Position numbers and translations under genes: made by a program. A model generated the notes under the pieces. The model worked only from the letters and a program-made list of their open reading frames with translations. It did not search any database and was not told the DNA's origin. This document shows positions 1 to 64,000 of a stretch of 64,000 nt of DNA, in pieces. The stretch is from an uncultured Verrucomicrobiae bacterium. GTDB lineage: Bacteria > Verrucomicrobiota > Verrucomicrobiia > Chthoniobacterales > Terrimicrobiaceae. The stretch spans positions 672,001-736,000 of the forward strand of contig CAVPOC010000003.1 of the NCBI GenBank assembly GCA_963706955.1, in the 5' to 3' direction. Positions within the stretch are counted from its first letter, which is position 1; every line of letters starts with the position of its first letter.

Positions 1-471
1 ATCACGGCGATTCTCCGGGACAAACTCGAGGATGAGCGGCTCGCTCGCATCATTGACGCAGCAGAGTGCCGGAATATCCCGGTTGAGGACGCGTTCCGCC
101 TGGTTGCCCAACGTTTCGCGGAAGCCTTCGATCCCGTCTTTCTGCGTCTCTATTATCATAGCGCGCTGGAAGACCATGTCCTGGCGGAGGCGTTCTATGA
201 ACAGTTTGTCAGCAGGTTTGTAGCCTTGGTCGAACAATTGATCGCGCGCGGCATCAAAGAACGCAAATTTCGCAAGGTTGATCGCAGCGTCGCGGCTCGA
301 GCCTTCACCGGAATGCTGCGCAGTTACTTCCTTACGAATGAGCTGTTCCCGAGCCATGCCTTAAGCGGGGACCCCACCGACGTCTCACTTAGCTTTTGCG
401 ATTTGTTTCTCAATGGGGTAAGCACACGAAATCCCAACCTAAATGGCACGGCCAAGCACTGGAAGGCTTGA
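1..471 (+). CDS. TetR/AcrR family regulator, C-terminal part (5' truncated by window edge)
   Basis: Frame 1 is open from base 1 (ITAILRDKLEDE...FLRLYYHSALEDH...LIARGIKERKFRKVDRSVAARAFTGML); resembles the helical ligand-binding domain of TetR proteins. Confidence 0.65.
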   Translation: MTAILRDKLEDERLARIIDAAECRNIPVEDAFRLVAQRFAEAFDPVFLRLYYHSALEDHVLAEAFYEQFVSRFVALVEQLIARGIKERKFRKVDRSVAARAFTGMLRSYFLTNELFPSHALSGDPTDVSLSFCDLFLNGVSTRNPNLNGTAKHWKA

Positions 472-599
472 GGCTTGTTGCGCTCGTGTTGGCACGGTTG
501 ACGAGCGGCGAAGCTTGCGGAACTAATGTATCCGAGCATCACCTCAGCTTACGGCAGGATGAGCTGGTATCTAGCCGACTGGAAGAGTCATTCGGACCC

Positions 600-650
600 T
601 TGTGTCAACGACCAGCAAAATCGTCAGGCGCTTGGCACAAGCTCCTTCAA
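600..650. repeat. Degenerate REP doublet, same family as 59791-59856
   Basis: TTGTGTCAACGACCAGCAAAATCGTCAGGCGCTTGGCACAAGCTCCTTCAA aligns with TTGTGTCAAACGCCCAGCGAAAATCACAGGCGCTTGGCACAAGCGCCTCTACAA; lies between convergent genes. Confidence 0.7.
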
Positions 651-692
651 ACTCCTCGATTTCAGCGTTGCAGCGCGCGACTTAGCATGCCG

Positions 693-1967
693 TCAGCTAT
701 TTCTCTCCGCATCGGCGGACCGACCCGATCGCACCATTAGCTGCATCGCTTTCTCCGCCAGCTTGTCGAAAGCAATCACGGCAGCTTCGATGTGTTCTTC
801 TTTGGTGTCCTCAATCTTGTTGTGACTGATCCCGTAGAGGCTTTGCACAAACATCATTGCCGTGGGGATGCCGGCGCGCGCCACTTCGGCGGCATCATGC
901 AGGGGACCCGACGGAAGGCGGTGAACGGCGCCGCAAGTTTCGCGGATCGCCTCATCGCAGAGAGCTAATAGTTCGCTGTCAAAGGGAATCGGTTCAATCC
1001 GCATAAGGCGCTCCCAGGAAACCGACACATCTCCCTCCTCAGCGAATCGGTCGCTCGAATGTCTGGCCTCCTCGAGCATCCTCGCAAGAGCGGCAGGATC
1101 GAGGTGACGCTGGTCGAGAGTGATTCGACATTCGGCGACGACACTGGTGACGATGCCAGGAAAAGTCGCACAGTTCCCGATGGTGCAAACGCCGCCATGA
1201 TGGTTGGCAATCCGGTAGATCTCAGGACTCATCTTCGCGGCCGCCAAAAAGGCGTCACGACGTCTGTTCATAGGGGTGCTGCCGGAATGCGCGGCCTGAC
1301 CCCGAAATGTGATCGCGTGCCGCTCGACGCCAAAGGTCCCGAGCACGGCTCCGAGCGGCAAATCCAAATCGAGCAATACCGGTCCCTGTTCGATGTGCAG
1401 CTCGATATAGGCGCCCGCATTTTGCAGTTCCTTGCCGCTATCCTTCAAACGTTCAAGATCGATTCCGTGCTCGGCGAGGACATCGATCAAGGCAATTGCG
1501 TCCTTGTCGTGCAGTCGGCGGGCCTCCTCGAGATCGACGTAACCTGAGCAAGCTGAAGATCCGAAAAGGCTCATGCCGAACCGGGCACCCTCCTCATCAG
1601 CCCAGTCGACGAGACGGACCGACACCGGCGGTTGGCCGCCATAGTGGCGGTTGATCCGGCGCAAAACTTCCAGCCCTGCCAGCAGATTCAAGGAACCGTC
1701 CAGCCAACCGCCGTTCGGGACCGAATCGATGTGGCCACCAATGACGAGTGCCTGCTCGGATCCTCCCGCCAGCGTTGCCCAGACATTCCCCGCTTGGTCT
1801 CGATGGATCTCCACCGGGAGTTCTTCGAGCTTCTCTCGAAACCAAGCTCGCGCTTTGGTCCAGGTCGCTGTAAAGGCGACCCGCTGGGCTCCATTTTCAT
1901 CCGACGTAAGCGTCCTGAGTTCTTTAAGTTCGCTTAGCGTCCTCTGAGGATCGAGTTCAGCCTTCAC
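693..1967 (-). CDS. M20 family Zn-dependent amidohydrolase (allantoate amidohydrolase / N-carbamoyl-L-amino-acid hydrolase type)
   Basis: Motifs GGHIDSVPNGGWLDG, DEEGARFG, ELHIEQGP, AHSGSTPM, HDA, GISHN. Confidence 0.9.
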   Translation of the reverse strand: MKAELDPQRTLSELKELRTLTSDENGAQRVAFTATWTKARAWFREKLEELPVEIHRDQAGNVWATLAGGSEQALVIGGHIDSVPNGGWLDGSLNLLAGLEVLRRINRHYGGQPPVSVRLVDWADEEGARFGMSLFGSSACSGYVDLEEARRLHDKDAIALIDVLAEHGIDLERLKDSGKELQNAGAYIELHIEQGPVLLDLDLPLGAVLGTFGVERHAITFRGQAAHSGSTPMNRRRDAFLAAAKMSPEIYRIANHHGGVCTIGNCATFPGIVTSVVAECRITLDQRHLDPAALARMLEEARHSSDRFAEEGDVSVSWERLMRIEPIPFDSELLALCDEAIRETCGAVHRLPSGPLHDAAEVARAGIPTAMMFVQSLYGISHNKIEDTKEEHIEAAVIAFDKLAEKAMQLMVRSGRSADAERNS

Positions 1968-2704
1968 TCCCTAGCTTTCTCCAGTTCAGCGCGCATAGTC
2001 TGGGACTCTGCATTGTTCTCGAACGCCCGCATGAAGGTGGGCACTCCCTCCTTCAAAAAGAAGACGATGATCGCATTTCGAATCAGACCTTCCTGGCGCA
2101 TGAGCAAAGGAATTCTTTCTCCGTCTATTAGTGCGGTGTATTGAGCTCTTGCGGGTTGACCCTCCAGCACAGCGCACTCGCCCGGTTTGATGGCGACTTC
2201 ATTCTTTGCATTCACAAACGCCAAGTGTTTGCCTGGCATTCCGTTGATAATCCGCAACCTCACCGGCGCCTTTGATGATGTATGCGGATAGACTTGGAAG
2301 AGCACGTTCGGCGGATAGCCGGCTTCCTCGCCAGTAAGTCCACTGCCCGGCTGTCTTAGCACTCCTGGCGGCGATGTGCGGGAAAAATCACCTACAATAA
2401 CCAACGACTGGTAGGCGCCAGGAGCGTAAGTAATCCTCTCAGACTTTGCTTTGGTTCCGGATAGCTGATCTTCTGCTTCATAAGTCGCCTCGAGCAGCGG
2501 AAGCGCAGCATCTCCAGATCTCTGGCCCTGAGAAAAGGTGTCGTAGGCTAAGGTCTCATTGATCCTAAGAGAGAGAACCGGTACACTTGTGGCATTGATG
2601 ATCTGCACGCTCGCCATCGCCGGCGCTTCTTCTGCCTGTGCGGCAAGCTGTGCCGGAAGCTCGCCAAGTGTAATCAGAAAGAGACCCGACGCGATCAAAC
2701 GCAT
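1964..2704 (-). CDS. Hypothetical exported protein, beta-rich, coupled to the pseudopilin cassette
   Basis: 246-aa ORF with N-terminal signal-like segment; repeated V(Q/R)IIN(A/G) strands; overlaps both neighbours by 1-4 nt. Confidence 0.65.
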   Translation of the reverse strand: MRLIASGLFLITLGELPAQLAAQAEEAPAMASVQIINATSVPVLSLRINETLAYDTFSQGQRSGDAALPLLEATYEAEDQLSGTKAKSERITYAPGAYQSLVIVGDFSRTSPPGVLRQPGSGLTGEEAGYPPNVLFQVYPHTSSKAPVRLRIINGMPGKHLAFVNAKNEVAIKPGECAVLEGQPARAQYTALIDGERIPLLMRQEGLIRNAIIVFFLKEGVPTFMRAFENNAESQTMRAELEKARE

Positions 2705-5322
2705 TAGAAACTCCGCTGGAAGGTGATCACGGGCCGGACACCTCCGCCGGCTTCATTTTGAAGGAAGAGGATTGCCTCAATGGCGGCTCGTCCGCGCGGC
2801 TTCCCACCGGCATCGAACGATTCGCCCACTGCGATGATGCGGTAAGTGCGGGATTGAACAGTCAGATGCTGAACGAGCTTCCCAAACGCCTCCTCACGGA
2901 CGCGATCTGCAGCCGCAAGATTTGTGGTTCCGCCGCCCACCGAAACTCGAAAAGTCGGCGAATAGCTTTCTCCATCAGCAAAGCTTTGCATCGCCTTGTG
3001 CAGATCGGACAGGCTGCCGTAAGGTCGATGGCTCACCAGATCTGCCGCGACCGCAGCCGGATTGGCCAAGAGCGCCTCCGGGATTCCTCCGTCTGAAGTC
3101 ACCTTGATTCCCGACAAGATCGCCGCAAGCACCTCGGGAGCGGCGGTGTTCGGATTTATGCGCCCGAGAGCAGCCGGATATCCGCCACTGTTGGCGTTGG
3201 TTTGATTCACCGTAAAGAGGTCCAGTAGCTCGATGGCGCGGCGACCGTTAGTGTCCCAATTGTGTGTGGAAGAGCTCCTAAATTCCGGCTGGCCGATCCT
3301 TAGGGTTCTCCCGCCACCAGAGATCTTATCGTTCACGGGTAGCTCGCTGGATTTGGGAGCACTCAGATCATCGGCCGCTTGCGATGGATCAAAAATGTGC
3401 CCGAGCTCGCCGATCGATTGCATCGCTCGGTTGAGAAGGACCGCGGGTGCGGCTGGTCCATCGTTGACCGGATCATAGACGGTTGAAACTTGAGAGGGCG
3501 TCTGATCGATGCTCGCAGGCGCGGTTCCGACCGAGGGATTGTTCCTGACGAAATCGCGTTGAACCCAATGCGCGCTAAAGTCCTGATAACGCGGCGTAAC
3601 GTTCTCCTGCCGTCCCTTCCAGCGGGTCCTTGTGGCGTAGCCTGCGTTTCCGAGCGTCGGCCAATCATAGTTGCAGAGGTAAGTGGCGCGACTGTCACCA
3701 ACAAACCGCCAATTGACCGCCGAAGCTTGAGTGGGAATAAAAGAAGATTGCCAGCGGTTGTTGGTGTCCGAAAGGGACAATCCAAATCGAACCATGCCGC
3801 TGATCGCGACATCGGGTCCAACCGGGTCACGCCGGTTCATATCGGCGAGGTGGCCGCCCATGTAGAACTCGAATGGACAATGAGTCGTTTGGTCGCTGTT
3901 TCCGCTCGGACCATCATCCCAATGGGGAACGTCATTTACCGGACCGAGACTCGCCCAAGTCTGCCTCACCGTGGGAAACTCCAGGACGGCAAATTCGTTT
4001 GGTCCGATCATCAGGCTAGCCGTGATCGCCTGATCATAGTCATCGAAGGGTGTGACGATTGCGGTGCCAAAGCTAACTAGCATTCGGTTGCGGACGACGA
4101 ATCGAAGCTCCTGACTGTTTAGGACGATCGGAATAGTGTATGGATTCCACACCTGCGCAAAGCACTGGCTCTCGATCGTGGCGGTCGCAGTCGATGCGTT
4201 CGTATTAAGACTCATGAGTCGAAATCTTTCGGCGACGGCGGTAATCATCGGAAAAAGATCGCGTCCCGCCGGTTCGCCTCCGTTGACCAATGTCGAAATG
4301 GCGTCTGAATCGACATAGTCGACGATTCCGGCCGCAAGACGGCGCAAGTAGCGCATTTCGTCAGCCGCGTTGCCGCGCAAGCTCGGGTCGCGCGAGGAAA
4401 ACGAAGGAAGGTTCGAGGAGACGATCTGCGCGAGGCGATCGGCGCGGTCGCCCGAGCTCGCGGCCGCATCCGTCGCGAGGATGTTGATATTGTACTTGGG
4501 GCGTCCTCCGTCAGACAGACCTGCGGGAATGATGTCAAAAGTTGAATTTGTTTGCACCGTAAGCAAATGCTTGACGCGCTCATAATCGCTTCGGCTGGCG
4601 AATCCCTGGGCCAAGGATTCAGGAGTCAGAATGAGGTGGCTTAGGCCGAGCACGCGCGCCTGTTCGTCTGGCGTTAGAATCGCAGCTGACGCGTTCGTGA
4701 GAGAGATGTCGTTTGGACCCGAATACCAAGCGATTGGATCCGACATGCTTCCCATTCCTGTATGGAGCAACGGATTCACTCTGGCATCTTCATCGAGAAC
4801 GACAAACGCGTAGCGGCCAATCCGCTCGCCGGAGCTACTGGATATTTCCACCCAGGGAGCGCGATAGGAAATATTCGTGCTCTGAATAATTCCCGAGCGG
4901 CCGTTGACGTCCGTGCTATTTGTTCCCATCATATTGGCAAACAAGATAGGGAGCGAATTGGTCCATTCGCTTTGCAGAAAATTCTCCTGAAGGTTTGGAG
5001 CGATCGACACCAATGGCATTATCTGCCGCGGATCTGAAAGGTTGGTGCGGCCAATTACGACGACCGGCGCGTTACTCGGTGAGAAGTTGGTGCTGCCGGT
5101 GACAAAGCCATTGTTGGTTCCTGCCGCGGTCAGGAGTTGATTGATCGCCGACTGCAATCCCGCGCGGGCGGAAAGTTCTGCCTGAAGCACGTTTTTCGCG
5201 CTCTTTGCCGTTAGCCGATCGATCGAGGTACTCTGCATGAAAGCGACCACGAGCGTGCTGAGGACCACGATGCCGAGGAGAGTCGTGACCAACGAGGCGG
5301 CCTTGCTTCCTCTTCGCCTCAC
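2704..5322 (-). CDS. Large PilX/GspK-like protein (Verru_Chthon cassette protein A-like)
   Basis: GTG at 5322 overlaps the upstream stop; N-terminus RGSKAASLVTTLLGIVVLSTLVVAF; GRYAFVVLDEDARVN, GRINPNTA and LTVQSRTYRIIAVG segments are typical of this family. Confidence 0.75.
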   Translation of the reverse strand: MRRRGSKAASLVTTLLGIVVLSTLVVAFMQSTSIDRLTAKSAKNVLQAELSARAGLQSAINQLLTAAGTNNGFVTGSTNFSPSNAPVVVIGRTNLSDPRQIMPLVSIAPNLQENFLQSEWTNSLPILFANMMGTNSTDVNGRSGIIQSTNISYRAPWVEISSSSGERIGRYAFVVLDEDARVNPLLHTGMGSMSDPIAWYSGPNDISLTNASAAILTPDEQARVLGLSHLILTPESLAQGFASRSDYERVKHLLTVQTNSTFDIIPAGLSDGGRPKYNINILATDAAASSGDRADRLAQIVSSNLPSFSSRDPSLRGNAADEMRYLRRLAAGIVDYVDSDAISTLVNGGEPAGRDLFPMITAVAERFRLMSLNTNASTATATIESQCFAQVWNPYTIPIVLNSQELRFVVRNRMLVSFGTAIVTPFDDYDQAITASLMIGPNEFAVLEFPTVRQTWASLGPVNDVPHWDDGPSGNSDQTTHCPFEFYMGGHLADMNRRDPVGPDVAISGMVRFGLSLSDTNNRWQSSFIPTQASAVNWRFVGDSRATYLCNYDWPTLGNAGYATRTRWKGRQENVTPRYQDFSAHWVQRDFVRNNPSVGTAPASIDQTPSQVSTVYDPVNDGPAAPAVLLNRAMQSIGELGHIFDPSQAADDLSAPKSSELPVNDKISGGGRTLRIGQPEFRSSSTHNWDTNGRRAIELLDLFTVNQTNANSGGYPAALGRINPNTAAPEVLAAILSGIKVTSDGGIPEALLANPAAVAADLVSHRPYGSLSDLHKAMQSFADGESYSPTFRVSVGGGTTNLAAADRVREEAFGKLVQHLTVQSRTYRIIAVGESFDAGGKPRGRAAIEAILFLQNEAGGGVRPVITFQRSF

Positions 5323-6113
5323 CGCCTCGTTCCGACGTTGACTCGCGTGGTGAAGCTTTGCACCGCTTTCCTCATGAGAAGGGAATTCGTGTCTGTCCAC
5401 CGGTCGAGATCTGCCAGCTTTTGGGCGGCATCGTGCCCGATCGTGATGAGCGTAATCTCGATAATTTCGGGAAGCGGCGCCTCAGCCGTGGGCACAAAGG
5501 GGATCCAGTCTCCGCCGCTGGAGTTGACTGGCGTAATCTTCATCCCAACGACATTCCGCGCCAGCAATTCCTCGCTCGCGGCGCCGGTTGCGACGTTAGT
5601 GAACAATGAACCCGAGATCATATTGGAGAATGTCTGATTGCTGCTCCTGAAGTATCGGTAGAGATTCAGAGTGCGATTGGTGCTGACGGGAGTTCGGTCG
5701 AGCGCGAGAAAAAAACCAACTTCACACACGTCGCTTTTCGAGCCGCCTTCCTGTGCCGACGGCGGGAGAGAAGCAAGGAAAAAGACATTGCTGCCATAGT
5801 TAGTTCCCGCAGCGCCGGACTGCAGATTAAACCTCATGCAGTTCACATTAGTTCCCGTTACGGCATTGCGGAGATCGCGGGTCATGACCGTCAGCGCGCC
5901 GCGCGCCTCGCGACAGGCGTCGGTGCGGCCTTCGTTATCTCGCCAAAGGTCGACGGCACCCTCGACCAGAGACATCATCACCACGCCGAGCACGGCAAGC
6001 ACCATCATCGACACGAGCATTTCAATCAGCGTGAAAGCACGGGATCGCAGGCGGCCCCCTTGGCCCGATGATTCGCCGCGCCTCAAGGCGCATGAAGTTG
6101 CGGAGAGCTTCAT
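5319..6113 (-). CDS. Prepilin-type N-terminal cleavage/methylation protein (PilW/GspJ-like, cassette protein C-like)
   Basis: RAFTLIEMLVSMMVLAVLGVVMM type IV pilin leader. Confidence 0.8.
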   Translation of the reverse strand: MKLSATSCALRRGESSGQGGRLRSRAFTLIEMLVSMMVLAVLGVVMMSLVEGAVDLWRDNEGRTDACREARGALTVMTRDLRNAVTGTNVNCMRFNLQSGAAGTNYGSNVFFLASLPPSAQEGGSKSDVCEVGFFLALDRTPVSTNRTLNLYRYFRSSNQTFSNMISGSLFTNVATGAASEELLARNVVGMKITPVNSSGGDWIPFVPTAEAPLPEIIEITLITIGHDAAQKLADLDRWTDTNSLLMRKAVQSFTTRVNVGTRR

Positions 6114-6620
6114 CTAGCGCTGGCTCATCAAAGAAACGAAGACAAACCTCGACCTTCTGGGTGACGGTGCGCTCGCCGGTGCTTCGACGGTAGCTTGCAC
6201 GCGCGAAATTCCAGGCCGTGGATAATTAGGGGTCAGACGAACTTCCGCGACGAAATAGGCATCCGCCGCAGTGATCGCATTCCCGAAGTCTTGCGAAGCA
6301 ACTTGATTTGTTACTCCTTCTCCCTGCTCGTCATAGAGCAGGACGCTGCTGGATGCCTTCGCAAGATCTAATCCGGAAATCCGCGCGTGAACATTTGTCA
6401 CCGAGGGCGCTCTGACCAAACTGATGTTCGTGGCCGCAAGCGATTGGATCTCGTCAACAATTCGCCTGGCAATCAAGGTCGCGCGCGTCTCAGCACTGCT
6501 CTCCCTTGCCGTCTGCAGAGCCACGGGAAAGAGGCCGATAATCGCAACGAGGGCAAAGGAAAGGATGGCTAATGAGAGCGCGGCCTCCACCAGCGAAAAG
6601 CCAGTCAGCCTCGACCTCAT
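6114..6620 (-). CDS. Prepilin-type protein (PilV/GspI-like, cassette protein B-like)
   Basis: GFSLVEAALSLAILSFALVAIIGLFPVAL leader. Confidence 0.85.
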   Translation of the reverse strand: MRSRLTGFSLVEAALSLAILSFALVAIIGLFPVALQTARESSAETRATLIARRIVDEIQSLAATNISLVRAPSVTNVHARISGLDLAKASSSVLLYDEQGEGVTNQVASQDFGNAITAADAYFVAEVRLTPNYPRPGISRVQATVEAPASAPSPRRSRFVFVSLMSQR

Positions 6621-7477
6621 TGAAGACCCGTCGTGGTAACATTGAATTGGACGCGCCCGCTATAGCGCGAAAGGCTTATCTTTTCGAAAAGCTTCCCGCC
6701 AGGTCGGGTCTGAATGTCCTGATCTCCGGACCAATAGCCCTCGTAAAGGAACAACTCGATCGGATTGGTGGCGCCACTCACTGCTCCAGAGCTGTTGAAC
6801 GACAAGCAGGGAAGGGTCTCATCGCTTTGAGCAGCCGAGAGCACCTCGTTCAAGCCGACGAACGTTTGGCCGCCGGATTCCGGAACCACACTGCCGGCCA
6901 CCCTCTTCAAAGCGACATTACCCGGCAGTTTCGTCCACTTTTTGAGAACCATATAGTCCTTGGCGCCGGCTGCGCGTTCCTCATCCGATGTGTCCCGAAA
7001 CACGAGGAAGGCCTTATATCTCATCTCTTCGGCGGGGAAATCTTTGTCCGCGAAACCCACGTGCACGGTCTGACCTGACTCGAGAGCGGCGATTCTGGCG
7101 TGTTCGAAAGCGTTCATCAATATGTTCACCGCTCCGCGACGACCGAGCGAGCTCGAGAAGCTGCCGATCGAAGAATACAGAAGTCCTGCCGTAAGGATGA
7201 TCAACGCCGACACCGTGAGCAGTTCGAGTAGGCTCGCGCCCCGGCAAGAAGCCTCATGTTGACGAAGAGGGCGACAAGGCCAATCTGAACGGCTTCGATG
7301 ATCGATGTCTCGTGCGACAAGGCGTAATTCTCTAGACCGTCCGCGCCGGAAACGAGTCGCCGCATGCCTTCGAAATCGGGACAAAAGGGATCCGTGTGAT
7401 GATGACTCGCCCTTCGACCCCAGGGCGTCTTCACTGATCGTGTGCCCGCCACATGTATCATATAATCTTCGGATCAA
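6617..7477 (-). CDS. Prepilin-type protein (GspH/FimT-like, cassette protein D-like); true start probably well downstream of 7477
   Basis: RGASLLELLTVSALII hydrophobic leader near 7240; ARIAAL helix; LSFNSSGA and SRYSGRV at the C-terminus. Confidence 0.75.
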   Translation of the reverse strand: MIRRLYDTCGGHTISEDALGSKGESSSHGSLLSRFRRHAATRFRRGRSRELRLVARDIDHRSRSDWPCRPLRQHEASCRGASLLELLTVSALIILTAGLLYSSIGSFSSSLGRRGAVNILMNAFEHARIAALESGQTVHVGFADKDFPAEEMRYKAFLVFRDTSDEERAAGAKDYMVLKKWTKLPGNVALKRVAGSVVPESGGQTFVGLNEVLSAAQSDETLPCLSFNSSGAVSGATNPIELFLYEGYWSGDQDIQTRPGGKLFEKISLSRYSGRVQFNVTTTGLQ

Positions 7478-7649
7478 TCTGAGGTCCCGTTAGATGTGAT
7501 TGGGACCGCTTGCACCGGCAACCAAGCTTGTCTTCCAAGGTGAAGGGGCCCCGTTAATCTTATTAGTAAGGCAACAGAAGCACCGAGTTTCAAAGTTTCC
7601 CCACCCGGAGGCGGCGTCTGCCAGCGCTCTTGCCGAGCAATCGTAAAGC

Positions 7650-7862
7650 TGGCGCCGTTGGCGCTAAACCGAGAGACTCACGCCTATCGACGAACCGCTC
7701 CGGCCACGCGGCGCTGAAAACCGACAAAATGCACTCTTGCCGAAGCAAACCTTCCTCCGGTCGTGCAGCCTTCCAGCGCCAAGGGCGCGACTCATATTAG
7801 CCTCGGGCACCGCCCGAGGAACCACATGCAAATACCATCTTCAGCGCTGAAAGCGCGATTCA
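7650..7862. repeat. Cluster of short palindromic REP/MITE-like motifs
   Basis: GGCGCCGTTGGCGCT (7651-7665), CAGCGCCAAGGGCGCGACTCA (7774-7794), hairpin CCTCGGGC-ACC-GCCCGAGG (7801-7819), CAGCGCTGAAAGCGCGATTCA (7842-7862). Confidence 0.55.
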
Positions 7863-8003
7863 CGGTTCTCGGGGCCCGCCCGCACTGGGTATTTTGATTC
7901 GCGGCGGCGTCTACGCTGCAAACCGCTTACCCACGGAAAATGCCTCCACGCGTGCGGTCAACCCTGCACCCGCGCCAAACCCCAACCGCGACCACGGTGC
8001 GGT

Positions 8004-9590
8004 CTAATTCGTCGGCATGACGAACTGTGCGCCTGTCGACGTGTCGCCTTCGGTGCCAGAGGTGTAAGTGAGCTCGATACTCGCCGGTTCGCCGGCCGGC
8101 CAGCGCTGCATCACGCTCTTGTAGCGCGTGTAGAAGCGAATTCCCTCTTCACCGTAGATGTGCTGGCTCCCGAAAAGCGAGCGCTTCCACCCTCCAAACG
8201 AATGCCACGCCATCGGGACCGGAATTGGGACATTGATTCCGACCATGCCGATCTGAACACGCCGCGAAAACTCGCGGGCAGTTCCTCCATTCCGTGTGTA
8301 GCAAGAGACTCCGTTTCCAAACTCGTGGGCGTTGATCAATTCAATCGCACTGTCAAGATTAGGGACGCGAACCACGCACAGGACCGGTCCAAAGATCTCC
8401 TCCTTATAAATCTTCATGTCGGAGTTCACGTGGTCGAACAAAGAGCCCGCGAGGAAGAAGCCATTCTCGCGTCCCGGCGCCTTGAAGCCCCGACCATCAA
8501 CCACCAACTGTGCACCGGACTTGACCCCATCTTCGATATAGCTCTCGATCTTCGCCTTGTGCACAGCGGTGACAACCGGGCCCATCTCGGACTCAGGATC
8601 CATGCCGTCATTGATTTTCAAAGCCTCGACACGGGGTTTGAGCTTCTCGATCAGCTTGTCACCGGTTTTGCCGACGGCGACCGCGACGGAGATCGCCATG
8701 CACCGCTCTCCTGCTGAACCATAGGCCGCGCCGAGGAGCGCATCAGCGGCGTGGTCGAGATCGGCGTCCGGCATGACCACCAGGTGGTTCTTGGCGCCAC
8801 CAAGAGCTTGCACGCGCTTGCCGCGCCTGGTCGATTCCCGGTAGATGTATTCAGCGATCGGCGTCGAACCGACAAAGGAAAGCGCCTCCACTTGAGGATG
8901 TTCGATCAGCGCATCGACGGCCACCTTGTCCCCCTGCACGACATTGAAGACACCGTCAGGCGCCCCGGCTTCCTTGAGCAGTTCCGCCATTCTCAAGGAG
9001 GGAGAAGGATCGCGTTCCGAGGGCTTCAAGACGAAGGTATTTCCGCAAGCAAGCGCCACCGGGAACATCCACATCGGCACCATCACCGGAAAGTTGAACG
9101 GCGTGATTCCCGCGACCACTCCGAGCGGCTGGCGCATGCTCCAATTATCGATACCGCCGCCAATTTCCTCACTGTATTGGCCCTTTAAGAGGTGGGGAAT
9201 GCCGCAGACAAACTCGACGACTTCCATGCCGCGGACAACTTCGCCCTTGGCGTCGGAGAAGACCTTCCCGTGTTCACGGGTGATCATCGCCGCAAATTCG
9301 TCGTGGTGCTTTTCGATCAACGCCTTGAATCGAAACAGTACGCGCGAACGCCGCAGGGATGACAGCTGCGACCAGACGGGAAAGGCCGCGCGCGCCGCCG
9401 CCACGGCGGCGTCCACTTCAGCGCTCGAGGCCAGGGCCACCTTGGCGGTGACTTCACCGGTCGCCGGGTTGAATACATCGCTCGTTCGCCCGCCCCCACG
9501 CACGTGCTTGCCATTGATGAAGTGCTCGAGGCGACCCGGTGTCGGACCGGTCGCGGGCGTTTCTTTTTTCTCTAAGGTTTTCGTTGCCAT
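8004..9590 (-). CDS. iolA: CoA-acylating methylmalonate/malonate-semialdehyde dehydrogenase
   Basis: [51 protein letters not shown]; iol operon context. Confidence 0.93.
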
Positions 9591-9626
9591 AACAGATAAT
9601 CTCTAAGTTTTGATTCGGAACTTGTC

Positions 9627-10424
9627 TCAGGCAGCTTTCAAAATCCACTCATGGGCGGGGTCGTTATAAAAATGCCAGACGCGCTTCGGGCCTGCCATGA
9701 CGTTAAAATAATAAGATTCGTATCCGTGTGGGACCACGACGGGATGATAACCACGGGGGACGAGCACGACGTCGCGATCCTCGACCGCTATCGACTCGTC
9801 AAGATCACGCGAATCGCTATAGACCCGCTGGAAAACGAATCCCTGCGGAGGATTGATGCGGTGGTAATAGGTCTCCTCCAGGAGACTTTCAGCTGGCACA
9901 TTGTCGATGTCGTGCTTGTGGGGCGGATAGCTCGAGGAATGCCCGCCCGGGGTGCGCACCTCCACGACGAGCACCGACTCGGCAGGCTCATCCTGGGGAA
10001 GAATGTCGCACACGTAACGTGTATTTGATCCCTTTCCACGAACGCTCCGCTTGATGGCAGCCGGCTCGATCAAACGCACTGGCAGTTTGCCCTCGGCGGG
10101 ACCGCCCGCGACCGCGATTTCTGCCTCGGTCTTCGCAGTTACGCTCAGCTTAGCGCGTGGGGGGAGATAGACCGCGGTTGGCGAGGCATCTTCGAAGACG
10201 CTCATGCGTCCACCAATCTCTTTCCAGGTAAAGTTTTCGGCCTGGGCAGAGACTATTCCCGTAAGGACAACGACACAAAGCTCGTTCGCGGGGTCAGAGA
10301 AAGTCAACGTCTCTCCGGGAGCGAGTCGATGAGCAGAAAAGCTAATGTATTTCCAGCCCGCGGACTCCGGCGTCACCGCGACGATTTCTGGCGAGTTTTT
10401 CTTAGGTTTGACGACCAGATTCAT
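9627..10424 (-). CDS. iolB: 5-deoxy-glucuronate isomerase
   Basis: SSYPPHKHD, LEETYYHR, VPRGYHPV, YYFNVMAGPKRVW. Confidence 0.95.
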   Translation of the reverse strand: MNLVVKPKKNSPEIVAVTPESAGWKYISFSAHRLAPGETLTFSDPANELCVVVLTGIVSAQAENFTWKEIGGRMSVFEDASPTAVYLPPRAKLSVTAKTEAEIAVAGGPAEGKLPVRLIEPAAIKRSVRGKGSNTRYVCDILPQDEPAESVLVVEVRTPGGHSSSYPPHKHDIDNVPAESLLEETYYHRINPPQGFVFQRVYSDSRDLDESIAVEDRDVVLVPRGYHPVVVPHGYESYYFNVMAGPKRVWHFYNDPAHEWILKAA

Positions 10425-10432
10425 GCTGTGGC

Positions 10433-12349
10433 TTAGCGTTTCTGATTTTCTTTTCCGCGAAGGTAGGCAGCCCGGGCGTTCCGCACGGATTCACTGGGAG
10501 ACTCCTCCGGGACGGCGACCTCCCACCACCAGCCACCTTCCTTGGTTGTCCGCGTATCATCGGTGTCGATACAGATAAGGTAGGTGCGCTTGGCGGCTCG
10601 CGCCCGCTGGAGAGCGGCCTCGAGCTCGGGGATATTGGCCACCTTCTCGGAGAGCGCGCCCAACGAAGCCGCATTCGCGGCGAAATCGATATTCGGCGCC
10701 CCGTCACCATACTGGAGGCAGTCCTCCCACATGTTGTTGAAAGGTTTGCTTCCGCAATGTTGCTGAAGGCGATTGATGCAGCCGTAACCGCGATTATCCA
10801 GGAGCACAATGACCAGCTTCTTGTCGAGCATCACGGACGTCGCGATCTCATTGTTCAGCATTAGATAACTGCCGTCGCCCACCATAACGATAACTTCGCG
10901 ATCCGGTCGGGCCATCTTGACCCCCAAGCCACCCGCGATCTCGTAACCCATCGTGGAATAGCCATACTCCATATGATAGCCGCCGGGCGTCGAGGTGCGC
11001 CAAAGCTTGTGAAGCTCGGCGGGAAGCGTCCCCGCAGCGCAAACCGCGATGTCGATGGAAGTGGATTGCGGACTCGAGCGCTGCACCGCACCAATGACCT
11101 CCCCATCATAGGGAAGCTCCCCAGCAGCGAGTTCGCGGCGCTGGGTGATCTTGTCCACGGTGGCGCGCCAGGCATCAGCCTCCTTTTTGGCGCGCTCGGT
11201 CCATTCAGCTTCCGCCTGCCAGCGCGGCAGCGATTTGCTGAGCGCTTCCAAGCCCAAACGAGCGTCCGCTTGCAAGGAAATGCCACGTGCTTTGCTCGCA
11301 TCAAAGAGATTTACATTCAGCGAGACCAGCCTCGCCTTCGGGAACAATGAGTTTGACCCGGTCGTGAAGTCTTGCAGACGGGTGCCCACAGCGATGATTA
11401 AGTCCGCTTCGCTGGTGAGAGCATTCGCCGCGGTGGATCCGGTCACGCCCACGGGGCCCAACTGGAGCGGGTGGTCCCACGGTAGCGAGCTCTTGCCTGC
11501 CTGTGTCTCCGAGACCGGCACGCCGTGCCGTTCGGAAAACTCACGCAGCGCTTCGCAAGCTCCGCCATAGAGAACCCCGCCGCCAGCAATGATCACTGGC
11601 CGCTTTGCCGCGATGACCGCGCGCGTCGCCGCCGCCAGTTCGATTTCGCTGGGTGCCACCGCTCGAAATTCCACCACCGGAGTCTCGAAAAATTCGGCCG
11701 GATAGTCGAAGGCGTCCGCCTGCACATCTTGTGGCAGCGCGAGGGTCACCGGCCCGCAGAGCGCCGGGTCGGTAAGCGTCAGCACCGCTCGTGGAAGGGC
11801 CGTGAGCAATTGGGAAGGATGAACAATCCGATCGAAATAGCGCGAAACCGGTCGGAAACAATCGTTAGCGGAGATCGTCCCGTCCCCCGACGATTCTACC
11901 TGCTGAAGGACCGGATCCGGGTCTCTAGAAATAAAGATATCCCCAGGAAGCAATAGAACCGGGAGCCGATTAACGTGCGCCAGCGCCGCGGAAGTGAGAA
12001 GATTGGTGGCTCCGGGTCCGATGGAAGTCGAGCAGGCCATCATCCTACGTCGAAAGTGCGCTTTCGCGTAAGCGATCGCAGCGTTCGCCATCGCCTGTTC
12101 ATTGTGTGCGCGATAGGTCGGCAGCTTGTCACGATATTGGTAAAGTGCCTCTCCAAGCCCAGCCACATTGCCGTGTCCAAAAATCGCGAAGACCCCCCCG
12201 AAGAGCGGGACGACCTCATCGCCTCCAGGCCCTTCGACTCGCGTGCGCAGGCCGGACAAATAGCGGACCAGGGCCTGCGCCGTGGTCAGGCGCACCGTGC
12301 CGCGTTTGGCGATACTCGGGTTCTCTGCGACAGTCATCGTCTCATTCAT
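10433..12349 (-). CDS. iolD: 3D-(3,5/4)-trihydroxycyclohexane-1,2-dione acylhydrolase (TPP-dependent)
   Basis: RLTTAQALVRYL, IFGHGNVAGLG, HNEQAMA, PDPVLQQ, YHMEYGYSTMGYE, GDGSYLM, WWEVAVPE. Confidence 0.95.
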   Translation of the reverse strand: MNETMTVAENPSIAKRGTVRLTTAQALVRYLSGLRTRVEGPGGDEVVPLFGGVFAIFGHGNVAGLGEALYQYRDKLPTYRAHNEQAMANAAIAYAKAHFRRRMMACSTSIGPGATNLLTSAALAHVNRLPVLLLPGDIFISRDPDPVLQQVESSGDGTISANDCFRPVSRYFDRIVHPSQLLTALPRAVLTLTDPALCGPVTLALPQDVQADAFDYPAEFFETPVVEFRAVAPSEIELAAATRAVIAAKRPVIIAGGGVLYGGACEALREFSERHGVPVSETQAGKSSLPWDHPLQLGPVGVTGSTAANALTSEADLIIAVGTRLQDFTTGSNSLFPKARLVSLNVNLFDASKARGISLQADARLGLEALSKSLPRWQAEAEWTERAKKEADAWRATVDKITQRRELAAGELPYDGEVIGAVQRSSPQSTSIDIAVCAAGTLPAELHKLWRTSTPGGYHMEYGYSTMGYEIAGGLGVKMARPDREVIVMVGDGSYLMLNNEIATSVMLDKKLVIVLLDNRGYGCINRLQQHCGSKPFNNMWEDCLQYGDGAPNIDFAANAASLGALSEKVANIPELEAALQRARAAKRTYLICIDTDDTRTTKEGGWWWEVAVPEESPSESVRNARAAYLRGKENQKR

Positions 12350-14340
12350 ACTGCATACTCCTCAATAATCGGGCTGGTTGTCCTGGCTGGCCCGGTGCTT
12401 TCCTCCCGTGCCTTCCGCCAGAGATTGATTAAGCTCTCGAAAGTTTCTCGCGTACGCTCGATTACGGTCTTGTCGTCGATCTCCCCGGCGAGCCACGCAA
12501 AGCTCGGTTTCTCAAAGATGGTCCGTCCGACGGCAAAGCCGCGGCAAGTTTTTGACCCTGCTGCCTGCCTGAACCCTTCCGCCAGGCGTTCGACCGGCGC
12601 GCTCAAGCCAAGCAGAAGCACTCCGCGACAGTACGGATCGCGCTGGGTGATCACCTCGTCGATGAACCGCCACTGGTCACCGCTCATGGATTCAAGCTTC
12701 CACCATTCCGGTTTGATGCCGAGATCGTAAAATCGATCAAGCGAGCGGTAAACGGTGTCAGGTTGCACTCGATCTTTGGGGGGGATCACCTCCAGTAATA
12801 ACTCATGCCCGCTCACTCGCGTGGCTTCAAAGAGCGCTTGCACTTGGGCCTCCTGCTCGAGACGGTGCTCGGCCGGATCATCCGGATGATAAAAAACGAG
12901 GCACTTGGCGACATGCTCATGGGGCCAGGAAATTAGGGTGGTCCCGATGGAGCGACCATGTTCGAACTTGAGCGGGTTGGAGCCCGGGAGCTCCACGGGG
13001 CGCCCGATCCACCAGCCTCGTCCAGTGGCTGCATTGAGCGCATCCTGACCGTAGGTTTCGTCCGCAAGGATGCCAAGCTTGCCCGCATACTCGGGCCTCT
13101 CCTGCTCGACCGAGGCGACAGCTTGCACGAGCAATTCCTTGAGCTTCGGAATTCGTTGCTCCTCCACGCCGGCCTTGCGCGCCAAATCTGCAAGCTGGCT
13201 ACGATGATCGAAGGCAAAAATGTAAAGCTCCTCCCAGCGTGGGCGTGGCACCGATACACGATGCAGATGGGTCAGCATCGGGTCACGGTCCGGCCGGCGC
13301 ACCCGCTCGGGCTCCTCGGCGGCCCTCTTGAGAAAGCAGTCAAGCTCGACGGCTGTCGGCATCGCCGGAGCACAACCATGCCGGGAGACGACCAGGGCGC
13401 CGCTGCCATTGCCGCGGGCAGCGCATTCTTCGTAATCCTTGCTCCGAAGCCACCCGCTCAGAAAACCGGATATAAAGGCGTCACCGGCCCCGAGCACATT
13501 GAGCACTTCCACCTGAACGCCGGCAAAAGTCGGTGCCTCATCGATAGAGGCAGGAACGTCACCTTCGATGACCGAGCAACCGAGGACCCCGCGCTTGACG
13601 ACCAGAGTCGCTTCGGTCACTTGGCGCACCGCTCGCAGCGTCGCAATGAGGTCCTGTTGCCCGCCCGCTATCTCGAATTCTTCGACCGTCCCAACCACCA
13701 AATCAAAGAGCGGCAGGATGCCTTTTAAATGTTTGGTTACTCCCTCGCTGGAGACATAGCGCACCTCCCCCTCAGCCTTGCCGGTAAGTCCCCAGAGCAC
13801 CGGCCGGTAATCGATGTCCAAAATCGTGCGGACGTCATTGCGTCGGGCATACTCCAGCGCCTGCCGACTTGCCTTGTCCACTTGCGCAGTGGAGAAATGC
13901 GTCCCGGTGATCAGGAGCGCTTTGCTCGACGCGATGAAGGATTCGTCAAAGTCACTCGGGTCGAGGGCCATGTCCGCGCAGTTCTCGCGGTAGAAAACCA
14001 AAGGGAAGCTCTCCCGGTCCTTGAGCCCAAGCAAGACCAGCGCCGTCAGACGCTTTTCGTCCTTGACCACATGGCTGACATCGCAGCCCTCCCGCGCCAG
14101 GGTCTCGATCAGTGAACGTCCCATGTGATCGTCGCCCACGCGCGTGAGCATGGCAGACTTCAAGCCGAGCCGGGCACAGTTGCAGGCGATATTCCCGGAT
14201 GAGCCCCCAAGATACTTGGAGAAAGTGCTCACGTCCTCCAGACGCGCACCGATCTGCTGCGCATAGAGATCGACCGCCAGGCGGCCAAGGCAAATAACAT
14301 CAAGCTCGCGTCCTGAGGCGAAGGGGGTGGAATTCTTCAT
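12346..14340 (-). CDS. iolC: 5-dehydro-2-deoxygluconokinase fused to a DUF2090 (aldolase-like) domain
   Basis: VDLYAQQIGARLED, YLGGSSGN, DIDYRPVLW, NVLGAGDAF; C-terminal FAFDHR and GFAVGRTIF. Confidence 0.93.
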   Translation of the reverse strand: MKNSTPFASGRELDVICLGRLAVDLYAQQIGARLEDVSTFSKYLGGSSGNIACNCARLGLKSAMLTRVGDDHMGRSLIETLAREGCDVSHVVKDEKRLTALVLLGLKDRESFPLVFYRENCADMALDPSDFDESFIASSKALLITGTHFSTAQVDKASRQALEYARRNDVRTILDIDYRPVLWGLTGKAEGEVRYVSSEGVTKHLKGILPLFDLVVGTVEEFEIAGGQQDLIATLRAVRQVTEATLVVKRGVLGCSVIEGDVPASIDEAPTFAGVQVEVLNVLGAGDAFISGFLSGWLRSKDYEECAARGNGSGALVVSRHGCAPAMPTAVELDCFLKRAAEEPERVRRPDRDPMLTHLHRVSVPRPRWEELYIFAFDHRSQLADLARKAGVEEQRIPKLKELLVQAVASVEQERPEYAGKLGILADETYGQDALNAATGRGWWIGRPVELPGSNPLKFEHGRSIGTTLISWPHEHVAKCLVFYHPDDPAEHRLEQEAQVQALFEATRVSGHELLLEVIPPKDRVQPDTVYRSLDRFYDLGIKPEWWKLESMSGDQWRFIDEVITQRDPYCRGVLLLGLSAPVERLAEGFRQAAGSKTCRGFAVGRTIFEKPSFAWLAGEIDDKTVIERTRETFESLINLWRKAREESTGPARTTSPIIEEYAV

Positions 14341-14587
14341 TGCTGAAACTGTTTGGAGCACTGCTCTCTAAAGCTCGCCAGGGCACGCGTGCTTTCCACC
14401 AAGAGGTGGCTTCTCCAAGCTCCCCATGTTCGCCGCGTCCAAGAAAGTGCGCAAGCCTCTAGATGCGTGAAAACGCATTCGCGATCGCCATTCTGAGGGC
14501 CCAAGGTGCAACTCTTCATCAAGGTGAGAGCAGCAAAATACCGTCTGTCGCGCTGAATGCAACAAAAATTGTAAGAAGTTTAATATT

Positions 14588-14603
14588 TAGAATTTTATTT
14601 CTA
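14588..14603. promoter_or_regulatory. Putative IolR operator
   Basis: Palindrome TAGAA-N6-TTCTA in the AT-rich divergent intergenic region; same shape as the GGAA-N6-TTCC IolR box of proteobacteria. Confidence 0.5.
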
Positions 14604-14652
14604 TTTTGCTTGGATTTCTTTCCCCAGGTGGCATAGCCTCTTAGTAAAGCAA

Positions 14653-15516
14653 ATGGCCCAGCTGACTGTTGATCAACTTATTGAGAAGATTGCAGCAGCT
14701 TACGACTCCTTGCCCCGGCAGTTGAAAAGAATTGCGACCTACATCGAGCAACATCGTGGAAGAGTCATGATGGACCGGGTGGGCGACATTGCCCAAACCT
14801 GTAACGTCCACCCTTCGGCGGTGGTGCGCTTTGCAAAGCGCTTCGGTTATTCAGGTTTCAGCGAACTCCAAGCGATCTTTCGGCGCGCTTACACCGAGCA
14901 GGTGGCGCCGGTTCAGAGTTATCAGCAGCGGGTCCGCAAGCTGATCAAGAGCAATCGGGGGCGGCTGCGTGGGTCAGAGATCGCCCGCGAGTTCATCGAC
15001 GGGAGTCGGCAGGGCTTGGAGGCGCTGGCCGCCGGGCTTGAGGCCAATGCTTTTGATGAGGCGTTGGAGCTGCTCGTCAAGGCGAAGACGATTTACATCG
15101 CCGGGGTGCGTCGTTCGTTTGCCCCGGCCTCCTATCTCGCTTACGCCCTACAGCACACTCGCAAGCAGGTAATCCTTGCGTCAGGGCTGGGAGGAATGTA
15201 TCGCGAGCAGATCAGTAGCATCCGCAAGGGAGATGCACTGGTCGCAATTAGTTTCCTTCCATACGGAAAAGAGACCCAGTATTGCGCGCGCATGGCCAGT
15301 CACAACAAGGCCGGGGCGCTCGTGATTACCGACAGTCAGTTGTCACCGCTGGCACGTTTTGCGAGCGTGCTCCTTCTCGTCAAGGAAGGCGATGCCTTTG
15401 GTTTTCGTTCTTTAACGAACACCATGTGCCTATGTCAGGCGCTGTTTATTTCTTTAGCTTACAAGCTCGAACTTAACCTGGAACAAACCGCGGATGATCC
15501 CAGCGAGGTGCCGTAA
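14653..15516 (+). CDS. iolR: RpiR/MurR family regulator of the iol genes
   Basis: HTH VHPSAVVRFAKRFGYSGFSELQ plus SIS domain; divergent from the iol operon. Confidence 0.85.
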   Translation: MAQLTVDQLIEKIAAAYDSLPRQLKRIATYIEQHRGRVMMDRVGDIAQTCNVHPSAVVRFAKRFGYSGFSELQAIFRRAYTEQVAPVQSYQQRVRKLIKSNRGRLRGSEIAREFIDGSRQGLEALAAGLEANAFDEALELLVKAKTIYIAGVRRSFAPASYLAYALQHTRKQVILASGLGGMYREQISSIRKGDALVAISFLPYGKETQYCARMASHNKAGALVITDSQLSPLARFASVLLLVKEGDAFGFRSLTNTMCLCQALFISLAYKLELNLEQTADDPSEVP

Positions 15517-15540
15517 GCGGTCCGCGCCGGGCGATCGGTA

Positions 15541-16437
15541 ATGTTTACTTCTTGGCCACTGCTGGCGGTATTCGGATGCGCGGTCGTTTACACGATCGGT
15601 GCGCTTTCCGCTAAACGTGCTCTGAGTGCAGGCGCCACCGTCTGGCAGGTCAATTTCGCCGCGAACATGGCGATGTCGATTCTGTTTTTGCCCTTCTGGT
15701 TTGGCGCGGATGTCACCAGGATGTTAACCGATAGCTACAAGCCGATTCTGGCTGCGGGAGCATTCTTTACCGGCCAACTTTTTACCTTTGCAGCCCTCCG
15801 CCAAGGAGACGTCTCCGTAGCGACCCCCCTGCTGGGAGCAAAAGTTATCTTCGTTGCTTTCATTACCAGCTTTCTCTTCGGAGACCCTGTCGGCGTGAAA
15901 TGGTGGGTAGCCGCGGCGATTAGCACCTGCGGGATTTTCCTGGTCACCGGCGCACAGCCCCGAACCGAAGCTTGGAGGCGCCATTCCGCAAAGACCGCCC
16001 TCTATTCGCTGATTGCGGCTCTCGCCTTTGCTCTCACTGATACCCTTATCCAGCACTGGGCTGTCGAGATGGGAGTGATCACCTTCGTCGCGGTGATGTT
16101 CTCGTTTGTGGGCATACTTACGTGTTGCCTCTATGTGCCGGCCGTGGGCTTCCGTCAGCTAGTCAATTCGCCCCGAATTGCTCGCCAAGCGCTGGTGTTC
16201 GGCGCGTTGATTCTCGGTGCGCAAAACCTGGTTATGGCGGTGGCGATCCGATTCTCCGGCGACGCCACCGCGGTGAACATCGTCTACAGTTCGCGATGTG
16301 TTCTCAGCGTCGTCCTCGCATGGGCGACGGCGCGATGGCTCGGCAGCCGAGAAGCGACGCTACCACGACGCGTCCTATTTCTTCGCCTCGGTGGGGCGCT
16401 GCTCTTGGCAGGCGCGATCGTCATGGTCATGCTTTAG
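15541..16437 (+). CDS. DMT/EamA family transporter
   Basis: About 10 hydrophobic segments; ALRQGDVSVATPLLG motif. Confidence 0.8.
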   Translation: MFTSWPLLAVFGCAVVYTIGALSAKRALSAGATVWQVNFAANMAMSILFLPFWFGADVTRMLTDSYKPILAAGAFFTGQLFTFAALRQGDVSVATPLLGAKVIFVAFITSFLFGDPVGVKWWVAAAISTCGIFLVTGAQPRTEAWRRHSAKTALYSLIAALAFALTDTLIQHWAVEMGVITFVAVMFSFVGILTCCLYVPAVGFRQLVNSPRIARQALVFGALILGAQNLVMAVAIRFSGDATAVNIVYSSRCVLSVVLAWATARWLGSREATLPRRVLFLRLGGALLLAGAIVMVML

Positions 16438-16618
16438 AGTTGGTCAAGCCAAACGAGGGCTAGACTGATTGCATAACAACGGTCTCCTTTTATCTGAGTA
16501 ACTGGAGGCGAGTCGGATCCGGGCGAGCTTTTGAGGGAATGGTCTGGGGGAGCATACGCGTCCCGCGCGTGGTGTTCGACGGCTCGCCGATCAGAGGTTT
16601 TCCGGCGCGGGCTGCCGG

Positions 16619-19372
16619 CTACGAAGCAAGCGGTCTGTCGATTAAGACTTTGCCGCTTAGGAATTCTTTGGATTTTTCGCTAATGGTTTTCTCTGGATCT
16701 TCTCCAAGAAAGAGATTGGCAAAGTCATCGAACTCGACCTCGCCAGGAGGCCAAAAGATCCCGCGACTGATCCGCTCGGCCACCATCTCGGCGTGGGCCT
16801 TCGCCGAGGTGAATAAAGCTTCGTCGAGGATGAGCTGGTCGATGCCACTTTCCTCGATCCGTTCGGGCAACAGGAAATATCCGACGAGTGGCGGAAGCGG
16901 CTCGCCGGGCCAGAGGAACTCCGCGAGCGCGCGGTACAAAGGAAGCTGCAAGTCACGCCACTGAACCATTTCCCGAGCCCCAGAGGTGGCATCGAAGTGC
17001 ATGCTTCTGGCTGACTTGCGTTTGGCGGAGGTCTTGTAATCGAGAATTCTCCGCTGGCCGGTCTCCTCGTGAACATCCACTCGGTCAAGCGCACCTACAA
17101 TCGGCAGGCCCGCGAGGTGAAGGGTCTTCTCTTCCTCGAATCGCAGTTCTCCATGGCGAATGCGCCAGCCGGCGCGGCGCTCTGGAGCCTGAATCCTGGC
17201 AAACTGGCGGAGTCGCGCCCGCAACCCCTCCTGTTGAACGCGCAACGGCAATGAAAGCCGCCGCCCGAACCGGTTCAAGAAAATGGCATCAAGCTCGGTG
17301 AGAACATAGTCTTCAATCTCGCGAAAATCTGAACTGTCGCGAATCGCTTCTTCTCGGGCGAAAGCTTCCAGCGTCTCGTGAAACACGTTCCCAAAGTCGA
17401 GGGCATCCATTTCAACCTTTGGTGACTCGAACCTTCTCATACCCAAAACGTGCTTGAGGTAAAACCGTAGGGGGCACTGGAGGTAATCGCGGAACGCTGT
17501 TACTCGAAGGCTACTCGGTGGCGGACGGGCTGGAATTTGCAGAGGCCATGCCCGTTCGCGGGCTTTGGAGGTGTGCAACGGAGCAATTGGCTCAAAGACC
17601 TTGCGGATGCGGGCAATCAACTCGGCATCAGAACAGCGGAAGAGCAAACGGGAGGGTTTGGCAGGCTCTCCGTCCGCTCCTACTCGACACAACGTCAACT
17701 TTACGGTGCCCGGCGGACGCGCCGCGAGAAGACAGTGCAGAACGTATGTATCGCGCGCGAATCGCTCGAGGTTATTGTGGAGACGCCAGTTCCCCCGCAC
17801 GGAATCCGGAACAAATGGATGGCCGGCGATTCGCGTGGGCAGCGCGCCTTCAGTGCACCCCGAGATAATCAAGGAAGGATTCGGCAGCCACTGTGCCTCG
17901 AGCCATCCATTCAAGTCGATGTCGCCCTCATCATGCGGCTCGAACACGGCCAGATTCTTCATTTCCTCGCAAAAAATCTGCTCGGCAAGACCTGGCTGGC
18001 CGAGTGGAGAATCCAGGACCGTATTCAGAAGGCTCGCCAGCGCAGCCAGCGCCTCCCCCTCGGCGGAACCCGCAGCCACCTCTCTCCCGGAATAGGCGGT
18101 TCGAAGAAATTCAGGCAAACCCGCGAGTGATCCGGACGCGCCGAATGTTCGCCTGAGCTTCTCCACCGCGGCGATCAGGCCCCTCGTCGACGAAGCACTG
18201 GAGCCGCCTTCGTTGATAAACGCGGCCGCGTCATCCAAGGTCTCGACCAAAATCTTCGTCTGCAACTCGTCGAGAGCTGAAAGGACGGCGCTGGGAGACT
18301 GATGCGATTCGCGACAGAGCAGGCGCAGGAAAACGGGATGCTCCGCGAGAGTTCGAAGTTCACTGACCCGACCATTCGAAGCGAAGGCCAGCCAAAGTCT
18401 CGCCAAGGTCGCACACTCGAAGGGCGCCAACGATTTGCCTGCGGGATCGTAGGGTCTCAGACTCCGCTTGCGCATCGCGCGTAGGTGAAAAGGAACGAGT
18501 TCAGAATCGGCGACGCAAACCCCAACGGCAGCTGACCCAATCAAACGGGCAACAATCTGCGCCTCCGACACCGGGTCGGCGGCGACCACAAAGTCTTCGA
18601 GACGCAGCGGAAGGAATCTCTGCGACCAGGCTTTCGGGTCCGGCCTCCCCCAAGCATCGAACTCTTCCAGTTCGCAATCCGGCGCGTCGATCAAGACGGT
18701 GACCGCAACCCCCGCGGACTCAAGAATGAGCAGATAGGATTCCGTTATCGGGTTGAGGTCTGGCACTCCTGCGACAATCACGTGCCCAATGTTTTCCGGA
18801 ACGATCCCCATTTTCGCCACCCTGATGTGTGCAGCGTCGGAGTCCTCCAATCCGGCAGCGGCCAGGCGATTCAGGTATTGTTCATACAGGGCTTTCAGCT
18901 CCTTCCATCGATCCTCCTGAGGAGATGAGACGCATCGGGCGTGGGCGGAAACAGGGGTGAGCCCTGCCTCAGCCAACAGGGCGCAAAGCTCTCGCAACGA
19001 CTGCCCGATTCGGGATGCCAAAGCGCGATGGTCGGAAAAACCCGAGAGGAGCAGGGGAAAGCTTTCGGCGGCGACTTCGGAGATCACCTGGGTCCACGCT
19101 AACAGTGCATCAAGGCGCCCGGCAATCTTGTCACCGGCGGCGCGCTGGAGCAACCCCATTGGCGTCACCACAATTGGTGAAAGCAAACCTTTTCCGCGCT
19201 CGGCTGCCAATCGCACCAGTTCCGCCCGAAGACGCCGCCCGGAACCGGAAGTGGGCACGAGCAGCGCACAATGACTGAGATCGAGCGGCCGCTGCCCCGA
19301 CCGGGTGATCAACCACCTGGCGGCCTTGAAGATTAGCGGCTCTCGATCCGATAGAAGAATTTTCTGCGGCAT
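16619..19372 (-). CDS. AddB/RexB-like protein with C-terminal PD-(D/E)XK nuclease
   Basis: LLVPTSGSGRRL near the N-terminus; VTAFRDYLQCPLRFYL, FGNVFHETLE, GALDRVD...ILDYKT, DLQLPLY. Confidence 0.8.
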   Translation of the reverse strand: MPQKILLSDREPLIFKAARWLITRSGQRPLDLSHCALLVPTSGSGRRLRAELVRLAAERGKGLLSPIVVTPMGLLQRAAGDKIAGRLDALLAWTQVISEVAAESFPLLLSGFSDHRALASRIGQSLRELCALLAEAGLTPVSAHARCVSSPQEDRWKELKALYEQYLNRLAAAGLEDSDAAHIRVAKMGIVPENIGHVIVAGVPDLNPITESYLLILESAGVAVTVLIDAPDCELEEFDAWGRPDPKAWSQRFLPLRLEDFVVAADPVSEAQIVARLIGSAAVGVCVADSELVPFHLRAMRKRSLRPYDPAGKSLAPFECATLARLWLAFASNGRVSELRTLAEHPVFLRLLCRESHQSPSAVLSALDELQTKILVETLDDAAAFINEGGSSASSTRGLIAAVEKLRRTFGASGSLAGLPEFLRTAYSGREVAAGSAEGEALAALASLLNTVLDSPLGQPGLAEQIFCEEMKNLAVFEPHDEGDIDLNGWLEAQWLPNPSLIISGCTEGALPTRIAGHPFVPDSVRGNWRLHNNLERFARDTYVLHCLLAARPPGTVKLTLCRVGADGEPAKPSRLLFRCSDAELIARIRKVFEPIAPLHTSKARERAWPLQIPARPPPSSLRVTAFRDYLQCPLRFYLKHVLGMRRFESPKVEMDALDFGNVFHETLEAFAREEAIRDSSDFREIEDYVLTELDAIFLNRFGRRLSLPLRVQQEGLRARLRQFARIQAPERRAGWRIRHGELRFEEEKTLHLAGLPIVGALDRVDVHEETGQRRILDYKTSAKRKSARSMHFDATSGAREMVQWRDLQLPLYRALAEFLWPGEPLPPLVGYFLLPERIEESGIDQLILDEALFTSAKAHAEMVAERISRGIFWPPGEVEFDDFANLFLGEDPEKTISEKSKEFLSGKVLIDRPLAS

Positions 19373-19540
19373 GACGACGGCAAACTGAAGAAAAGCCCCT
19401 ACGCTGCCGCGTTCAACCTCTCGAAAAATCCCGCTGGCTGCGCCACTCTGCGGTCAGGGTTTGTAGTGCCTCTTCAAACCAGGACGTCGGACTCCCCTGG
19501 GTGCTCGACTAGCAAGCCACCGCTGGCACAGCGAATACGC

Positions 19541-20245
19541 TCAGAACTTTGTCAACTGGGGCGACGGCTGTTGTTGTCTAAGCGCGGCGCGCAGCGTGGC
19601 GATCTGCCTTTTTAGCCCGGCAGGATTGGTGGCTTTCTCCTTCTCAATGTGAGCCGCCAACGCTTTGGTTGTTTCCTTCATTTGGTCGATCGCCCTAGCC
19701 CGCAACAAGACTGCAATGTTTGAGCTTGGCGTGACCATGTTCTGGTAGCAAACAAGCGATTTCCCCTCCCACGGCTCGACCCGAAAATTACCCACGCTGT
19801 CCTTGGTCATCACCGCTCTAAGAAGCTTCCAGTCAAAGCGATACGAATTTTCATCGAGCAGTCGCAGGCTGTTGCGGACCGTATAGAATTCATCTGGAAA
19901 AATCGGCACATCGAGGCCGTAATCCACTTCCATGACGCAGGAGGAAACACGATTCGAGATCTCGGACTTGAAAACGTTGGGAACGAAGGACTTAGCTTCT
20001 TCGAAATCGAAGAAGACAGCCGCTACCTGCTCGGGCTCAGCCTCGATCGACCTGTAAATCTTAACGCGAGGCCAGGCATTGCCCTCCACATTCTCGATCA
20101 CGACCACCTGATCTCCGGCCTTCATTGAGCCCTTCTGGGATGCGCTTAGTTCGGAGAGGACCGACTCCGCAACGAGATGCGGTGTTTGGAGCAGGCAAAC
20201 TGTCAGGAGCACTGCCGCATATACGGTAAGGCGAAAAACGTTCAT
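19541..20245 (-). CDS. Exported SRPBCC/START-like domain protein
   Basis: Signal peptide; EAEPEQVAAVFFDFEEAKSFVPNV is typical of the START/cyclase fold. Confidence 0.6.
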   Translation of the reverse strand: MNVFRLTVYAAVLLTVCLLQTPHLVAESVLSELSASQKGSMKAGDQVVVIENVEGNAWPRVKIYRSIEAEPEQVAAVFFDFEEAKSFVPNVFKSEISNRVSSCVMEVDYGLDVPIFPDEFYTVRNSLRLLDENSYRFDWKLLRAVMTKDSVGNFRVEPWEGKSLVCYQNMVTPSSNIAVLLRARAIDQMKETTKALAAHIEKEKATNPAGLKRQIATLRAALRQQQPSPQLTKF

Positions 20246-20301
20246 CGGCTGCAGACTTTTAGCTGCGAGCGCTCATCTTTGCAAATCTATTAAGTGATCG
20301 T

Positions 20302-20330
20302 TTGACGCCATCGTTCGCGCTTCCTATAGT
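20302..20330 (+). promoter_or_regulatory. Sigma70-type promoter of rpsU
   Basis: TTGACG-17 nt-TATAGT; AGGTG Shine-Dalgarno before the ATG. Confidence 0.7.
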
Positions 20331-20372
20331 TTTTGGTCTTTCGCAGGAGGATTTTGGAAAGTAGGTGAAGAT

Positions 20373-20576
20373 ATGCCGGAAGTGATCGTTCGCAAAGGAG
20401 AGCCGATTGATCGGGCTTTAAAACGCCTGAAGTCGAAGCTCGATGCAGAGGGCATCCTTGATGAGGTTCGCAGACTGCGGGCGTTCGAGACGCCTACTCA
20501 AAAGGCACGCCGCAAGGCAAAAAACAATGCCAAGCGCTCGAAGATGAAGATCCGCTTTAGTCTCAACTTGCCCTAA
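20373..20576 (+). CDS. rpsU: 30S ribosomal protein S21
   Basis: MPEVIVRKGEPIDRALKRLK...RRLRAFETPTQKARRK. Confidence 0.95.
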   Translation: MPEVIVRKGEPIDRALKRLKSKLDAEGILDEVRRLRAFETPTQKARRKAKNNAKRSKMKIRFSLNLP

Positions 20577-20581
20577 GCCTT

Positions 20582-21418
20582 TTGCCCAGGGTCGTTATCG
20601 TCGGCTGCGGCTTCCTCGGTGAAGCCGCAGCCACTTTGTTTTCTAAAGGCGGGTGGGAGGTGCTCGGGATTTGTGCCCGTCCCCACTCACTTCGAGCTCT
20701 CTCTGCAAAGCCATTCGAGGTCCGCGCGATAGACATTGCCGGACCTTTCATCATTGAGCCTGCTTGGCGCCATGTTGATGCACTGGTGCATTGTGCCGGA
20801 CCGGACGAAGCGACAGCCGAGGCGTACCGACGGGTCTATGTCGAAGGCCTCAGGAATGCATTCACAGCCTTCGCGCCACGGCAAGTGCTCTTTACCGGCA
20901 GCACATCCGTTTATGCACAAATCGATGGCTCATGGGTTGATGAAACCAGTGAAACGCGGCCAAATCGAGAAACTGGCCGCATTTTGTTGGAGGCTGAAGC
21001 AATTGCGCTGAATGCGGGAGGATTGGTCGCGCGATTATCAGGTCTTTACGGGCCCGGTCGTTCTGTCCTCATGCGCAAGTTTCTTGCCGGCGAGGCGGTC
21101 CTAGAAGGAGATGGCATGCGCTGGATCAATCAGATTCACCGCGACGATGCCGCCCGGGCGGTCGTCCAGCTTGTCCAACATGGTGCGACACCAGGGATCT
21201 ACAATGTGACCGACAGCACCCCGGCTACTCACCTACAGGTGTATTCGTGGCTGGCCGATCATTTTCATCGGCCGCTCCCATCTTACGGACCTGCCGACCT
21301 GCAGCGAAAGCGTGGCTGGACAAACAAACGTGTGAGCAATGAAAGGCTGCGCAAAACAGACTGGCAGCCGGAATTTCCGGCATACCGTGACGCCATCGCA
21401 ACTCTCCTTGAAAAATAG
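20582..21418 (+). CDS. NAD-dependent epimerase/dehydratase (atypical SDR, YeeZ-like)
   Basis: GCGFLG Rossmann motif, STSVY, RLSGLYGPGR, NQIHRDDAA, NKRVSN. Confidence 0.85.
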   Translation: MPRVVIVGCGFLGEAAATLFSKGGWEVLGICARPHSLRALSAKPFEVRAIDIAGPFIIEPAWRHVDALVHCAGPDEATAEAYRRVYVEGLRNAFTAFAPRQVLFTGSTSVYAQIDGSWVDETSETRPNRETGRILLEAEAIALNAGGLVARLSGLYGPGRSVLMRKFLAGEAVLEGDGMRWINQIHRDDAARAVVQLVQHGATPGIYNVTDSTPATHLQVYSWLADHFHRPLPSYGPADLQRKRGWTNKRVSNERLRKTDWQPEFPAYRDAIATLLEK

Positions 21419-21902
21419 AGATCTTCCTTCGACGTATCGCCACAGCGTCCTTGTTTCCCAAGATGCCATCGACGCGAATGGCCATGCCAATAACGTCGAG
21501 TATCTGCGCTGGATGCAAGAGGCCGCCGTCGCCCACGCCGATGCCACCGGTTGTACGGATGTTACCAGGAAGGTCGGCGCATCGTGGGTGGTCCGAAGTC
21601 ATCATATTGAGTATCTGCAGCCGGCACTTGCGGGTGATCGCCTCGTGGTTTGCACCTGGGTTTCCAATCTTCGCAAGGTGAGTTCTCTGCGGAAATACCT
21701 CCTTCTGCGCGAGACCGATCACGCTGTGATCGCTCGCGGTGAAACCAAGTGGGTATTCGTAGAGAGCCAGTCGGGACGACCGCTGGCCATTCCAAAACAA
21801 GTTTTCTCGCTCTTTGAGGTGGTGCCGCCAAGCCTCGAACCTCACGATGGAACTGCGCTTGAGGACTCCGCTATCATCATGAAGCCACCGCTTTGGTGCT
21901 AA
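21408..21902 (+). CDS. Acyl-CoA thioesterase (4HBT hotdog family)
   Basis: IDANGHANNVEYLRWMQEAA; probable TTG start at 21408. Confidence 0.85.
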   Translation: MKNRDLPSTYRHSVLVSQDAIDANGHANNVEYLRWMQEAAVAHADATGCTDVTRKVGASWVVRSHHIEYLQPALAGDRLVVCTWVSNLRKVSSLRKYLLLRETDHAVIARGETKWVFVESQSGRPLAIPKQVFSLFEVVPPSLEPHDGTALEDSAIIMKPPLWC

Positions 21903-21957
21903 ACGGGTCGATGCAGACGCCGCGCAGGCTTGTTCTTGCATCGGTTGCAGGTCGGTC

Positions 21958-22020
21958 TTGTAGCGACGGTGTCCTCACCGTCGAGGGGCCCGGTCGGCGG
22001 CGGGGACGCCGCCGCTACAA
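21958..22020. repeat. GTAG-type REP doublet (REPIN-like)
   Basis: TTGTAG-CGACGGTG-TCCT-CACCGTCG...CGGCGGCG-GGGA-CGCCGCCG-CTACAA; two inverted hairpins between convergent genes. Confidence 0.8.
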
Positions 22021-22041
22021 CCGAGTGGCCGAGCTTCTCGT

Positions 22042-23490
22042 TTATTCCTTGATCGCTTTCAGGAGCGGCTGCAATTCGACCGTCGCAAAGCTCGTCGCTC
22101 GATCGCTCATCGCATAGGGGATCACCACCAGGTCGTTGTGGATTAGTCCTCCGCAAGAGTAGACGACATTCGGAACGTAGCCGGAGCTCTCATCCGCCGT
22201 GGGGACAAGCAGCGGCTCGCGCGTTTGGCCAATCACCTTTGAGGGGTCTTCGAGGTCGAGCAACACCGCGCCAATGCAATACTGGCGCATGGCCCCGACC
22301 CCATGAGTCAACACCAGCCAACCCTCCTCCGTCTCCATTGGCGAGCCGCAGTTGCCCACTTGCACGAGCTCCCAGTAGAATTTTGGCGCCTTCAGCAAGA
22401 TCGGGCTTTCCCAAAAGCGAATTTCCTTCGACTTCATCAGGAAAAGGTTTTCGCCATCAAGGCGCGAAAGCATGACATAGTTCCCGTCGATCTTCCGAGG
22501 GAAGAGCGCAAGGCCCTTGTTCCGAGCGCCGGTTCCCATAAGAGTTCTTATTTTTAAGACGGGACCTCCATCGTGCTCGGAAAGCTGCGGAAAGATGCGG
22601 AATCCATTGTAAGCCGTGTAGGTGGCATAATAGCGATCGGAATTATCATCATCGACAAATCGCACCATGCGGGCATCTTCGATCCCGCGCGACTCATTTT
22701 GCGACGTCGGGAAGATAACCGCCTCCGACCAGTTGCCATCCGCGGGAACCTCCAAATCATAGTTTCCGTGCGCGACGGCGAGAAGGTTTTCTTTGGTCTC
22801 CTCGTATTCGCTTGCACTTTCAAAACCACTCCGGGCCTGTTCGAGCGCCTGCGCCAATTCCTCGACGGTGAATCCGTCGCCGAGCCCGGAAAGAATTTTC
22901 GCGGCGGACTTACTGAGTGCCCCCGCGGCGATCAAGCTTTGGCGCCACACTTCGTGACGGCGTGGCTGAATCGTCATCTTCAAGGGACGTATAAAGGGGC
23001 TTCGCTCGTCCATGGAGATGTTGCAGTCTTTGTCGATCACCCCCCTGAGGAAAACGATGGATGAAACGTGCCCTTCCCCGGTAGCCCGAAGGCTCATGGC
23101 AAAGCGCGTGCTCCCTTCCGGCAGACCTTCCTGATTGCGTGCCGGAACCATGGAGGGATTGAAGAGGGCCGCTGCTTCCACAGAGTACTCCATGGTGAAG
23201 TAAGCGCCAATGAGCAGTTGGCGCGCCTCACTAACCGCGCTCGCTTCAGGCAAAAGGTTACGGACAGCCTGATAGTGTTCCAGAAAGATGGTCCGAATAT
23301 TCCGATGCTTCTTCCCGAAGTCCGCCTCTGTTCGCTCCAGCAGCTGGAGAGCTTCGGACTCGGGCAGCCCCATCACACGTTCGATGATGCATTTTGCGCG
23401 TGGATCACCCCCCACGCTAAAGAAACGGGCAATGGTGCGGCGCGGATCGGGCTCGATCCTCTGTGGCAGCCGCTTGACGGTGATGCTCAT
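22042..23490 (-). CDS. Glycoside hydrolase family 130 protein (mannoside phosphorylase/hydrolase-like)
   Basis: EYSVEAAALFNPS, SLRATGEGHVSSI, GIEDARMV, YYATYTAY, NKGLALFPRKI, VGNCGSP, GYVPNVVYSCG. Confidence 0.9.
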   Translation of the reverse strand: MSITVKRLPQRIEPDPRRTIARFFSVGGDPRAKCIIERVMGLPESEALQLLERTEADFGKKHRNIRTIFLEHYQAVRNLLPEASAVSEARQLLIGAYFTMEYSVEAAALFNPSMVPARNQEGLPEGSTRFAMSLRATGEGHVSSIVFLRGVIDKDCNISMDERSPFIRPLKMTIQPRRHEVWRQSLIAAGALSKSAAKILSGLGDGFTVEELAQALEQARSGFESASEYEETKENLLAVAHGNYDLEVPADGNWSEAVIFPTSQNESRGIEDARMVRFVDDDNSDRYYATYTAYNGFRIFPQLSEHDGGPVLKIRTLMGTGARNKGLALFPRKIDGNYVMLSRLDGENLFLMKSKEIRFWESPILLKAPKFYWELVQVGNCGSPMETEEGWLVLTHGVGAMRQYCIGAVLLDLEDPSKVIGQTREPLLVPTADESSGYVPNVVYSCGGLIHNDLVVIPYAMSDRATSFATVELQPLLKAIKE

Positions 23491-23814
23491 GCGTCCACGG
23501 GCGGCAATTTGCCAATCGACAAACGGCTCTGAAACGCCAGCTTGTCAAGCCGGTGCCTCTCGTCGTTCAGGCTGCTCCGGAGCCGCATCCCTCTACGGAA
23601 GAACTTCGAGTGCGCTGGATCTGTCCTGTTGTCCAGCGCGGCGCTGGCCCTCGACAATAGAGGCCTCAGGCATTTGGGAAGCATTCGCGGAGATGCCGGA
23701 TGCACGGCTGATCCTTTCAAAATCGAAGTCGCGTATATTGTCTCACCGCGGATAACGCAATGCGAGGATAAAACATCGCGTGGACGAGACGATTCACGAA
23801 TCCGAGGCGTTTCA

Positions 23815-24036
23815 CTAACGATTTAGCGTTCCATCATGAAAACGATGAATGACGCTGTGCGCGATATGCAGATCCAATCTCGGATCGTTGAGCCGCGGCG
23901 GCAAGAAGACGCGATAGAGTGGCTCCAAGGTGACGCGTTCCGCACCCTGATCGATAAGTTGCTCGCACAACTCACGCAGGAGCGCCTTCTGCTCGGGCGT
24001 GAGTGACGCACTCAGAAGAGCGGCCGGGTCTTTCAT
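23815..24036 (-). CDS. Small hypothetical protein
   Basis: 73-aa ATG-started ORF with protein-like composition filling an intergenic gap. Confidence 0.45.
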   Translation of the reverse strand: MKDPAALLSASLTPEQKALLRELCEQLIDQGAERVTLEPLYRVFLPPRLNDPRLDLHIAHSVIHRFHDGTLNR

Positions 24037-24204
24037 AAGTCACCATCTTGCAAGGCGTGGCGAACGCAACCGCAACCGGGAGATATTCTTGATCGCGCAG
24101 CCAAGATGACTTCGGCATAACTTACGGAGCTCGTCATTAGCTAAGTGCCTTCACAAAGGATTCCCATGCCGCGGTCGCCGCTCGGTTTTAGGAACACCGC
24201 CTTT

Positions 24205-26463
24205 CTACTCGACCACATAGTTGGCCACCGCGACCTGACCGCGCGCCTTCGCGGACACTGTCCAAGCGCCGCGCTCGAGGCGAATGATGGGCTGCTCGAT
24301 CTTCTCGCCATTAAGAAACCATTCGCATCCAGGCCAGGAGCTTTGCAGTGGCAGCATCTGCTGCGCCTTCGACATGGCGGGATTGTAGGAGAATGTCGCG
24401 CCGTCTTTGGGAAACAAAATCTTCAGCGTGTCCGGCTGAACGGCAGCCGCAAGCTTGCCCTGAAGTCCAGGCCACCCGGCATGATATTCTGGAGGCAAAC
24501 GCACGGCGCCATCCACATACCCTTCAGATCCCTGCAGCAGCGGTTCTGTCCCCGGCAAGAACCACTCACGAACTACCGGCTCGTTTGGACTTGGCAGTAG
24601 ACCAGTCTCCGCGCCGATCTCCCTAGCGCGCAGGGATGCACTTTCTTCGAGGTTCGGCCAGGGTCGATCTCCGGCAGCGTAAAGCGACATCATCATCGCT
24701 GCCCAAGCGGGCGCCGCGGAGCGAACGGCGAGAAGTTCAGGCATCGGGCGACCGTCCAGCGCGCCTGCCCAAACGGCCACGGTGTGATCCCGATTGAAGC
24801 CGACACACCAGCCATCACGGAACCCCGAGCTGGTCCCGGTCTTTACCGCCGTGCGCTTGGGCAGACTTAACGGGGATGAAGCCCCAAAACTCGCCGTCCG
24901 CGCGCGATTGTCAGAAAGGATGTCAGCGACAATCGCGCATGCCGCTGGGGAGGCCAGGCGACGGACCTCACGAAGACCCTTCGCAGTGAGGCTCGGCATC
25001 CAGAATTCTCCGCCGCGTGCTAAGGCGGCATAAGCGCCTGCGAGCTCCACAAGGCGCACAGGCGCGTTCCCAAGGATGAAGCCCGCGCCATAGGAGTCGA
25101 AGGATTCTGGGAAATGAAACCCCCAAGTTTTGAGATAACCGAAGGTTTCACGCGCCCCATTTCGACTTAACGCGACGACGGCGGGCACGTTGAGCGAGTT
25201 TCCCAACGCCTCACGCACGCGCACCTGGCCAAAGTAGCGTTTCGAGTAGTTTTGCGGATCGTAGTCGCGATAAACCTCAGTGATCGCGTCGGGAGTGTCG
25301 GGCAAAAGCGACGCCGCCGTCAGCTTGCGTTGGTCTATTAGGTCAAGATAGAGGAACGGCTTCAGTGTCGAGCCGCAGCTCCTAGGTTCTATCGCCGAAT
25401 TGATGAACGCGCGGCTAGCATCACCCGCGCAGGCAAGAGCGCGAATCGCCCCCGAGGAATTCTCAATCACCACGAGGGCGGCATCACTGACTCCCAGCGC
25501 TGCGGTGGCGGAAAGGTGTTCGCGCAAAATGCGTGCTGCGAGTCGCTGCAGGTCAAGGTCAAGGGAACTGACTATATTCCCGCGTCCACCGCATTCGTGT
25601 ATCTCCGAACGGACTTGTTGTCTGATCAAATCGACAAAGTGGGGTGCCTCATTCGGCGGATCGTCCTTGCTAACCCGCGGAGGATTACTCAATAGCAACT
25701 CGGCAGTTGCACCCACCGGCAACAAGCCTGACTTCGCAAGACGCCTGACATTCCGACGATAGCGCTCGAGCGCCGCATCGGGATTTTTCCAAGGGTTGAG
25801 GCGGGTAGGAGATTGCGGCAATCCTGCAAGGAAAATAGCTTCCGCAAGAGAGAGTTCGCGTGCCGGCTTGCCAAAATAAGCCCTTGCTGCGGCTGCCGGG
25901 CCGATGCGCTGATTACCGTAATCTAATCGGTTCAGATACGCCTCGAGAATCTTCGACTTCTCCCACTCCCTTTCCAGCCGCAGTGCAGCAGACGCTTCGC
26001 GAATTTTCGCTGAAAACGTTCTCGCCGGGTTTTTTGAGGACATCTTGATGAGCTGTTGGGTGATCGTGGAGGCGCCTGAAACGACACGTCCTCTTTGAAT
26101 ATTGCGGAGAAGCGCCCCGGCTGTCGCGGGAAGGTCAACGCCTGGATGGGTCCAGAACCGACCATCCTCGAGGCCGACGGTAGCGCGCGGAAGCCACTCT
26201 CCCATGTCCCGCAAGGGTTCGGGGTAGCTTTCGCGGGCGAAGGAAGTTGCGAGGACCGCGAGTGAGCGTCCGCGAAAATCCATGATCACTGGCGTGCCAG
26301 GCACAGGCTTGTCAAGCGCGTCAGGGAGAGGTGTGCGGCGGATGTAATAGCTGACGCCTGCACTGACGAGAGCGCCCGCCAGCAATATGGTGACGAGCAC
26401 CCGAGACGCCGTCGACAGCCGCCTCGAGGTGGAGGGCCAAGCTGGGGTTCGATCTCGGCTCAT
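24205..26463 (-). CDS. pbpC: Penicillin-binding protein 1C (transglycosylase-transpeptidase)
   Basis: EDGRFWTHPGVD, GASTITQQ; SxxK (STLK), SLN, KTG; ATG overlaps the A2M stop (ATGA). Confidence 0.9.
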   Translation of the reverse strand: MSRDRTPAWPSTSRRLSTASRVLVTILLAGALVSAGVSYYIRRTPLPDALDKPVPGTPVIMDFRGRSLAVLATSFARESYPEPLRDMGEWLPRATVGLEDGRFWTHPGVDLPATAGALLRNIQRGRVVSGASTITQQLIKMSSKNPARTFSAKIREASAALRLEREWEKSKILEAYLNRLDYGNQRIGPAAAARAYFGKPARELSLAEAIFLAGLPQSPTRLNPWKNPDAALERYRRNVRRLAKSGLLPVGATAELLLSNPPRVSKDDPPNEAPHFVDLIRQQVRSEIHECGGRGNIVSSLDLDLQRLAARILREHLSATAALGVSDAALVVIENSSGAIRALACAGDASRAFINSAIEPRSCGSTLKPFLYLDLIDQRKLTAASLLPDTPDAITEVYRDYDPQNYSKRYFGQVRVREALGNSLNVPAVVALSRNGARETFGYLKTWGFHFPESFDSYGAGFILGNAPVRLVELAGAYAALARGGEFWMPSLTAKGLREVRRLASPAACAIVADILSDNRARTASFGASSPLSLPKRTAVKTGTSSGFRDGWCVGFNRDHTVAVWAGALDGRPMPELLAVRSAAPAWAAMMMSLYAAGDRPWPNLEESASLRAREIGAETGLLPSPNEPVVREWFLPGTEPLLQGSEGYVDGAVRLPPEYHAGWPGLQGKLAAAVQPDTLKILFPKDGATFSYNPAMSKAQQMLPLQSSWPGCEWFLNGEKIEQPIIRLERGAWTVSAKARGQVAVANYVVE

Positions 26464-29400
26464 GGCGCAGCGACGTGGCATTCGCTCGAGGCCGACCGAC
26501 CAAAAAAGCGGCTATCGTACATGGGAGAAATCTGGGTGGCCGGCCAGACGAAAGCTCCGCCAGCGGTAGCCCGCGCGAGGACGCTATAGCTGCGTGTGCC
26601 AGCGGGAAGTTCGTCGAAATAGAGGTTCGTTTGCTGGTCACGCATCTCGCTGTGTGAGAGATCTGCGGTTTCACTCTCCGCTTGTGCCGGAAGACCATAA
26701 AATTTACCAAAGAGGTCCAGATTGGGATTCACCACCTCGAGACCGGCAGGGAGCGGATCTTCGATGACGACGTAGCTCTGTGGCTTTTCCGACGAGATTC
26801 GATAGGAAATAAGAATCTGATCGCCGAGCTGGTAGGGCGCTCGGTCGCTGCCGTCGCGCGAGGGGTTCGTCAGGTTCTTGGTGACTCGGTCGATGCTCAG
26901 CCCGCGCGCTACTGGCGCGACCTGTCTCCCCGGCGGACGGTATTCGGCTTTCAAAACGTAACTGCCGCCCGGCTGGAGACCCGTGACCGCGAAGTCCGCC
27001 AACCTGGCGAGATCTTGCTTGCTCCAGCTCCCAGCCGTTCTGTTTGCAGAAAATGTTTCGGGCGGTGGATCGATACCTGCAAGCTGCGCTAACGGAGTGG
27101 CCCTCATGATGGCGTTGAAGGTGACCAGAAGCCAAAGATTTTCCTGGGTCGAGAGACTGGCGGAGGATTCCGTCAGCTTGAAGAGGCGATCGCGGATCGC
27201 CTCGGCACTCTTCTCCGGCTCGACAAGAAGTCGCGCCCATCCGCAGAGTGCTTCGGTGCGCGTCGCGGAGGCAAACGTTTCCGGGTTGAAGCTAATGGTG
27301 GTGAAGTCGCTGGGAAGTTCGCTGATGAGCACCCGCTGCTTCTCCTGCTCGAGTCCGAGATGGTGCATGGCAATTGCCAGCATCGCCTTCCCTTCGCCAC
27401 TCAGTTTATCCCGCTGCAGGAAAAGCTCCGTCGCGGCGGAAGCGGCGATGGCCGAAGCCTCTTCCTCAGCATCTGACAGCGCAAATATGGCGAACGCCCT
27501 CAAGGTGGGCGAGAGCGCCATTTGGGCCGAGACCATTTTCTCCACTGCCCCGGCGAGCTCGCTAGAGAGCCGCTCAGGAACAGCGAAGCCCGCTTGCTCC
27601 GCTTGACGGACGCACCAGGCCGTCTGGATGGTGACAAAATCATTGGGCTCGGTGCCACCGGCCCAGTAGGGCAGGCGGCCGTCCGGGAGGAGAGCTGCCT
27701 CAAACTCGCGCAGCGTTTCGCCGATGACGTGTTCGTAGGAGGCTCGTCGCGCCTGCACTTCGGGAAGGTACTCCAGGAGCCCGCCGAGCGATGTATAAGC
27801 GAGCAGGCGAGAGGATTTTTGTTCGAGGCAGCCATGGGGGTATTCGAGCAGAAAAGGCAACCCGACCAGCTTGCTTAACCAGGGTGTGGTCGAGACCGCC
27901 AACTGGAAGGTGCCGCGTCCTTGGCGCCAGGCAGGGAGCATGACTTCGTGGGCAGACAAGTCGGATCCCGTGACCAAGCCGGAGACGGACTCCTTCTGGA
28001 GAATCGCCGGCTCCGCGACCGGAAGCGTGACTTCAACGGCATCCATCAGCTTCGCGGCAGACGTCGCTTCGAATTTCACATTCGCCCACCCGGTAGAACG
28101 TGCCCGCGCCTTAAAACGAACGATGGCTGGCGTGTCTCGCGCGGCGGATACTTCCTCCTGAGCGGTCCCCTCGAGCTCCAGATCACCTCCGACGGTGCAA
28201 CGCACCGTCAGTTGCTCAGAATCGGAAACCTTTTGGCGCGCTACCGCTCTGAGTTCGACCTGATCGCCTTCCCTTAGGAATCGTGGAAGTGCCGGCTCGA
28301 TCAGGAGCTTCTTGCTCACGGCGAAGGTCGCATCGCCCGCGCCGAATTGACTGTTCCTGGTTTGGCCGATCGCGACGACCCGAAAGCGTGTGAGATTATC
28401 CGGAGCTTCGCATTCAAATCTCGCTACTCCCTTCGCATTCGTCCGCACGCTGGGTCGCCAGAGGATGAGTGGCTTAAACTCCTTTCGCGTGAAGGCGACG
28501 TTGCCAAATTGCTCCGCGCCGGCGTCTCCGGCGACGAAGCCTTTCATGGTGAGCCAAGACGGGACGATCTTGTCCACATACGCCTTCAAAGCCGAATACG
28601 TCACGACCGCGAAGTGGCGCGCAGGGAAAAAGTCGGCCAGCATCCGCGGGAGATTCCAGCCGCCTAGAGTGAGGATTGAATCGTCCACTGCGTAGATCAG
28701 GAGGTCGGCGCCCGCCACCGGCCGGCCCGCCGCTTTGACCGTGACTTCGCCCAAAACTTTCTCGCGTGGTTCGTATTCCGGGCGGCTCGTCCGAATAGAG
28801 ACCTCGAGCGCGCGGTCGGGCGCCTGCACTGCCAATTGGTCATAGCCATACATCTCGCCGGCGAGTTGGTCGGAACCACCGGGACGCAGCAAATAGACCG
28901 ACACGAAAACGTTGGGTTCATATTCGGGCCTGATCGGTATTTCAATTCGGCTCGTGTTTCCGTTAAGGGGAGCGGTGAAGGTATCGAGTAGCTTGTCTGT
29001 TTCCACGCTGACCCACGCGACACCTCCACTAGGAGCGAGCACATTCAACACTGCCTTTTCGCCCACCAGCCACGGCTTGGCGTTCTCCCGCGCCCCAGCC
29101 TTGACCGAAAACACGCTGGCGGAAGTATCGGATTGCACAGGCACTTCCGAGGCCTCGTCGCCGGCGAGATAAGCTTCCTCACTGACCGGAAATCCCGGAG
29201 CGCCAGGCAATGGCGAGATGAGCGCGACATATCGGCCCGGCATGCGTGGTGTAAATTCAAGCGAATCTTCCGTCACCTGCTGACGTTCCTCGACAAGTTC
29301 GTATTGGTCGAAGTTGCGATAGCGATAGACGTTTGGCGCCAGCCGCTCTTTGACCGACTTGGTCTGCACGTGAAAGAGTTGGACGTTCACTGCCTGCGGC

Positions 29401-32018
29401 GCTGTTGCGAAGGTTTCCTGCGCGTTCCAGAAAAACTGGACTTTATCGGCTTGACTCTCTCCTCTCCTGATCCCAAGCAGCACCGGAGCCATGGCGACGT
29501 TCTGTGTGGTTCCGCCGGTGATGGTTTGCCCATCAGGGCCGGTCACATCGACTCTCCAACTGACCTGGCAACGCGCGCGATTACCCGGATCTTTGAACGG
29601 CGCATCGCAACGGAGCACAACGCTGCCAGAACCATCCAGAACCGCTTCGCCCGCACTTTCTGCCGTGAAGTCCGGGCGTTTCGCATGCTCTGAATAAGAA
29701 TCGACGCGCGTCCAGTCATCCTCGCCACCGTCCTCGCCATCCGTCGAATCGCTGATCCATGTGGCTGTCCACTTCACAGGACTGCCCGCATTCGGAGCCC
29801 CGTGAAAATATTGTGATTGCACAGCAATGACCGACTCGGCCGGGTTCTTCGCAGCCAAGTTTTCGCAGATCACCGAGAAGGGCGGGTTTCTAAATTCCTG
29901 AATCTGAAAACGGGCTGGCGAGGTTGGTTGATCACCAACCACTGCCTTGAGGGTAAACTCTCCGACCGCCGAATCCATGGGCGGCATCCAGGTGCCATTC
30001 CACCCGCCTTCAGCATCCAGTTGAGCTTCACCACTCGCGAGCACTTCACCCGCATAGGCACGCTCGATCGTCCATTTGACTGCGCGGCCGAGCGGAATTT
30101 TCAGCGTCCCAGCTCGATCTTCACGGACGAATCCCTTGAACTGAATTGATTGGCCGGGACGATAGAGCGGCCGGTCAGTCAGCGTGTATGTTCGGAGCGC
30201 AGGAGGCGGACGGGCGCTGAGCGATCCTCCAGAAAATTGATCTGAAAGCGCGATCGGTTGAAGGGTTCCCTCGCAGAGAAAATATTTCGCCAAGGCAGTG
30301 ACCAGCATGTCGAAGGTTGCCAGTCCATTTTCATTGGTCGGAGAGCGGGCGATCTCGGTGAGGTCTTTGTCGAGCGCGGTGATGAACGACTTGTTCAGGG
30401 GGGTAGCGTCGCTCAAATTCGCGGCGCGGACGACGGAATGGCTTTTGGTGAGCTTGCGGGTGAGGGCGAGCTCGCCGAAGTAAATCACCGCCCGGTTACC
30501 GATGACCTTTCCTTGAAAATCTCGCCCGGTCACCTCCAGCAACTTCGCACCCGTGAGGACGGTGGAATCCCCAGGCTTCCAGGCAATCTCTCGCAAAACT
30601 TCTTTGTCCTCGCCCGCCGCGGGAACGTCTCCAGAGGCAATGACCGCAAGCCCCAGCTCGGAAATTAATGGTTGAGAGGTCTGGCGCTGAAACGTTCCCT
30701 CCTTCGTCCAAACCCGACGACCCTTCGAGTCTTCCAATAACGATTCAAATTCGCGTTCTCGCGAGAGAACTGACGGCAATTTGTCCAACGGCACATCCGC
30801 CAGCTTCCACTGGAGCTCGCTGGTATTCACCTGGTAGAAGGCGAACTTCAATCCAAGCACCGATCGTTGCCGGATTTGCTGAGCGGGAAAGAGGATCGCA
30901 CTTTCCTTGGGCCGAAAGCTGGCACCCCAGGTCTCCGATTTGAGAAGACCATATCCGGTCGTTCCCAGGATCTTATCAGAGACGGTCACCGAATAACGCG
31001 AGTTCGGCTTGAAGTCCCCCTCGGCGACCAGAAAGGAGCCATCCTTTCGAATGTCCAACCTAACAGCGGGCGAGATTTCCAGAGCATCCTGAGGCAGCTC
31101 CATGTCGCCCAGAGTTTGGCTGAACTTCACCTCGACCCTCGGAGTTTCGAGAGGGAAATTGCGCGCGACCACATAGTCGATCTGCAGAGAGCGGGTGGCG
31201 CCAATTGGGAAAACCTGCGGATACCGTAACGAGCGCCCGGCATAGGCGTCGCAAATACCATCCACCACCAGGTCGTAGCGACGACCGACGGGCAGCGATT
31301 GAAGCGGCCGGACACGAAAAACAGTTATCTCGTTAGCAGTTTCCTTCGCCTCGACGACTCGAGCGTCATCGGTCTTGCCCTCGGCAACATTCAGCAGGAT
31401 TTCTGCGGGAAACCTCTCTCGAGTGACCCGATCCTGAAACCAAACGCAATTCGCCGCGTCGGCAAGCCGCACGGGATAGTTGAACTCGAGGGGGACTTGT
31501 GGACTCGCGTTCAGGTTGTCGCGTTCACCGTAGCCTTCCTCAACCACTCGCAAAGGAGGGGTGGTCAGCTCAAGACCCCAAGCACTCACTTGCAAAGAAT
31601 TGCCGCTTTGATCGCGGGTACCCTCGCGCAAACGGAATCGATATGACTCGCCTGGGATCAATGGCCCTTTCACCATCAGCTCGCCTTGCGATTGGGTGCG
31701 CCAAATGAAAATAGTGTTGAGCGAAGGCGAAACCTCGATCGGCGACTCCAAGCCTTCGACATCAATCCTGTCCGGTGTCACCATCGCAGTAGGGAATGCA
31801 ACGGTCAGCAGGGTGCCCGGACGCAACGGCTCCTCCGCTCCATCGACGCTCAGTCCACCCCCACTCGGATCATTCGTAAACGGACGCTGATCGACGTCTT
31901 GCCGGATCGTAGGCTGGGGCGAGGGACGAGGCCAGAGCGACGGTCTGCTCTGGCTCGGCGGTTCCAGGGCGAGTAATGGACAAACCACCGCGAAGCTCGC
32001 AACTAGCACGCCTCTCAT
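26460..32018 (-). CDS. Bacterial alpha-2-macroglobulin family protein
   Basis: TDRPLYRPGQ, YAVDDSIL, PDNLTRFRVVA, thioester YPHGCLEQ, IEDPLPAGLEVVN; adjacent to pbpC. Confidence 0.92.
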   Translation of the reverse strand: MRGVLVASFAVVCPLLALEPPSQSRPSLWPRPSPQPTIRQDVDQRPFTNDPSGGGLSVDGAEEPLRPGTLLTVAFPTAMVTPDRIDVEGLESPIEVSPSLNTIFIWRTQSQGELMVKGPLIPGESYRFRLREGTRDQSGNSLQVSAWGLELTTPPLRVVEEGYGERDNLNASPQVPLEFNYPVRLADAANCVWFQDRVTRERFPAEILLNVAEGKTDDARVVEAKETANEITVFRVRPLQSLPVGRRYDLVVDGICDAYAGRSLRYPQVFPIGATRSLQIDYVVARNFPLETPRVEVKFSQTLGDMELPQDALEISPAVRLDIRKDGSFLVAEGDFKPNSRYSVTVSDKILGTTGYGLLKSETWGASFRPKESAILFPAQQIRQRSVLGLKFAFYQVNTSELQWKLADVPLDKLPSVLSREREFESLLEDSKGRRVWTKEGTFQRQTSQPLISELGLAVIASGDVPAAGEDKEVLREIAWKPGDSTVLTGAKLLEVTGRDFQGKVIGNRAVIYFGELALTRKLTKSHSVVRAANLSDATPLNKSFITALDKDLTEIARSPTNENGLATFDMLVTALAKYFLCEGTLQPIALSDQFSGGSLSARPPPALRTYTLTDRPLYRPGQSIQFKGFVREDRAGTLKIPLGRAVKWTIERAYAGEVLASGEAQLDAEGGWNGTWMPPMDSAVGEFTLKAVVGDQPTSPARFQIQEFRNPPFSVICENLAAKNPAESVIAVQSQYFHGAPNAGSPVKWTATWISDSTDGEDGGEDDWTRVDSYSEHAKRPDFTAESAGEAVLDGSGSVVLRCDAPFKDPGNRARCQVSWRVDVTGPDGQTITGGTTQNVAMAPVLLGIRRGESQADKVQFFWNAQETFATAPQAVNVQLFHVQTKSVKERLAPNVYRYRNFDQYELVEERQQVTEDSLEFTPRMPGRYVALISPLPGAPGFPVSEEAYLAGDEASEVPVQSDTSASVFSVKAGARENAKPWLVGEKAVLNVLAPSGGVAWVSVETDKLLDTFTAPLNGNTSRIEIPIRPEYEPNVFVSVYLLRPGGSDQLAGEMYGYDQLAVQAPDRALEVSIRTSRPEYEPREKVLGEVTVKAAGRPVAGADLLIYAVDDSILTLGGWNLPRMLADFFPARHFAVVTYSALKAYVDKIVPSWLTMKGFVAGDAGAEQFGNVAFTRKEFKPLILWRPSVRTNAKGVARFECEAPDNLTRFRVVAIGQTRNSQFGAGDATFAVSKKLLIEPALPRFLREGDQVELRAVARQKVSDSEQLTVRCTVGGDLELEGTAQEEVSAARDTPAIVRFKARARSTGWANVKFEATSAAKLMDAVEVTLPVAEPAILQKESVSGLVTGSDLSAHEVMLPAWRQGRGTFQLAVSTTPWLSKLVGLPFLLEYPHGCLEQKSSRLLAYTSLGGLLEYLPEVQARRASYEHVIGETLREFEAALLPDGRLPYWAGGTEPNDFVTIQTAWCVRQAEQAGFAVPERLSSELAGAVEKMVSAQMALSPTLRAFAIFALSDAEEEASAIAASAATELFLQRDKLSGEGKAMLAIAMHHLGLEQEKQRVLISELPSDFTTISFNPETFASATRTEALCGWARLLVEPEKSAEAIRDRLFKLTESSASLSTQENLWLLVTFNAIMRATPLAQLAGIDPPPETFSANRTAGSWSKQDLARLADFAVTGLQPGGSYVLKAEYRPPGRQVAPVARGLSIDRVTKNLTNPSRDGSDRAPYQLGDQILISYRISSEKPQSYVVIEDPLPAGLEVVNPNLDLFGKFYGLPAQAESETADLSHSEMRDQQTNLYFDELPAGTRSYSVLARATAGGAFVWPATQISPMYDSRFFGRSASSECHVAAP

Positions 32019-33386
32019 CGGACAGCTCCCGTCTCGAGCTGCTGGGCGCGCGCGAGATCTTCTTGGGAGTCGGCGTAACGCTCGAGGCGTTGAAGGATGG
32101 CAGCCCTTTGCCTATAGAAGCGCGCTTGCGGCTTCGCCGCGATTGCCCTGTCGGAGAACGCGAGCGCCAACTCCAGCTGCGAAGCACCCAAGGCCGCCTC
32201 TGCCAGGCCGCTTAGAGAGTCCGCGAGCACCTCGGGAGCGGATTTCGCCGACTCCACCATCCTCAACTCGGCAATCGCCTCTTCGATTTTGCCGAGCTTG
32301 GCCAGAGCGGACATCTTTGCCGCGCGCGCAGTTGCCCTGCTGGGATCGAGGGAAAGCGCGGACTGGGCGTCGCGCAAGGCGAGCAGCCCCTGCTGCGCTT
32401 TCTCGCGGAGCTCGACGCTCCGCCCGAGCAAGGCGGAGACATCCTTCGGATCTTTGGAAATTTGCCGGTCCAGCCGCCAGAGATCGTCCAGGAGCGGTCA
32501 GGGTCGGGATCGGCTTCGATACGTCAACCTCGAGCTTTTCGCGCGCGTCCTTGGCCGAAAGCCGACCTGTGCGACTCGATGCTTCGGCGAAAAGAATCAG
32601 CGCGGCCACAGAATGTGGATCGACGTTCCGCGCAGCCTCGGCGTCGTTGAACGCAGCGCCATTCGCGGCGTCTGTCGAAAGATACCAGTAGGCTCGCGAA
32701 ATGAGCGCGGCCGAATCCCCTGGCTGTTCCGCAAGGACGTTGCTCGCCGCCCGAATCCCGGCGACGGCCGTCCGCAAACGATCAAAGGATGGCCGATTGT
32801 TTACCACGCTTTCATTCTCCGGGTCGGTCCGATCCGCGGCTTCGAAATCCCTCAGCGCGCCCGCGAAATCCTGCAAGCGGCGCCGTGCCCCGGCGCGCGC
32901 GACCAGCAAACTGGCATCCGTTTCCACGCCTGGAGCCTTGCTCAGTAGATCCACAGCCTTCTTTGGCTCGCCCATCTTATCGAGATAGCCGGCCAATCGA
33001 CGGGTCATCCCCAAGTCTTCGGGATGCTCAGCGAGATAGCGCTCCAGCAGTGCGACCGCTTCGGTCTTCTTGCCCTCGCGAACGAAAAGAACCGTCGCTA
33101 GAACCTTCGCGCGGAGCGCCGCTGGAGCCTGCTGCCAATCGCGCACGATGCTCTCGGCCATTTCCAAGTCGTCGATCGACAACCAGAGGTCGGCCAAGCG
33201 CGCGCGCAGGGCGGTGTCACGAGGCTCCTGTTCGAGGATGCGCCGGATCAATTCAATTTGCGCATAGGTGTCCTCGTCCTTTTCCGCGAGCGCGAGCTGC
33301 TCGCGCAACGAGAGCCCGGCCGCCGTGTGACCAAGCGCCATGAACAGGACAAGAACCAGCGTGAAAGCCCAATGACCCATCTTCAT
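32015..33386 (-). CDS. Exported TPR protein, split by a +1 frameshift near 32495
   Basis: Signal peptide MKMGHWAFTLVLVLF; TPR helices continue in the shifted frame (LLDDLWRLDRQISKDPKDVSALLGRSVE...); stop overlaps the A2M start. Confidence 0.75.
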
Positions 33387-33655
33387 TGATACGAAGCTCC
33401 GGGAATATTTTTCAGGTCCGGAGATCTGGCGCCTCAGGCAGTCAAGCAAGCCGCTGTCGAGGGTGGCAGGGGTTTGGCGCTCAAAGGTCGATGAAAGACA
33501 GGCAAATAGCGCACAGGACCATCCTAACAGTTTCGCATCGGTGTCTCACTTTTGCGGGTTTTCCAAACCCGGTATCCACATTATTCGATCGGGCGCCAAA
33601 CTTCAATTGCACAACACGTCGGCGAAAGCGCCGCAGCATCTCGAGGCAGTTACAA

Positions 33656-35152
33656 TCAGACCTGTTGCTCGTTGAGGCGGAGAATCTGGTTCGAACGCGA
33701 AACCACCGCTTCAGCAAGTTTGGCATCCTTTGCCAAAGATTCGCCGAAAGATGAAATCATCTGCTTGATTTTTCCCGGCCAATCAGCCGCTGCCATTTGA
33801 TCCTTAAAACAGCGCCCGAGCAGTTGAAGCATGATCGAGACAGATGTCGATGCTCCCGGCGATGCGCCAAGCAGCGCAGCCATCGAGCCGTCCGACGAGC
33901 TCACCACTTCAGTGCCGAATTGGAGAACCCCGCCATGCTCAGGGTCTTTCTTGATGATCTGAACGCGTTGACCGGCAACTTCCAGGCGCCAATCCTGCTT
34001 CTTTGCGGTGGGAACGAACTCTTTTAAAACGGCGAGACGATCCTTCGGAGATTGGAGCACCTGACCAATCAGGTATCGAGTCAGATCGACGTTGTCCTTC
34101 CCTGCTGCCAGCAGCGGCAAGAGATTGTCCAGCTTTACCGATTCCGCGAGGTCGAGCAGGGAGCCATGTTTGAGGAACTTGGTGGAGAAGCCGGCGTAGG
34201 GACCAAAAAGCAGCGATCTCTTGCCGTCGATCACTCGTGTATCGAGGTGAGGAACCGACATCGGAGGTGAGCCCACTGCCGCTTTTCCGTAAACTTTCGC
34301 GTTGTGGCGGTCCACGATCGCCGCCTTGTCGCAGCGCAGCCATTGACCGCTCACCGGAAAACCACCAAAACCCTTTCCTTCTGGGATATCCGACTTCTGC
34401 AAAAGCGGTAACGCCCCACCGCCGGCGCCAAGGAATACAAAACTCGCGTTGGCAGTCCGCTTGCTGCCATCTGCTTTGTTCTGAATATGGACATGCCAAA
34501 GTCCATCCGAGCCGCGATGCAACCCGTGGACTCTCTGGTTGAGGTGGACGGTTACGCCCTCCTGAGCACTGAGCCACTCGATCATGGACCGCGTCAACGA
34601 ACCAAAGTTCACATCCGTCCCGAGCAAGGCGCGTGTTGCGGCCACGGCTTCGCCCTGATCACGCCCCTCCATGACGAGCGGCATCCATTCTGCGAGCACC
34701 TGACGGTCCTCCGAATACTCCATCCTGGAGAAGAGATGATGTTGGCGCAGCTCCTGAAAACGTTTGCGGAGAAAATCTACGTTTTCTCCGCCGCGTACGA
34801 AACTGACATGGGGCACCGCCCGGATGAATGCCTCCGGCGCCTGCAAAACGCCCGCTTGCACCAAGTAAGACCAAAATTGTTTGGAGACTTCGAAGGATTC
34901 GTTGATGCTGAGAGCCTTCGAGACATCCACGGAGCCATCTTCACGTTGCGGGGTGTAGTTCAACTCGCAAAGCGCTGCGTGACCGGTGCCCGCATTATTC
35001 CAAGCATTCGAACTCTCGCCGGCTATCAAATCAAGACTCTCTAGAATTTCAATCGTCCCCCTGGGATTCAGCTGTTTGAGCAACATTCCCAAGGTGGCGC
35101 TCATAATTCCAGCGCCGACGAGGACAACGTCTGGGCGAGTCTGCTCTCTCAT
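33656..35152 (-). CDS. mqo: Malate:quinone oxidoreductase
   Basis: DVVLVGAGIMSATL, WNNAGTGHAALCELNYT, PPMSVPHLDTR, AGQRVQIIK, LLGASPGASTSV. Confidence 0.96.
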   Translation of the reverse strand: MREQTRPDVVLVGAGIMSATLGMLLKQLNPRGTIEILESLDLIAGESSNAWNNAGTGHAALCELNYTPQREDGSVDVSKALSINESFEVSKQFWSYLVQAGVLQAPEAFIRAVPHVSFVRGGENVDFLRKRFQELRQHHLFSRMEYSEDRQVLAEWMPLVMEGRDQGEAVAATRALLGTDVNFGSLTRSMIEWLSAQEGVTVHLNQRVHGLHRGSDGLWHVHIQNKADGSKRTANASFVFLGAGGGALPLLQKSDIPEGKGFGGFPVSGQWLRCDKAAIVDRHNAKVYGKAAVGSPPMSVPHLDTRVIDGKRSLLFGPYAGFSTKFLKHGSLLDLAESVKLDNLLPLLAAGKDNVDLTRYLIGQVLQSPKDRLAVLKEFVPTAKKQDWRLEVAGQRVQIIKKDPEHGGVLQFGTEVVSSSDGSMAALLGASPGASTSVSIMLQLLGRCFKDQMAAADWPGKIKQMISSFGESLAKDAKLAEAVVSRSNQILRLNEQQV

Positions 35153-35307
35153 GTTTAACTCCCAAGTCGTCCGAAAGCCGAGATCCTGCTCACTCCTTCG
35201 CAGAACGACCGACTTCTTGGATAGCAATCTCCGGGAACCATTGACAAGCCGCGATTAGAGCACTTTCTACTCGTCCGCGATTCTCGGTCGAGACCGCTAG
35301 ATGGCGC

Positions 35308-35685
35308 TTACTGCTCGACGCCCGGCGCGAGTCTCGTCTGCGGCAAATTGTTCGAGCCCCAATCCGCGATTCCTCGCACCAGTTTGCCCAACAACTTCCC
35401 GCTTCTCGTCAAGGAGTATTGAACCCTGCGCCCATCCCGATCGTCGCCTTTCCTGACAACAAAACCAAGATCCTCGAGGCCCTTGAGGCGCGACGACAAA
35501 ATGTTCGTGGCGATGCGCTCCTCCGAGGCCAGGAACTCGTCAAAACGCCTCTTGCCGAGGAGAAGGTCCCGCACAATGAGCAGGCTCCATCGGTCTCCCA
35601 CCAGATCAAGCGTACAGGCAATGGGACAATTCGATCTTCGTTGCCGGCCAGCCCCTCTATAGCGGCGTCGCATGCCACCCACCAT
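35308..35685 (-). CDS. HxlR family winged-helix regulator
   Basis: CPIACTLDLVGDRWSLLIVRDL...IATNILSSRLK...YSLT. Confidence 0.9.
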   Translation of the reverse strand: MVGGMRRRYRGAGRQRRSNCPIACTLDLVGDRWSLLIVRDLLLGKRRFDEFLASEERIATNILSSRLKGLEDLGFVVRKGDDRDGRRVQYSLTRSGKLLGKLVRGIADWGSNNLPQTRLAPGVEQ

Positions 35686-35769
35686 CCAACGGGTTTAGTT
35701 GCATTTCGCAATCAAAAAGTGCCCGAATCACTTGCCCGAAAGCATTTACCGGATTGGTCTCAAATGGTC

Positions 35770-36399
35770 TTAACGCGATCCATAGCTGATCATGGCGATC
35801 AACACGCAGGCGAGATTCATGATCGCGGAAAAGATCGCCAGAGCCACGAATACCCTTCCTGCCAGCCATCGAACGCTCAGAATCGCCAGCAGGATTGAAC
35901 AAGGAAGGAGAATGAGCGAAGGAACCGCGGCCGTTATCGCTTCTCCGCTCGTGAAGGAGGGGACCGTCTTCATCCCGGCGGCGAAGATCATCAGGAGCGC
36001 CCAAACCGCCGCCAGCACCGCGATCACGAAAACCCCGAGGATCGCCCATCTGACGAAGCTCGCGCCCGAGATCACGGGGAGCGCCTGCACCGCTGTGCGC
36101 GAGCGTTCACCGATCGTACCTCGCGCACTTGCCAGTAAGATCCAGCCGGCCGTCAGCAAGCCTAGGCCAAGGTAGCGCAGAATGCCGGAGGCCCAGAAAA
36201 GAAAGGAGAGCTTTCCAGGATCGAGGACGATCATGAAGAGCGATAGCAGGCTGGCGAGCGTTTCGATGCCGAGACTTGCGCACAGAAGAGTCAACCCCAC
36301 ATGGGAATAGCGGCTCGCCGCCTTGACCGAGAACCCGAAGGCGATCGTCGCGATCAAAAGGCTCAACCCCAAATGCCAGAGAGAAAAGGAAACGTCCAT
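35770..36399 (-). CDS. Hypothetical membrane protein
   Basis: 209 aa with about 6 hydrophobic segments. Confidence 0.6.
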   Translation of the reverse strand: MDVSFSLWHLGLSLLIATIAFGFSVKAASRYSHVGLTLLCASLGIETLASLLSLFMIVLDPGKLSFLFWASGILRYLGLGLLTAGWILLASARGTIGERSRTAVQALPVISGASFVRWAILGVFVIAVLAAVWALLMIFAAGMKTVPSFTSGEAITAAVPSLILLPCSILLAILSVRWLAGRVFVALAIFSAIMNLACVLIAMISYGSR

Positions 36400-36531
36400 G
36401 CTGCCGTTCGAATTACCAAAAAACTCCCAGGAAATACAGTCAGCGGTATTCTAGATTGGGAACCGCAACGATCTTCTCCAGGAACAATCCTGGAGGCTGG
36501 CAAATTCTGCCAGCGCACTTAGGTTTGCCCG

Positions 36532-38689
36532 GTGATCTTTTCGGAAAACAAACAACTCTTCGGATTCGATGGCATGGAGCGAATCGTGGCGGTCGAGTTC
36601 TCCGTCCCGAATCAGATCGACATCTTCGTGCGCGAACCGGACGGCTCGACTTCCATTCGTCGGGAAGAGTTTTCACCGTTTCTTTGGACGTCGTCCGCGG
36701 GCATCCCGTTGGAGGGGGCGTTGACCCTTGATCAGCTGATGACGTTTCCCGACTGGCGAAGTTATCAGGAGGCACGGTCGCGCCTTGCCAAGGAAGGAAC
36801 ACCCCTCTTTGCCTTCAACGATCCCGTCCAGCAATACCTTACCTTCTCAGGGCGCACACTTTTCAAGAGTATGCGCTTTGAGGATCTCCGGCGGCTGCAA
36901 ATCAGCGTCCAAACTAGCAGTTTCCGGCGCCGACCGTGATACGCTCACCGCCATTATTCTTAGCGATAGCGACGGCTGGGAGCAAATCCTGCTCGTGGAG
37001 AGCGAGTCTTCGGAATCTGAACGCACCGCTCTCGAAACTCTCACCGCTATAATCCAGGAGCGAGATCCGGACGTAATTGAAGGCCACAATCTCTTCAAGT
37101 GTGACCTGCCGCTTCTCCTCACGCGCGCGAAGAAATTGAAAGTTCGACTGGCGTGGGGACGCGACGGCTCCCCACTTAGCTCACGACCGTCACGGCTGCA
37201 AATTGCCGAGAAGCTAATCCAGTATCCTAAGTTCATGGTGCGCGGACGCCATATCGCGGATACCTGGCTTCTGGCGCAGTTTTACGACGTCTCCTCGCGA
37301 GAGCTGGAAAGCTTCAGTCTGGAAAATATCGCCCGCCATTTTCGCGTTTCCGAGAAAGGTCGCGTGTCTCTCGCCCCCGAAACGATCCACCGCGCGAGCC
37401 TCGAGGATCCGGAAGCCTTCCGCACTTACGCGCTCCAGAATGTCCGGGAAGCGCGCTCGCTGGCGGGAATCCTAAGCCGCAGCTACTTCGTTCAAGCGCA
37501 AATTTTCCCTTACAATTATCAGGATGTCATCATCCGCGGGAACGCCACAAAGATCGATGCCTTGTTCCTCCGCGAATACTTACGCCGCCGCCATTCGATT
37601 CCAGACTTTCCGGAAGTGCGACCTTTTGAGGGTGGCTACACCGACATCTTTCACACCGGGGTAATCGAAGGGGTTTGGCATTGCGATGTAACCTCCCTCT
37701 ATCCTTCGTTGATGCTGGCCTTTGGCTATCTGCCGAAAAACGACGCTTTGGGTGTGCTCGAAGGGATGCTGCGAGATCTTCGCGCGTTTCGAGTCGAAGC
37801 GAAGAACGCTCTTCGCGCGGCGGCGGATCCGCTCGAGCGGGGCACGCTGGACGCCCTTCAGGGAACATTCAAGATCCTCATCAATTCGATCTATGGATAT
37901 CTTGGGTTTGCTCAGGGCCACTTTGCGGATTTCGATGCTGCGGAGAACGTAACCGCCAAGGGGCGCGAAATCCTTAGGTGCATGGTCAAATGGCTGGATG
38001 AGCGCGGCGCGAAAGTTATCGAGATCGACACCGATGGCATTTACTTTCGCCCGCCAGATGGAGTCGTCATCGATGATCTCCGGCGAGGACTAACCGCCCA
38101 ACTGCCGCCTGGCATTGAAGTCGAATTAGACAAGCGCTATCCGGCAATGTTTAGCTACAAGGCAAAGAACTATGCCCTCCTCGACGAGTCGGGTGCGCTG
38201 ATCATTAAGGGGGGTGCACTCAAGTCACGTGGCATGGAGCGCTACCTTCGAGATTATCTCGAAGAGTTTCTCCGGTTGCTACTCAACGGCGAACCGGAGA
38301 AGGCCGCGCTCCTGCGCGAAGAGGTGTCACTGAGAATCCGCCGACGCGAAATGCCCATCGCCGCGCTCGCGAAAACAGAAGCCTTGCAAGATTCGGTCGC
38401 CTCTTACACGAAAAAGATTACCGCCTCCTCACGGAATCGCTCGGCCGCCTTCGAACTCGCCATCAAAAGCGGGCGAAACTATCAGGCAGGAGACCAAATC
38501 AGTTATTATATAACCGGAGCAACCAGGAAGGTTACGGCTTACGAGAATGCAAGACTGATTTCGGAGTGGAATCCCGAAGCCCGTGACGAAAATGTCGACT
38601 ATTATGTGAGCAAGTTGGATGAACTGGCCGCACGGTTTATGGAGTTTGCTTCCAAGCGTCCGGTGCAAGCCGACCTTTTTGCGTCTTGA
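36532..38689 (+). CDS. Family B DNA polymerase, +1 frameshift near 36921
   Basis: Polymerase motifs DVTSLYPS, KILINSIYG, IDTDG, KNYA; N-terminal domain in ORF 36532-36939 joins ORF 36785-38689. Confidence 0.88.
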
Positions 38690-38738
38690 GAAGCGAGAAT
38701 CGCTCTATTATGAATTCTTGCCACTCGCCTAAGCAAGG

Positions 38739-39974
38739 ATGGCAAGGTCTAAATATTCGCCTCGGAGCGAAATCGAAAGGCCGCTGAACGTATTCGCGAC
38801 GTTCCGCCGCGATGCGTCCGAGACCAGAGCCAGCTCGAAAACCGCCCCAACGAGCAATCTCCCAGTCCTGACAATGTCGAGTCTGGGACAGTTGGGTCGA
38901 TTCGGAAACCAGATTTTTCAGTATGCCTTTCTAAGGATTTGTGCAAATGAGAGCGGCGCCACGGTGGAATGTCCTCCCTGGATCGGTCAGAAACTCTTTG
39001 GGCACGCGGATGCCCCCATCTCGCGCCGTTTGCGCCCAGCGATTGAACGCGGAGAATTTGTTGAAAGCCTCTTCGACCTGATTCCCGAGTTCGTGCCTTA
39101 TCTGGAGAGACTCGCCGAGTTGGAGAGTTCTCGAATCGGTTCCGAAGCCCTGAGGAATGCTCCGCAAAATGTAGATCTCTGGGGGTTCTTTCAGTGGCCC
39201 ACGTACCTCCTCAAACCACATCGGGAGTTCTTTTGCTCTCTGTTCGAGCCGGTTCCAGACCTCCGCACGCCGTTGGACCGGGCCCTCGAGAGCCTCCATT
39301 CCAAAGCCAAGACGATTGTTGGAATCCATGTTCGGCGAGGTGATTTCATCACCGAGCCACGAACGGGATTTGCGCTTGTTTTCCCCGCCAAATGGTATCG
39401 CGAGTGGCTCGAGAGTGTCTGGCAACAATTAGATCAGCCTCTTCTCTACGTGTGCAGTGATGACCTCGATACGCTCCTTCCAGAATTTCAAAGCTTCTCG
39501 CCGATGACCTGGCGAGACTTGCAGCTCAACCTTCCTGAAGGTCTGGGTGACCTGGCATTTTACATCGACTTCTTCATTCTGAGTCGTTGCGAAGTGGTAT
39601 GCATTAGTAACAGCACCTTTAGCTTCGCAGCTTGTATGTTAAATACGAACGGTCGGATCTTCATCCGTCCCCACTGGGACCTCTCCTCAAGATTTACACC
39701 GTTCGACCCCTGGAACAGTCAACCTGTTTTGTGGTTTGGTGGCCCCAAAGCAAAGTTCCTCAAGAGTTCATGGAATGTCTTGCGCTTGGCCTACCGCACC
39801 CAGGGATTCGCCGCGGTCCTGAGGAACATATTTTACTATCTTCCGAAAAGCCACCTTAAGGTTTTCGCGCTTCGCATTTACTTGGCCTATCAAATGAAAG
39901 GCGTTGCCGGCGTTGGCAAAAGCATCTTGTGCACCTTGGGTTGGCGCTCTCTCTGGGAAAAAAAACGAAGATAG
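38739..39974 (+). CDS. GT11-like alpha-1,2-fucosyltransferase
   Basis: GRFGNQIFQYA, GIHVRRGDF, ISNSTFS motifs. Confidence 0.8.
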   Translation: MARSKYSPRSEIERPLNVFATFRRDASETRASSKTAPTSNLPVLTMSSLGQLGRFGNQIFQYAFLRICANESGATVECPPWIGQKLFGHADAPISRRLRPAIERGEFVESLFDLIPEFVPYLERLAELESSRIGSEALRNAPQNVDLWGFFQWPTYLLKPHREFFCSLFEPVPDLRTPLDRALESLHSKAKTIVGIHVRRGDFITEPRTGFALVFPAKWYREWLESVWQQLDQPLLYVCSDDLDTLLPEFQSFSPMTWRDLQLNLPEGLGDLAFYIDFFILSRCEVVCISNSTFSFAACMLNTNGRIFIRPHWDLSSRFTPFDPWNSQPVLWFGGPKAKFLKSSWNVLRLAYRTQGFAAVLRNIFYYLPKSHLKVFALRIYLAYQMKGVAGVGKSILCTLGWRSLWEKKRR

Positions 39975-40067
39975 CTTTTTACCGAGTCGAGCGGCTGCGC
40001 ACTGATCCTTCCGGAACAATGGTCTTCTCTCCGGAGTTCTGCAAACCGACACCTGGGCGTTCCGTGC

Positions 40068-40487
40068 TCAGCGTTGGTCGCCGAATTTCACGCCGGCCTT
40101 CTGCACTTCACGGTAGGGCAGCAGCCAAACGAGCGACTCATCGTGCAAGTCGACCACCTGGATACGATTCCCCCAAGGATCACGAAAGTCACACCGAAAA
40201 CCAGGAATTAGTTTTAGGTGGTATTTATTTACGAGTTTGTCTCGCACTTCCGCGAGTTGCGCCTCATCGCGAACCATGATCCCAAAATGCCCGCTTCCCT
40301 CTCCAGAACGCGCTCGTTTGTTTTCGAACATGGCCAGGAACTGATGTTCGCCCAGTTTGAAGAAGGCATCGCCTTCACCTTCGTCCAGCTTCTTCAGTCC
40401 GAAGACATCAGCGTAAAATGCGACCGCTTTGTCGATATCGCCAACATCGATCGCAACATGATTGCAGCCGTACACCTGGACACTCAT
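40068..40487 (-). CDS. VOC/glyoxalase family protein
   Basis: NHVAIDVGDIDKAVAFY, HFGIMV, FRDPWGNRIQV. Confidence 0.88.
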   Translation of the reverse strand: MSVQVYGCNHVAIDVGDIDKAVAFYADVFGLKKLDEGEGDAFFKLGEHQFLAMFENKRARSGEGSGHFGIMVRDEAQLAEVRDKLVNKYHLKLIPGFRCDFRDPWGNRIQVVDLHDESLVWLLPYREVQKAGVKFGDQR

Positions 40488-40718
40488 CTCTGATACGGAA
40501 TCGGCGCCCCGCGAGAACTCGGATGCACCCGGACGAAGGCACCTCGACTGCCGTTGTCTCCTTTTCCAAACATAAAATCTGCACTATCTCCGTCGACGCG
40601 CGCAACGTGTCGAGCAACCTCCGAATCAGATCTTGACCGGCACGCCGCCCAGACGAGCACTGCCGAGACAATGTGCATATCCCGCAGCCCCATTTCGCCT
40701 GGAGTTGGAACCGGCTTT

Positions 40719-40910
40719 TTATGTAGGACACATCTTCGGGCGCACCGGAGCTGCCGGGCGGATCAAACTCGATGTAGCCGACGGCGAACTCTCGGGACGA
40801 CCTTGACCTGACAGGCATTCGGCGGTTAATGCCACGGCCCCACTTAATACCGCTCCCTGCAAGAATTTCCGTCGATTGAAGCCGGACGCTTCTTTGGATG
40901 TATCGCTCAT
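40719..40910 (-). pseudogene. Short ORF consisting mainly of a twin-arginine signal peptide (truncated or frameshifted Tat substrate)
   Basis: MSDTSKEASGFNRRKFLQGAVLSGAVAL, then a stop after 63 aa. Confidence 0.4.
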
Positions 40911-41148
40911 TTTTAGCCATCGATTCACCACGTCCGAGCGGAGGTAGATTATAGCCAATTTTCGCGACCGCAGAGCGCTTTAGGGAACAGGTCTGGTTGA
41001 AGCCGCGCGCGTCGCCTTTAACACCTCTTTTCTCCCCAAAGTGTCCTCAGAATTTCCAATCTGGGCCGCTCCCGCAGCATTTTCCCCCCGCGTTTTGGAC
41101 TTGTCATTTGCACCGAAGAATACGCTCATCGCGCAAGCCAGCAGACCA

Positions 41149-42474
41149 ATGAGCAATTTGAATCTCGCCGTTCAGTTTTTTCTCCAGCTTGCGGTCATCC
41201 TGGTCTTTTGCCGGCTGGTGGGAGCGATCGCGGCGCGTTGCGGCCAACCGCAGGTCGTCGCTGAAATGATCGCCGGAGTCATGCTGGGGCCGTCCCTATT
41301 CGGACTGCTTTGGCCTGAGGCGCAACAGTGGCTCTTCCCCTGGGACGCCACGCAGAAAACGCGCGACACACAAAGCTACCTCTTCCCTGCCTCGCAGCTC
41401 GGCCTCGCCCTTTACATGTTCATTGTCGGAATGGAATTCCGGATGGACATCGTTCAGCGGCAGCTGAAGAGTTCGGTGGCAGTGTCGATCGCGGGAATGA
41501 TTACGCCATTCATTCTGGGGGCAGGGCTGGCTTGGATCTTTTTCCACTTCACCGAGCTCTTTCCGGAACAAACGTCGTTGTTTGAAGCAATGCTCTTTCT
41601 GGGAGCTTCCATGTGCATTACCGCCTTTCCGATGCTCGCCCGGATCATTCATTTCAAAAAGCTCACTGGAACGACGATGGGCACCGTCGCACTCGGGGCC
41701 GGCGCCATTGATGACGCGACGGCATGGTGCCTTCTTGCCATCGTCCTCGCCAGCTTCGATAGCAATTGGAGTCATGCCATCGTCAACATCGGCGGCGGCA
41801 TCGCTTACGTCAGCTTGGTCCTTCTTGTTTTGCGTCCAATGCTCGCTCGGTCCAAGGCATGGCTGGTGAACGAGGGTGCGCTTACGGATGCTGGGCTGGT
41901 GCTCGGGCTGGCGCTGATGGCACTCGGAGCTTGGTTCACTGATTTGATCGGACTCCATGCCGTTTTTGGTGCGTTCGTCATGGGCGCGGCCATGCCTCGT
42001 GGAATGGTCACGCGTGACCTGATCGGACGCATCCAGCCGGTCACGGTCGCGCTCCTCCTGCCACTATTTTTCACCTACTCGGGCCTCAACACGAAGATTG
42101 GTCTGCTCAACACCGGTTTTCTCTGGCTGATGTGTGGCGCCGTCCTCTTCGCGGCCGTGCTCGGCAAGGGAGTCGCCTGCTGGCTGGCAGCGCGCGCCAC
42201 CGGTATCTCGAATCGCGAAGCTCTCGGCATTGGGACGCTGATGAACGCCCGCGGCTTGATGGAATTGATCATCATCAATATCGGCCTGCAGCGCGGTATC
42301 ATCTCGGAAGGGCTTTTCGCCACTCTTGTCATCATGGCCGTGATCACCACACTGATGGCGTCGCCACTCTTTGAGCGACTCGTCGGCACCGGCAAACACC
42401 AACCCATCCCCGAACCCAACGAGCCGGTCAAAGTCCAGAACTCTCTCGGGCCGACCTCCCTCCTCAACAACTAG
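41149..42474 (+). CDS. Cation:proton antiporter (CPA2 family)
   Basis: GQPQVVAEMIAGVMLGPS, ITAFPMLARI, AIDDATAW, LMNARGLMELI. Confidence 0.92.
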   Translation: MSNLNLAVQFFLQLAVILVFCRLVGAIAARCGQPQVVAEMIAGVMLGPSLFGLLWPEAQQWLFPWDATQKTRDTQSYLFPASQLGLALYMFIVGMEFRMDIVQRQLKSSVAVSIAGMITPFILGAGLAWIFFHFTELFPEQTSLFEAMLFLGASMCITAFPMLARIIHFKKLTGTTMGTVALGAGAIDDATAWCLLAIVLASFDSNWSHAIVNIGGGIAYVSLVLLVLRPMLARSKAWLVNEGALTDAGLVLGLALMALGAWFTDLIGLHAVFGAFVMGAAMPRGMVTRDLIGRIQPVTVALLLPLFFTYSGLNTKIGLLNTGFLWLMCGAVLFAAVLGKGVACWLAARATGISNREALGIGTLMNARGLMELIIINIGLQRGIISEGLFATLVIMAVITTLMASPLFERLVGTGKHQPIPEPNEPVKVQNSLGPTSLLNN

Positions 42475-42549
42475 CTAGTCAAGTTGCCGACAACTCGGCT
42501 TTTAGCGATAAGAAAATCTCTTCCCTGGAGGGGACAGCGCCGCGCTCCT

Positions 42550-42601
42550 GAAACTTAGTTGCGCCAATCGATTGACATCGGAACATAGTTGCGGATACGC
42601 T
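42550..42601 (+). promoter_or_regulatory. Promoter with paired putative RpiR operators
   Basis: Direct repeats GAAACTTAGTTGCG (42550-42563) and GGAACATAGTTGCG (42580-42593) flank TTGACA (42572); TACGCT at 42596-42601 ends 6 nt before ATG 42608. Confidence 0.55.
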
Positions 42602-42607
42602 GACGGG

Positions 42608-43546
42608 ATGAAGAGTCTCGGACCCGAGGCCCGAACCGACCAGGATCCGAGGACTGATTTGCATCCACTCCAGCAGGTCATGTCGGCGGTGAGTGACATG
42701 CCGGAGAGTTGCCGGGCGGTGGCTCGCTATATTCTCGACAACCCGCAACGGGTGGCCTCCTTTTCGATTGGCGAGTTGGCGAGACTGACGCGGTCGAACA
42801 AGACGGCCGTCGTGCGCGTCTGTCAGCTGAGCGGTTACCGCGGTTATCGTGAATTGCGAGCGGCGCTGCTCGAGAACCGCGGGCTGGTTCGCGGCGCCGA
42901 GTTGCTTGGCTTTGACGTTCCCCCGGACGCGGATGTTTCCGACGATCGCCTCCATGTTGCCCGAGAGGTGATCAAGATCAATTTGGAGGTCCTTCAGGAA
43001 ACTCTGACTTTATTGGACAAGGCGGCCCTGGAATCGTCGGCCGACCGTATTCTGGCTGCGCGTCACGTCTTTCTGACAGGCTTTGGAAGTTCTGCGCCCG
43101 TGGCGCAAGACACCTACCAACGTTTTCTAAGACTTCAGATTTCATCGTCGGCGTGCGCGGATCCGCACATTCTGGCCAGCATTGCAGCCAATATCTCGCC
43201 GAGCGACCTCCTCTTTTGTGTAACCTACAGCGGAGAGACCCGCGACATCATCGAAGCTTTGGAAACCGCCAGGCAACGTCAAGCCGCGACCATCACCCTG
43301 ACGAGCGTCCCGCGTTCATCGGCAGCTCGTCTTTCGGACGTCGTCCTGCTCTCCGCAGCCAGTAGGAAGGCCCGCGCCGGCGAAACGGTGGCGTCCCGGG
43401 TGGCCCAGCTGGCCGTGGTCGACGTCATCACGGCGATCATTGCGCTGAGAAAGAAAGGGGAGCTCCGTGGCGGTAGTGAGCGAATCGAACAAGAACTCAG
43501 CAAGAAGCGCATTAGTTATCGGCCAAGGGCTAAGGGTTCATCTTAA
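42608..43546 (+). CDS. RpiR/MurR family regulator
   Basis: HTH SIGELARLTRSNKTAVVRVCQLSGYRGY; SIS domain GFGSS, YSGET. Confidence 0.9.
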   Translation: MKSLGPEARTDQDPRTDLHPLQQVMSAVSDMPESCRAVARYILDNPQRVASFSIGELARLTRSNKTAVVRVCQLSGYRGYRELRAALLENRGLVRGAELLGFDVPPDADVSDDRLHVAREVIKINLEVLQETLTLLDKAALESSADRILAARHVFLTGFGSSAPVAQDTYQRFLRLQISSSACADPHILASIAANISPSDLLFCVTYSGETRDIIEALETARQRQAATITLTSVPRSSAARLSDVVLLSAASRKARAGETVASRVAQLAVVDVITAIIALRKKGELRGGSERIEQELSKKRISYRPRAKGSS

Positions 43547-43588
43547 TAGCCCCGGGCTGCATCACCGGACAGTTCTTCCCCCGACAGC

Positions 43589-44596
43589 ATGAAAGTCCAA
43601 AGGACCGCCTCAGATTTTGACGGTGAGCGAGTGACGTTTCTCGACCGCGCGTCGATTTCGACGATGGCTCGTTCCTACGCAATTATCATTGTTCTGGTCA
43701 TCCTTTGCGGAATCTCGGCGCTCTTTACGCCCACCTTTCTAAGCAGTGAAAACCTAACGAACATACTTCGGCAGGTGAGTGTGATCACGATTATCGCGTT
43801 CGGGGAAACTATGTTGATCATCGCGGGAATGGTCGATCTCGCACCGGGCTCAGTCGCCGCGCTCGCTGGATGTGTGGCCATAGGCACGTTTATCGCCACC
43901 GACTCCATCCTCTTGGCTGTGATCAGCGCCGTTCTCATCGGCGCTGCGACCGGCCTGACCAGCGGATTCATCGTCACGCGGTATCGGGTTCCCTCGTTTA
44001 TCATGACCCTCGCCATGATGACGATCGCTCGCGGACTAGTCTTCATCTACACGAAGGGATTTCCCATCTACGACATCGGCGCCATCAACTTTCTGGGCAA
44101 AGGCGATCTGCTGGGAATTCCGATTCCGGTCGTGGTCATGCTGGGTCTGGCTGTTTTCTCCGGCGTCCTTCTTAGCAAAACCAGGTTCGGCCGATATCTA
44201 TATGCGATTGGTGGCAGTGAGGACGCCGCCATCGCGGCGGGCATCAAGATCCGCCGCATTAAGATTCTGGCCTTTGTCCTTTGTGGGATCTTCTCGGGGA
44301 TCGGGGGTCTTCTCCTGATGGCACGGCTGAATTCCGGGCAGCCGGCCGCAGGCGTCGGCTATGAGTTCGACGCGATCACCGGCGCGATTATTGGGGGAAC
44401 TAGTTTCACGGGTGGCGTCGGCACCATTCCAGGCACCTTGGCGGGCTGCTTGATTGTGGGAGTTATCAACAACGTGCTGAATCTCCTAAGCGTGCCCTCC
44501 TATTACCAACAGGTCATCAAAGGTCTTATCATCGTTGTCGCTGTTGTCTTGGATCTTAAGACTCGTGGCGTCCGAACTCGGAGCCTGGTGACCTAG
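43589..44596 (+). CDS. Monosaccharide ABC transporter permease (RbsC-like)
   Basis: GMVDLAPGS, TRFGRYLYAIGGSEDAA, GYEFDAITGAIIGGTS. Confidence 0.93.
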   Translation: MKVQRTASDFDGERVTFLDRASISTMARSYAIIIVLVILCGISALFTPTFLSSENLTNILRQVSVITIIAFGETMLIIAGMVDLAPGSVAALAGCVAIGTFIATDSILLAVISAVLIGAATGLTSGFIVTRYRVPSFIMTLAMMTIARGLVFIYTKGFPIYDIGAINFLGKGDLLGIPIPVVVMLGLAVFSGVLLSKTRFGRYLYAIGGSEDAAIAAGIKIRRIKILAFVLCGIFSGIGGLLLMARLNSGQPAAGVGYEFDAITGAIIGGTSFTGGVGTIPGTLAGCLIVGVINNVLNLLSVPSYYQQVIKGLIIVVAVVLDLKTRGVRTRSLVT

Positions 44597-44759
44597 TATG
44601 CTTCGGAAAAATGAGGACCCCGATTAAACGCGCCAGCGATGAAAGATTCCGACCGCGCACGACGATTTCTATTCCCTTCCCGAAATGATGCGAATCGATC
44701 CATCACCAGGGAATGATTCCAAAAGTAAGTAGCAAAACAAAAAATCGAAATATCAACCC

Positions 44760-45731
44760 ATGAACATAAAAATCGCCACCGGCTGCATCTTAGCCTTGAC
44801 CATGTCTTGCCTCATCGCTGAGGAAACCGCCAACCAAAAGGGCAAAACATACACCATCGGCTTCGCCGCGAAATCCTTTCAAGATCCGTTCACCTCCTGG
44901 CAGGCGCAGACGGTCAAGAAGTTCGCCAAAGAATCCTATCCCAACTTTGATCTTAAGCTCTTGGATTCGGAAATGTCCGTCGAAAAACAGACGAATCTGG
45001 TGGAGAACTTCATCTCGCAGAAGGTCGACTTGATTATCGTCCAGCCTCTTGATGCGCAGGCATTGATCCCGGCAATCGACAAGGCTTACGCTCTGCAGCC
45101 ACCAGTCCCGGTGATCAATCTCTCCCTAAAGATAGACGATAAGAATAGTATCTCTCTGGAGTCGGATCCGGTTCTCGAAGGCAAATTGATCGGGGATTAT
45201 GCGGCCAAGCATCTCCCGCAAGGTGCCAAGGTGGCCATTCTGGAAGGAGAACCGGGCAATCTTGCCGCCGCCTCGCGACAGAAAGGGATCATGGAGGGAC
45301 TAAAAGCGAGGCCAGACATCAAAGTGATCGCTGATCTCACCAGCAATTGGCGCCGGGACAAAGCGATGGCGATCACAGAGGATTGGCTCCAAGCCTATCC
45401 CCAGATTGACGCAATTCTCTGCCATAATGATGATTCCGCCCTTGGCGCTATTGAAGCTCTCAAAGCGGCGGGCAAGGCCGGCAAGGTCATGGTCCTCGGA
45501 GTCGACGGACTTCCGGAAGCATTAAAGGCGATCGAAGCGGGCCTGATGACTGGAACGGTGGTCCAGCAGGTGGTTGACCAAGCGAAGATGACACTGGAGG
45601 TCGCCGCGAAGTTACTGAATGGAGAAAAGGTCCAACGTCACATACAGATCCCCGGCGAGTTGGTCAGTAAGGAGAATAAAAACGTCCAAAAGTGGATCGA
45701 TATTGAAAAGGAAGCCGGCCTAATCAAGTAA
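44760..45731 (+). CDS. Sugar ABC transporter substrate-binding protein (RbsB-like)
   Basis: Signal peptide; QKVDLIIVQP, NWRRDKA, AILCHNDDSALGA, VLGVDG. Confidence 0.9.
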   Translation: MNIKIATGCILALTMSCLIAEETANQKGKTYTIGFAAKSFQDPFTSWQAQTVKKFAKESYPNFDLKLLDSEMSVEKQTNLVENFISQKVDLIIVQPLDAQALIPAIDKAYALQPPVPVINLSLKIDDKNSISLESDPVLEGKLIGDYAAKHLPQGAKVAILEGEPGNLAAASRQKGIMEGLKARPDIKVIADLTSNWRRDKAMAITEDWLQAYPQIDAILCHNDDSALGAIEALKAAGKAGKVMVLGVDGLPEALKAIEAGLMTGTVVQQVVDQAKMTLEVAAKLLNGEKVQRHIQIPGELVSKENKNVQKWIDIEKEAGLIK

Positions 45732-45786
45732 GCATGACTGGGCTGAGGGCGTCGCTCCTCTGCCGAAAGGAAGTGCGAAAGGAGAC

Positions 45787-47274
45787 TTGAAAGCGACCAA
45801 CGTTATCGCATTCGATGTCGGCGCGGGCAGCGGAAGAGTTTCCGTGGGCAGCTTTGACGGCGAGCAGATTGTAATTCGGGAGATTCATCGCTTCTTCAAC
45901 CGGCCGGTAAAGATCCTCGACAACCTGCATTGGGATATTCTCAGCATATTTCAGGAGTTGAAATACGCCTTGGCGCGTCTGAACAAGAATGCGACCTACC
46001 TGAGCGCCGGTATTGACGCCTGGGGAGCTGATTATGGTCTGATTGATCGCCGCGGACGGCTGCTCGGAAACGTTTATCACTACCGCGACAGCAGAACCGA
46101 TCACATCGAAGAAAAGCTGCTCGAGAAGATTCCAGCTCGCGCGCTCTTTGCTATGACTGCGTCCGATCTGAAACGCCACTATACGCTGGCTCAGGTCTAT
46201 TCGCAGGTGATCAGCCGCGATCCGCTCCTGACAACTGCGGACAAGCTTCTCCTGATCCCCGACCTCCTGAACTACCTGTTTACCGGTTCGGTGACTGCGG
46301 AGATGACCATCGCGGGAACCAGCCAGTTGCTAAGCTCCTCGGGCGATTCATGGAACAAAACCCTGCTGGCACTGCTGGAGATTCCGGAAAAGCTCTTCCC
46401 GGCGATCACCTCTCCTGGCACTGCGCTCGGCCCGATTCAGCGCGCCTATGAGATCGAAACCGGTTTCTCCCAATTGAAGTTCGTGTCGGTTAGCGGTCAT
46501 GATACGGCCTCCGCGACCTCCGTCGTCGACATGGATCACACTTCTACCTTCGTCAGCACGGGGACGACCATTGTCGTCGGAACCGAGACGTACAATCCCC
46601 TGATAAGTGATCTCTGCTTTAGGTACGGGTTCAAGAATTGTCCCGGAACCGAGGGAAAGAATCTTTTAATGCGCAATAACACCGGCTTCTGGATCCTCCA
46701 GCAATGCCAGCGCCAGTGGCAACGCCAGTCCACCCCCTCATTTTCTTCTCTCTCCCAACAAGCTCGGAAAACGAAGAAGCTCCCTGGCATCTTTGACCCG
46801 GAATCTGCCGATTTTCAGAATCCGGAAAGTATGCTCGCCAGCATCAAGGCTTTTGCGGTTCGAACGAATCAGACACCTCCTCAGACCAGGGGAGACTACA
46901 CGCGCTCGATCTATGCGAGTCTGGCGCTGCAAGTGAGATGGTGTGTCGAAAGGCTCGGCGAGATCCTGAGGATAAAGATGGAGCGAATCCACCTTATTGG
47001 CGGGGGGGCAAACGACAATCTCTTCTGTGAAGTCGTCGCCGATTGCACCGGTTTGCCGGTGCGGGCCGGCCCCGCGGAGGCCACTACCATTGGCAATGTC
47101 ATGGTTCAACTCCGCGCCGCAACCGAAATCTCATCGCTAAGTGAAATCCGCGAAGTCGTTGGGCGATCAATACCTACTCGCGACTATCTGCCGAACCGCA
47201 GCAGCGACGAACAGTGGGCAAGTCTGTATCTAAACTTCAATTCTTACAAGGAAACTGGACACGAATATGTATGA
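45787..47274 (+). CDS. FGGY carbohydrate kinase, rhamnulokinase/fuculokinase-like
   Basis: AFDVGAGSGR, IDAWGADYGL, YHYRDSRT, GHDTASA, IGGGA, AGPAEATTIGN. Confidence 0.88.
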   Translation: MKATNVIAFDVGAGSGRVSVGSFDGEQIVIREIHRFFNRPVKILDNLHWDILSIFQELKYALARLNKNATYLSAGIDAWGADYGLIDRRGRLLGNVYHYRDSRTDHIEEKLLEKIPARALFAMTASDLKRHYTLAQVYSQVISRDPLLTTADKLLLIPDLLNYLFTGSVTAEMTIAGTSQLLSSSGDSWNKTLLALLEIPEKLFPAITSPGTALGPIQRAYEIETGFSQLKFVSVSGHDTASATSVVDMDHTSTFVSTGTTIVVGTETYNPLISDLCFRYGFKNCPGTEGKNLLMRNNTGFWILQQCQRQWQRQSTPSFSSLSQQARKTKKLPGIFDPESADFQNPESMLASIKAFAVRTNQTPPQTRGDYTRSIYASLALQVRWCVERLGEILRIKMERIHLIGGGANDNLFCEVVADCTGLPVRAGPAEATTIGNVMVQLRAATEISSLSEIREVVGRSIPTRDYLPNRSSDEQWASLYLNFNSYKETGHEYV

Positions 47275-47878
47275 GGACCTGAAACAAACGATCGTCGAGA
47301 TTGCAAGGATTATGGATCAAAAGAATCTTGTTAATACTTACGAGGGCAATCTATCGATCAAGCACGAAGATAGGATTCTGATCACGCCATCCGGGAAGAG
47401 TAAAGCATCGCTAACGCCTGAGATGATCGCCGTGATCGACGAGACCGGCCGCCAGTTTGAAGGGACGCTCCGATACTCCTCCGAATTTCTTCTCCATGTC
47501 GCAGCCTATCGATTGCGCCATGATATCAGCGCGGCCATTCATTCGCACGCGCCTTATCTAACGTCGTATGCTCTTAATAATAAGCCCATTCAAAGTAACG
47601 CCTATCCGGAAATGATCAATCTCTTTGGCAAGATCCCTGTAGTTCCTTACGGGACGCCTGGCACCGAGGAAATCGCCGCGGAGATGGGTCCCCATATCGC
47701 TGCCAGCAAAGTCGTTCTCTTGGCCAATCATGGGGTGCTTGCCGTCGGAATCGATTTGTACGATGCGTTCAATCTTACCCAGGCCGCAGAATCCATTGCC
47801 TATATTCTTACTTTGGCCGATAACCTTGGCCATGTTCAGGATCTCACTCCGGAGCAGGTTGCGCGCGTCTCGAAATAA
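47267..47878 (+). CDS. Class II aldolase (L-fuculose-1-phosphate aldolase-like)
   Basis: EGNLS, ITPSG, SSEFLLH, IHSHAPY, LLANHGV. Confidence 0.88.
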   Translation: MYEDLKQTIVEIARIMDQKNLVNTYEGNLSIKHEDRILITPSGKSKASLTPEMIAVIDETGRQFEGTLRYSSEFLLHVAAYRLRHDISAAIHSHAPYLTSYALNNKPIQSNAYPEMINLFGKIPVVPYGTPGTEEIAAEMGPHIAASKVVLLANHGVLAVGIDLYDAFNLTQAAESIAYILTLADNLGHVQDLTPEQVARVSK

Positions 47879-47937
47879 TCGCCGATTCCGACACCGACTC
47901 ACTCAGTCACGCCGTTTGCGAACTACTTGAGGACATC

Positions 47938-48702
47938 ATGATGGAGCCGCTGCTTGAGGTCCGAAACATTTCCAAGCATTTTCTGGGAATACGCGCCCTC
48001 GAGGGCGTCAATTTTAAGATCAACACGAAAGAGCGCGTCGGCTTAGTCGGAGATAACGGTGCCGGGAAATCAACGCTGATCAAGATTATCGCCGGTATTC
48101 AGCTTCCCACCGCTGGCGACATCTTTTGGGAGGGAAAACAGTTGACCATGGAATCGCCCGCGGTCGCCAGGGAATTGGGCATAGAAACGATCTACCAAGA
48201 TCTCTCGCTTGCTAATAATCTAACGACCGCCAACAACTTTTTCCTCGGCCGAGAGTTGACCCAGCGTTACCTGGGAGGGCTGGTGCAATTCTTGGATGAG
48301 AAGTCGATGAATGCTAAGACAGCAGAGTTGCTCTTCCAGATGAATTCCTCCATCCCGACGCGCAAGCAGGTGGCCTTTCTGTCCGGCGGGCAGCGACAAG
48401 CAATCGCGATCATGCGCGTGATGCTCTGGAAGGCAAAACTCATCATTATGGATGAGCCTACTGCAGCGCTGGGAGTGGCTGAACGCAGAAAGCTCCTCGA
48501 TCTGATGAACGAACTCCAGCAGCATGGCGTCTCCGTGCTCCTGGTCAGCCATAACCTTCCGGACATCCTCGAGGCGACTGACCGAGTCTATGTGATTCGG
48601 AGAGGGCGTATCGTCGGCGAGCAACGCACCGCGGCGACGACCGAGCATGCCCTGATTCAACTGATGATCGGCTCCGAACCGGCCAAACCGTCTTCCCACT
48701 AG
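47938..48702 (+). CDS. Sugar ABC transporter ATP-binding protein (single ATPase domain)
   Basis: GDNGAGKST, LSGGQRQ, IIMDEPTAALG, VSHN. Confidence 0.93.
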   Translation: MMEPLLEVRNISKHFLGIRALEGVNFKINTKERVGLVGDNGAGKSTLIKIIAGIQLPTAGDIFWEGKQLTMESPAVARELGIETIYQDLSLANNLTTANNFFLGRELTQRYLGGLVQFLDEKSMNAKTAELLFQMNSSIPTRKQVAFLSGGQRQAIAIMRVMLWKAKLIIMDEPTAALGVAERRKLLDLMNELQQHGVSVLLVSHNLPDILEATDRVYVIRRGRIVGEQRTAATTEHALIQLMIGSEPAKPSSH

Positions 48703-48888
48703 CTGGCTGGCGCTGAGTCAAAGCCGACGAGCTATAGTCGTTGCGCCTCGATCGCCCGCCAACCGCCGCTCGGACTTCTAGATTCTTGCCCAAGGCGATC
48801 GGCTTGGTCCTATTGCTCCCGTTGGCCTGGCGCTCGCGCCAAGAACCACCGGCCTCAGCTCTAAAGACGGTTTGAGCTACCGCCGGGC

Positions 48889-50235
48889 TCAACCGCCCGT
48901 TCCGATCCACCGCAGAATCAAGGGCTCGAAGAAGTGCAGCAGGAAAATGATGGCGAGAATGTGCGTTACAGCGGTGGCTTTCCCCAGCGAACCCGACCCG
49001 AGCGATAACACCGAGAGCATTATCAATCCAAGACCGATGCCGGTGCTAATGCTAAAGCTCATCGGCATCATCAGAATTGTCAGGATCGAAGGAGCCGCTA
49101 ACTGGAAATCGCTTAGATCCAGGTGCACGACCTCCTGGAACATGATCAGTCCGACGGCGACGAGCGCGGGAGCCACCGCGGCTGCCGGCACCATGAGGAT
49201 AAGAGGAGTCAGAAAAAGAGCGAGGACAAAGCAAACTGCCGTGGTGATTGCGGTCAACCCCGTCCGGCCTCCCGCCTGAATACCTGCCGCGCTCTCGATG
49301 TAGCTGACAACCGTCGAAGTCCCCAAGAGCGAGCTGATGATTGCCGCGGCGGAATCCGCGACCAGAACTCTGCCGACGCGCGGAATGTTGCCGTTCGCAT
49401 CCATGATGCCGGCGCGGCGGGTCACACCGATCAGCGTGCCAAGATTGTCGAATAGATCTACTAAGAGAAGTGTGAGGATGACTGCCAAAGCCTTGAGGTG
49501 ATCGGTAAAGAGGAGATCAAAGTTCAGCTTAAAGAATGTTGGTTCCAACGAGGCGGGTAATGAAAGCCACGCCGACGGCGGTGTCGTTACGGTCCCGCCG
49601 CTCGCCTTCGGGACGAAGAGACCGAGGGCCGTCACAATAGCCATCGAGACGATGATCGCGCCGGGGACGCCGCGCGCAATCAGCAGGCACGTCAGCAAGA
49701 TTCCGCCGGCAAAGAGAGCAACATCTGGCCTGGACAGATCGCCCATGCTGACAAGAGTCGCCTGGTTGGCGACAATCAGGCCTCCGTTCTCGAGTCCAAT
49801 GAAGGCGATGAAAAGTCCAATTCCCGCCGAGATGGCGATCTTCATCGGCGACGGGATTGCCGCGAGGATCTTTTCACGCACGCCGGTGATCGAGAGAAGC
49901 AGGAACAGGCATCCGTTGATGAAGACGAGACCAAGCGCGCTTTGCCAGGGGACCTTCATGCCGATGCAGATGCTAAAGGCAAAGAAGGCGTTGATTCCCA
50001 TTCCCGGCGCGAGCGCGAGCGGAAAATTGGTCATGAGGGCCATGAGCAGAGTGGCAACTGCTGCGCTCAGAGCCGTGGCAGTCACCAGCGCCGCCTCCGG
50101 CATACCCGCATTCTTGAGAATCGCCGGATTTACTGCCAGGATGTAGGCCATGGCCGCAAAGGTTGTCAGGCCAGCGACAACCTCGCGCCCCGCCGTGCTG
50201 CCATTTTCCCTAAGACGAAAAATGCGCTCCAGCAT
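48889..50235 (-). CDS. NCS2/AzgA family purine permease
   Basis: AGLTTFAAMAYILAVNP, LAPGMGINAFF, YIESAAGIQAGGRTGL. Confidence 0.92.
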   Translation of the reverse strand: MLERIFRLRENGSTAGREVVAGLTTFAAMAYILAVNPAILKNAGMPEAALVTATALSAAVATLLMALMTNFPLALAPGMGINAFFAFSICIGMKVPWQSALGLVFINGCLFLLLSITGVREKILAAIPSPMKIAISAGIGLFIAFIGLENGGLIVANQATLVSMGDLSRPDVALFAGGILLTCLLIARGVPGAIIVSMAIVTALGLFVPKASGGTVTTPPSAWLSLPASLEPTFFKLNFDLLFTDHLKALAVILTLLLVDLFDNLGTLIGVTRRAGIMDANGNIPRVGRVLVADSAAAIISSLLGTSTVVSYIESAAGIQAGGRTGLTAITTAVCFVLALFLTPLILMVPAAAVAPALVAVGLIMFQEVVHLDLSDFQLAAPSILTILMMPMSFSISTGIGLGLIMLSVLSLGSGSLGKATAVTHILAIIFLLHFFEPLILRWIGTGG

Positions 50236-50335
50236 TGAGCAAACTAATACGGCGCCTTGGGCGTGATGACACGTTCATTCCGCGCAAGCTTCGAAAGGGG
50301 TTGCCGAGCGCTTGCGCGAGCCTGGTCGCTTCACC

Positions 50336-50363
50336 CGGCCCCTGGTCACCCGGGGCCTCTACA
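50336..50363 (-). repeat. Single GTAG-type REP hairpin
   Basis: Minus strand TTGTAGAGGCCCC-GGGTGACCA-GGGGCC just downstream of ahcY. Confidence 0.55.
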
Positions 50364-50380
50364 AGCTTTCGCCTTGAAAG

Positions 50381-51808
50381 CTAATATCGATAGTAATCCG
50401 GCTTGTACGGACCTTCCAGGGGGACGCCAATGTAGGCAGCCTGCTTCGGCGTGAGGGTGGTTAGCTTCGCGCCGACCTTTCCCAGATGGAGGCGGGCCAC
50501 TTCCTCATCGAGTTTCTTAGGGAGCACAAACACCGCCGGCTTGTAGACATCCCTGTTCTTCCAAAGGTCGAGCTGGGCAAGCGTTTGATTGGAGAAACTG
50601 TTGCTCATGACAAAGCTCGGATGGCCGGTGGCACAGCCGAGGTTAACGAGCCGACCCTCCGCGAGCAGAAAGATTTCGTGGCCATCCGGGAACGTATACT
50701 TATCCACCTGAGGTTTGATATTGGTTCGCTGGACGCCCGGGAAACCGTTGAGGTTGTCAACTTGGATTTCGTTATCGAAATGGCCAATATTACACACGAC
50801 GGCCTGATCCTTCATCTTGACGAGATGTTCGATCGTAATTACGTCCACATTGCCGGTCGTGGTGACATAGATGTCTCCTCGGCCAAGCGTCTCCTCGATG
50901 GTTGTGACTTCGTAGCCTTCCATGGAGGCCTGGAGCGCATTGATCGGATCGATCTCTGTGATGATCACGCGGGCCCCTTGCCCTCGGAGCGACTGAGCGC
51001 ATCCTTTGCCAACATCGCCGTAACCGCAGACGACCGCGATCTTGCCGGAGATCATCACATCCATGGCCCTGTTGATCCCGTCCACCAGTGAATGCCGGCA
51101 GCCATAGAGATTATCGAATTTGGATTTGGTCACCGAGTCGTTAACGTTGAAGGCGGGAACGAGAAGCTTGCCGAGCTCCTGAAGCTTGTAGAGGCGATGA
51201 ACGCCTGTCGTGGTCTCCTCGGAGACGCCGCGCCACTCCCTGACGATCTCGTGAAAGACGAACGGGTTCTCCGCATGAATCCTCTTCAAGAGATCCTTGA
51301 TGACTTCTTCCTCATGGCTTGCACTCGGGCTGTTGACCCAATCATCTCCCTCTTCGAGTTCATGTCCTTTGTGGAGAAGCAAGGTGACGTCGCCGCCATC
51401 ATCGACGACCAACTGCGGACCCTTGCCTTCCGGATTCAGGACGGCCCGCCATGTGCAATCCCAGTACTCCTCGAGAGATTCGCCTTTCCACGCGAACACA
51501 GGCACGCCTTCCTTGGCAATGGCGGCGGCGGCATGATCCTGGGTTGAGAAAATGTTGCAGCTTGCCCAGCGCACCGTGGCACCGAGTTCCACGAGCGTCT
51601 CGATGAGGACTGCCGTCTGGATCGTCATGTGGAGCGACCCGGTAATCCGCACCCCCGCCAGCGGCTTCTCCGAGGCATACTTTTCGCGAATAGCCATCAG
51701 CCCTGGCATCTCCTTTTCGGCAATCGAAATTTCCTTGCGCCCCCACTCCGCGAGAGCAATGTCGCGGACTTTGAAGTCGGCTGTTGGCGGTAGAATTGCA
51801 GTACTCAT
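50381..51808 (-). CDS. ahcY: Adenosylhomocysteinase
   Basis: [76 protein letters not shown]. Confidence 0.97.
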
Positions 51809-52224
51809 AATCTTAGTTGATCCACAGATTTCACAGATTCGCACAGATTGTTCTCTGTCCCGAAAACCATACGTTTATACTCGAGGCTGGCAGCTCCGAA
51901 GTTAATTAGAATTCCTCGCCGATGCTTGGTCGCTTTTAGTTGATTTAGGAGCTGAGCTTGGTTAGGCGAGACCAAAGCCGTGGTCGCCTTGATCTCGACA
52001 AGGACGTTTTCAAAGCAAACAAAGTCAGCCCGATAACCACACGAGAGGCGCATCCCCTTGTATTCGACTGGCAGTTCAACCTCTGCCCGGAAAGGAATTC
52101 GGCGCGCCGCAAATTCGATCGCTAAGGCTGCCTGATACACCGCCTCCAGAAAACCATCGCCTAACTCTCGATGCACCTCCATCGCTGCGCCGATGATGTC
52201 ATAGGTTTGCGGGTCATTCTCCAT
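51805..52224 (-). CDS. GxxExxY protein (PD-(D/E)XK nuclease superfamily); an in-frame TTG at 52260 is an alternative start
   Basis: [28 protein letters not shown]...[13 protein letters not shown]...GILINFG. Confidence 0.92.
51821..51849 (+). repeat. Left arm of inverted repeat: 3x CACAGATT
   Basis: TC-CACAGATT-T-CACAGATT-CG-CACAGATT. Confidence 0.9.
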
Positions 52225-52227
52225 TCT

Positions 52228-52257
52228 AATCTGTGAAAATCTGTGCCAATCTGTGGA
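52228..52257 (-). repeat. Right arm of inverted repeat: 3x AATCTGTG
   Basis: AATCTGTG-AA-AATCTGTG-CC-AATCTGTG-GA; reverse complement of the left-arm units, outer 10 bp perfectly matched. Confidence 0.9.
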
Positions 52258-52263
52258 CAAACT

Positions 52264-53436
52264 TTACATCGCCGCGTCGCGCAGGTCGTTGGCTCTGTCT
52301 GACCGCTCCCAAGTCAAGTCGGGATCGTCTTTGCCGAAGTGACCATAGTTGGTGCTCTTTAAGTAAATCGGACGCAAAAGATTTAGCTGCTCGACGATTT
52401 CGGCGGGCTTGAAACTGAAGGTCTGCAGGATTGCGTTTTCGATACGCTCTTCGGGAACGCGATTTGTTCCGAACGTGCTGATACTGACGCTCACGGGCTG
52501 GGGATGACCGATCGCATAGGCGAACTGCACTTCGCACTTCGCCGCCAGGCCTGCGGCGACCACATTTTTGGCCACATAGCGGCCCATGTAAGCGGCGCTT
52601 CGGTCGACTTTGGACGGATCCTTGCCCGAAAAGGCTCCGCCGCCATGGCGTCCCATCCCGCCGTAAGTATCGACGATAATCTTGCGGCCGGTCAGGCCAC
52701 TATCGCCCTGCGGGCCACCAATGACAAAGCGTCCGGTCGGATTTACCAAATACTCGGTCTTGGAGTTTAGCAGCGACTTCGGGAGCACTTTCTTAATCAC
52801 CTTCTCCACCACGAATTTCCTGAGTTCCGAATGGCTGACCTCCGCCGAGTGTTGGGTGGAGACGACGACATTCGAGATGGCGATCGGGTGGCCGTTTTCG
52901 TAGAGCACCGAGACTTGGCTTTTGGCATCCGGCCGCAACCAACCGACTTTGCCGCTTTTGCGCAGCCGGGTCAGTTCTCGGCCAAGCCGATGGGCAAACA
53001 TGATCGGTGCCGGCATCAGCTCAGGGGTCTCATCACACGCATATCCAAACATCAACCCTTGATCGCCGGCACCCTGCTCGGCTGTCTTTTTTCCCTTCGC
53101 TCTTCTGGCATCTACCCCCTGGGCGATATCTGAACTCTGCGCCGTGATGTAGTTGCTCACAAAGACGTGATCAGCGTGAAAGACGTCGTCATCGTGCACA
53201 TAGCCGATCTCGCGGATCGCCTGACGGATAATCGCATTGTAGTCAAACCGCGCCTCGGTGGTGATCTCACCTCCTACAACAACAATGTTGCTCTTCACGA
53301 AAGTCTCGCAGGCGACCCGACTCAGTTTATCCTGCGCCAGGCAGGCGTCCAAAATCGCGTCCGAAATCGTATCACAGACCTTGTCGGGGTGACCTTCACC
53401 CACCGATTCTGAAGAGAAAATATAGCGTCGAGGCAT
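52264..53436 (-). CDS. metK: S-adenosylmethionine synthase
   Basis: [59 protein letters not shown]. Confidence 0.98.
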
Positions 53437-53441
53437 TTACT

Positions 53442-53467
53442 TATTAAAGTATTTGCATATTTTAATA
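53442..53467. promoter_or_regulatory. AT-rich palindrome filling the metK / regulator divergent gap (putative operator and overlapping promoters)
   Basis: TATTAAAGTATTTGCATATTTTAATA matches its reverse complement at 20 of 26 positions. Confidence 0.6.
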
Positions 53468-53473
53468 CGTCTG

Positions 53474-54394
53474 GTGGCCTCGATTGTCAACTCACTGCGC
53501 GCGATCTCTGATCCAACTCGATTGCGGCTGCTCTTATTGCTTGTGGAGGAAGAACTAACGGTCGCGGAATTGCAGGAAATTCTTGGCATGGGCCAGTCAC
53601 GGATTTCAGCAAGTCTCGCCTTGCTCAAGCGGGAGGCGATCGCAAGAAATCGTCGGGTTGGGAAGAACATCTTTTACGCGGTTCGTCCGGAGATCGTCTC
53701 TCCGCTTCGACCGATTCTTGAAGCCGCCAAACTCGAATTGCCGGAGGCTGGGAGCGACAGCGCTGCCATGGCTCTGGCATTGCGCAAACGCAAAGACAAA
53801 GCCGCCGAATATTTTAACAAGTTAGCGGGCAAGTTTGGGCGCACCTACATTCCCGGGCGGTCCTGGCAGGCGTTGGCACATGCGCTGCTCAGGCTTCTTC
53901 CAGCCATGGTGATCGCGGATCTGGGTGCGGGCGAAGGCACCTTGTCGCAACTGCTTGCCCGGAGGGCGAAGAAGGTAATCGCCATCGACAACTCAGAAAA
54001 GATGGTTGAGTTCGGCTCGAACCTTGCGCGCGAACATGGTTGCAAAAATCTCGAGTATCGTCTCGGTGACATTGAAGATCCGCCGATCGAGCACGGGAGT
54101 GTTGACCTGGCACTCTTCAGCCAGGCGCTCCATCATGCCTCCAGCCCGCAGAAAGCCGTGTCGGCCGCCCACGGCATTCTCCGCGATGGAGGCCGCGTCG
54201 TCGTCCTCGACCTGGCGAGTCATAGTCACGAGGAGGCCCGCGAATTGTACGCGCACGCTTGGCTCGGCTTTTCCGAGGTCGAGTTGCAGGAAATTCTGGC
54301 GAAGGCAGGTTTTTCTGAGATCGAGGTCAGCGTCGTCTCCCGGGAAGCGCAGGCTCCTAACTTTCAAACGCTGCTAGCGGTTGCCACCAAGTGA
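53474..54394 (+). CDS. ArsR-HTH plus SAM-binding methyltransferase-fold regulator (SahR-like)
   Basis: LRAISDPTRLRLL...ELTVAELQEILGMGQSRIS; IADLGAGEG; divergent from metK-ahcY; GTG start assumed. Confidence 0.85.
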   Translation: MASIVNSLRAISDPTRLRLLLLLVEEELTVAELQEILGMGQSRISASLALLKREAIARNRRVGKNIFYAVRPEIVSPLRPILEAAKLELPEAGSDSAAMALALRKRKDKAAEYFNKLAGKFGRTYIPGRSWQALAHALLRLLPAMVIADLGAGEGTLSQLLARRAKKVIAIDNSEKMVEFGSNLAREHGCKNLEYRLGDIEDPPIEHGSVDLALFSQALHHASSPQKAVSAAHGILRDGGRVVVLDLASHSHEEARELYAHAWLGFSEVELQEILAKAGFSEIEVSVVSREAQAPNFQTLLAVATK

Positions 54395-54676
54395 AGCTGG
54401 CACGCCGCTGAAGTGGTTCTCAAGAGCGGGGTTGGTGCACCGCGACAAACGTGCTCGAGTTCGGCAGTCGGCTCGGGCGCTTCATGCAATCCGACCCGGG
54501 TTTCGGAAACCGTTCCGTCGCCCAGAGATCTCGGAATCTTATTCCTGAATTCGAGACCGGCGCCATTTCCAGCGTTGCTCCGGGCCAAGAATCTCTGGTT
54601 GGGGGACTCACAAAGCACAACCATCTTGAATTGAAGCGGCACGCCGTTTCAGACTTGCGAGAATGGACGGCATCTC

Positions 54677-55120
54677 ATGAACGAGAACTTCTGGGCAATG
54701 CTGACGGTTTTCGGTTTGGGAATCGCTTACTTCCTGGCAGCGATTCCTACCGGCGTCGCCATGCATTTGAATCCGTGGATGGCCGCCCTTTGCGCCTGGG
54801 CAGGTTATACAGCCATTGCTGCGGCCATGCTGGCGGTGGGAACGCCCGCTCGTAAATGGTTGACGGAAAAATTCCATATCTCCGCCCGGCCCGACCCCGA
54901 AAAGTTCCTCTGGCGCGTTTGGATGCGCTGGGGATTGCCTGGTTTGGCGCTGATCGCACCGGTGACCTGCGGTCCGTATTTCGCCGCCTTGATCGCGCTA
55001 ATGCTTAGGGAACGGCCCGCGCGCGTCCTTCTCTGGATCGCCCTTGGGGTGATTCCGTGGTGCATCGTTTTTGTGGTGTTGGCCGAGACCGGAAGTCATT
55101 TGTTTCAGCCGAAAACGTAG
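54677..55120 (+). CDS. Small membrane protein (small multidrug export-like)
   Basis: About 4 hydrophobic segments; RWGLPGLALIAP motif. Confidence 0.6.
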   Translation: MNENFWAMLTVFGLGIAYFLAAIPTGVAMHLNPWMAALCAWAGYTAIAAAMLAVGTPARKWLTEKFHISARPDPEKFLWRVWMRWGLPGLALIAPVTCGPYFAALIALMLRERPARVLLWIALGVIPWCIVFVVLAETGSHLFQPKT

Positions 55121-55124
55121 TCCG

Positions 55125-55757
55125 ATGAAGACGAAAAAAACTCACACTCAAAGATCGCCAGCGCGCTCAATGACCAAGCGCCATCGGCAGGCGCCACCCG
55201 CCATTAGGACTTTGGCGCAAGCGAAAGCGTTCGTTCGGCAAGTCGGAATGTGCGGAATTTTCTCGGATGCCAACGGAACGATGCCGTGCTTATGGAACGC
55301 AGTCGACCTGCCATCGCGCAGACCGGGAGAACGGGGTTGGGGTGAGAAAGTAAGTGCCATTTGGCGATGGAAAAACGAGCTTCCGGCCCGCTATCCGAAT
55401 GAGATCTTCTATGGAAAAACGAAGAGTGGTCTGGCCGTCCTCATGAGCGTCGCGTATCTTCGGGATAATCATTATCCTAAGCATCACCGTCCGCTAAGCG
55501 ACTGCAGCGCCCTGGCACGGCAACTCTATAGTCTGATCAAGCTGGATCCAATCAGGACGGGACCGCTCCGTGAAGAGATGAATATGATCGAAGGCCCCGC
55601 ACGGCATATGTTCGATCGCGCGTTGCGAGAACTTCAGGCAACGCTGAATATCGTCCGTCGCAACAGCCCGCGTGATGAAAACGATACCTGGGTTCCGTTT
55701 TCCGAACAGTACCTCGACGTTCTCCGACAAATGCCGCCGACGTCACCGCGGTCCTAA
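55125..55757 (+). CDS. Hypothetical protein, possibly AlkZ-related (winged helix)
   Basis: WRWKNELP...IFYGK...FDRALRELQ pattern recalled from AlkZ-related proteins; not verified. Confidence 0.5.
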   Translation: MKTKKTHTQRSPARSMTKRHRQAPPAIRTLAQAKAFVRQVGMCGIFSDANGTMPCLWNAVDLPSRRPGERGWGEKVSAIWRWKNELPARYPNEIFYGKTKSGLAVLMSVAYLRDNHYPKHHRPLSDCSALARQLYSLIKLDPIRTGPLREEMNMIEGPARHMFDRALRELQATLNIVRRNSPRDENDTWVPFSEQYLDVLRQMPPTSPRS

Positions 55758-57577
55758 GTTTTGACGACTTGCTCAAGAAGTGCGTTGATGCGCTTGAGCA
55801 TCGCCTGAGGATCCTCAAGAAGCCCCGCGGCAATCAGCGCGTTGTCATAGATCTGTTCAGCAACTTGCTTAGAGAGTTCCTCATTTGTTTTCCGAAAGCC
55901 GTCGAGGCCAACCATCATTGGATGATTGGGGTTAATCTCCAAGTCGTGCTTGAAAGGACCGTCCGTCCCGCGATTGAGATTCTTCAAGATGCGCCGCATG
56001 CTCGAAGTCATGCTCTTGTCACTTTCCACGATCACAGCCGGACTGTCGACCAGGCGTTTTGAGACACGCACTTCGTCGATCTTCTCGCCGAGAGTTTCCT
56101 TGATAAAGTTGCAGAGCAAGCGCGCGGCCGTGTCGTCGAGCTTTTTCTCGCCTGCCTCCAGCGCGATCTCCGCTCTCTCGGCAGGGGCCAGCTTCTTCCC
56201 CTCAAACTCCCGTAGATGTTCCATGACAAACTCGTCCCATGGATCGAAGAGGAAAAGAGCTTCGTAGTTTTTTACTTTGAGAGCTTCGTAATAAGGACTC
56301 GCCAGACATGTTTCTCGATTCGGTCCGGAAATGTAATAGATCTCCTTCTGGTCCTCGGGCATTCGGGCGACGTAATCTGCAATGGCAACCGGCGAATCCG
56401 ATTGGGAGGTCTCATAGCGAAGAAGCTTCGCGAGCGGCTCACGCTGCGTGAAGTCGCTGACCACGCCCTCCTTGAGAAAGTGCCCGAATTCTTTGAAGAA
56501 CCCGATGTATTTGTCGGCGTCGCTCTTAGCTTCCTCCTCGAGGAACTTTAAGAATCGACCGGTGAGCACACGGTTGAGTTTTTGTAAGAGTGCCGAATCC
56601 TGCATCGTCTCGCGCGAGATGTTTAGGGGAAGATCTTCACTGTCCACGACGCCTTTGAGAAAGCGAAGCCATTCCGGAAGCAAGCCTTTGGATTTTGATT
56701 GGATCAGAATTCTTCGACAGTAAAGATGAACTTCTGACTCGATCTTAGGCATGCCCAGCTTTTCCATGCTGTTCTTCGGCACGAAGAGCAGCGCGTTGAT
56801 CGCCAGAGGCGCATCTGCACTGAAGTGAAATCGATAGAGCGGCGGCTCAAGATCATGCCCGATGAACTTGTAAAATTCTTCGTAGTCCGTCGCGGTCAGC
56901 TCGGACTTGCTCCGCATCCAAATCGCGCGAATCGTATTGACCGCGCTGCCATTCAGCTCGATCGGAAAAGCGACGAAGTTTGAGTAGCGCTTGATGATCG
57001 CTTCGACGTGATGCGCTCGCGAAAACTGGCGATCGTCCTCTTTCAGATTGATAACGATCTTCGTCCCACGTGGCAAATCCAAACCCGGCTCGATATCATA
57101 GGAGGTCACACCATCCGAACTCCAGATCCAACCTGTTTCCTCCGGCTGGGACGAGCGTGTGTAGACCGTCACTTTAGTGCCGACCATGAAAGCGGAGTAA
57201 AATCCGACGCCGAACTGGCCGATGAGATTGGGATTGCCGGCGTTCTCCCGGATTTGTTGAAGGAATGCCTTTGATCCGGAATGGGCGATGGTCCCGAGAT
57301 TCTCGATGAGCTCCTCGCGCGTCATCCCAATGCCGGCGTCCGCTATCGAGATGGTGTGAGCGCTGTCGTCGGTGCCAACGGCGATCGTCAGTGGACGATC
57401 GGACTCAAAAATCTCGGCCCCGGAAGTTTGCAGAAATCTTAGTTTCTCCGTGGCGTCCGCCGCGTTCGAAATCAGCTCGCGGATAAAGATCTCCTTATCC
57501 GTATAGAGGGAATGGATGACAATATCAAGGAGTTGGGCAATTTCCGCCTGAAATGCGTGCTTCTCAAGGGTGCTCAT
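55754..57577 (-). CDS. htpG: Molecular chaperone Hsp90
   Basis: FQAEIAQLL, IFIRELISNAADA, NLGTIAHSG, IGQFGVGFYSAF, DLPLNISRE, LEINPNHP. Confidence 0.97.
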   Translation of the reverse strand: MSTLEKHAFQAEIAQLLDIVIHSLYTDKEIFIRELISNAADATEKLRFLQTSGAEIFESDRPLTIAVGTDDSAHTISIADAGIGMTREELIENLGTIAHSGSKAFLQQIRENAGNPNLIGQFGVGFYSAFMVGTKVTVYTRSSQPEETGWIWSSDGVTSYDIEPGLDLPRGTKIVINLKEDDRQFSRAHHVEAIIKRYSNFVAFPIELNGSAVNTIRAIWMRSKSELTATDYEEFYKFIGHDLEPPLYRFHFSADAPLAINALLFVPKNSMEKLGMPKIESEVHLYCRRILIQSKSKGLLPEWLRFLKGVVDSEDLPLNISRETMQDSALLQKLNRVLTGRFLKFLEEEAKSDADKYIGFFKEFGHFLKEGVVSDFTQREPLAKLLRYETSQSDSPVAIADYVARMPEDQKEIYYISGPNRETCLASPYYEALKVKNYEALFLFDPWDEFVMEHLREFEGKKLAPAERAEIALEAGEKKLDDTAARLLCNFIKETLGEKIDEVRVSKRLVDSPAVIVESDKSMTSSMRRILKNLNRGTDGPFKHDLEINPNHPMMVGLDGFRKTNEELSKQVAEQIYDNALIAAGLLEDPQAMLKRINALLEQVVKT

Positions 57578-57835
57578 TCCATCTGCTTCTTTCGAGCAAA
57601 CCCACTTCCTGTCAAGAACGCATTTCCCCCCATCGAAACAGGGAGACGCCCGAATGTTAGCCTCGCTCTTCGTCTTCTTCCGAGCCGCTTAAACCAGCTT
57701 AGAGAACTCAACGCAGGTGCGGCCCAAGGGCTAATTGGGTCGCTGGTCGCGCTAGCTTGATCTATGTCAAGGATTCTCTTGACGCGCGCGCTTCCACGAT
57801 TGCGGACCGGCGGGGAACATGACAATAATCAGGCC

Positions 57836-59733
57836 ATGCCCGCTCCTACCAAAGCTCCCCAAGTCAAGGCCTCTCGAGCCATCAGCAAACCCAAGCCGTC
57901 GACCACCGGCGGGCCGAAATCCCGAAAGCCTCTCGCCAAGAACAAGAATCTGATCACGTGGGTTGAGAAGATGGCCAATCTCACGAAACCGGCCGCGATT
58001 CATTGGGTTGATGGTTCCGAGAGCGAGAACGAAGCGCTGTGCAATGAATTGGTAGCCGGCGGAACATTTACCAGGCTGAATGAAAAGCTTTGGCCGGGTT
58101 GTTTCTATGCGAAATCGGATCCGGGCGATGTGGCGCGCGTGGAGGAGCGGACCTTTATTTGTTCGCTCTCGAAAGACAACGCCGGCCCAACGAATAACTG
58201 GATGGATCCTTTCGAGATGCGGCGCAAACTCAAAGGGTCTGTTCAGTGGCTGCATGCGGGGACGGACGATGTACGTGCTGCCATTTTCCATGGGTCCGAT
58301 TGGTTCGCCGATGTCCCAAATCGGCGTCCAGCTCACCGACTCGGCCTACGCGGTGGTGAACATGCGCATCATGGCGCGCATCGGTCTGCCGGTCTTCCAG
58401 GAGATCGACAAGAACCTCCAGACGGGTCGTGCCTTGCATGCATTCCGTCGGTGCTCCGTTGAAGCCGGGCCAAAAGGATGTGCCCTGGCCATGCAATCCC
58501 GAGAAATATATTGTCCACTTTCCTGAGACGCGTGAGATCTGGAGCTACGGATCCGGCTACGGCGGCAATGCCTTGCTCGGGAAGAAATGCTTCGCGCTGC
58601 GAATCGCCTCGAACATTGCGCGGGATGAGGGGTGGATGGCCGAACACATGCTCATCCTCGGGGTGGAAGATCCAAAGGGCGAAAAGACCTATGTGGCTGC
58701 CGCCTTTCCGAGCGCCTGCGGCAAGACAAACTTCGCCATGCTCATCCCGCCGCCGCACTTTCAGAAAGCCGGTTGGAAGGTCTGGACTGTCGGCGACGAT
58801 ATCGCGTGGCTGAAACCCGATGCCAACGGTGGCATTCGCGCCATCAACCCGGAGACTGGCTTCTTCGGTGTCGCGCCCGGGACCTCCGCCAAGACCAACC
58901 CTAATGCCATGGCTGCTCTCGCGAAAAACACCATCTTCACGAACGTTGGTCTCACTCCAGAGGGCGGCGTCTGGTGGGAAGGCATGACTGACGAGCCTCC
59001 CGCGGAGTGTACCGATTGGCAGGGCAAGCCGTGGACACCCAAAATCGCCAAGGAAACCGGCGCGAAGGCGGCTCATCCGAATGCCCGCTTCACAGCACCG
59101 GCCGCGCAATGCCCAACCATCGATCCCGCTTGGGAAGACCCTGCCGGCGTCCCGATCAAAGCGATCATCTTTGGGGGACGCCGCGCCAGCACCCTCCCGC
59201 TCGTTTGTCAGTCCTTCAACTGGAGCGGAGGAGTTTACATGGGAGCGACGATGGGCTCGGAGATGACCGCGGCGGCGGCCGGCGGCTTGGGACAAGTGCG
59301 ACGCGATCCGATGGCCATGCTCCCCTTCTGCGGCTATCACATGGGCGACTACTTCCGCCATTGGATCAAAATGCAGCGGTCGCTCAGCGAGACCCCTCGG
59401 GTCTTTCTCGTCAATTGGTTCCGCAAAGACGCCGACGGAAAGTTTCTCTGGCCGGGATTCGGAGAGAATATGCGGGTGTTGAAGTGGGTCGTCGATCGCG
59501 TTCGCGGTCGCGCGTTGGGCAAGGAAACACCGCTCGGCTGGCAGCCAGATTACGACGACATGGATTGGGAAGGTCTGAAGTTCTCGCGCGACGATTTTGA
59601 GGAGATTCAGCGCGTCGATGACGAGGCATGGCGAAGCGAGGTCATCGGCCATGAAGAGCTCTTCCTGAAGCTCCATGACCACCTGCCCAAGGAACTCATC
59701 TACGAGCGAGAGCTACTGATCTGCCGGTTGTAG
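57836..59733 (+). CDS. pckG: Phosphoenolpyruvate carboxykinase (GTP), two +1 frameshifts near 58236 and 58420
   Basis: [12 protein letters not shown] / [15 protein letters not shown] / [46 protein letters not shown] lie in three successive frames. Confidence 0.93.
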
Positions 59734-59790
59734 CGCGCTGATCGGAAAAAGTTGCGGCAAACCAGGAATTAAGTGGCCCGAATGAGCGCG

Positions 59791-59856
59791 TTGTAGGGGC
59801 GTTTGTGTCAAACGCCCAGCGAAAATCACAGGCGCTTGGCACAAGCGCCTCTACAA
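59791..59856. repeat. GTAG-type REP doublet (REPIN-like)
   Basis: TTGTAGGGGCGTTTGTGTCAAACGCCC...AGGCGCTTGGCACAAGCGCCTCTACAA between convergent genes. Confidence 0.85.
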
Positions 59857-59860
59857 TATT

Positions 59861-60865
59861 CTAGCGCTCAACTCGAACCGGCACGCGTCTGGGTGGTTCG
59901 AGCGAGTCTGTTACCTCAAACTTGGACGCTTGCACCTTGATAAAGCTGAGAACCACCGGCGCGAGGATGATGCCGGGTATTCCCAGGAGTCGCTCTCCGA
60001 AGAGCAGCGCAAGGAGCGTGAGCCACATCGGATGTTTAATCCGACCACCAATGATCTTGCTATTCAAGAAGTACTCCAACTTGTGAATCGTGATCAGGAA
60101 GAGGAGCGCCCAGCCGGCAAACTGCGGGGAGATCGTGAAGGCGATGCCAACGATTATGGCGTTGCTAATGATGTTGCCGATCACCGGCAGCAATCCGCAC
60201 AAGAAAGTTAGCACGATAACAACGGCGGCATACGGAAGGGAAGTCGCGTAGACAAACATCGACGTCAGAGTGGTGTTGATGCCCGAGATAATCACCTGCG
60301 CGCTCATCACTTTTTCAAAGTTCTCGTAGAACGATCGGAAGAGCTCTGCCACCCGCGCGCAATGCAGGGAGTAGATATTGAGAGGCCTGGGGGATTGATC
60401 GAAATCGAGGGTGGGATTGATGAAGATGCTCACTGCCACGACCACTCCCACGATGACGAGCAGGAACTCCTTCGTGGCCAGGCCGGCGTAACCTCCCAGA
60501 TAGACGGCGGTTTCGTGAATGCTTTCAATAAGTAGCGATTTAAGACTTTCCATATCCGTGAAGGGCAAGACGATCCCACGCTCGGTCGCAAAGCGCACAA
60601 TCACCGGAATGGTTGTCGATGCGATCTCCGGCAGTGCCTTGACGGCATGCCTGACAAAAAAAGCAAAACCATAAAACAAGGCGCACAGAAATATTAGGAA
60701 CAGACCGATGGATACCCACTTGTATTTTCCGAAGGAGAGCGCTCGAAGCGCAAGAGAAGCGAACAGAATCGTGACGAAGACCGTCGTCAGATGAAATGCT
60801 CCGACGGCAATGACAATCAGGATGAAAATTGCGTAGGAGACCGCAAGCGACTTGTCCTGATGCAT
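59861..60865 (-). CDS. AI-2E family transporter
   Basis: Probable start MHQDKSLAV; AQVIISGINT, GLLPVIGNIISN, HKLEYFLNSKIIG, GIPGIILAPV. Confidence 0.85.
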   Translation of the reverse strand: MHQDKSLAVSYAIFILIVIAVGAFHLTTVFVTILFASLALRALSFGKYKWVSIGLFLIFLCALFYGFAFFVRHAVKALPEIASTTIPVIVRFATERGIVLPFTDMESLKSLLIESIHETAVYLGGYAGLATKEFLLVIVGVVVAVSIFINPTLDFDQSPRPLNIYSLHCARVAELFRSFYENFEKVMSAQVIISGINTTLTSMFVYATSLPYAAVVIVLTFLCGLLPVIGNIISNAIIVGIAFTISPQFAGWALLFLITIHKLEYFLNSKIIGGRIKHPMWLTLLALLFGERLLGIPGIILAPVVLSFIKVQASKFEVTDSLEPPRRVPVRVER

Positions 60866-60947
60866 CTGGCAAAGATTTAAAAGCCGCGGCGCCAGAGCGA
60901 CAACAAAAAGATGTGAAGCAACACCGGCTGGTCCGAGAAGAACTCTT

Positions 60948-61530
60948 CTATTCGGATGAAGGAGTTTCCGGGCCTTGCATGGGCCTTCGTTGACGGGGTC
61001 GAGAGAGCCTCTGGTGGAGCACGAACCCGGCCATGGCAAGCGGAGGAAATGCCAGCCAGGGCCAGAAAGCGAGTAGCGGCGGCAAGGGGCGTCGAACGTC
61101 AAGATCACACGAGAGCAGAACCTCTCTTCCAGCCTCGAGCACCTTGATCTCAAGGACTGACGGTCCGGCGCTCTTCATGGGAACGATGGCCGAGTAGAGG
61201 AACCTATTATTCGAATGGCCGCGGAGGGCAGGTATTCTTTCAGTGCGGGATTCCATCGTGCAGCATGGAGGCAGCCAGTCGGCTGAAGAATCCGAGTTCG
61301 CTCGCCAGGAAATATCGACGTCGGCATCAAGAACCGGCTTCTCGCCTTTCTGCACCAAGACGCTGACATCCACCGGACCGGCACGAAGCGGTGCTGGCGA
61401 GGCAAAGACAGTCAACTGAAGGCCGTCAATCGTCTGCCGCGCGATGATGGCCCCTCCGTCGCCGTAGCAGCATGCCGCCAATGAGGAGAACAGGACCAGG
61501 ACCGCGGAGAAAAGCCTGCGCATAGTTTTC
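60948..61530 (-). CDS. Exported protein with C-terminal membrane anchor; read in frame with the upstream ORF as given, probably a separate gene
   Basis: Internal signal peptide MRRLFSAVLVLFSSLAACCYG-DGG; TVFASPAPLRAGPVDVSVLVQ; WLPPCCTM. Confidence 0.55.
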
Positions 61531-63800
61531 AATGCCATCATCATTCCGCGCATTTCCATGGGTTGGAAAATAATCCAGACGCCCGCCGCATAGAGTAACA
61601 CTGCCAGCAGACCCCAGGGAAGAAACGTCAAAAGCCGCCGAGTTGAGCTCATCTGCCCAGCGATACGCCAGGCAATGTAGAGCGAGAGCAGAAGACCAAG
61701 GTCGAGCAAGAATAGCTCGAGTCCCGGCAGGCTGTAAAAAGCGAGAGAACTTACTGACCAGACCGGCTCGGACTTGGTCACGCCAAGGTCATGCGCAAGT
61801 CGGTGAATTACTGGGATCGGCGTGAGAGCGGCCGTAAACAAATGAAAAGCAAAATGCGCCAGCCACATCGCAAATCCGATCGGGACCAGCGACAACGAAA
61901 ATCGGCATAGATTTTCCTTCAGGAGAGTGCCGGCAATCGAGCTGCTCCAAGCGGCTGCTGCCATCGCCATCGTGGCCGGGATGATAATCAGAACGAAAAC
62001 GCTCAACAGGGTGACAATGCCGAGATCTGAGGAAAAATTGAACGCGCTGGCAGCTTTGGAAATCCCACCGAGGACCGGCGCAACCATTCCGGCCGCATTT
62101 GCAAAAGCTCCAAAGGTGAGGGCAAGAACCAGTCCCGCGAGGTCGAGGCGCGTGCCGTATCGGCCGATCGAGGAACGTGGTCGGTCTTCGATCAGGTCAT
62201 GGCCGGGCAGAACCGCGACGATACCGACATTTTCGTGGGGACACGCCTTGATGCAATCCAGACAAAACGTGCAATCCATGTTTCCGGATTTTCGTGGCTG
62301 AAAAAGCTGGAGCTCGCATCCGCGCTGCGTCGCGTTCCCTTTGATGCAGTCGAACGTCCGGCACGAAGCGCAGACATCCGGACGCCGCACCTTCACCTCA
62401 AAAGGTGACGCGAGCGATTGCACAAAGTGAAACTGCCCGATCGGGCAGACAAATTTACAAAAGCTCGCGCCTCGAAAAAAGCCATCTATAAGCAAGGCCG
62501 CCAGAAAATACCCAAGGATGATCAATGCGGTGACGGCGGGCTTGTCCCAGAGGTCAAAAGCCTCATAGGCCCACAGGTAAACGAGCACGAGCCCGACGGC
62601 CAGCCACTTTGAGCTCAGTCCTCGTGGCCACCGAGCTCGGGCCGGCAGGATTCTGCGGCCCAAATCTCGGACAAAGGTGAACGGGCATGCCATGCAGAAC
62701 AGATTACCCACGGCCAGCAAACCCACGACCGTGAAGGCGCGCCAATGGGTCCAGGGAAGCACACCTGCCAAGTTCATCGGGCTGAGCTCAGGTCCGAGAA
62801 GTCCGTCCAGGATGATGACGGCCGCCAGAAGCAGCGAAACGATCTGCAGCGTCGGGCGAAAGTATCGCGAACGGATCATTGCGCCGAGAACCGGCACGCC
62901 CAAGAGATCGAGCGGCGCCCGCCTTTTCTCCACTTTCAGGGCAGCCACTGGCGCCTTCGGCTTCAAGCGAGTCTGCGAGGGCCGCACCAGCCGGTTTGGA
63001 GACAGAAACTGCATCGCGATAAGTGCCGCCGGCACGATAAAAGCGATCGATCCGGGAACCCACATGATGGCGCCCGCAGTCGCCTGATCGCTGAGCGGCG
63101 CAATCCCAAAACGTGGCGCGTTCGCATAGGTCGGGTAAGCAATCCTGTCATAGAAGGAAAGAAATCCTGCCAAGGCCGTATTTTGAAGGTCGGCAAGCAG
63201 AAGGTAAGGGATCATTGTCCAGCGCGGCCAGTAGGGATGGCTCGGCCACGGCTGAACGACGTGCCACCAAAAGAGGAGAGCTGTTGCGAGAAAACAGAAG
63301 TGCTCGAACTTGTGCCAGCCAGGCGAACGCAAGGCGAGTTCGTAGAAGTCTGGGAGGTGCCAAAGAACGTTGCTAAGAACGAAGAGCACCCAACAAACGA
63401 TCGGATGCATCAGTCGGTGGAGAAAGCTCCTCAACAACGGCCAAAGAAGAAATGGCCCCAACACCCGGCTGACAAGGTGGCGAGGAAGCCCGCAGAGCAA
63501 AGGAAGTTGCGGCGCGCCCAGAAGCAGCAGCGGTGGAGCAACCATCGTCAGCAAGAGGTGCTGCACCATATGCGCCGTCAGCAGAAACGAAGCAAAGGCG
63601 TCCAAGGGAGACGCGAGCGACAAATAGATCGCCGCCAGCCCGGCGAGGAAGCACACCAGTCGGGACAACGGATAGCGAGAGGGAACCTGCCGCCGCAGCT
63701 TATTCCAGCCGCGAAAATAGATCAATGCAGTTGCCAGCAATCCAAATGCGGGGACCGGCAGAAATGCCCAGGAGGCAAGGGCGGCGGATTGTGCGCTCAC
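61530..63800 (-). CDS. Caa3-type CtaG cytochrome c oxidase assembly domain fused to a membrane 4Fe-4S polyferredoxin domain
   Basis: SPLDAFA, AHMVQHLLLTMVAPPLL, WHLP, EH, DQATAGAIMWVPG; FCMACPF, FCKFVCP, CASCRTFDC, CTFCLDCIKACP. Confidence 0.8.
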
Positions 63801-64000
63801 GGACTCCTACATTACCGCAGGAACGCAGATCTGCAGGGAAATCGATCGCAGAAAAGGCCTAAGCCTAGCCTTCGTGGTGGCCCTTATGACCACCAGCGGC
63901 CTCCTGCTTCGGCGGAACCGCCGGAAAGGTCGAGTCGCGCGCAGGCGCCTCACCCGCAGGCCGGAGCGAGACCATGTAAGCTCACGACGGCCTCGACCTC

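What the first reader, a model, noticed from the sequence alone, without database searches (positions are those of the whole stretch)
51805..52266. GxxExxY nuclease gene bracketed by inverted triple repeats, sitting inside the metK-ahcY operon: candidate new selfish element or mRNA intervening sequence
Seen in sequence: (1) A 437-bp block (51821-52257) lies between metK (stop codon ends at 52264) and ahcY (ATG at 51808). (2) Its ends are inverted arrays of three CACAGATT units with a 9-10 nt period, and the outer 10 bp (TCCACAGATT) match perfectly. (3) It holds one gene with an intact-looking D...ExK nuclease motif (RADFVC...VEIKA) and no transposase or integrase. (4) No target-site duplication is obvious. 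(5) The ORF reads through the downstream arm and its TGA overlaps the ahcY ATG (ATGA); an in-frame TTG lies 3 nt after the metK stop. (6) Deleting the block leaves a plausible 18-nt metK-ahcY spacer. Established: GxxExxY proteins belong to the PD-(D/E)XK superfamily and have no assigned function; metK and ahcY are functionally linked SAM-cycle genes. Inference: in the mRNA the two arms could pair into a stem of about 29 bp that loops out the nuclease gene and brings the metK stop next to the ahcY start, as rRNA intervening sequences do. Alternatively, the roughly helically phased octamers are protein-binding ends for a non-canonical mobile or homing element that avoids polarity on housekeeping operons.
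Basis: partly seen in the sequence, partly recalled or inferred. Interest (0 to 1): 0.85.

Follow-up and report, generated by a model that had tools for sequence, protein, structure and literature searches.

The report
Swappable mini-gene cassette in metK-ahcY junction
A 437-base unit, one small nuclease-like gene between mirror-image triple repeats, fills the gap between two housekeeping genes; related species carry a decayed copy, a different repeat-armed mini-gene or nothing in the same gap, so it is likely a selfish cassette that invades, decays and is replaced there.

Summary
Inverted triple CACAGATT arms (51821-51849, 52228-52257) enclose an intact GxxExxY gene between metK and ahcY. It is one of a widespread class: 92 of 150 homologous loci have such arms, against 0 of 502 control windows. 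The scan has reported this class on other DNA; my eight paper searches found no description of it.

New here is the history of the site. Among 70 family genomes the junction holds this cassette or its remnants (12), either of two four-helix-bundle cassettes (23 and 16), a palindrome (1) or a short spacer (18). No junction holds two cargo types. Each cassette type is its own lineage across genera, yet close relatives differ in type (AU tests p<0.003), so cassettes have replaced one another repeatedly.

The mRNA loop-out idea got little support: no G·U bias on the mRNA strand (26 versus 36), the ORF runs through the right arm, and RNA-library contigs span each arm uncut. RNase III cleavage is not excluded, because the Coxiella 23S intervening sequence uses near-identical GACAGAT repeats.

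Best reading: a promoter-less selfish cassette spread by recombination at conserved junctions. Nuclease-driven homing is inferred, not shown.

The parts
52228..52257 (-). Upstream (metK-side) arm: TC + three CACAGATT units, period 10 and 10; begins 6 nt after the metK stop
51805..52224 (-). GxxExxY gene (TIGR04256/PF13366), 139 aa from ATG 52224. Predicted Cas4/RecB-like PD-(D/E)XK core with E27, D67, E77, K79, Q91 intact. It reads through the downstream arm, and its TGA overlaps the ahcY ATG
51821..51849 (+). Downstream (ahcY-side) arm, inverted: TC + three CACAGATT units, period 9 and 10; ends 12 nt before the ahcY ATG
52264..53436 (-). metK (host gene, upstream flank of the slot)
   Evidence: TIGR01034
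50381..51808 (-). ahcY (host gene, downstream flank of the slot)
   Evidence: TIGR00936

Best explanation
The block is a GxxExxY gene between inverted repeat arms, in a junction that relatives fill with decayed copies, with four-helix-bundle cassettes or with nothing, and it is likely a promoter-less selfish cassette that would spread by recombination in the conserved metK and ahcY flanks, possibly started by a cut from its predicted nuclease. Shown: the anatomy; mutually exclusive occupants; site-specific cassette lineages interleaved among close relatives; purifying selection on the gene; decay by internal deletion to arm pairs and single arms. Inferred: it is expressed by read-through from the host operon; it avoids polarity on ahcY by translational coupling (ATGA) rather than by excision; the arms act as strand-symmetric DNA ends, with the outer unit mattering most; and the cycle is invasion, long vertical residence, decay, loss or replacement. 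That the nuclease drives the spread is the weakest step, because cassettes carrying a four-helix-bundle gene, which has no known nuclease activity (recalled), occupy the same site more often.
For: Junction survey of 70 family genomes: GxxExxY intact 2, frameshifted 1, deleted 1, remnants 8 (2 doubtful); four-helix-bundle with TTTTAAG arms 23; with TTTTCAG arms 16; palindrome 1; short spacer 18. None of 19 genomes from other families has a cassette. No junction of 89 has both GxxExxY and four-helix-bundle HMM hits (the script mis-cut G012, which was read by eye). The four-helix-bundle tree splits by arm word, with mostly genus-wise subgroups. The eight GxxExxY copies from this junction in the protein tree, including L072 whose metK and ahcY are only 76% and 79% identical, form one clade (SH-aLRT 85). 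On the metK+ahcY tree at least 12 changes are needed among 49 occupied junctions (shuffled 16-25), and hosts of one type do not form a clade in three genera: p-AU 0.003, 8e-6, 1.5e-5. dN/dS is 0.036/0.167 (G000-G007) and 0.094/1.14 (G000-G004), with dS like the flanking genes. Arms flank 92 of 150 homologues against 0 of 502 controls. Left and right arm letter profiles are nearly the same and the outermost positions agree in 54 of 54. Cognate arms match better than shuffled pairs (0 of 5000 permutations), mostly at the outer unit. Pfam-confirmed upstream neighbours are co-directional in 24 of 25, with the stop within -1 to 13 nt of the arm in 19 of 25; downstream neighbours are co-directional in 29 of 32. 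The ATGA overlap is kept in 5 of 6 junction copies with spacers of 14 or 17 nt.
Against: No consistent co-conversion tract in the flanks (low power, species-level divergence; three of 30 bins had uncorrected p<0.05). No recent copy at a new site, no target duplication and no clean pre-insertion allele were found. Most gene-less arm pairs in the genome show no significant similarity to either cassette (2 of 14 tested do), and relatives have no GxxExxY gene at four such sites. Intact copies are a minority at this junction. Only 2 viral loci carry a homologue. The conserved Tyr of the QxxxY motif is Gln here (Tyr in 106 of 118), which may affect activity. metK and ahcY themselves do not follow the genus and family labels everywhere, so the host tree is imperfect. 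The ATGA overlap is not general: 6 of 29 cassettes elsewhere. The Coxiella element uses a near-identical word with a different cargo, which weakens the idea that each protein reads only its own word.
Confidence: 0.5

Rival explanations
1. mRNA intervening sequence. The arms pair in the transcript and RNase III cuts the stem, releasing the GxxExxY piece and separating or juxtaposing metK and ahcY, as in 23S rRNA IVS. Arms are kept for RNA processing.
For: The transcript strand folds into a long terminal stem, z = -3.0, 1 of 100 shuffles as good. RNase III is present in the genome. In PMC4990558 the Coxiella IVS has a 28-bp stem and tandem GACAGAT heptamers, and RNase III cuts at the first repeat in vitro. 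Left and right spacings agree in 44 of 49 cassettes. Cognate arms pair better than shuffled ones.
Against: Mismatches give G·U 26 and A·C 36 on the mRNA strand, p=0.25. The sense duplex is not stronger than the antisense: -44.1 against -45.2 kcal/mol, better in 16 of 40. Same-register agreement 111/147 does not exceed cross-register 232/294. The ORF runs through the right arm in 15 of 29 cassettes, so translating ribosomes would be expected to open the stem. Contigs from RNA libraries bridge each arm (X5: 51702-51883 and 52138-52304 with 0 differences; X1 and X2 span the left arm) and no joint was listed; contigs cannot exclude cleavage or DNA carry-over.
Confidence: 0.2
2. REP/RAYT- or Ssn-like pair. 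The protein is a resident enzyme that recognises its own arm word on single-stranded or cruciform DNA and scatters or maintains arms across the genome; the gene itself moves rarely.
For: 50 arrays genome-wide against 5-14 in shuffles. Two arm families (CACAGATT and CACAGAG) match the two resident GxxExxY genes. Arm words follow protein clades (kin share labels). Short gene-less doublets recur in relatives. The repeat-gene-repeat architecture is as in ssnA (PMC11893778).
Against: Single arms are tandem direct repeats, not hairpins. Copy number is tens, not hundreds. Mini interiors at different sites share no blastn homology. It does not explain replacement by four-helix-bundle cassettes at the same site. 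The DNA fold of the region is not significant (z = -1.1).
Confidence: 0.15
3. Host-useful or neutral passenger in a tolerant slot. The small gene is kept for a host function (for example defence) or hitch-hikes; inverted repeats only make deletion easy, and exchange is ordinary homologous recombination without drive.
For: Long vertical residence under purifying selection. No co-conversion signal. Cassettes without a known nuclease are commoner at this site than the nuclease cassette. Many alleles are decayed.
Against: It does not explain why unrelated cargo genes share the same arm architecture, why the arms are conserved across many phyla, or why the outer unit is matched between ends.
Confidence: 0.15

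Closest known systems
ORF-bearing intervening sequences (IVS) of 23S rRNA (Coxiella helix 45, Leptospira; S23p / four-helix-bundle cargo; PMC4990558, passages and Discussion read)
   Same: About 430-440 nt; inverted arms that can form a ~28-bp bulged stem; tandem heptamers (GACAGAT there, CACAGAT here); one small co-directional ORF; sporadic distribution. Four-helix-bundle (TIGR02436) cassettes alternate with this one at the same junction.
   Different: It lies in a protein-coding operon, not rRNA (Rfam: no match in 20 loci). The cargo is a PD-(D/E)XK protein under purifying selection. The ORF runs through one arm and overlaps the next start codon. Excision is not shown.
Free-standing homing endonucleases of T-even phages (seg/mob; PMC2988022, passages read; PMC10448857, abstract only)
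   Same: Promoter-less nuclease genes between conserved genes, expressed from the host polycistron, patchy among relatives, replaced by other endonuclease genes at the same site.
   Different: Bacterial chromosome; GxxExxY rather than GIY-YIG or HNH; repeat arms; no cut site or co-conversion shown; cassettes without a known nuclease share the site.
Ssn nucleases with NTS/SRM repeats (PMC11893778, abstract, section 7 and Discussion read); REP-RAYT and TIRtrons (PMC3733652, passages read)
   Same: A small single-domain nuclease gene flanked on both sides by repeats that also occur elsewhere in the genome.
   Different: Different nuclease fold; arms are tandem direct words rather than hairpins; low copy number; tight placement in operon junctions.
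GxxExxY family (TIGR04256, PF13366 PDDEXK_3)
   Same: Full member; function listed as unknown, with multiple transfers, in PMC3424549 (one passage read).
   Different: I found no paper linking the family to repeat arms or operon junctions.

Membership tests
GxxExxY / PD-(D/E)XK | Profile match above cut-off | tested here: met
   TIGR04256 138 bits (cut-off 35); PF13366 129 bits
GxxExxY / PD-(D/E)XK | Nuclease core fold and intact E, D, ExK residues | tested here: met
   Model pLDDT 92; top matches Cas4 SSO0001 (E 1e-4) and BpuSI (Z 8.2, rmsd 2.7, 94 aligned); E27, D67, E77 invariant and K79 in 117 of 118
GxxExxY / PD-(D/E)XK | Nuclease activity | not testable with these tools
   needs an assay
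23S rRNA IVS | Located in an rRNA gene | tested here: not met
   between metK and ahcY; no Rfam match in the locus
23S rRNA IVS | Terminal inverted arms able to form a ~28-bp stem, with tandem heptamers | tested here: met
   compared
23S rRNA IVS | Excised by RNase III without ligation | tested here: inconclusive
   RNase III present; RNA-library contigs bridge the arms, but contigs cannot show ends
23S rRNA IVS | S23p / four-helix-bundle cargo | tested here: not met
   cargo here is GxxExxY; met by the alternative occupants of the junction
Free-standing homing endonuclease | Patchy, site-specific occupancy between conserved genes | tested here: met
Free-standing homing endonuclease | Co-conversion of flanks | tested here: inconclusive
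   no consistent signal, low power
Free-standing homing endonuclease | Cleaves the empty allele; biased inheritance | not testable with these tools
   needs an assay or cross
Insertion sequence / MITE | Transposase or integrase gene | tested here: not met
   the single ORF matches only GxxExxY / PDDEXK_3
Insertion sequence / MITE | Target-site duplication | tested here: inconclusive
   none seen; no clean pre-insertion allele available
Insertion sequence / MITE | Near-identical copies at several sites | tested here: not met
   the two genes are 39% identical; mini interiors at different sites are unrelated
REP-RAYT / Ssn-SRM | HUH or GIY-YIG enzyme | tested here: not met
   PD-(D/E)XK fold
REP-RAYT / Ssn-SRM | Cognate repeats flank the gene and occur genome-wide | tested here: met

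The most novel reading that the evidence does not exclude
Bacterial chromosomes host an undescribed class of repeat-armed one-gene cassettes that home into, and compete for, fixed junctions of housekeeping operons. The metK-ahcY gap is one such slot, contested by three cassette lineages across a whole family. GxxExxY is the enzyme that drives this, possibly also in trans for four-helix-bundle cassettes, and 23S rRNA intervening sequences are members of the class that landed in rRNA and survive because RNase III cuts their arms.
Probability: 0.35. Interest if true: 0.85.

Novelty: new variant of a known kind. Interest (0 to 1): 0.62.

Why it matters
It gives a very large orphan nuclease family (7976 of 8000 scored candidates were hits; present in 94 of 102 genomes of this family) a concrete substrate to test. 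It also offers an origin for 23S rRNA intervening sequences, whose origin and ORF function PMC4990558 calls unclear. The metK-ahcY slot supplies natural filled, decayed, swapped and empty alleles for a direct homing test. If the drive is real, it is an unrecognised source of allele exchange in core metabolic operons.

Tried and rejected
Structure from the close-homologue alignment failed (pLDDT 49.5); I used the diverse alignment instead. Sequence search of solved structures gave 0 hits. The best fold scores are middling (Z 8.2 and below), so they show only the superfamily.

RNA-library contigs: cover of the middle of the gene is absent in X5 and patchy in the other runs; this is no evidence either way. 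Only 4 of 24 listed runs were laid, and all were contigs.

Co-conversion tests at coarse and fine scale were inconclusive. The idea of a recent MITE burst was rejected because mini interiors at different sites are unrelated. The idea that all gene-less pairs are decayed cassettes of the two resident genes was shown for only 2 of 14, and four such sites hold no GxxExxY gene in relatives. No target duplication could be read from filled/empty pairs. Differential loss from a stacked ancestor is disfavoured, not excluded (no mixed junction).

The sense-versus-antisense result for four-helix-bundle arms (sense better in 2 of 27) was not used: at least seven windows were mis-placed, and A/C-rich start regions bias it. 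The promoter/terminator scan found nothing on the coding strand. Rfam found nothing in 20 loci.

Rows dropped: G055 (metK and ahcY not adjacent); G041, G044, G058 and twelve or so family genomes with an ahcY match were not fetched; G012, G011 and G009 were left out of the change count; G012, G010, G025 and G084 were missing from the first host tree and restored; 84 cassettes were reduced to 54 non-redundant for the arm tests; 97 of 108 possible flanks were scanned with Pfam and 57 had a hit.

Literature: searches for 'GxxExxY', family accessions and term combinations found no description of the armed cassettes. Subscription papers are mostly outside the library, and no supplements were read.

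Full report
Observation. On the minus strand, metK stops at 52264; 6 nt later comes TC plus three CACAGATT units (52257-52228); then a GxxExxY ORF; then the inverted array (51849-51821) and, 12 nt on, the ahcY ATG at 51808, overlapped by the ORF's TGA. The six units are the only exact copies in the window. NCBIfam confirms metK, ahcY and TIGR04256. The in-frame TTG is lost in the nearest relative, so ATG 52224 (139 aa) is the likelier start. The closest named record, L063 (94% protein identity), is labelled Terrimicrobium sp., so the host is probably a Chthoniobacterales verrucomicrobium.

Protein. A model from 118 diverse homologues is confident (pLDDT 92) and matches PD-(D/E)XK cores: Cas4 SSO0001 by Foldseek (E 1e-4) and BpuSI and Cas4 by VIA-align (Z 8.2 and 7.7). 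No close solved relative was found. E27, D67, E77 and Q91 are invariant and K79 nearly so; the usual Tyr95 is Gln here. The gene is under purifying selection (dN/dS about 0.2 against G007 and 0.08 against G004), and its synonymous divergence is similar to that of metK and ahcY, so it has sat here a long time.

The class. Of 150 scorable homologous loci from many phyla, 92 have inward-facing arrays on both sides, against 0 of 502 shifted control windows (with exact words, 67 of 107 against 3 of 389). Among 54 non-redundant cassettes, Pfam-confirmed upstream neighbours are co-directional in 24 of 25 and stop within -1 to 13 nt of the arm in 19 of 25; downstream neighbours are co-directional in 29 of 32. 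Examples are purQ-purL, gltB-gltD, yebC-ruvC and metK-ahcY again in L072 (gene names inferred from the Pfam domains). The genome itself has a second GxxExxY cassette with CACAGAG arms, 41 strict arms in all and a four-helix-bundle cassette with other heptamer arms. Earlier agents of this scan reported the class on other DNA; I retested its main claims here.

The site. I read the metK-ahcY junction in 89 genomes: 70 of the family and 19 from other families of the order. None of the 19 has a cassette. In the family the junction holds: this GxxExxY cassette intact (2), frameshifted (1), internally deleted (1) or shrunk to arms with or without gene fragments (8, two doubtful); a four-helix-bundle (TIGR02436) cassette with TTTTAAG arms (17 full, 6 remnants); another with TTTTCAG arms (12 full, 4 remnants); a palindrome (1); or a short spacer (18). 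Remnant labels were assigned by eye from arm words and HMM hits. No junction has both cargo types. The four-helix-bundle tree splits by arm word, and each half groups mostly by genus. The GxxExxY copies at this junction form one moderately supported clade that includes L072 from a more distant host. Yet close relatives differ in occupant: G036/G066, G095 and G101/G109, G001 and G000/G010, G004/G008. At least 12 changes are needed among 49 occupied junctions, and AU tests reject grouping hosts by cassette type in three genera. Several short spacers look like fused arm ends, that is deletion scars, so no true pre-insertion allele or target duplication could be read. The picture is a slot that three long-lived cassette lineages invade, occupy, decay in and take from one another. 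A caveat is that metK and ahcY themselves are not fully congruent with taxonomy.

RNA stem or DNA ends? The transcript can fold into a bulged stem (z -3.0), and RNase III is present. But selection for an mRNA stem should favour G·U over A·C on the sense strand, and it does not: 26 against 36; sense duplexes are no stronger than antisense. Agreement at the variable purine is not register-specific. What is matched between the two ends of a cassette is the spacing (44 of 49) and the outer unit, which fits either paired ends or a protein that reads both ends, but gives no preference for the mRNA strand. The ORF crosses the right arm and keeps an ATGA overlap with ahcY in 5 of 6 copies despite spacer lengths of 14 and 17 nt, which points to translational coupling as the guard against polarity; this is not general (6 of 29 elsewhere). 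Contigs from RNA libraries of three studies list no joint and bridge the arms (the right arm in one run, the left in three); they cannot exclude cleavage or DNA carry-over.

Mechanism. Most likely (0.5) this is a promoter-less selfish cassette that rides host transcription and spreads among relatives by recombination in conserved flanks, with the arms as DNA ends and the nuclease as a possible trigger, much as free-standing homing endonucleases do in phages (PMC2988022). Against it: no consistent co-conversion signal, no recent new insertion, few gene-less pairs traceable to a cassette, and the success at the same site of cassettes without a known nuclease. Rivals are RNase III processing of the mRNA (0.2), a REP/Ssn-like enzyme-repeat pair (0.15; PMC11893778; PMC3733652) and a passenger in a tolerant slot (0.15).

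Known and new. It works most like an ORF-bearing rRNA IVS in build and like a free-standing homing gene in distribution, but fails membership of IVS (not in rRNA, other cargo), IS/MITE (no transposase, no near-identical copies) and RAYT/Ssn (other enzyme). Eight paper searches found no description of repeat-armed GxxExxY cassettes; PMC3424549 lists the family's function as unknown, and the one passage read in 10.1101/2021.01.26.428298 mentions it only in passing. I class it as a new variant of a known kind, interest 0.62.

Noticed in passing
G000:C13:45481-46081 (L001): Second GxxExxY cassette with CACAGAG arms at a purQ-purL-type junction, followed by a 129-bp internally deleted copy of itself and an extra arm.
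   Followed up: partly
G000:C8:515640-516190 (L281:1240-1690): Four-helix-bundle gene (117 aa) with GTTGATG / CAACCAT heptamer arms at a junction whose neighbours look like sdhA and sdhB by translation.
   Followed up: partly
window:53453-54394 (+): ArsR-methyltransferase fusion divergent from metK, 16 nt from its start; it resembles the SahR-type regulator (name recalled), which would make the promoter region very compact.
   Followed up: no
L213, L233, L241, L244, L245, L250 (genus g4): The TTTTAAG four-helix-bundle cassette is preceded by an extra 130-220-nt arm-bounded mini element at the same junction.
   Followed up: no
L235, L234, L249 (G095, G124, G091) right arm: TTTTCAG-type cassettes whose outermost right unit is of the TTTTAAG type, as if a swap crossed over inside the arm.
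   Followed up: no
L026 (G020) metK-ahcY spacer: 91-nt REP-like palindrome in place of a cassette.
   Followed up: no
L064, L065, L076: Close GxxExxY relatives sit at the gltB-gltD-type junction in three different verrucomicrobial lineages, a second candidate slot.
   Followed up: partly
L082: Cassette in reverse orientation inside an mnmE-gidA junction. About 10 of 150 loci have outward-facing arms, probably from flanking minis.
   Followed up: no
G017:C1:57053-57121, 58877-58945; C18:83339-83407; G007:C287:3159-3225: Repeated ~69-bp gene-less doublets of the CCACAGAT arms, more REPIN-like than the minis in G000.
   Followed up: no
metK+ahcY tree: Genera g5 and g12 are split and family f1 is not monophyletic, suggesting horizontal exchange of these housekeeping genes themselves.
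   Followed up: no
window:57764-59733: The phosphoenolpyruvate carboxykinase-like gene (identified by eye from the translation) appears split over two frames near 58330-58430 (possible frameshift or assembly error).
   Followed up: no
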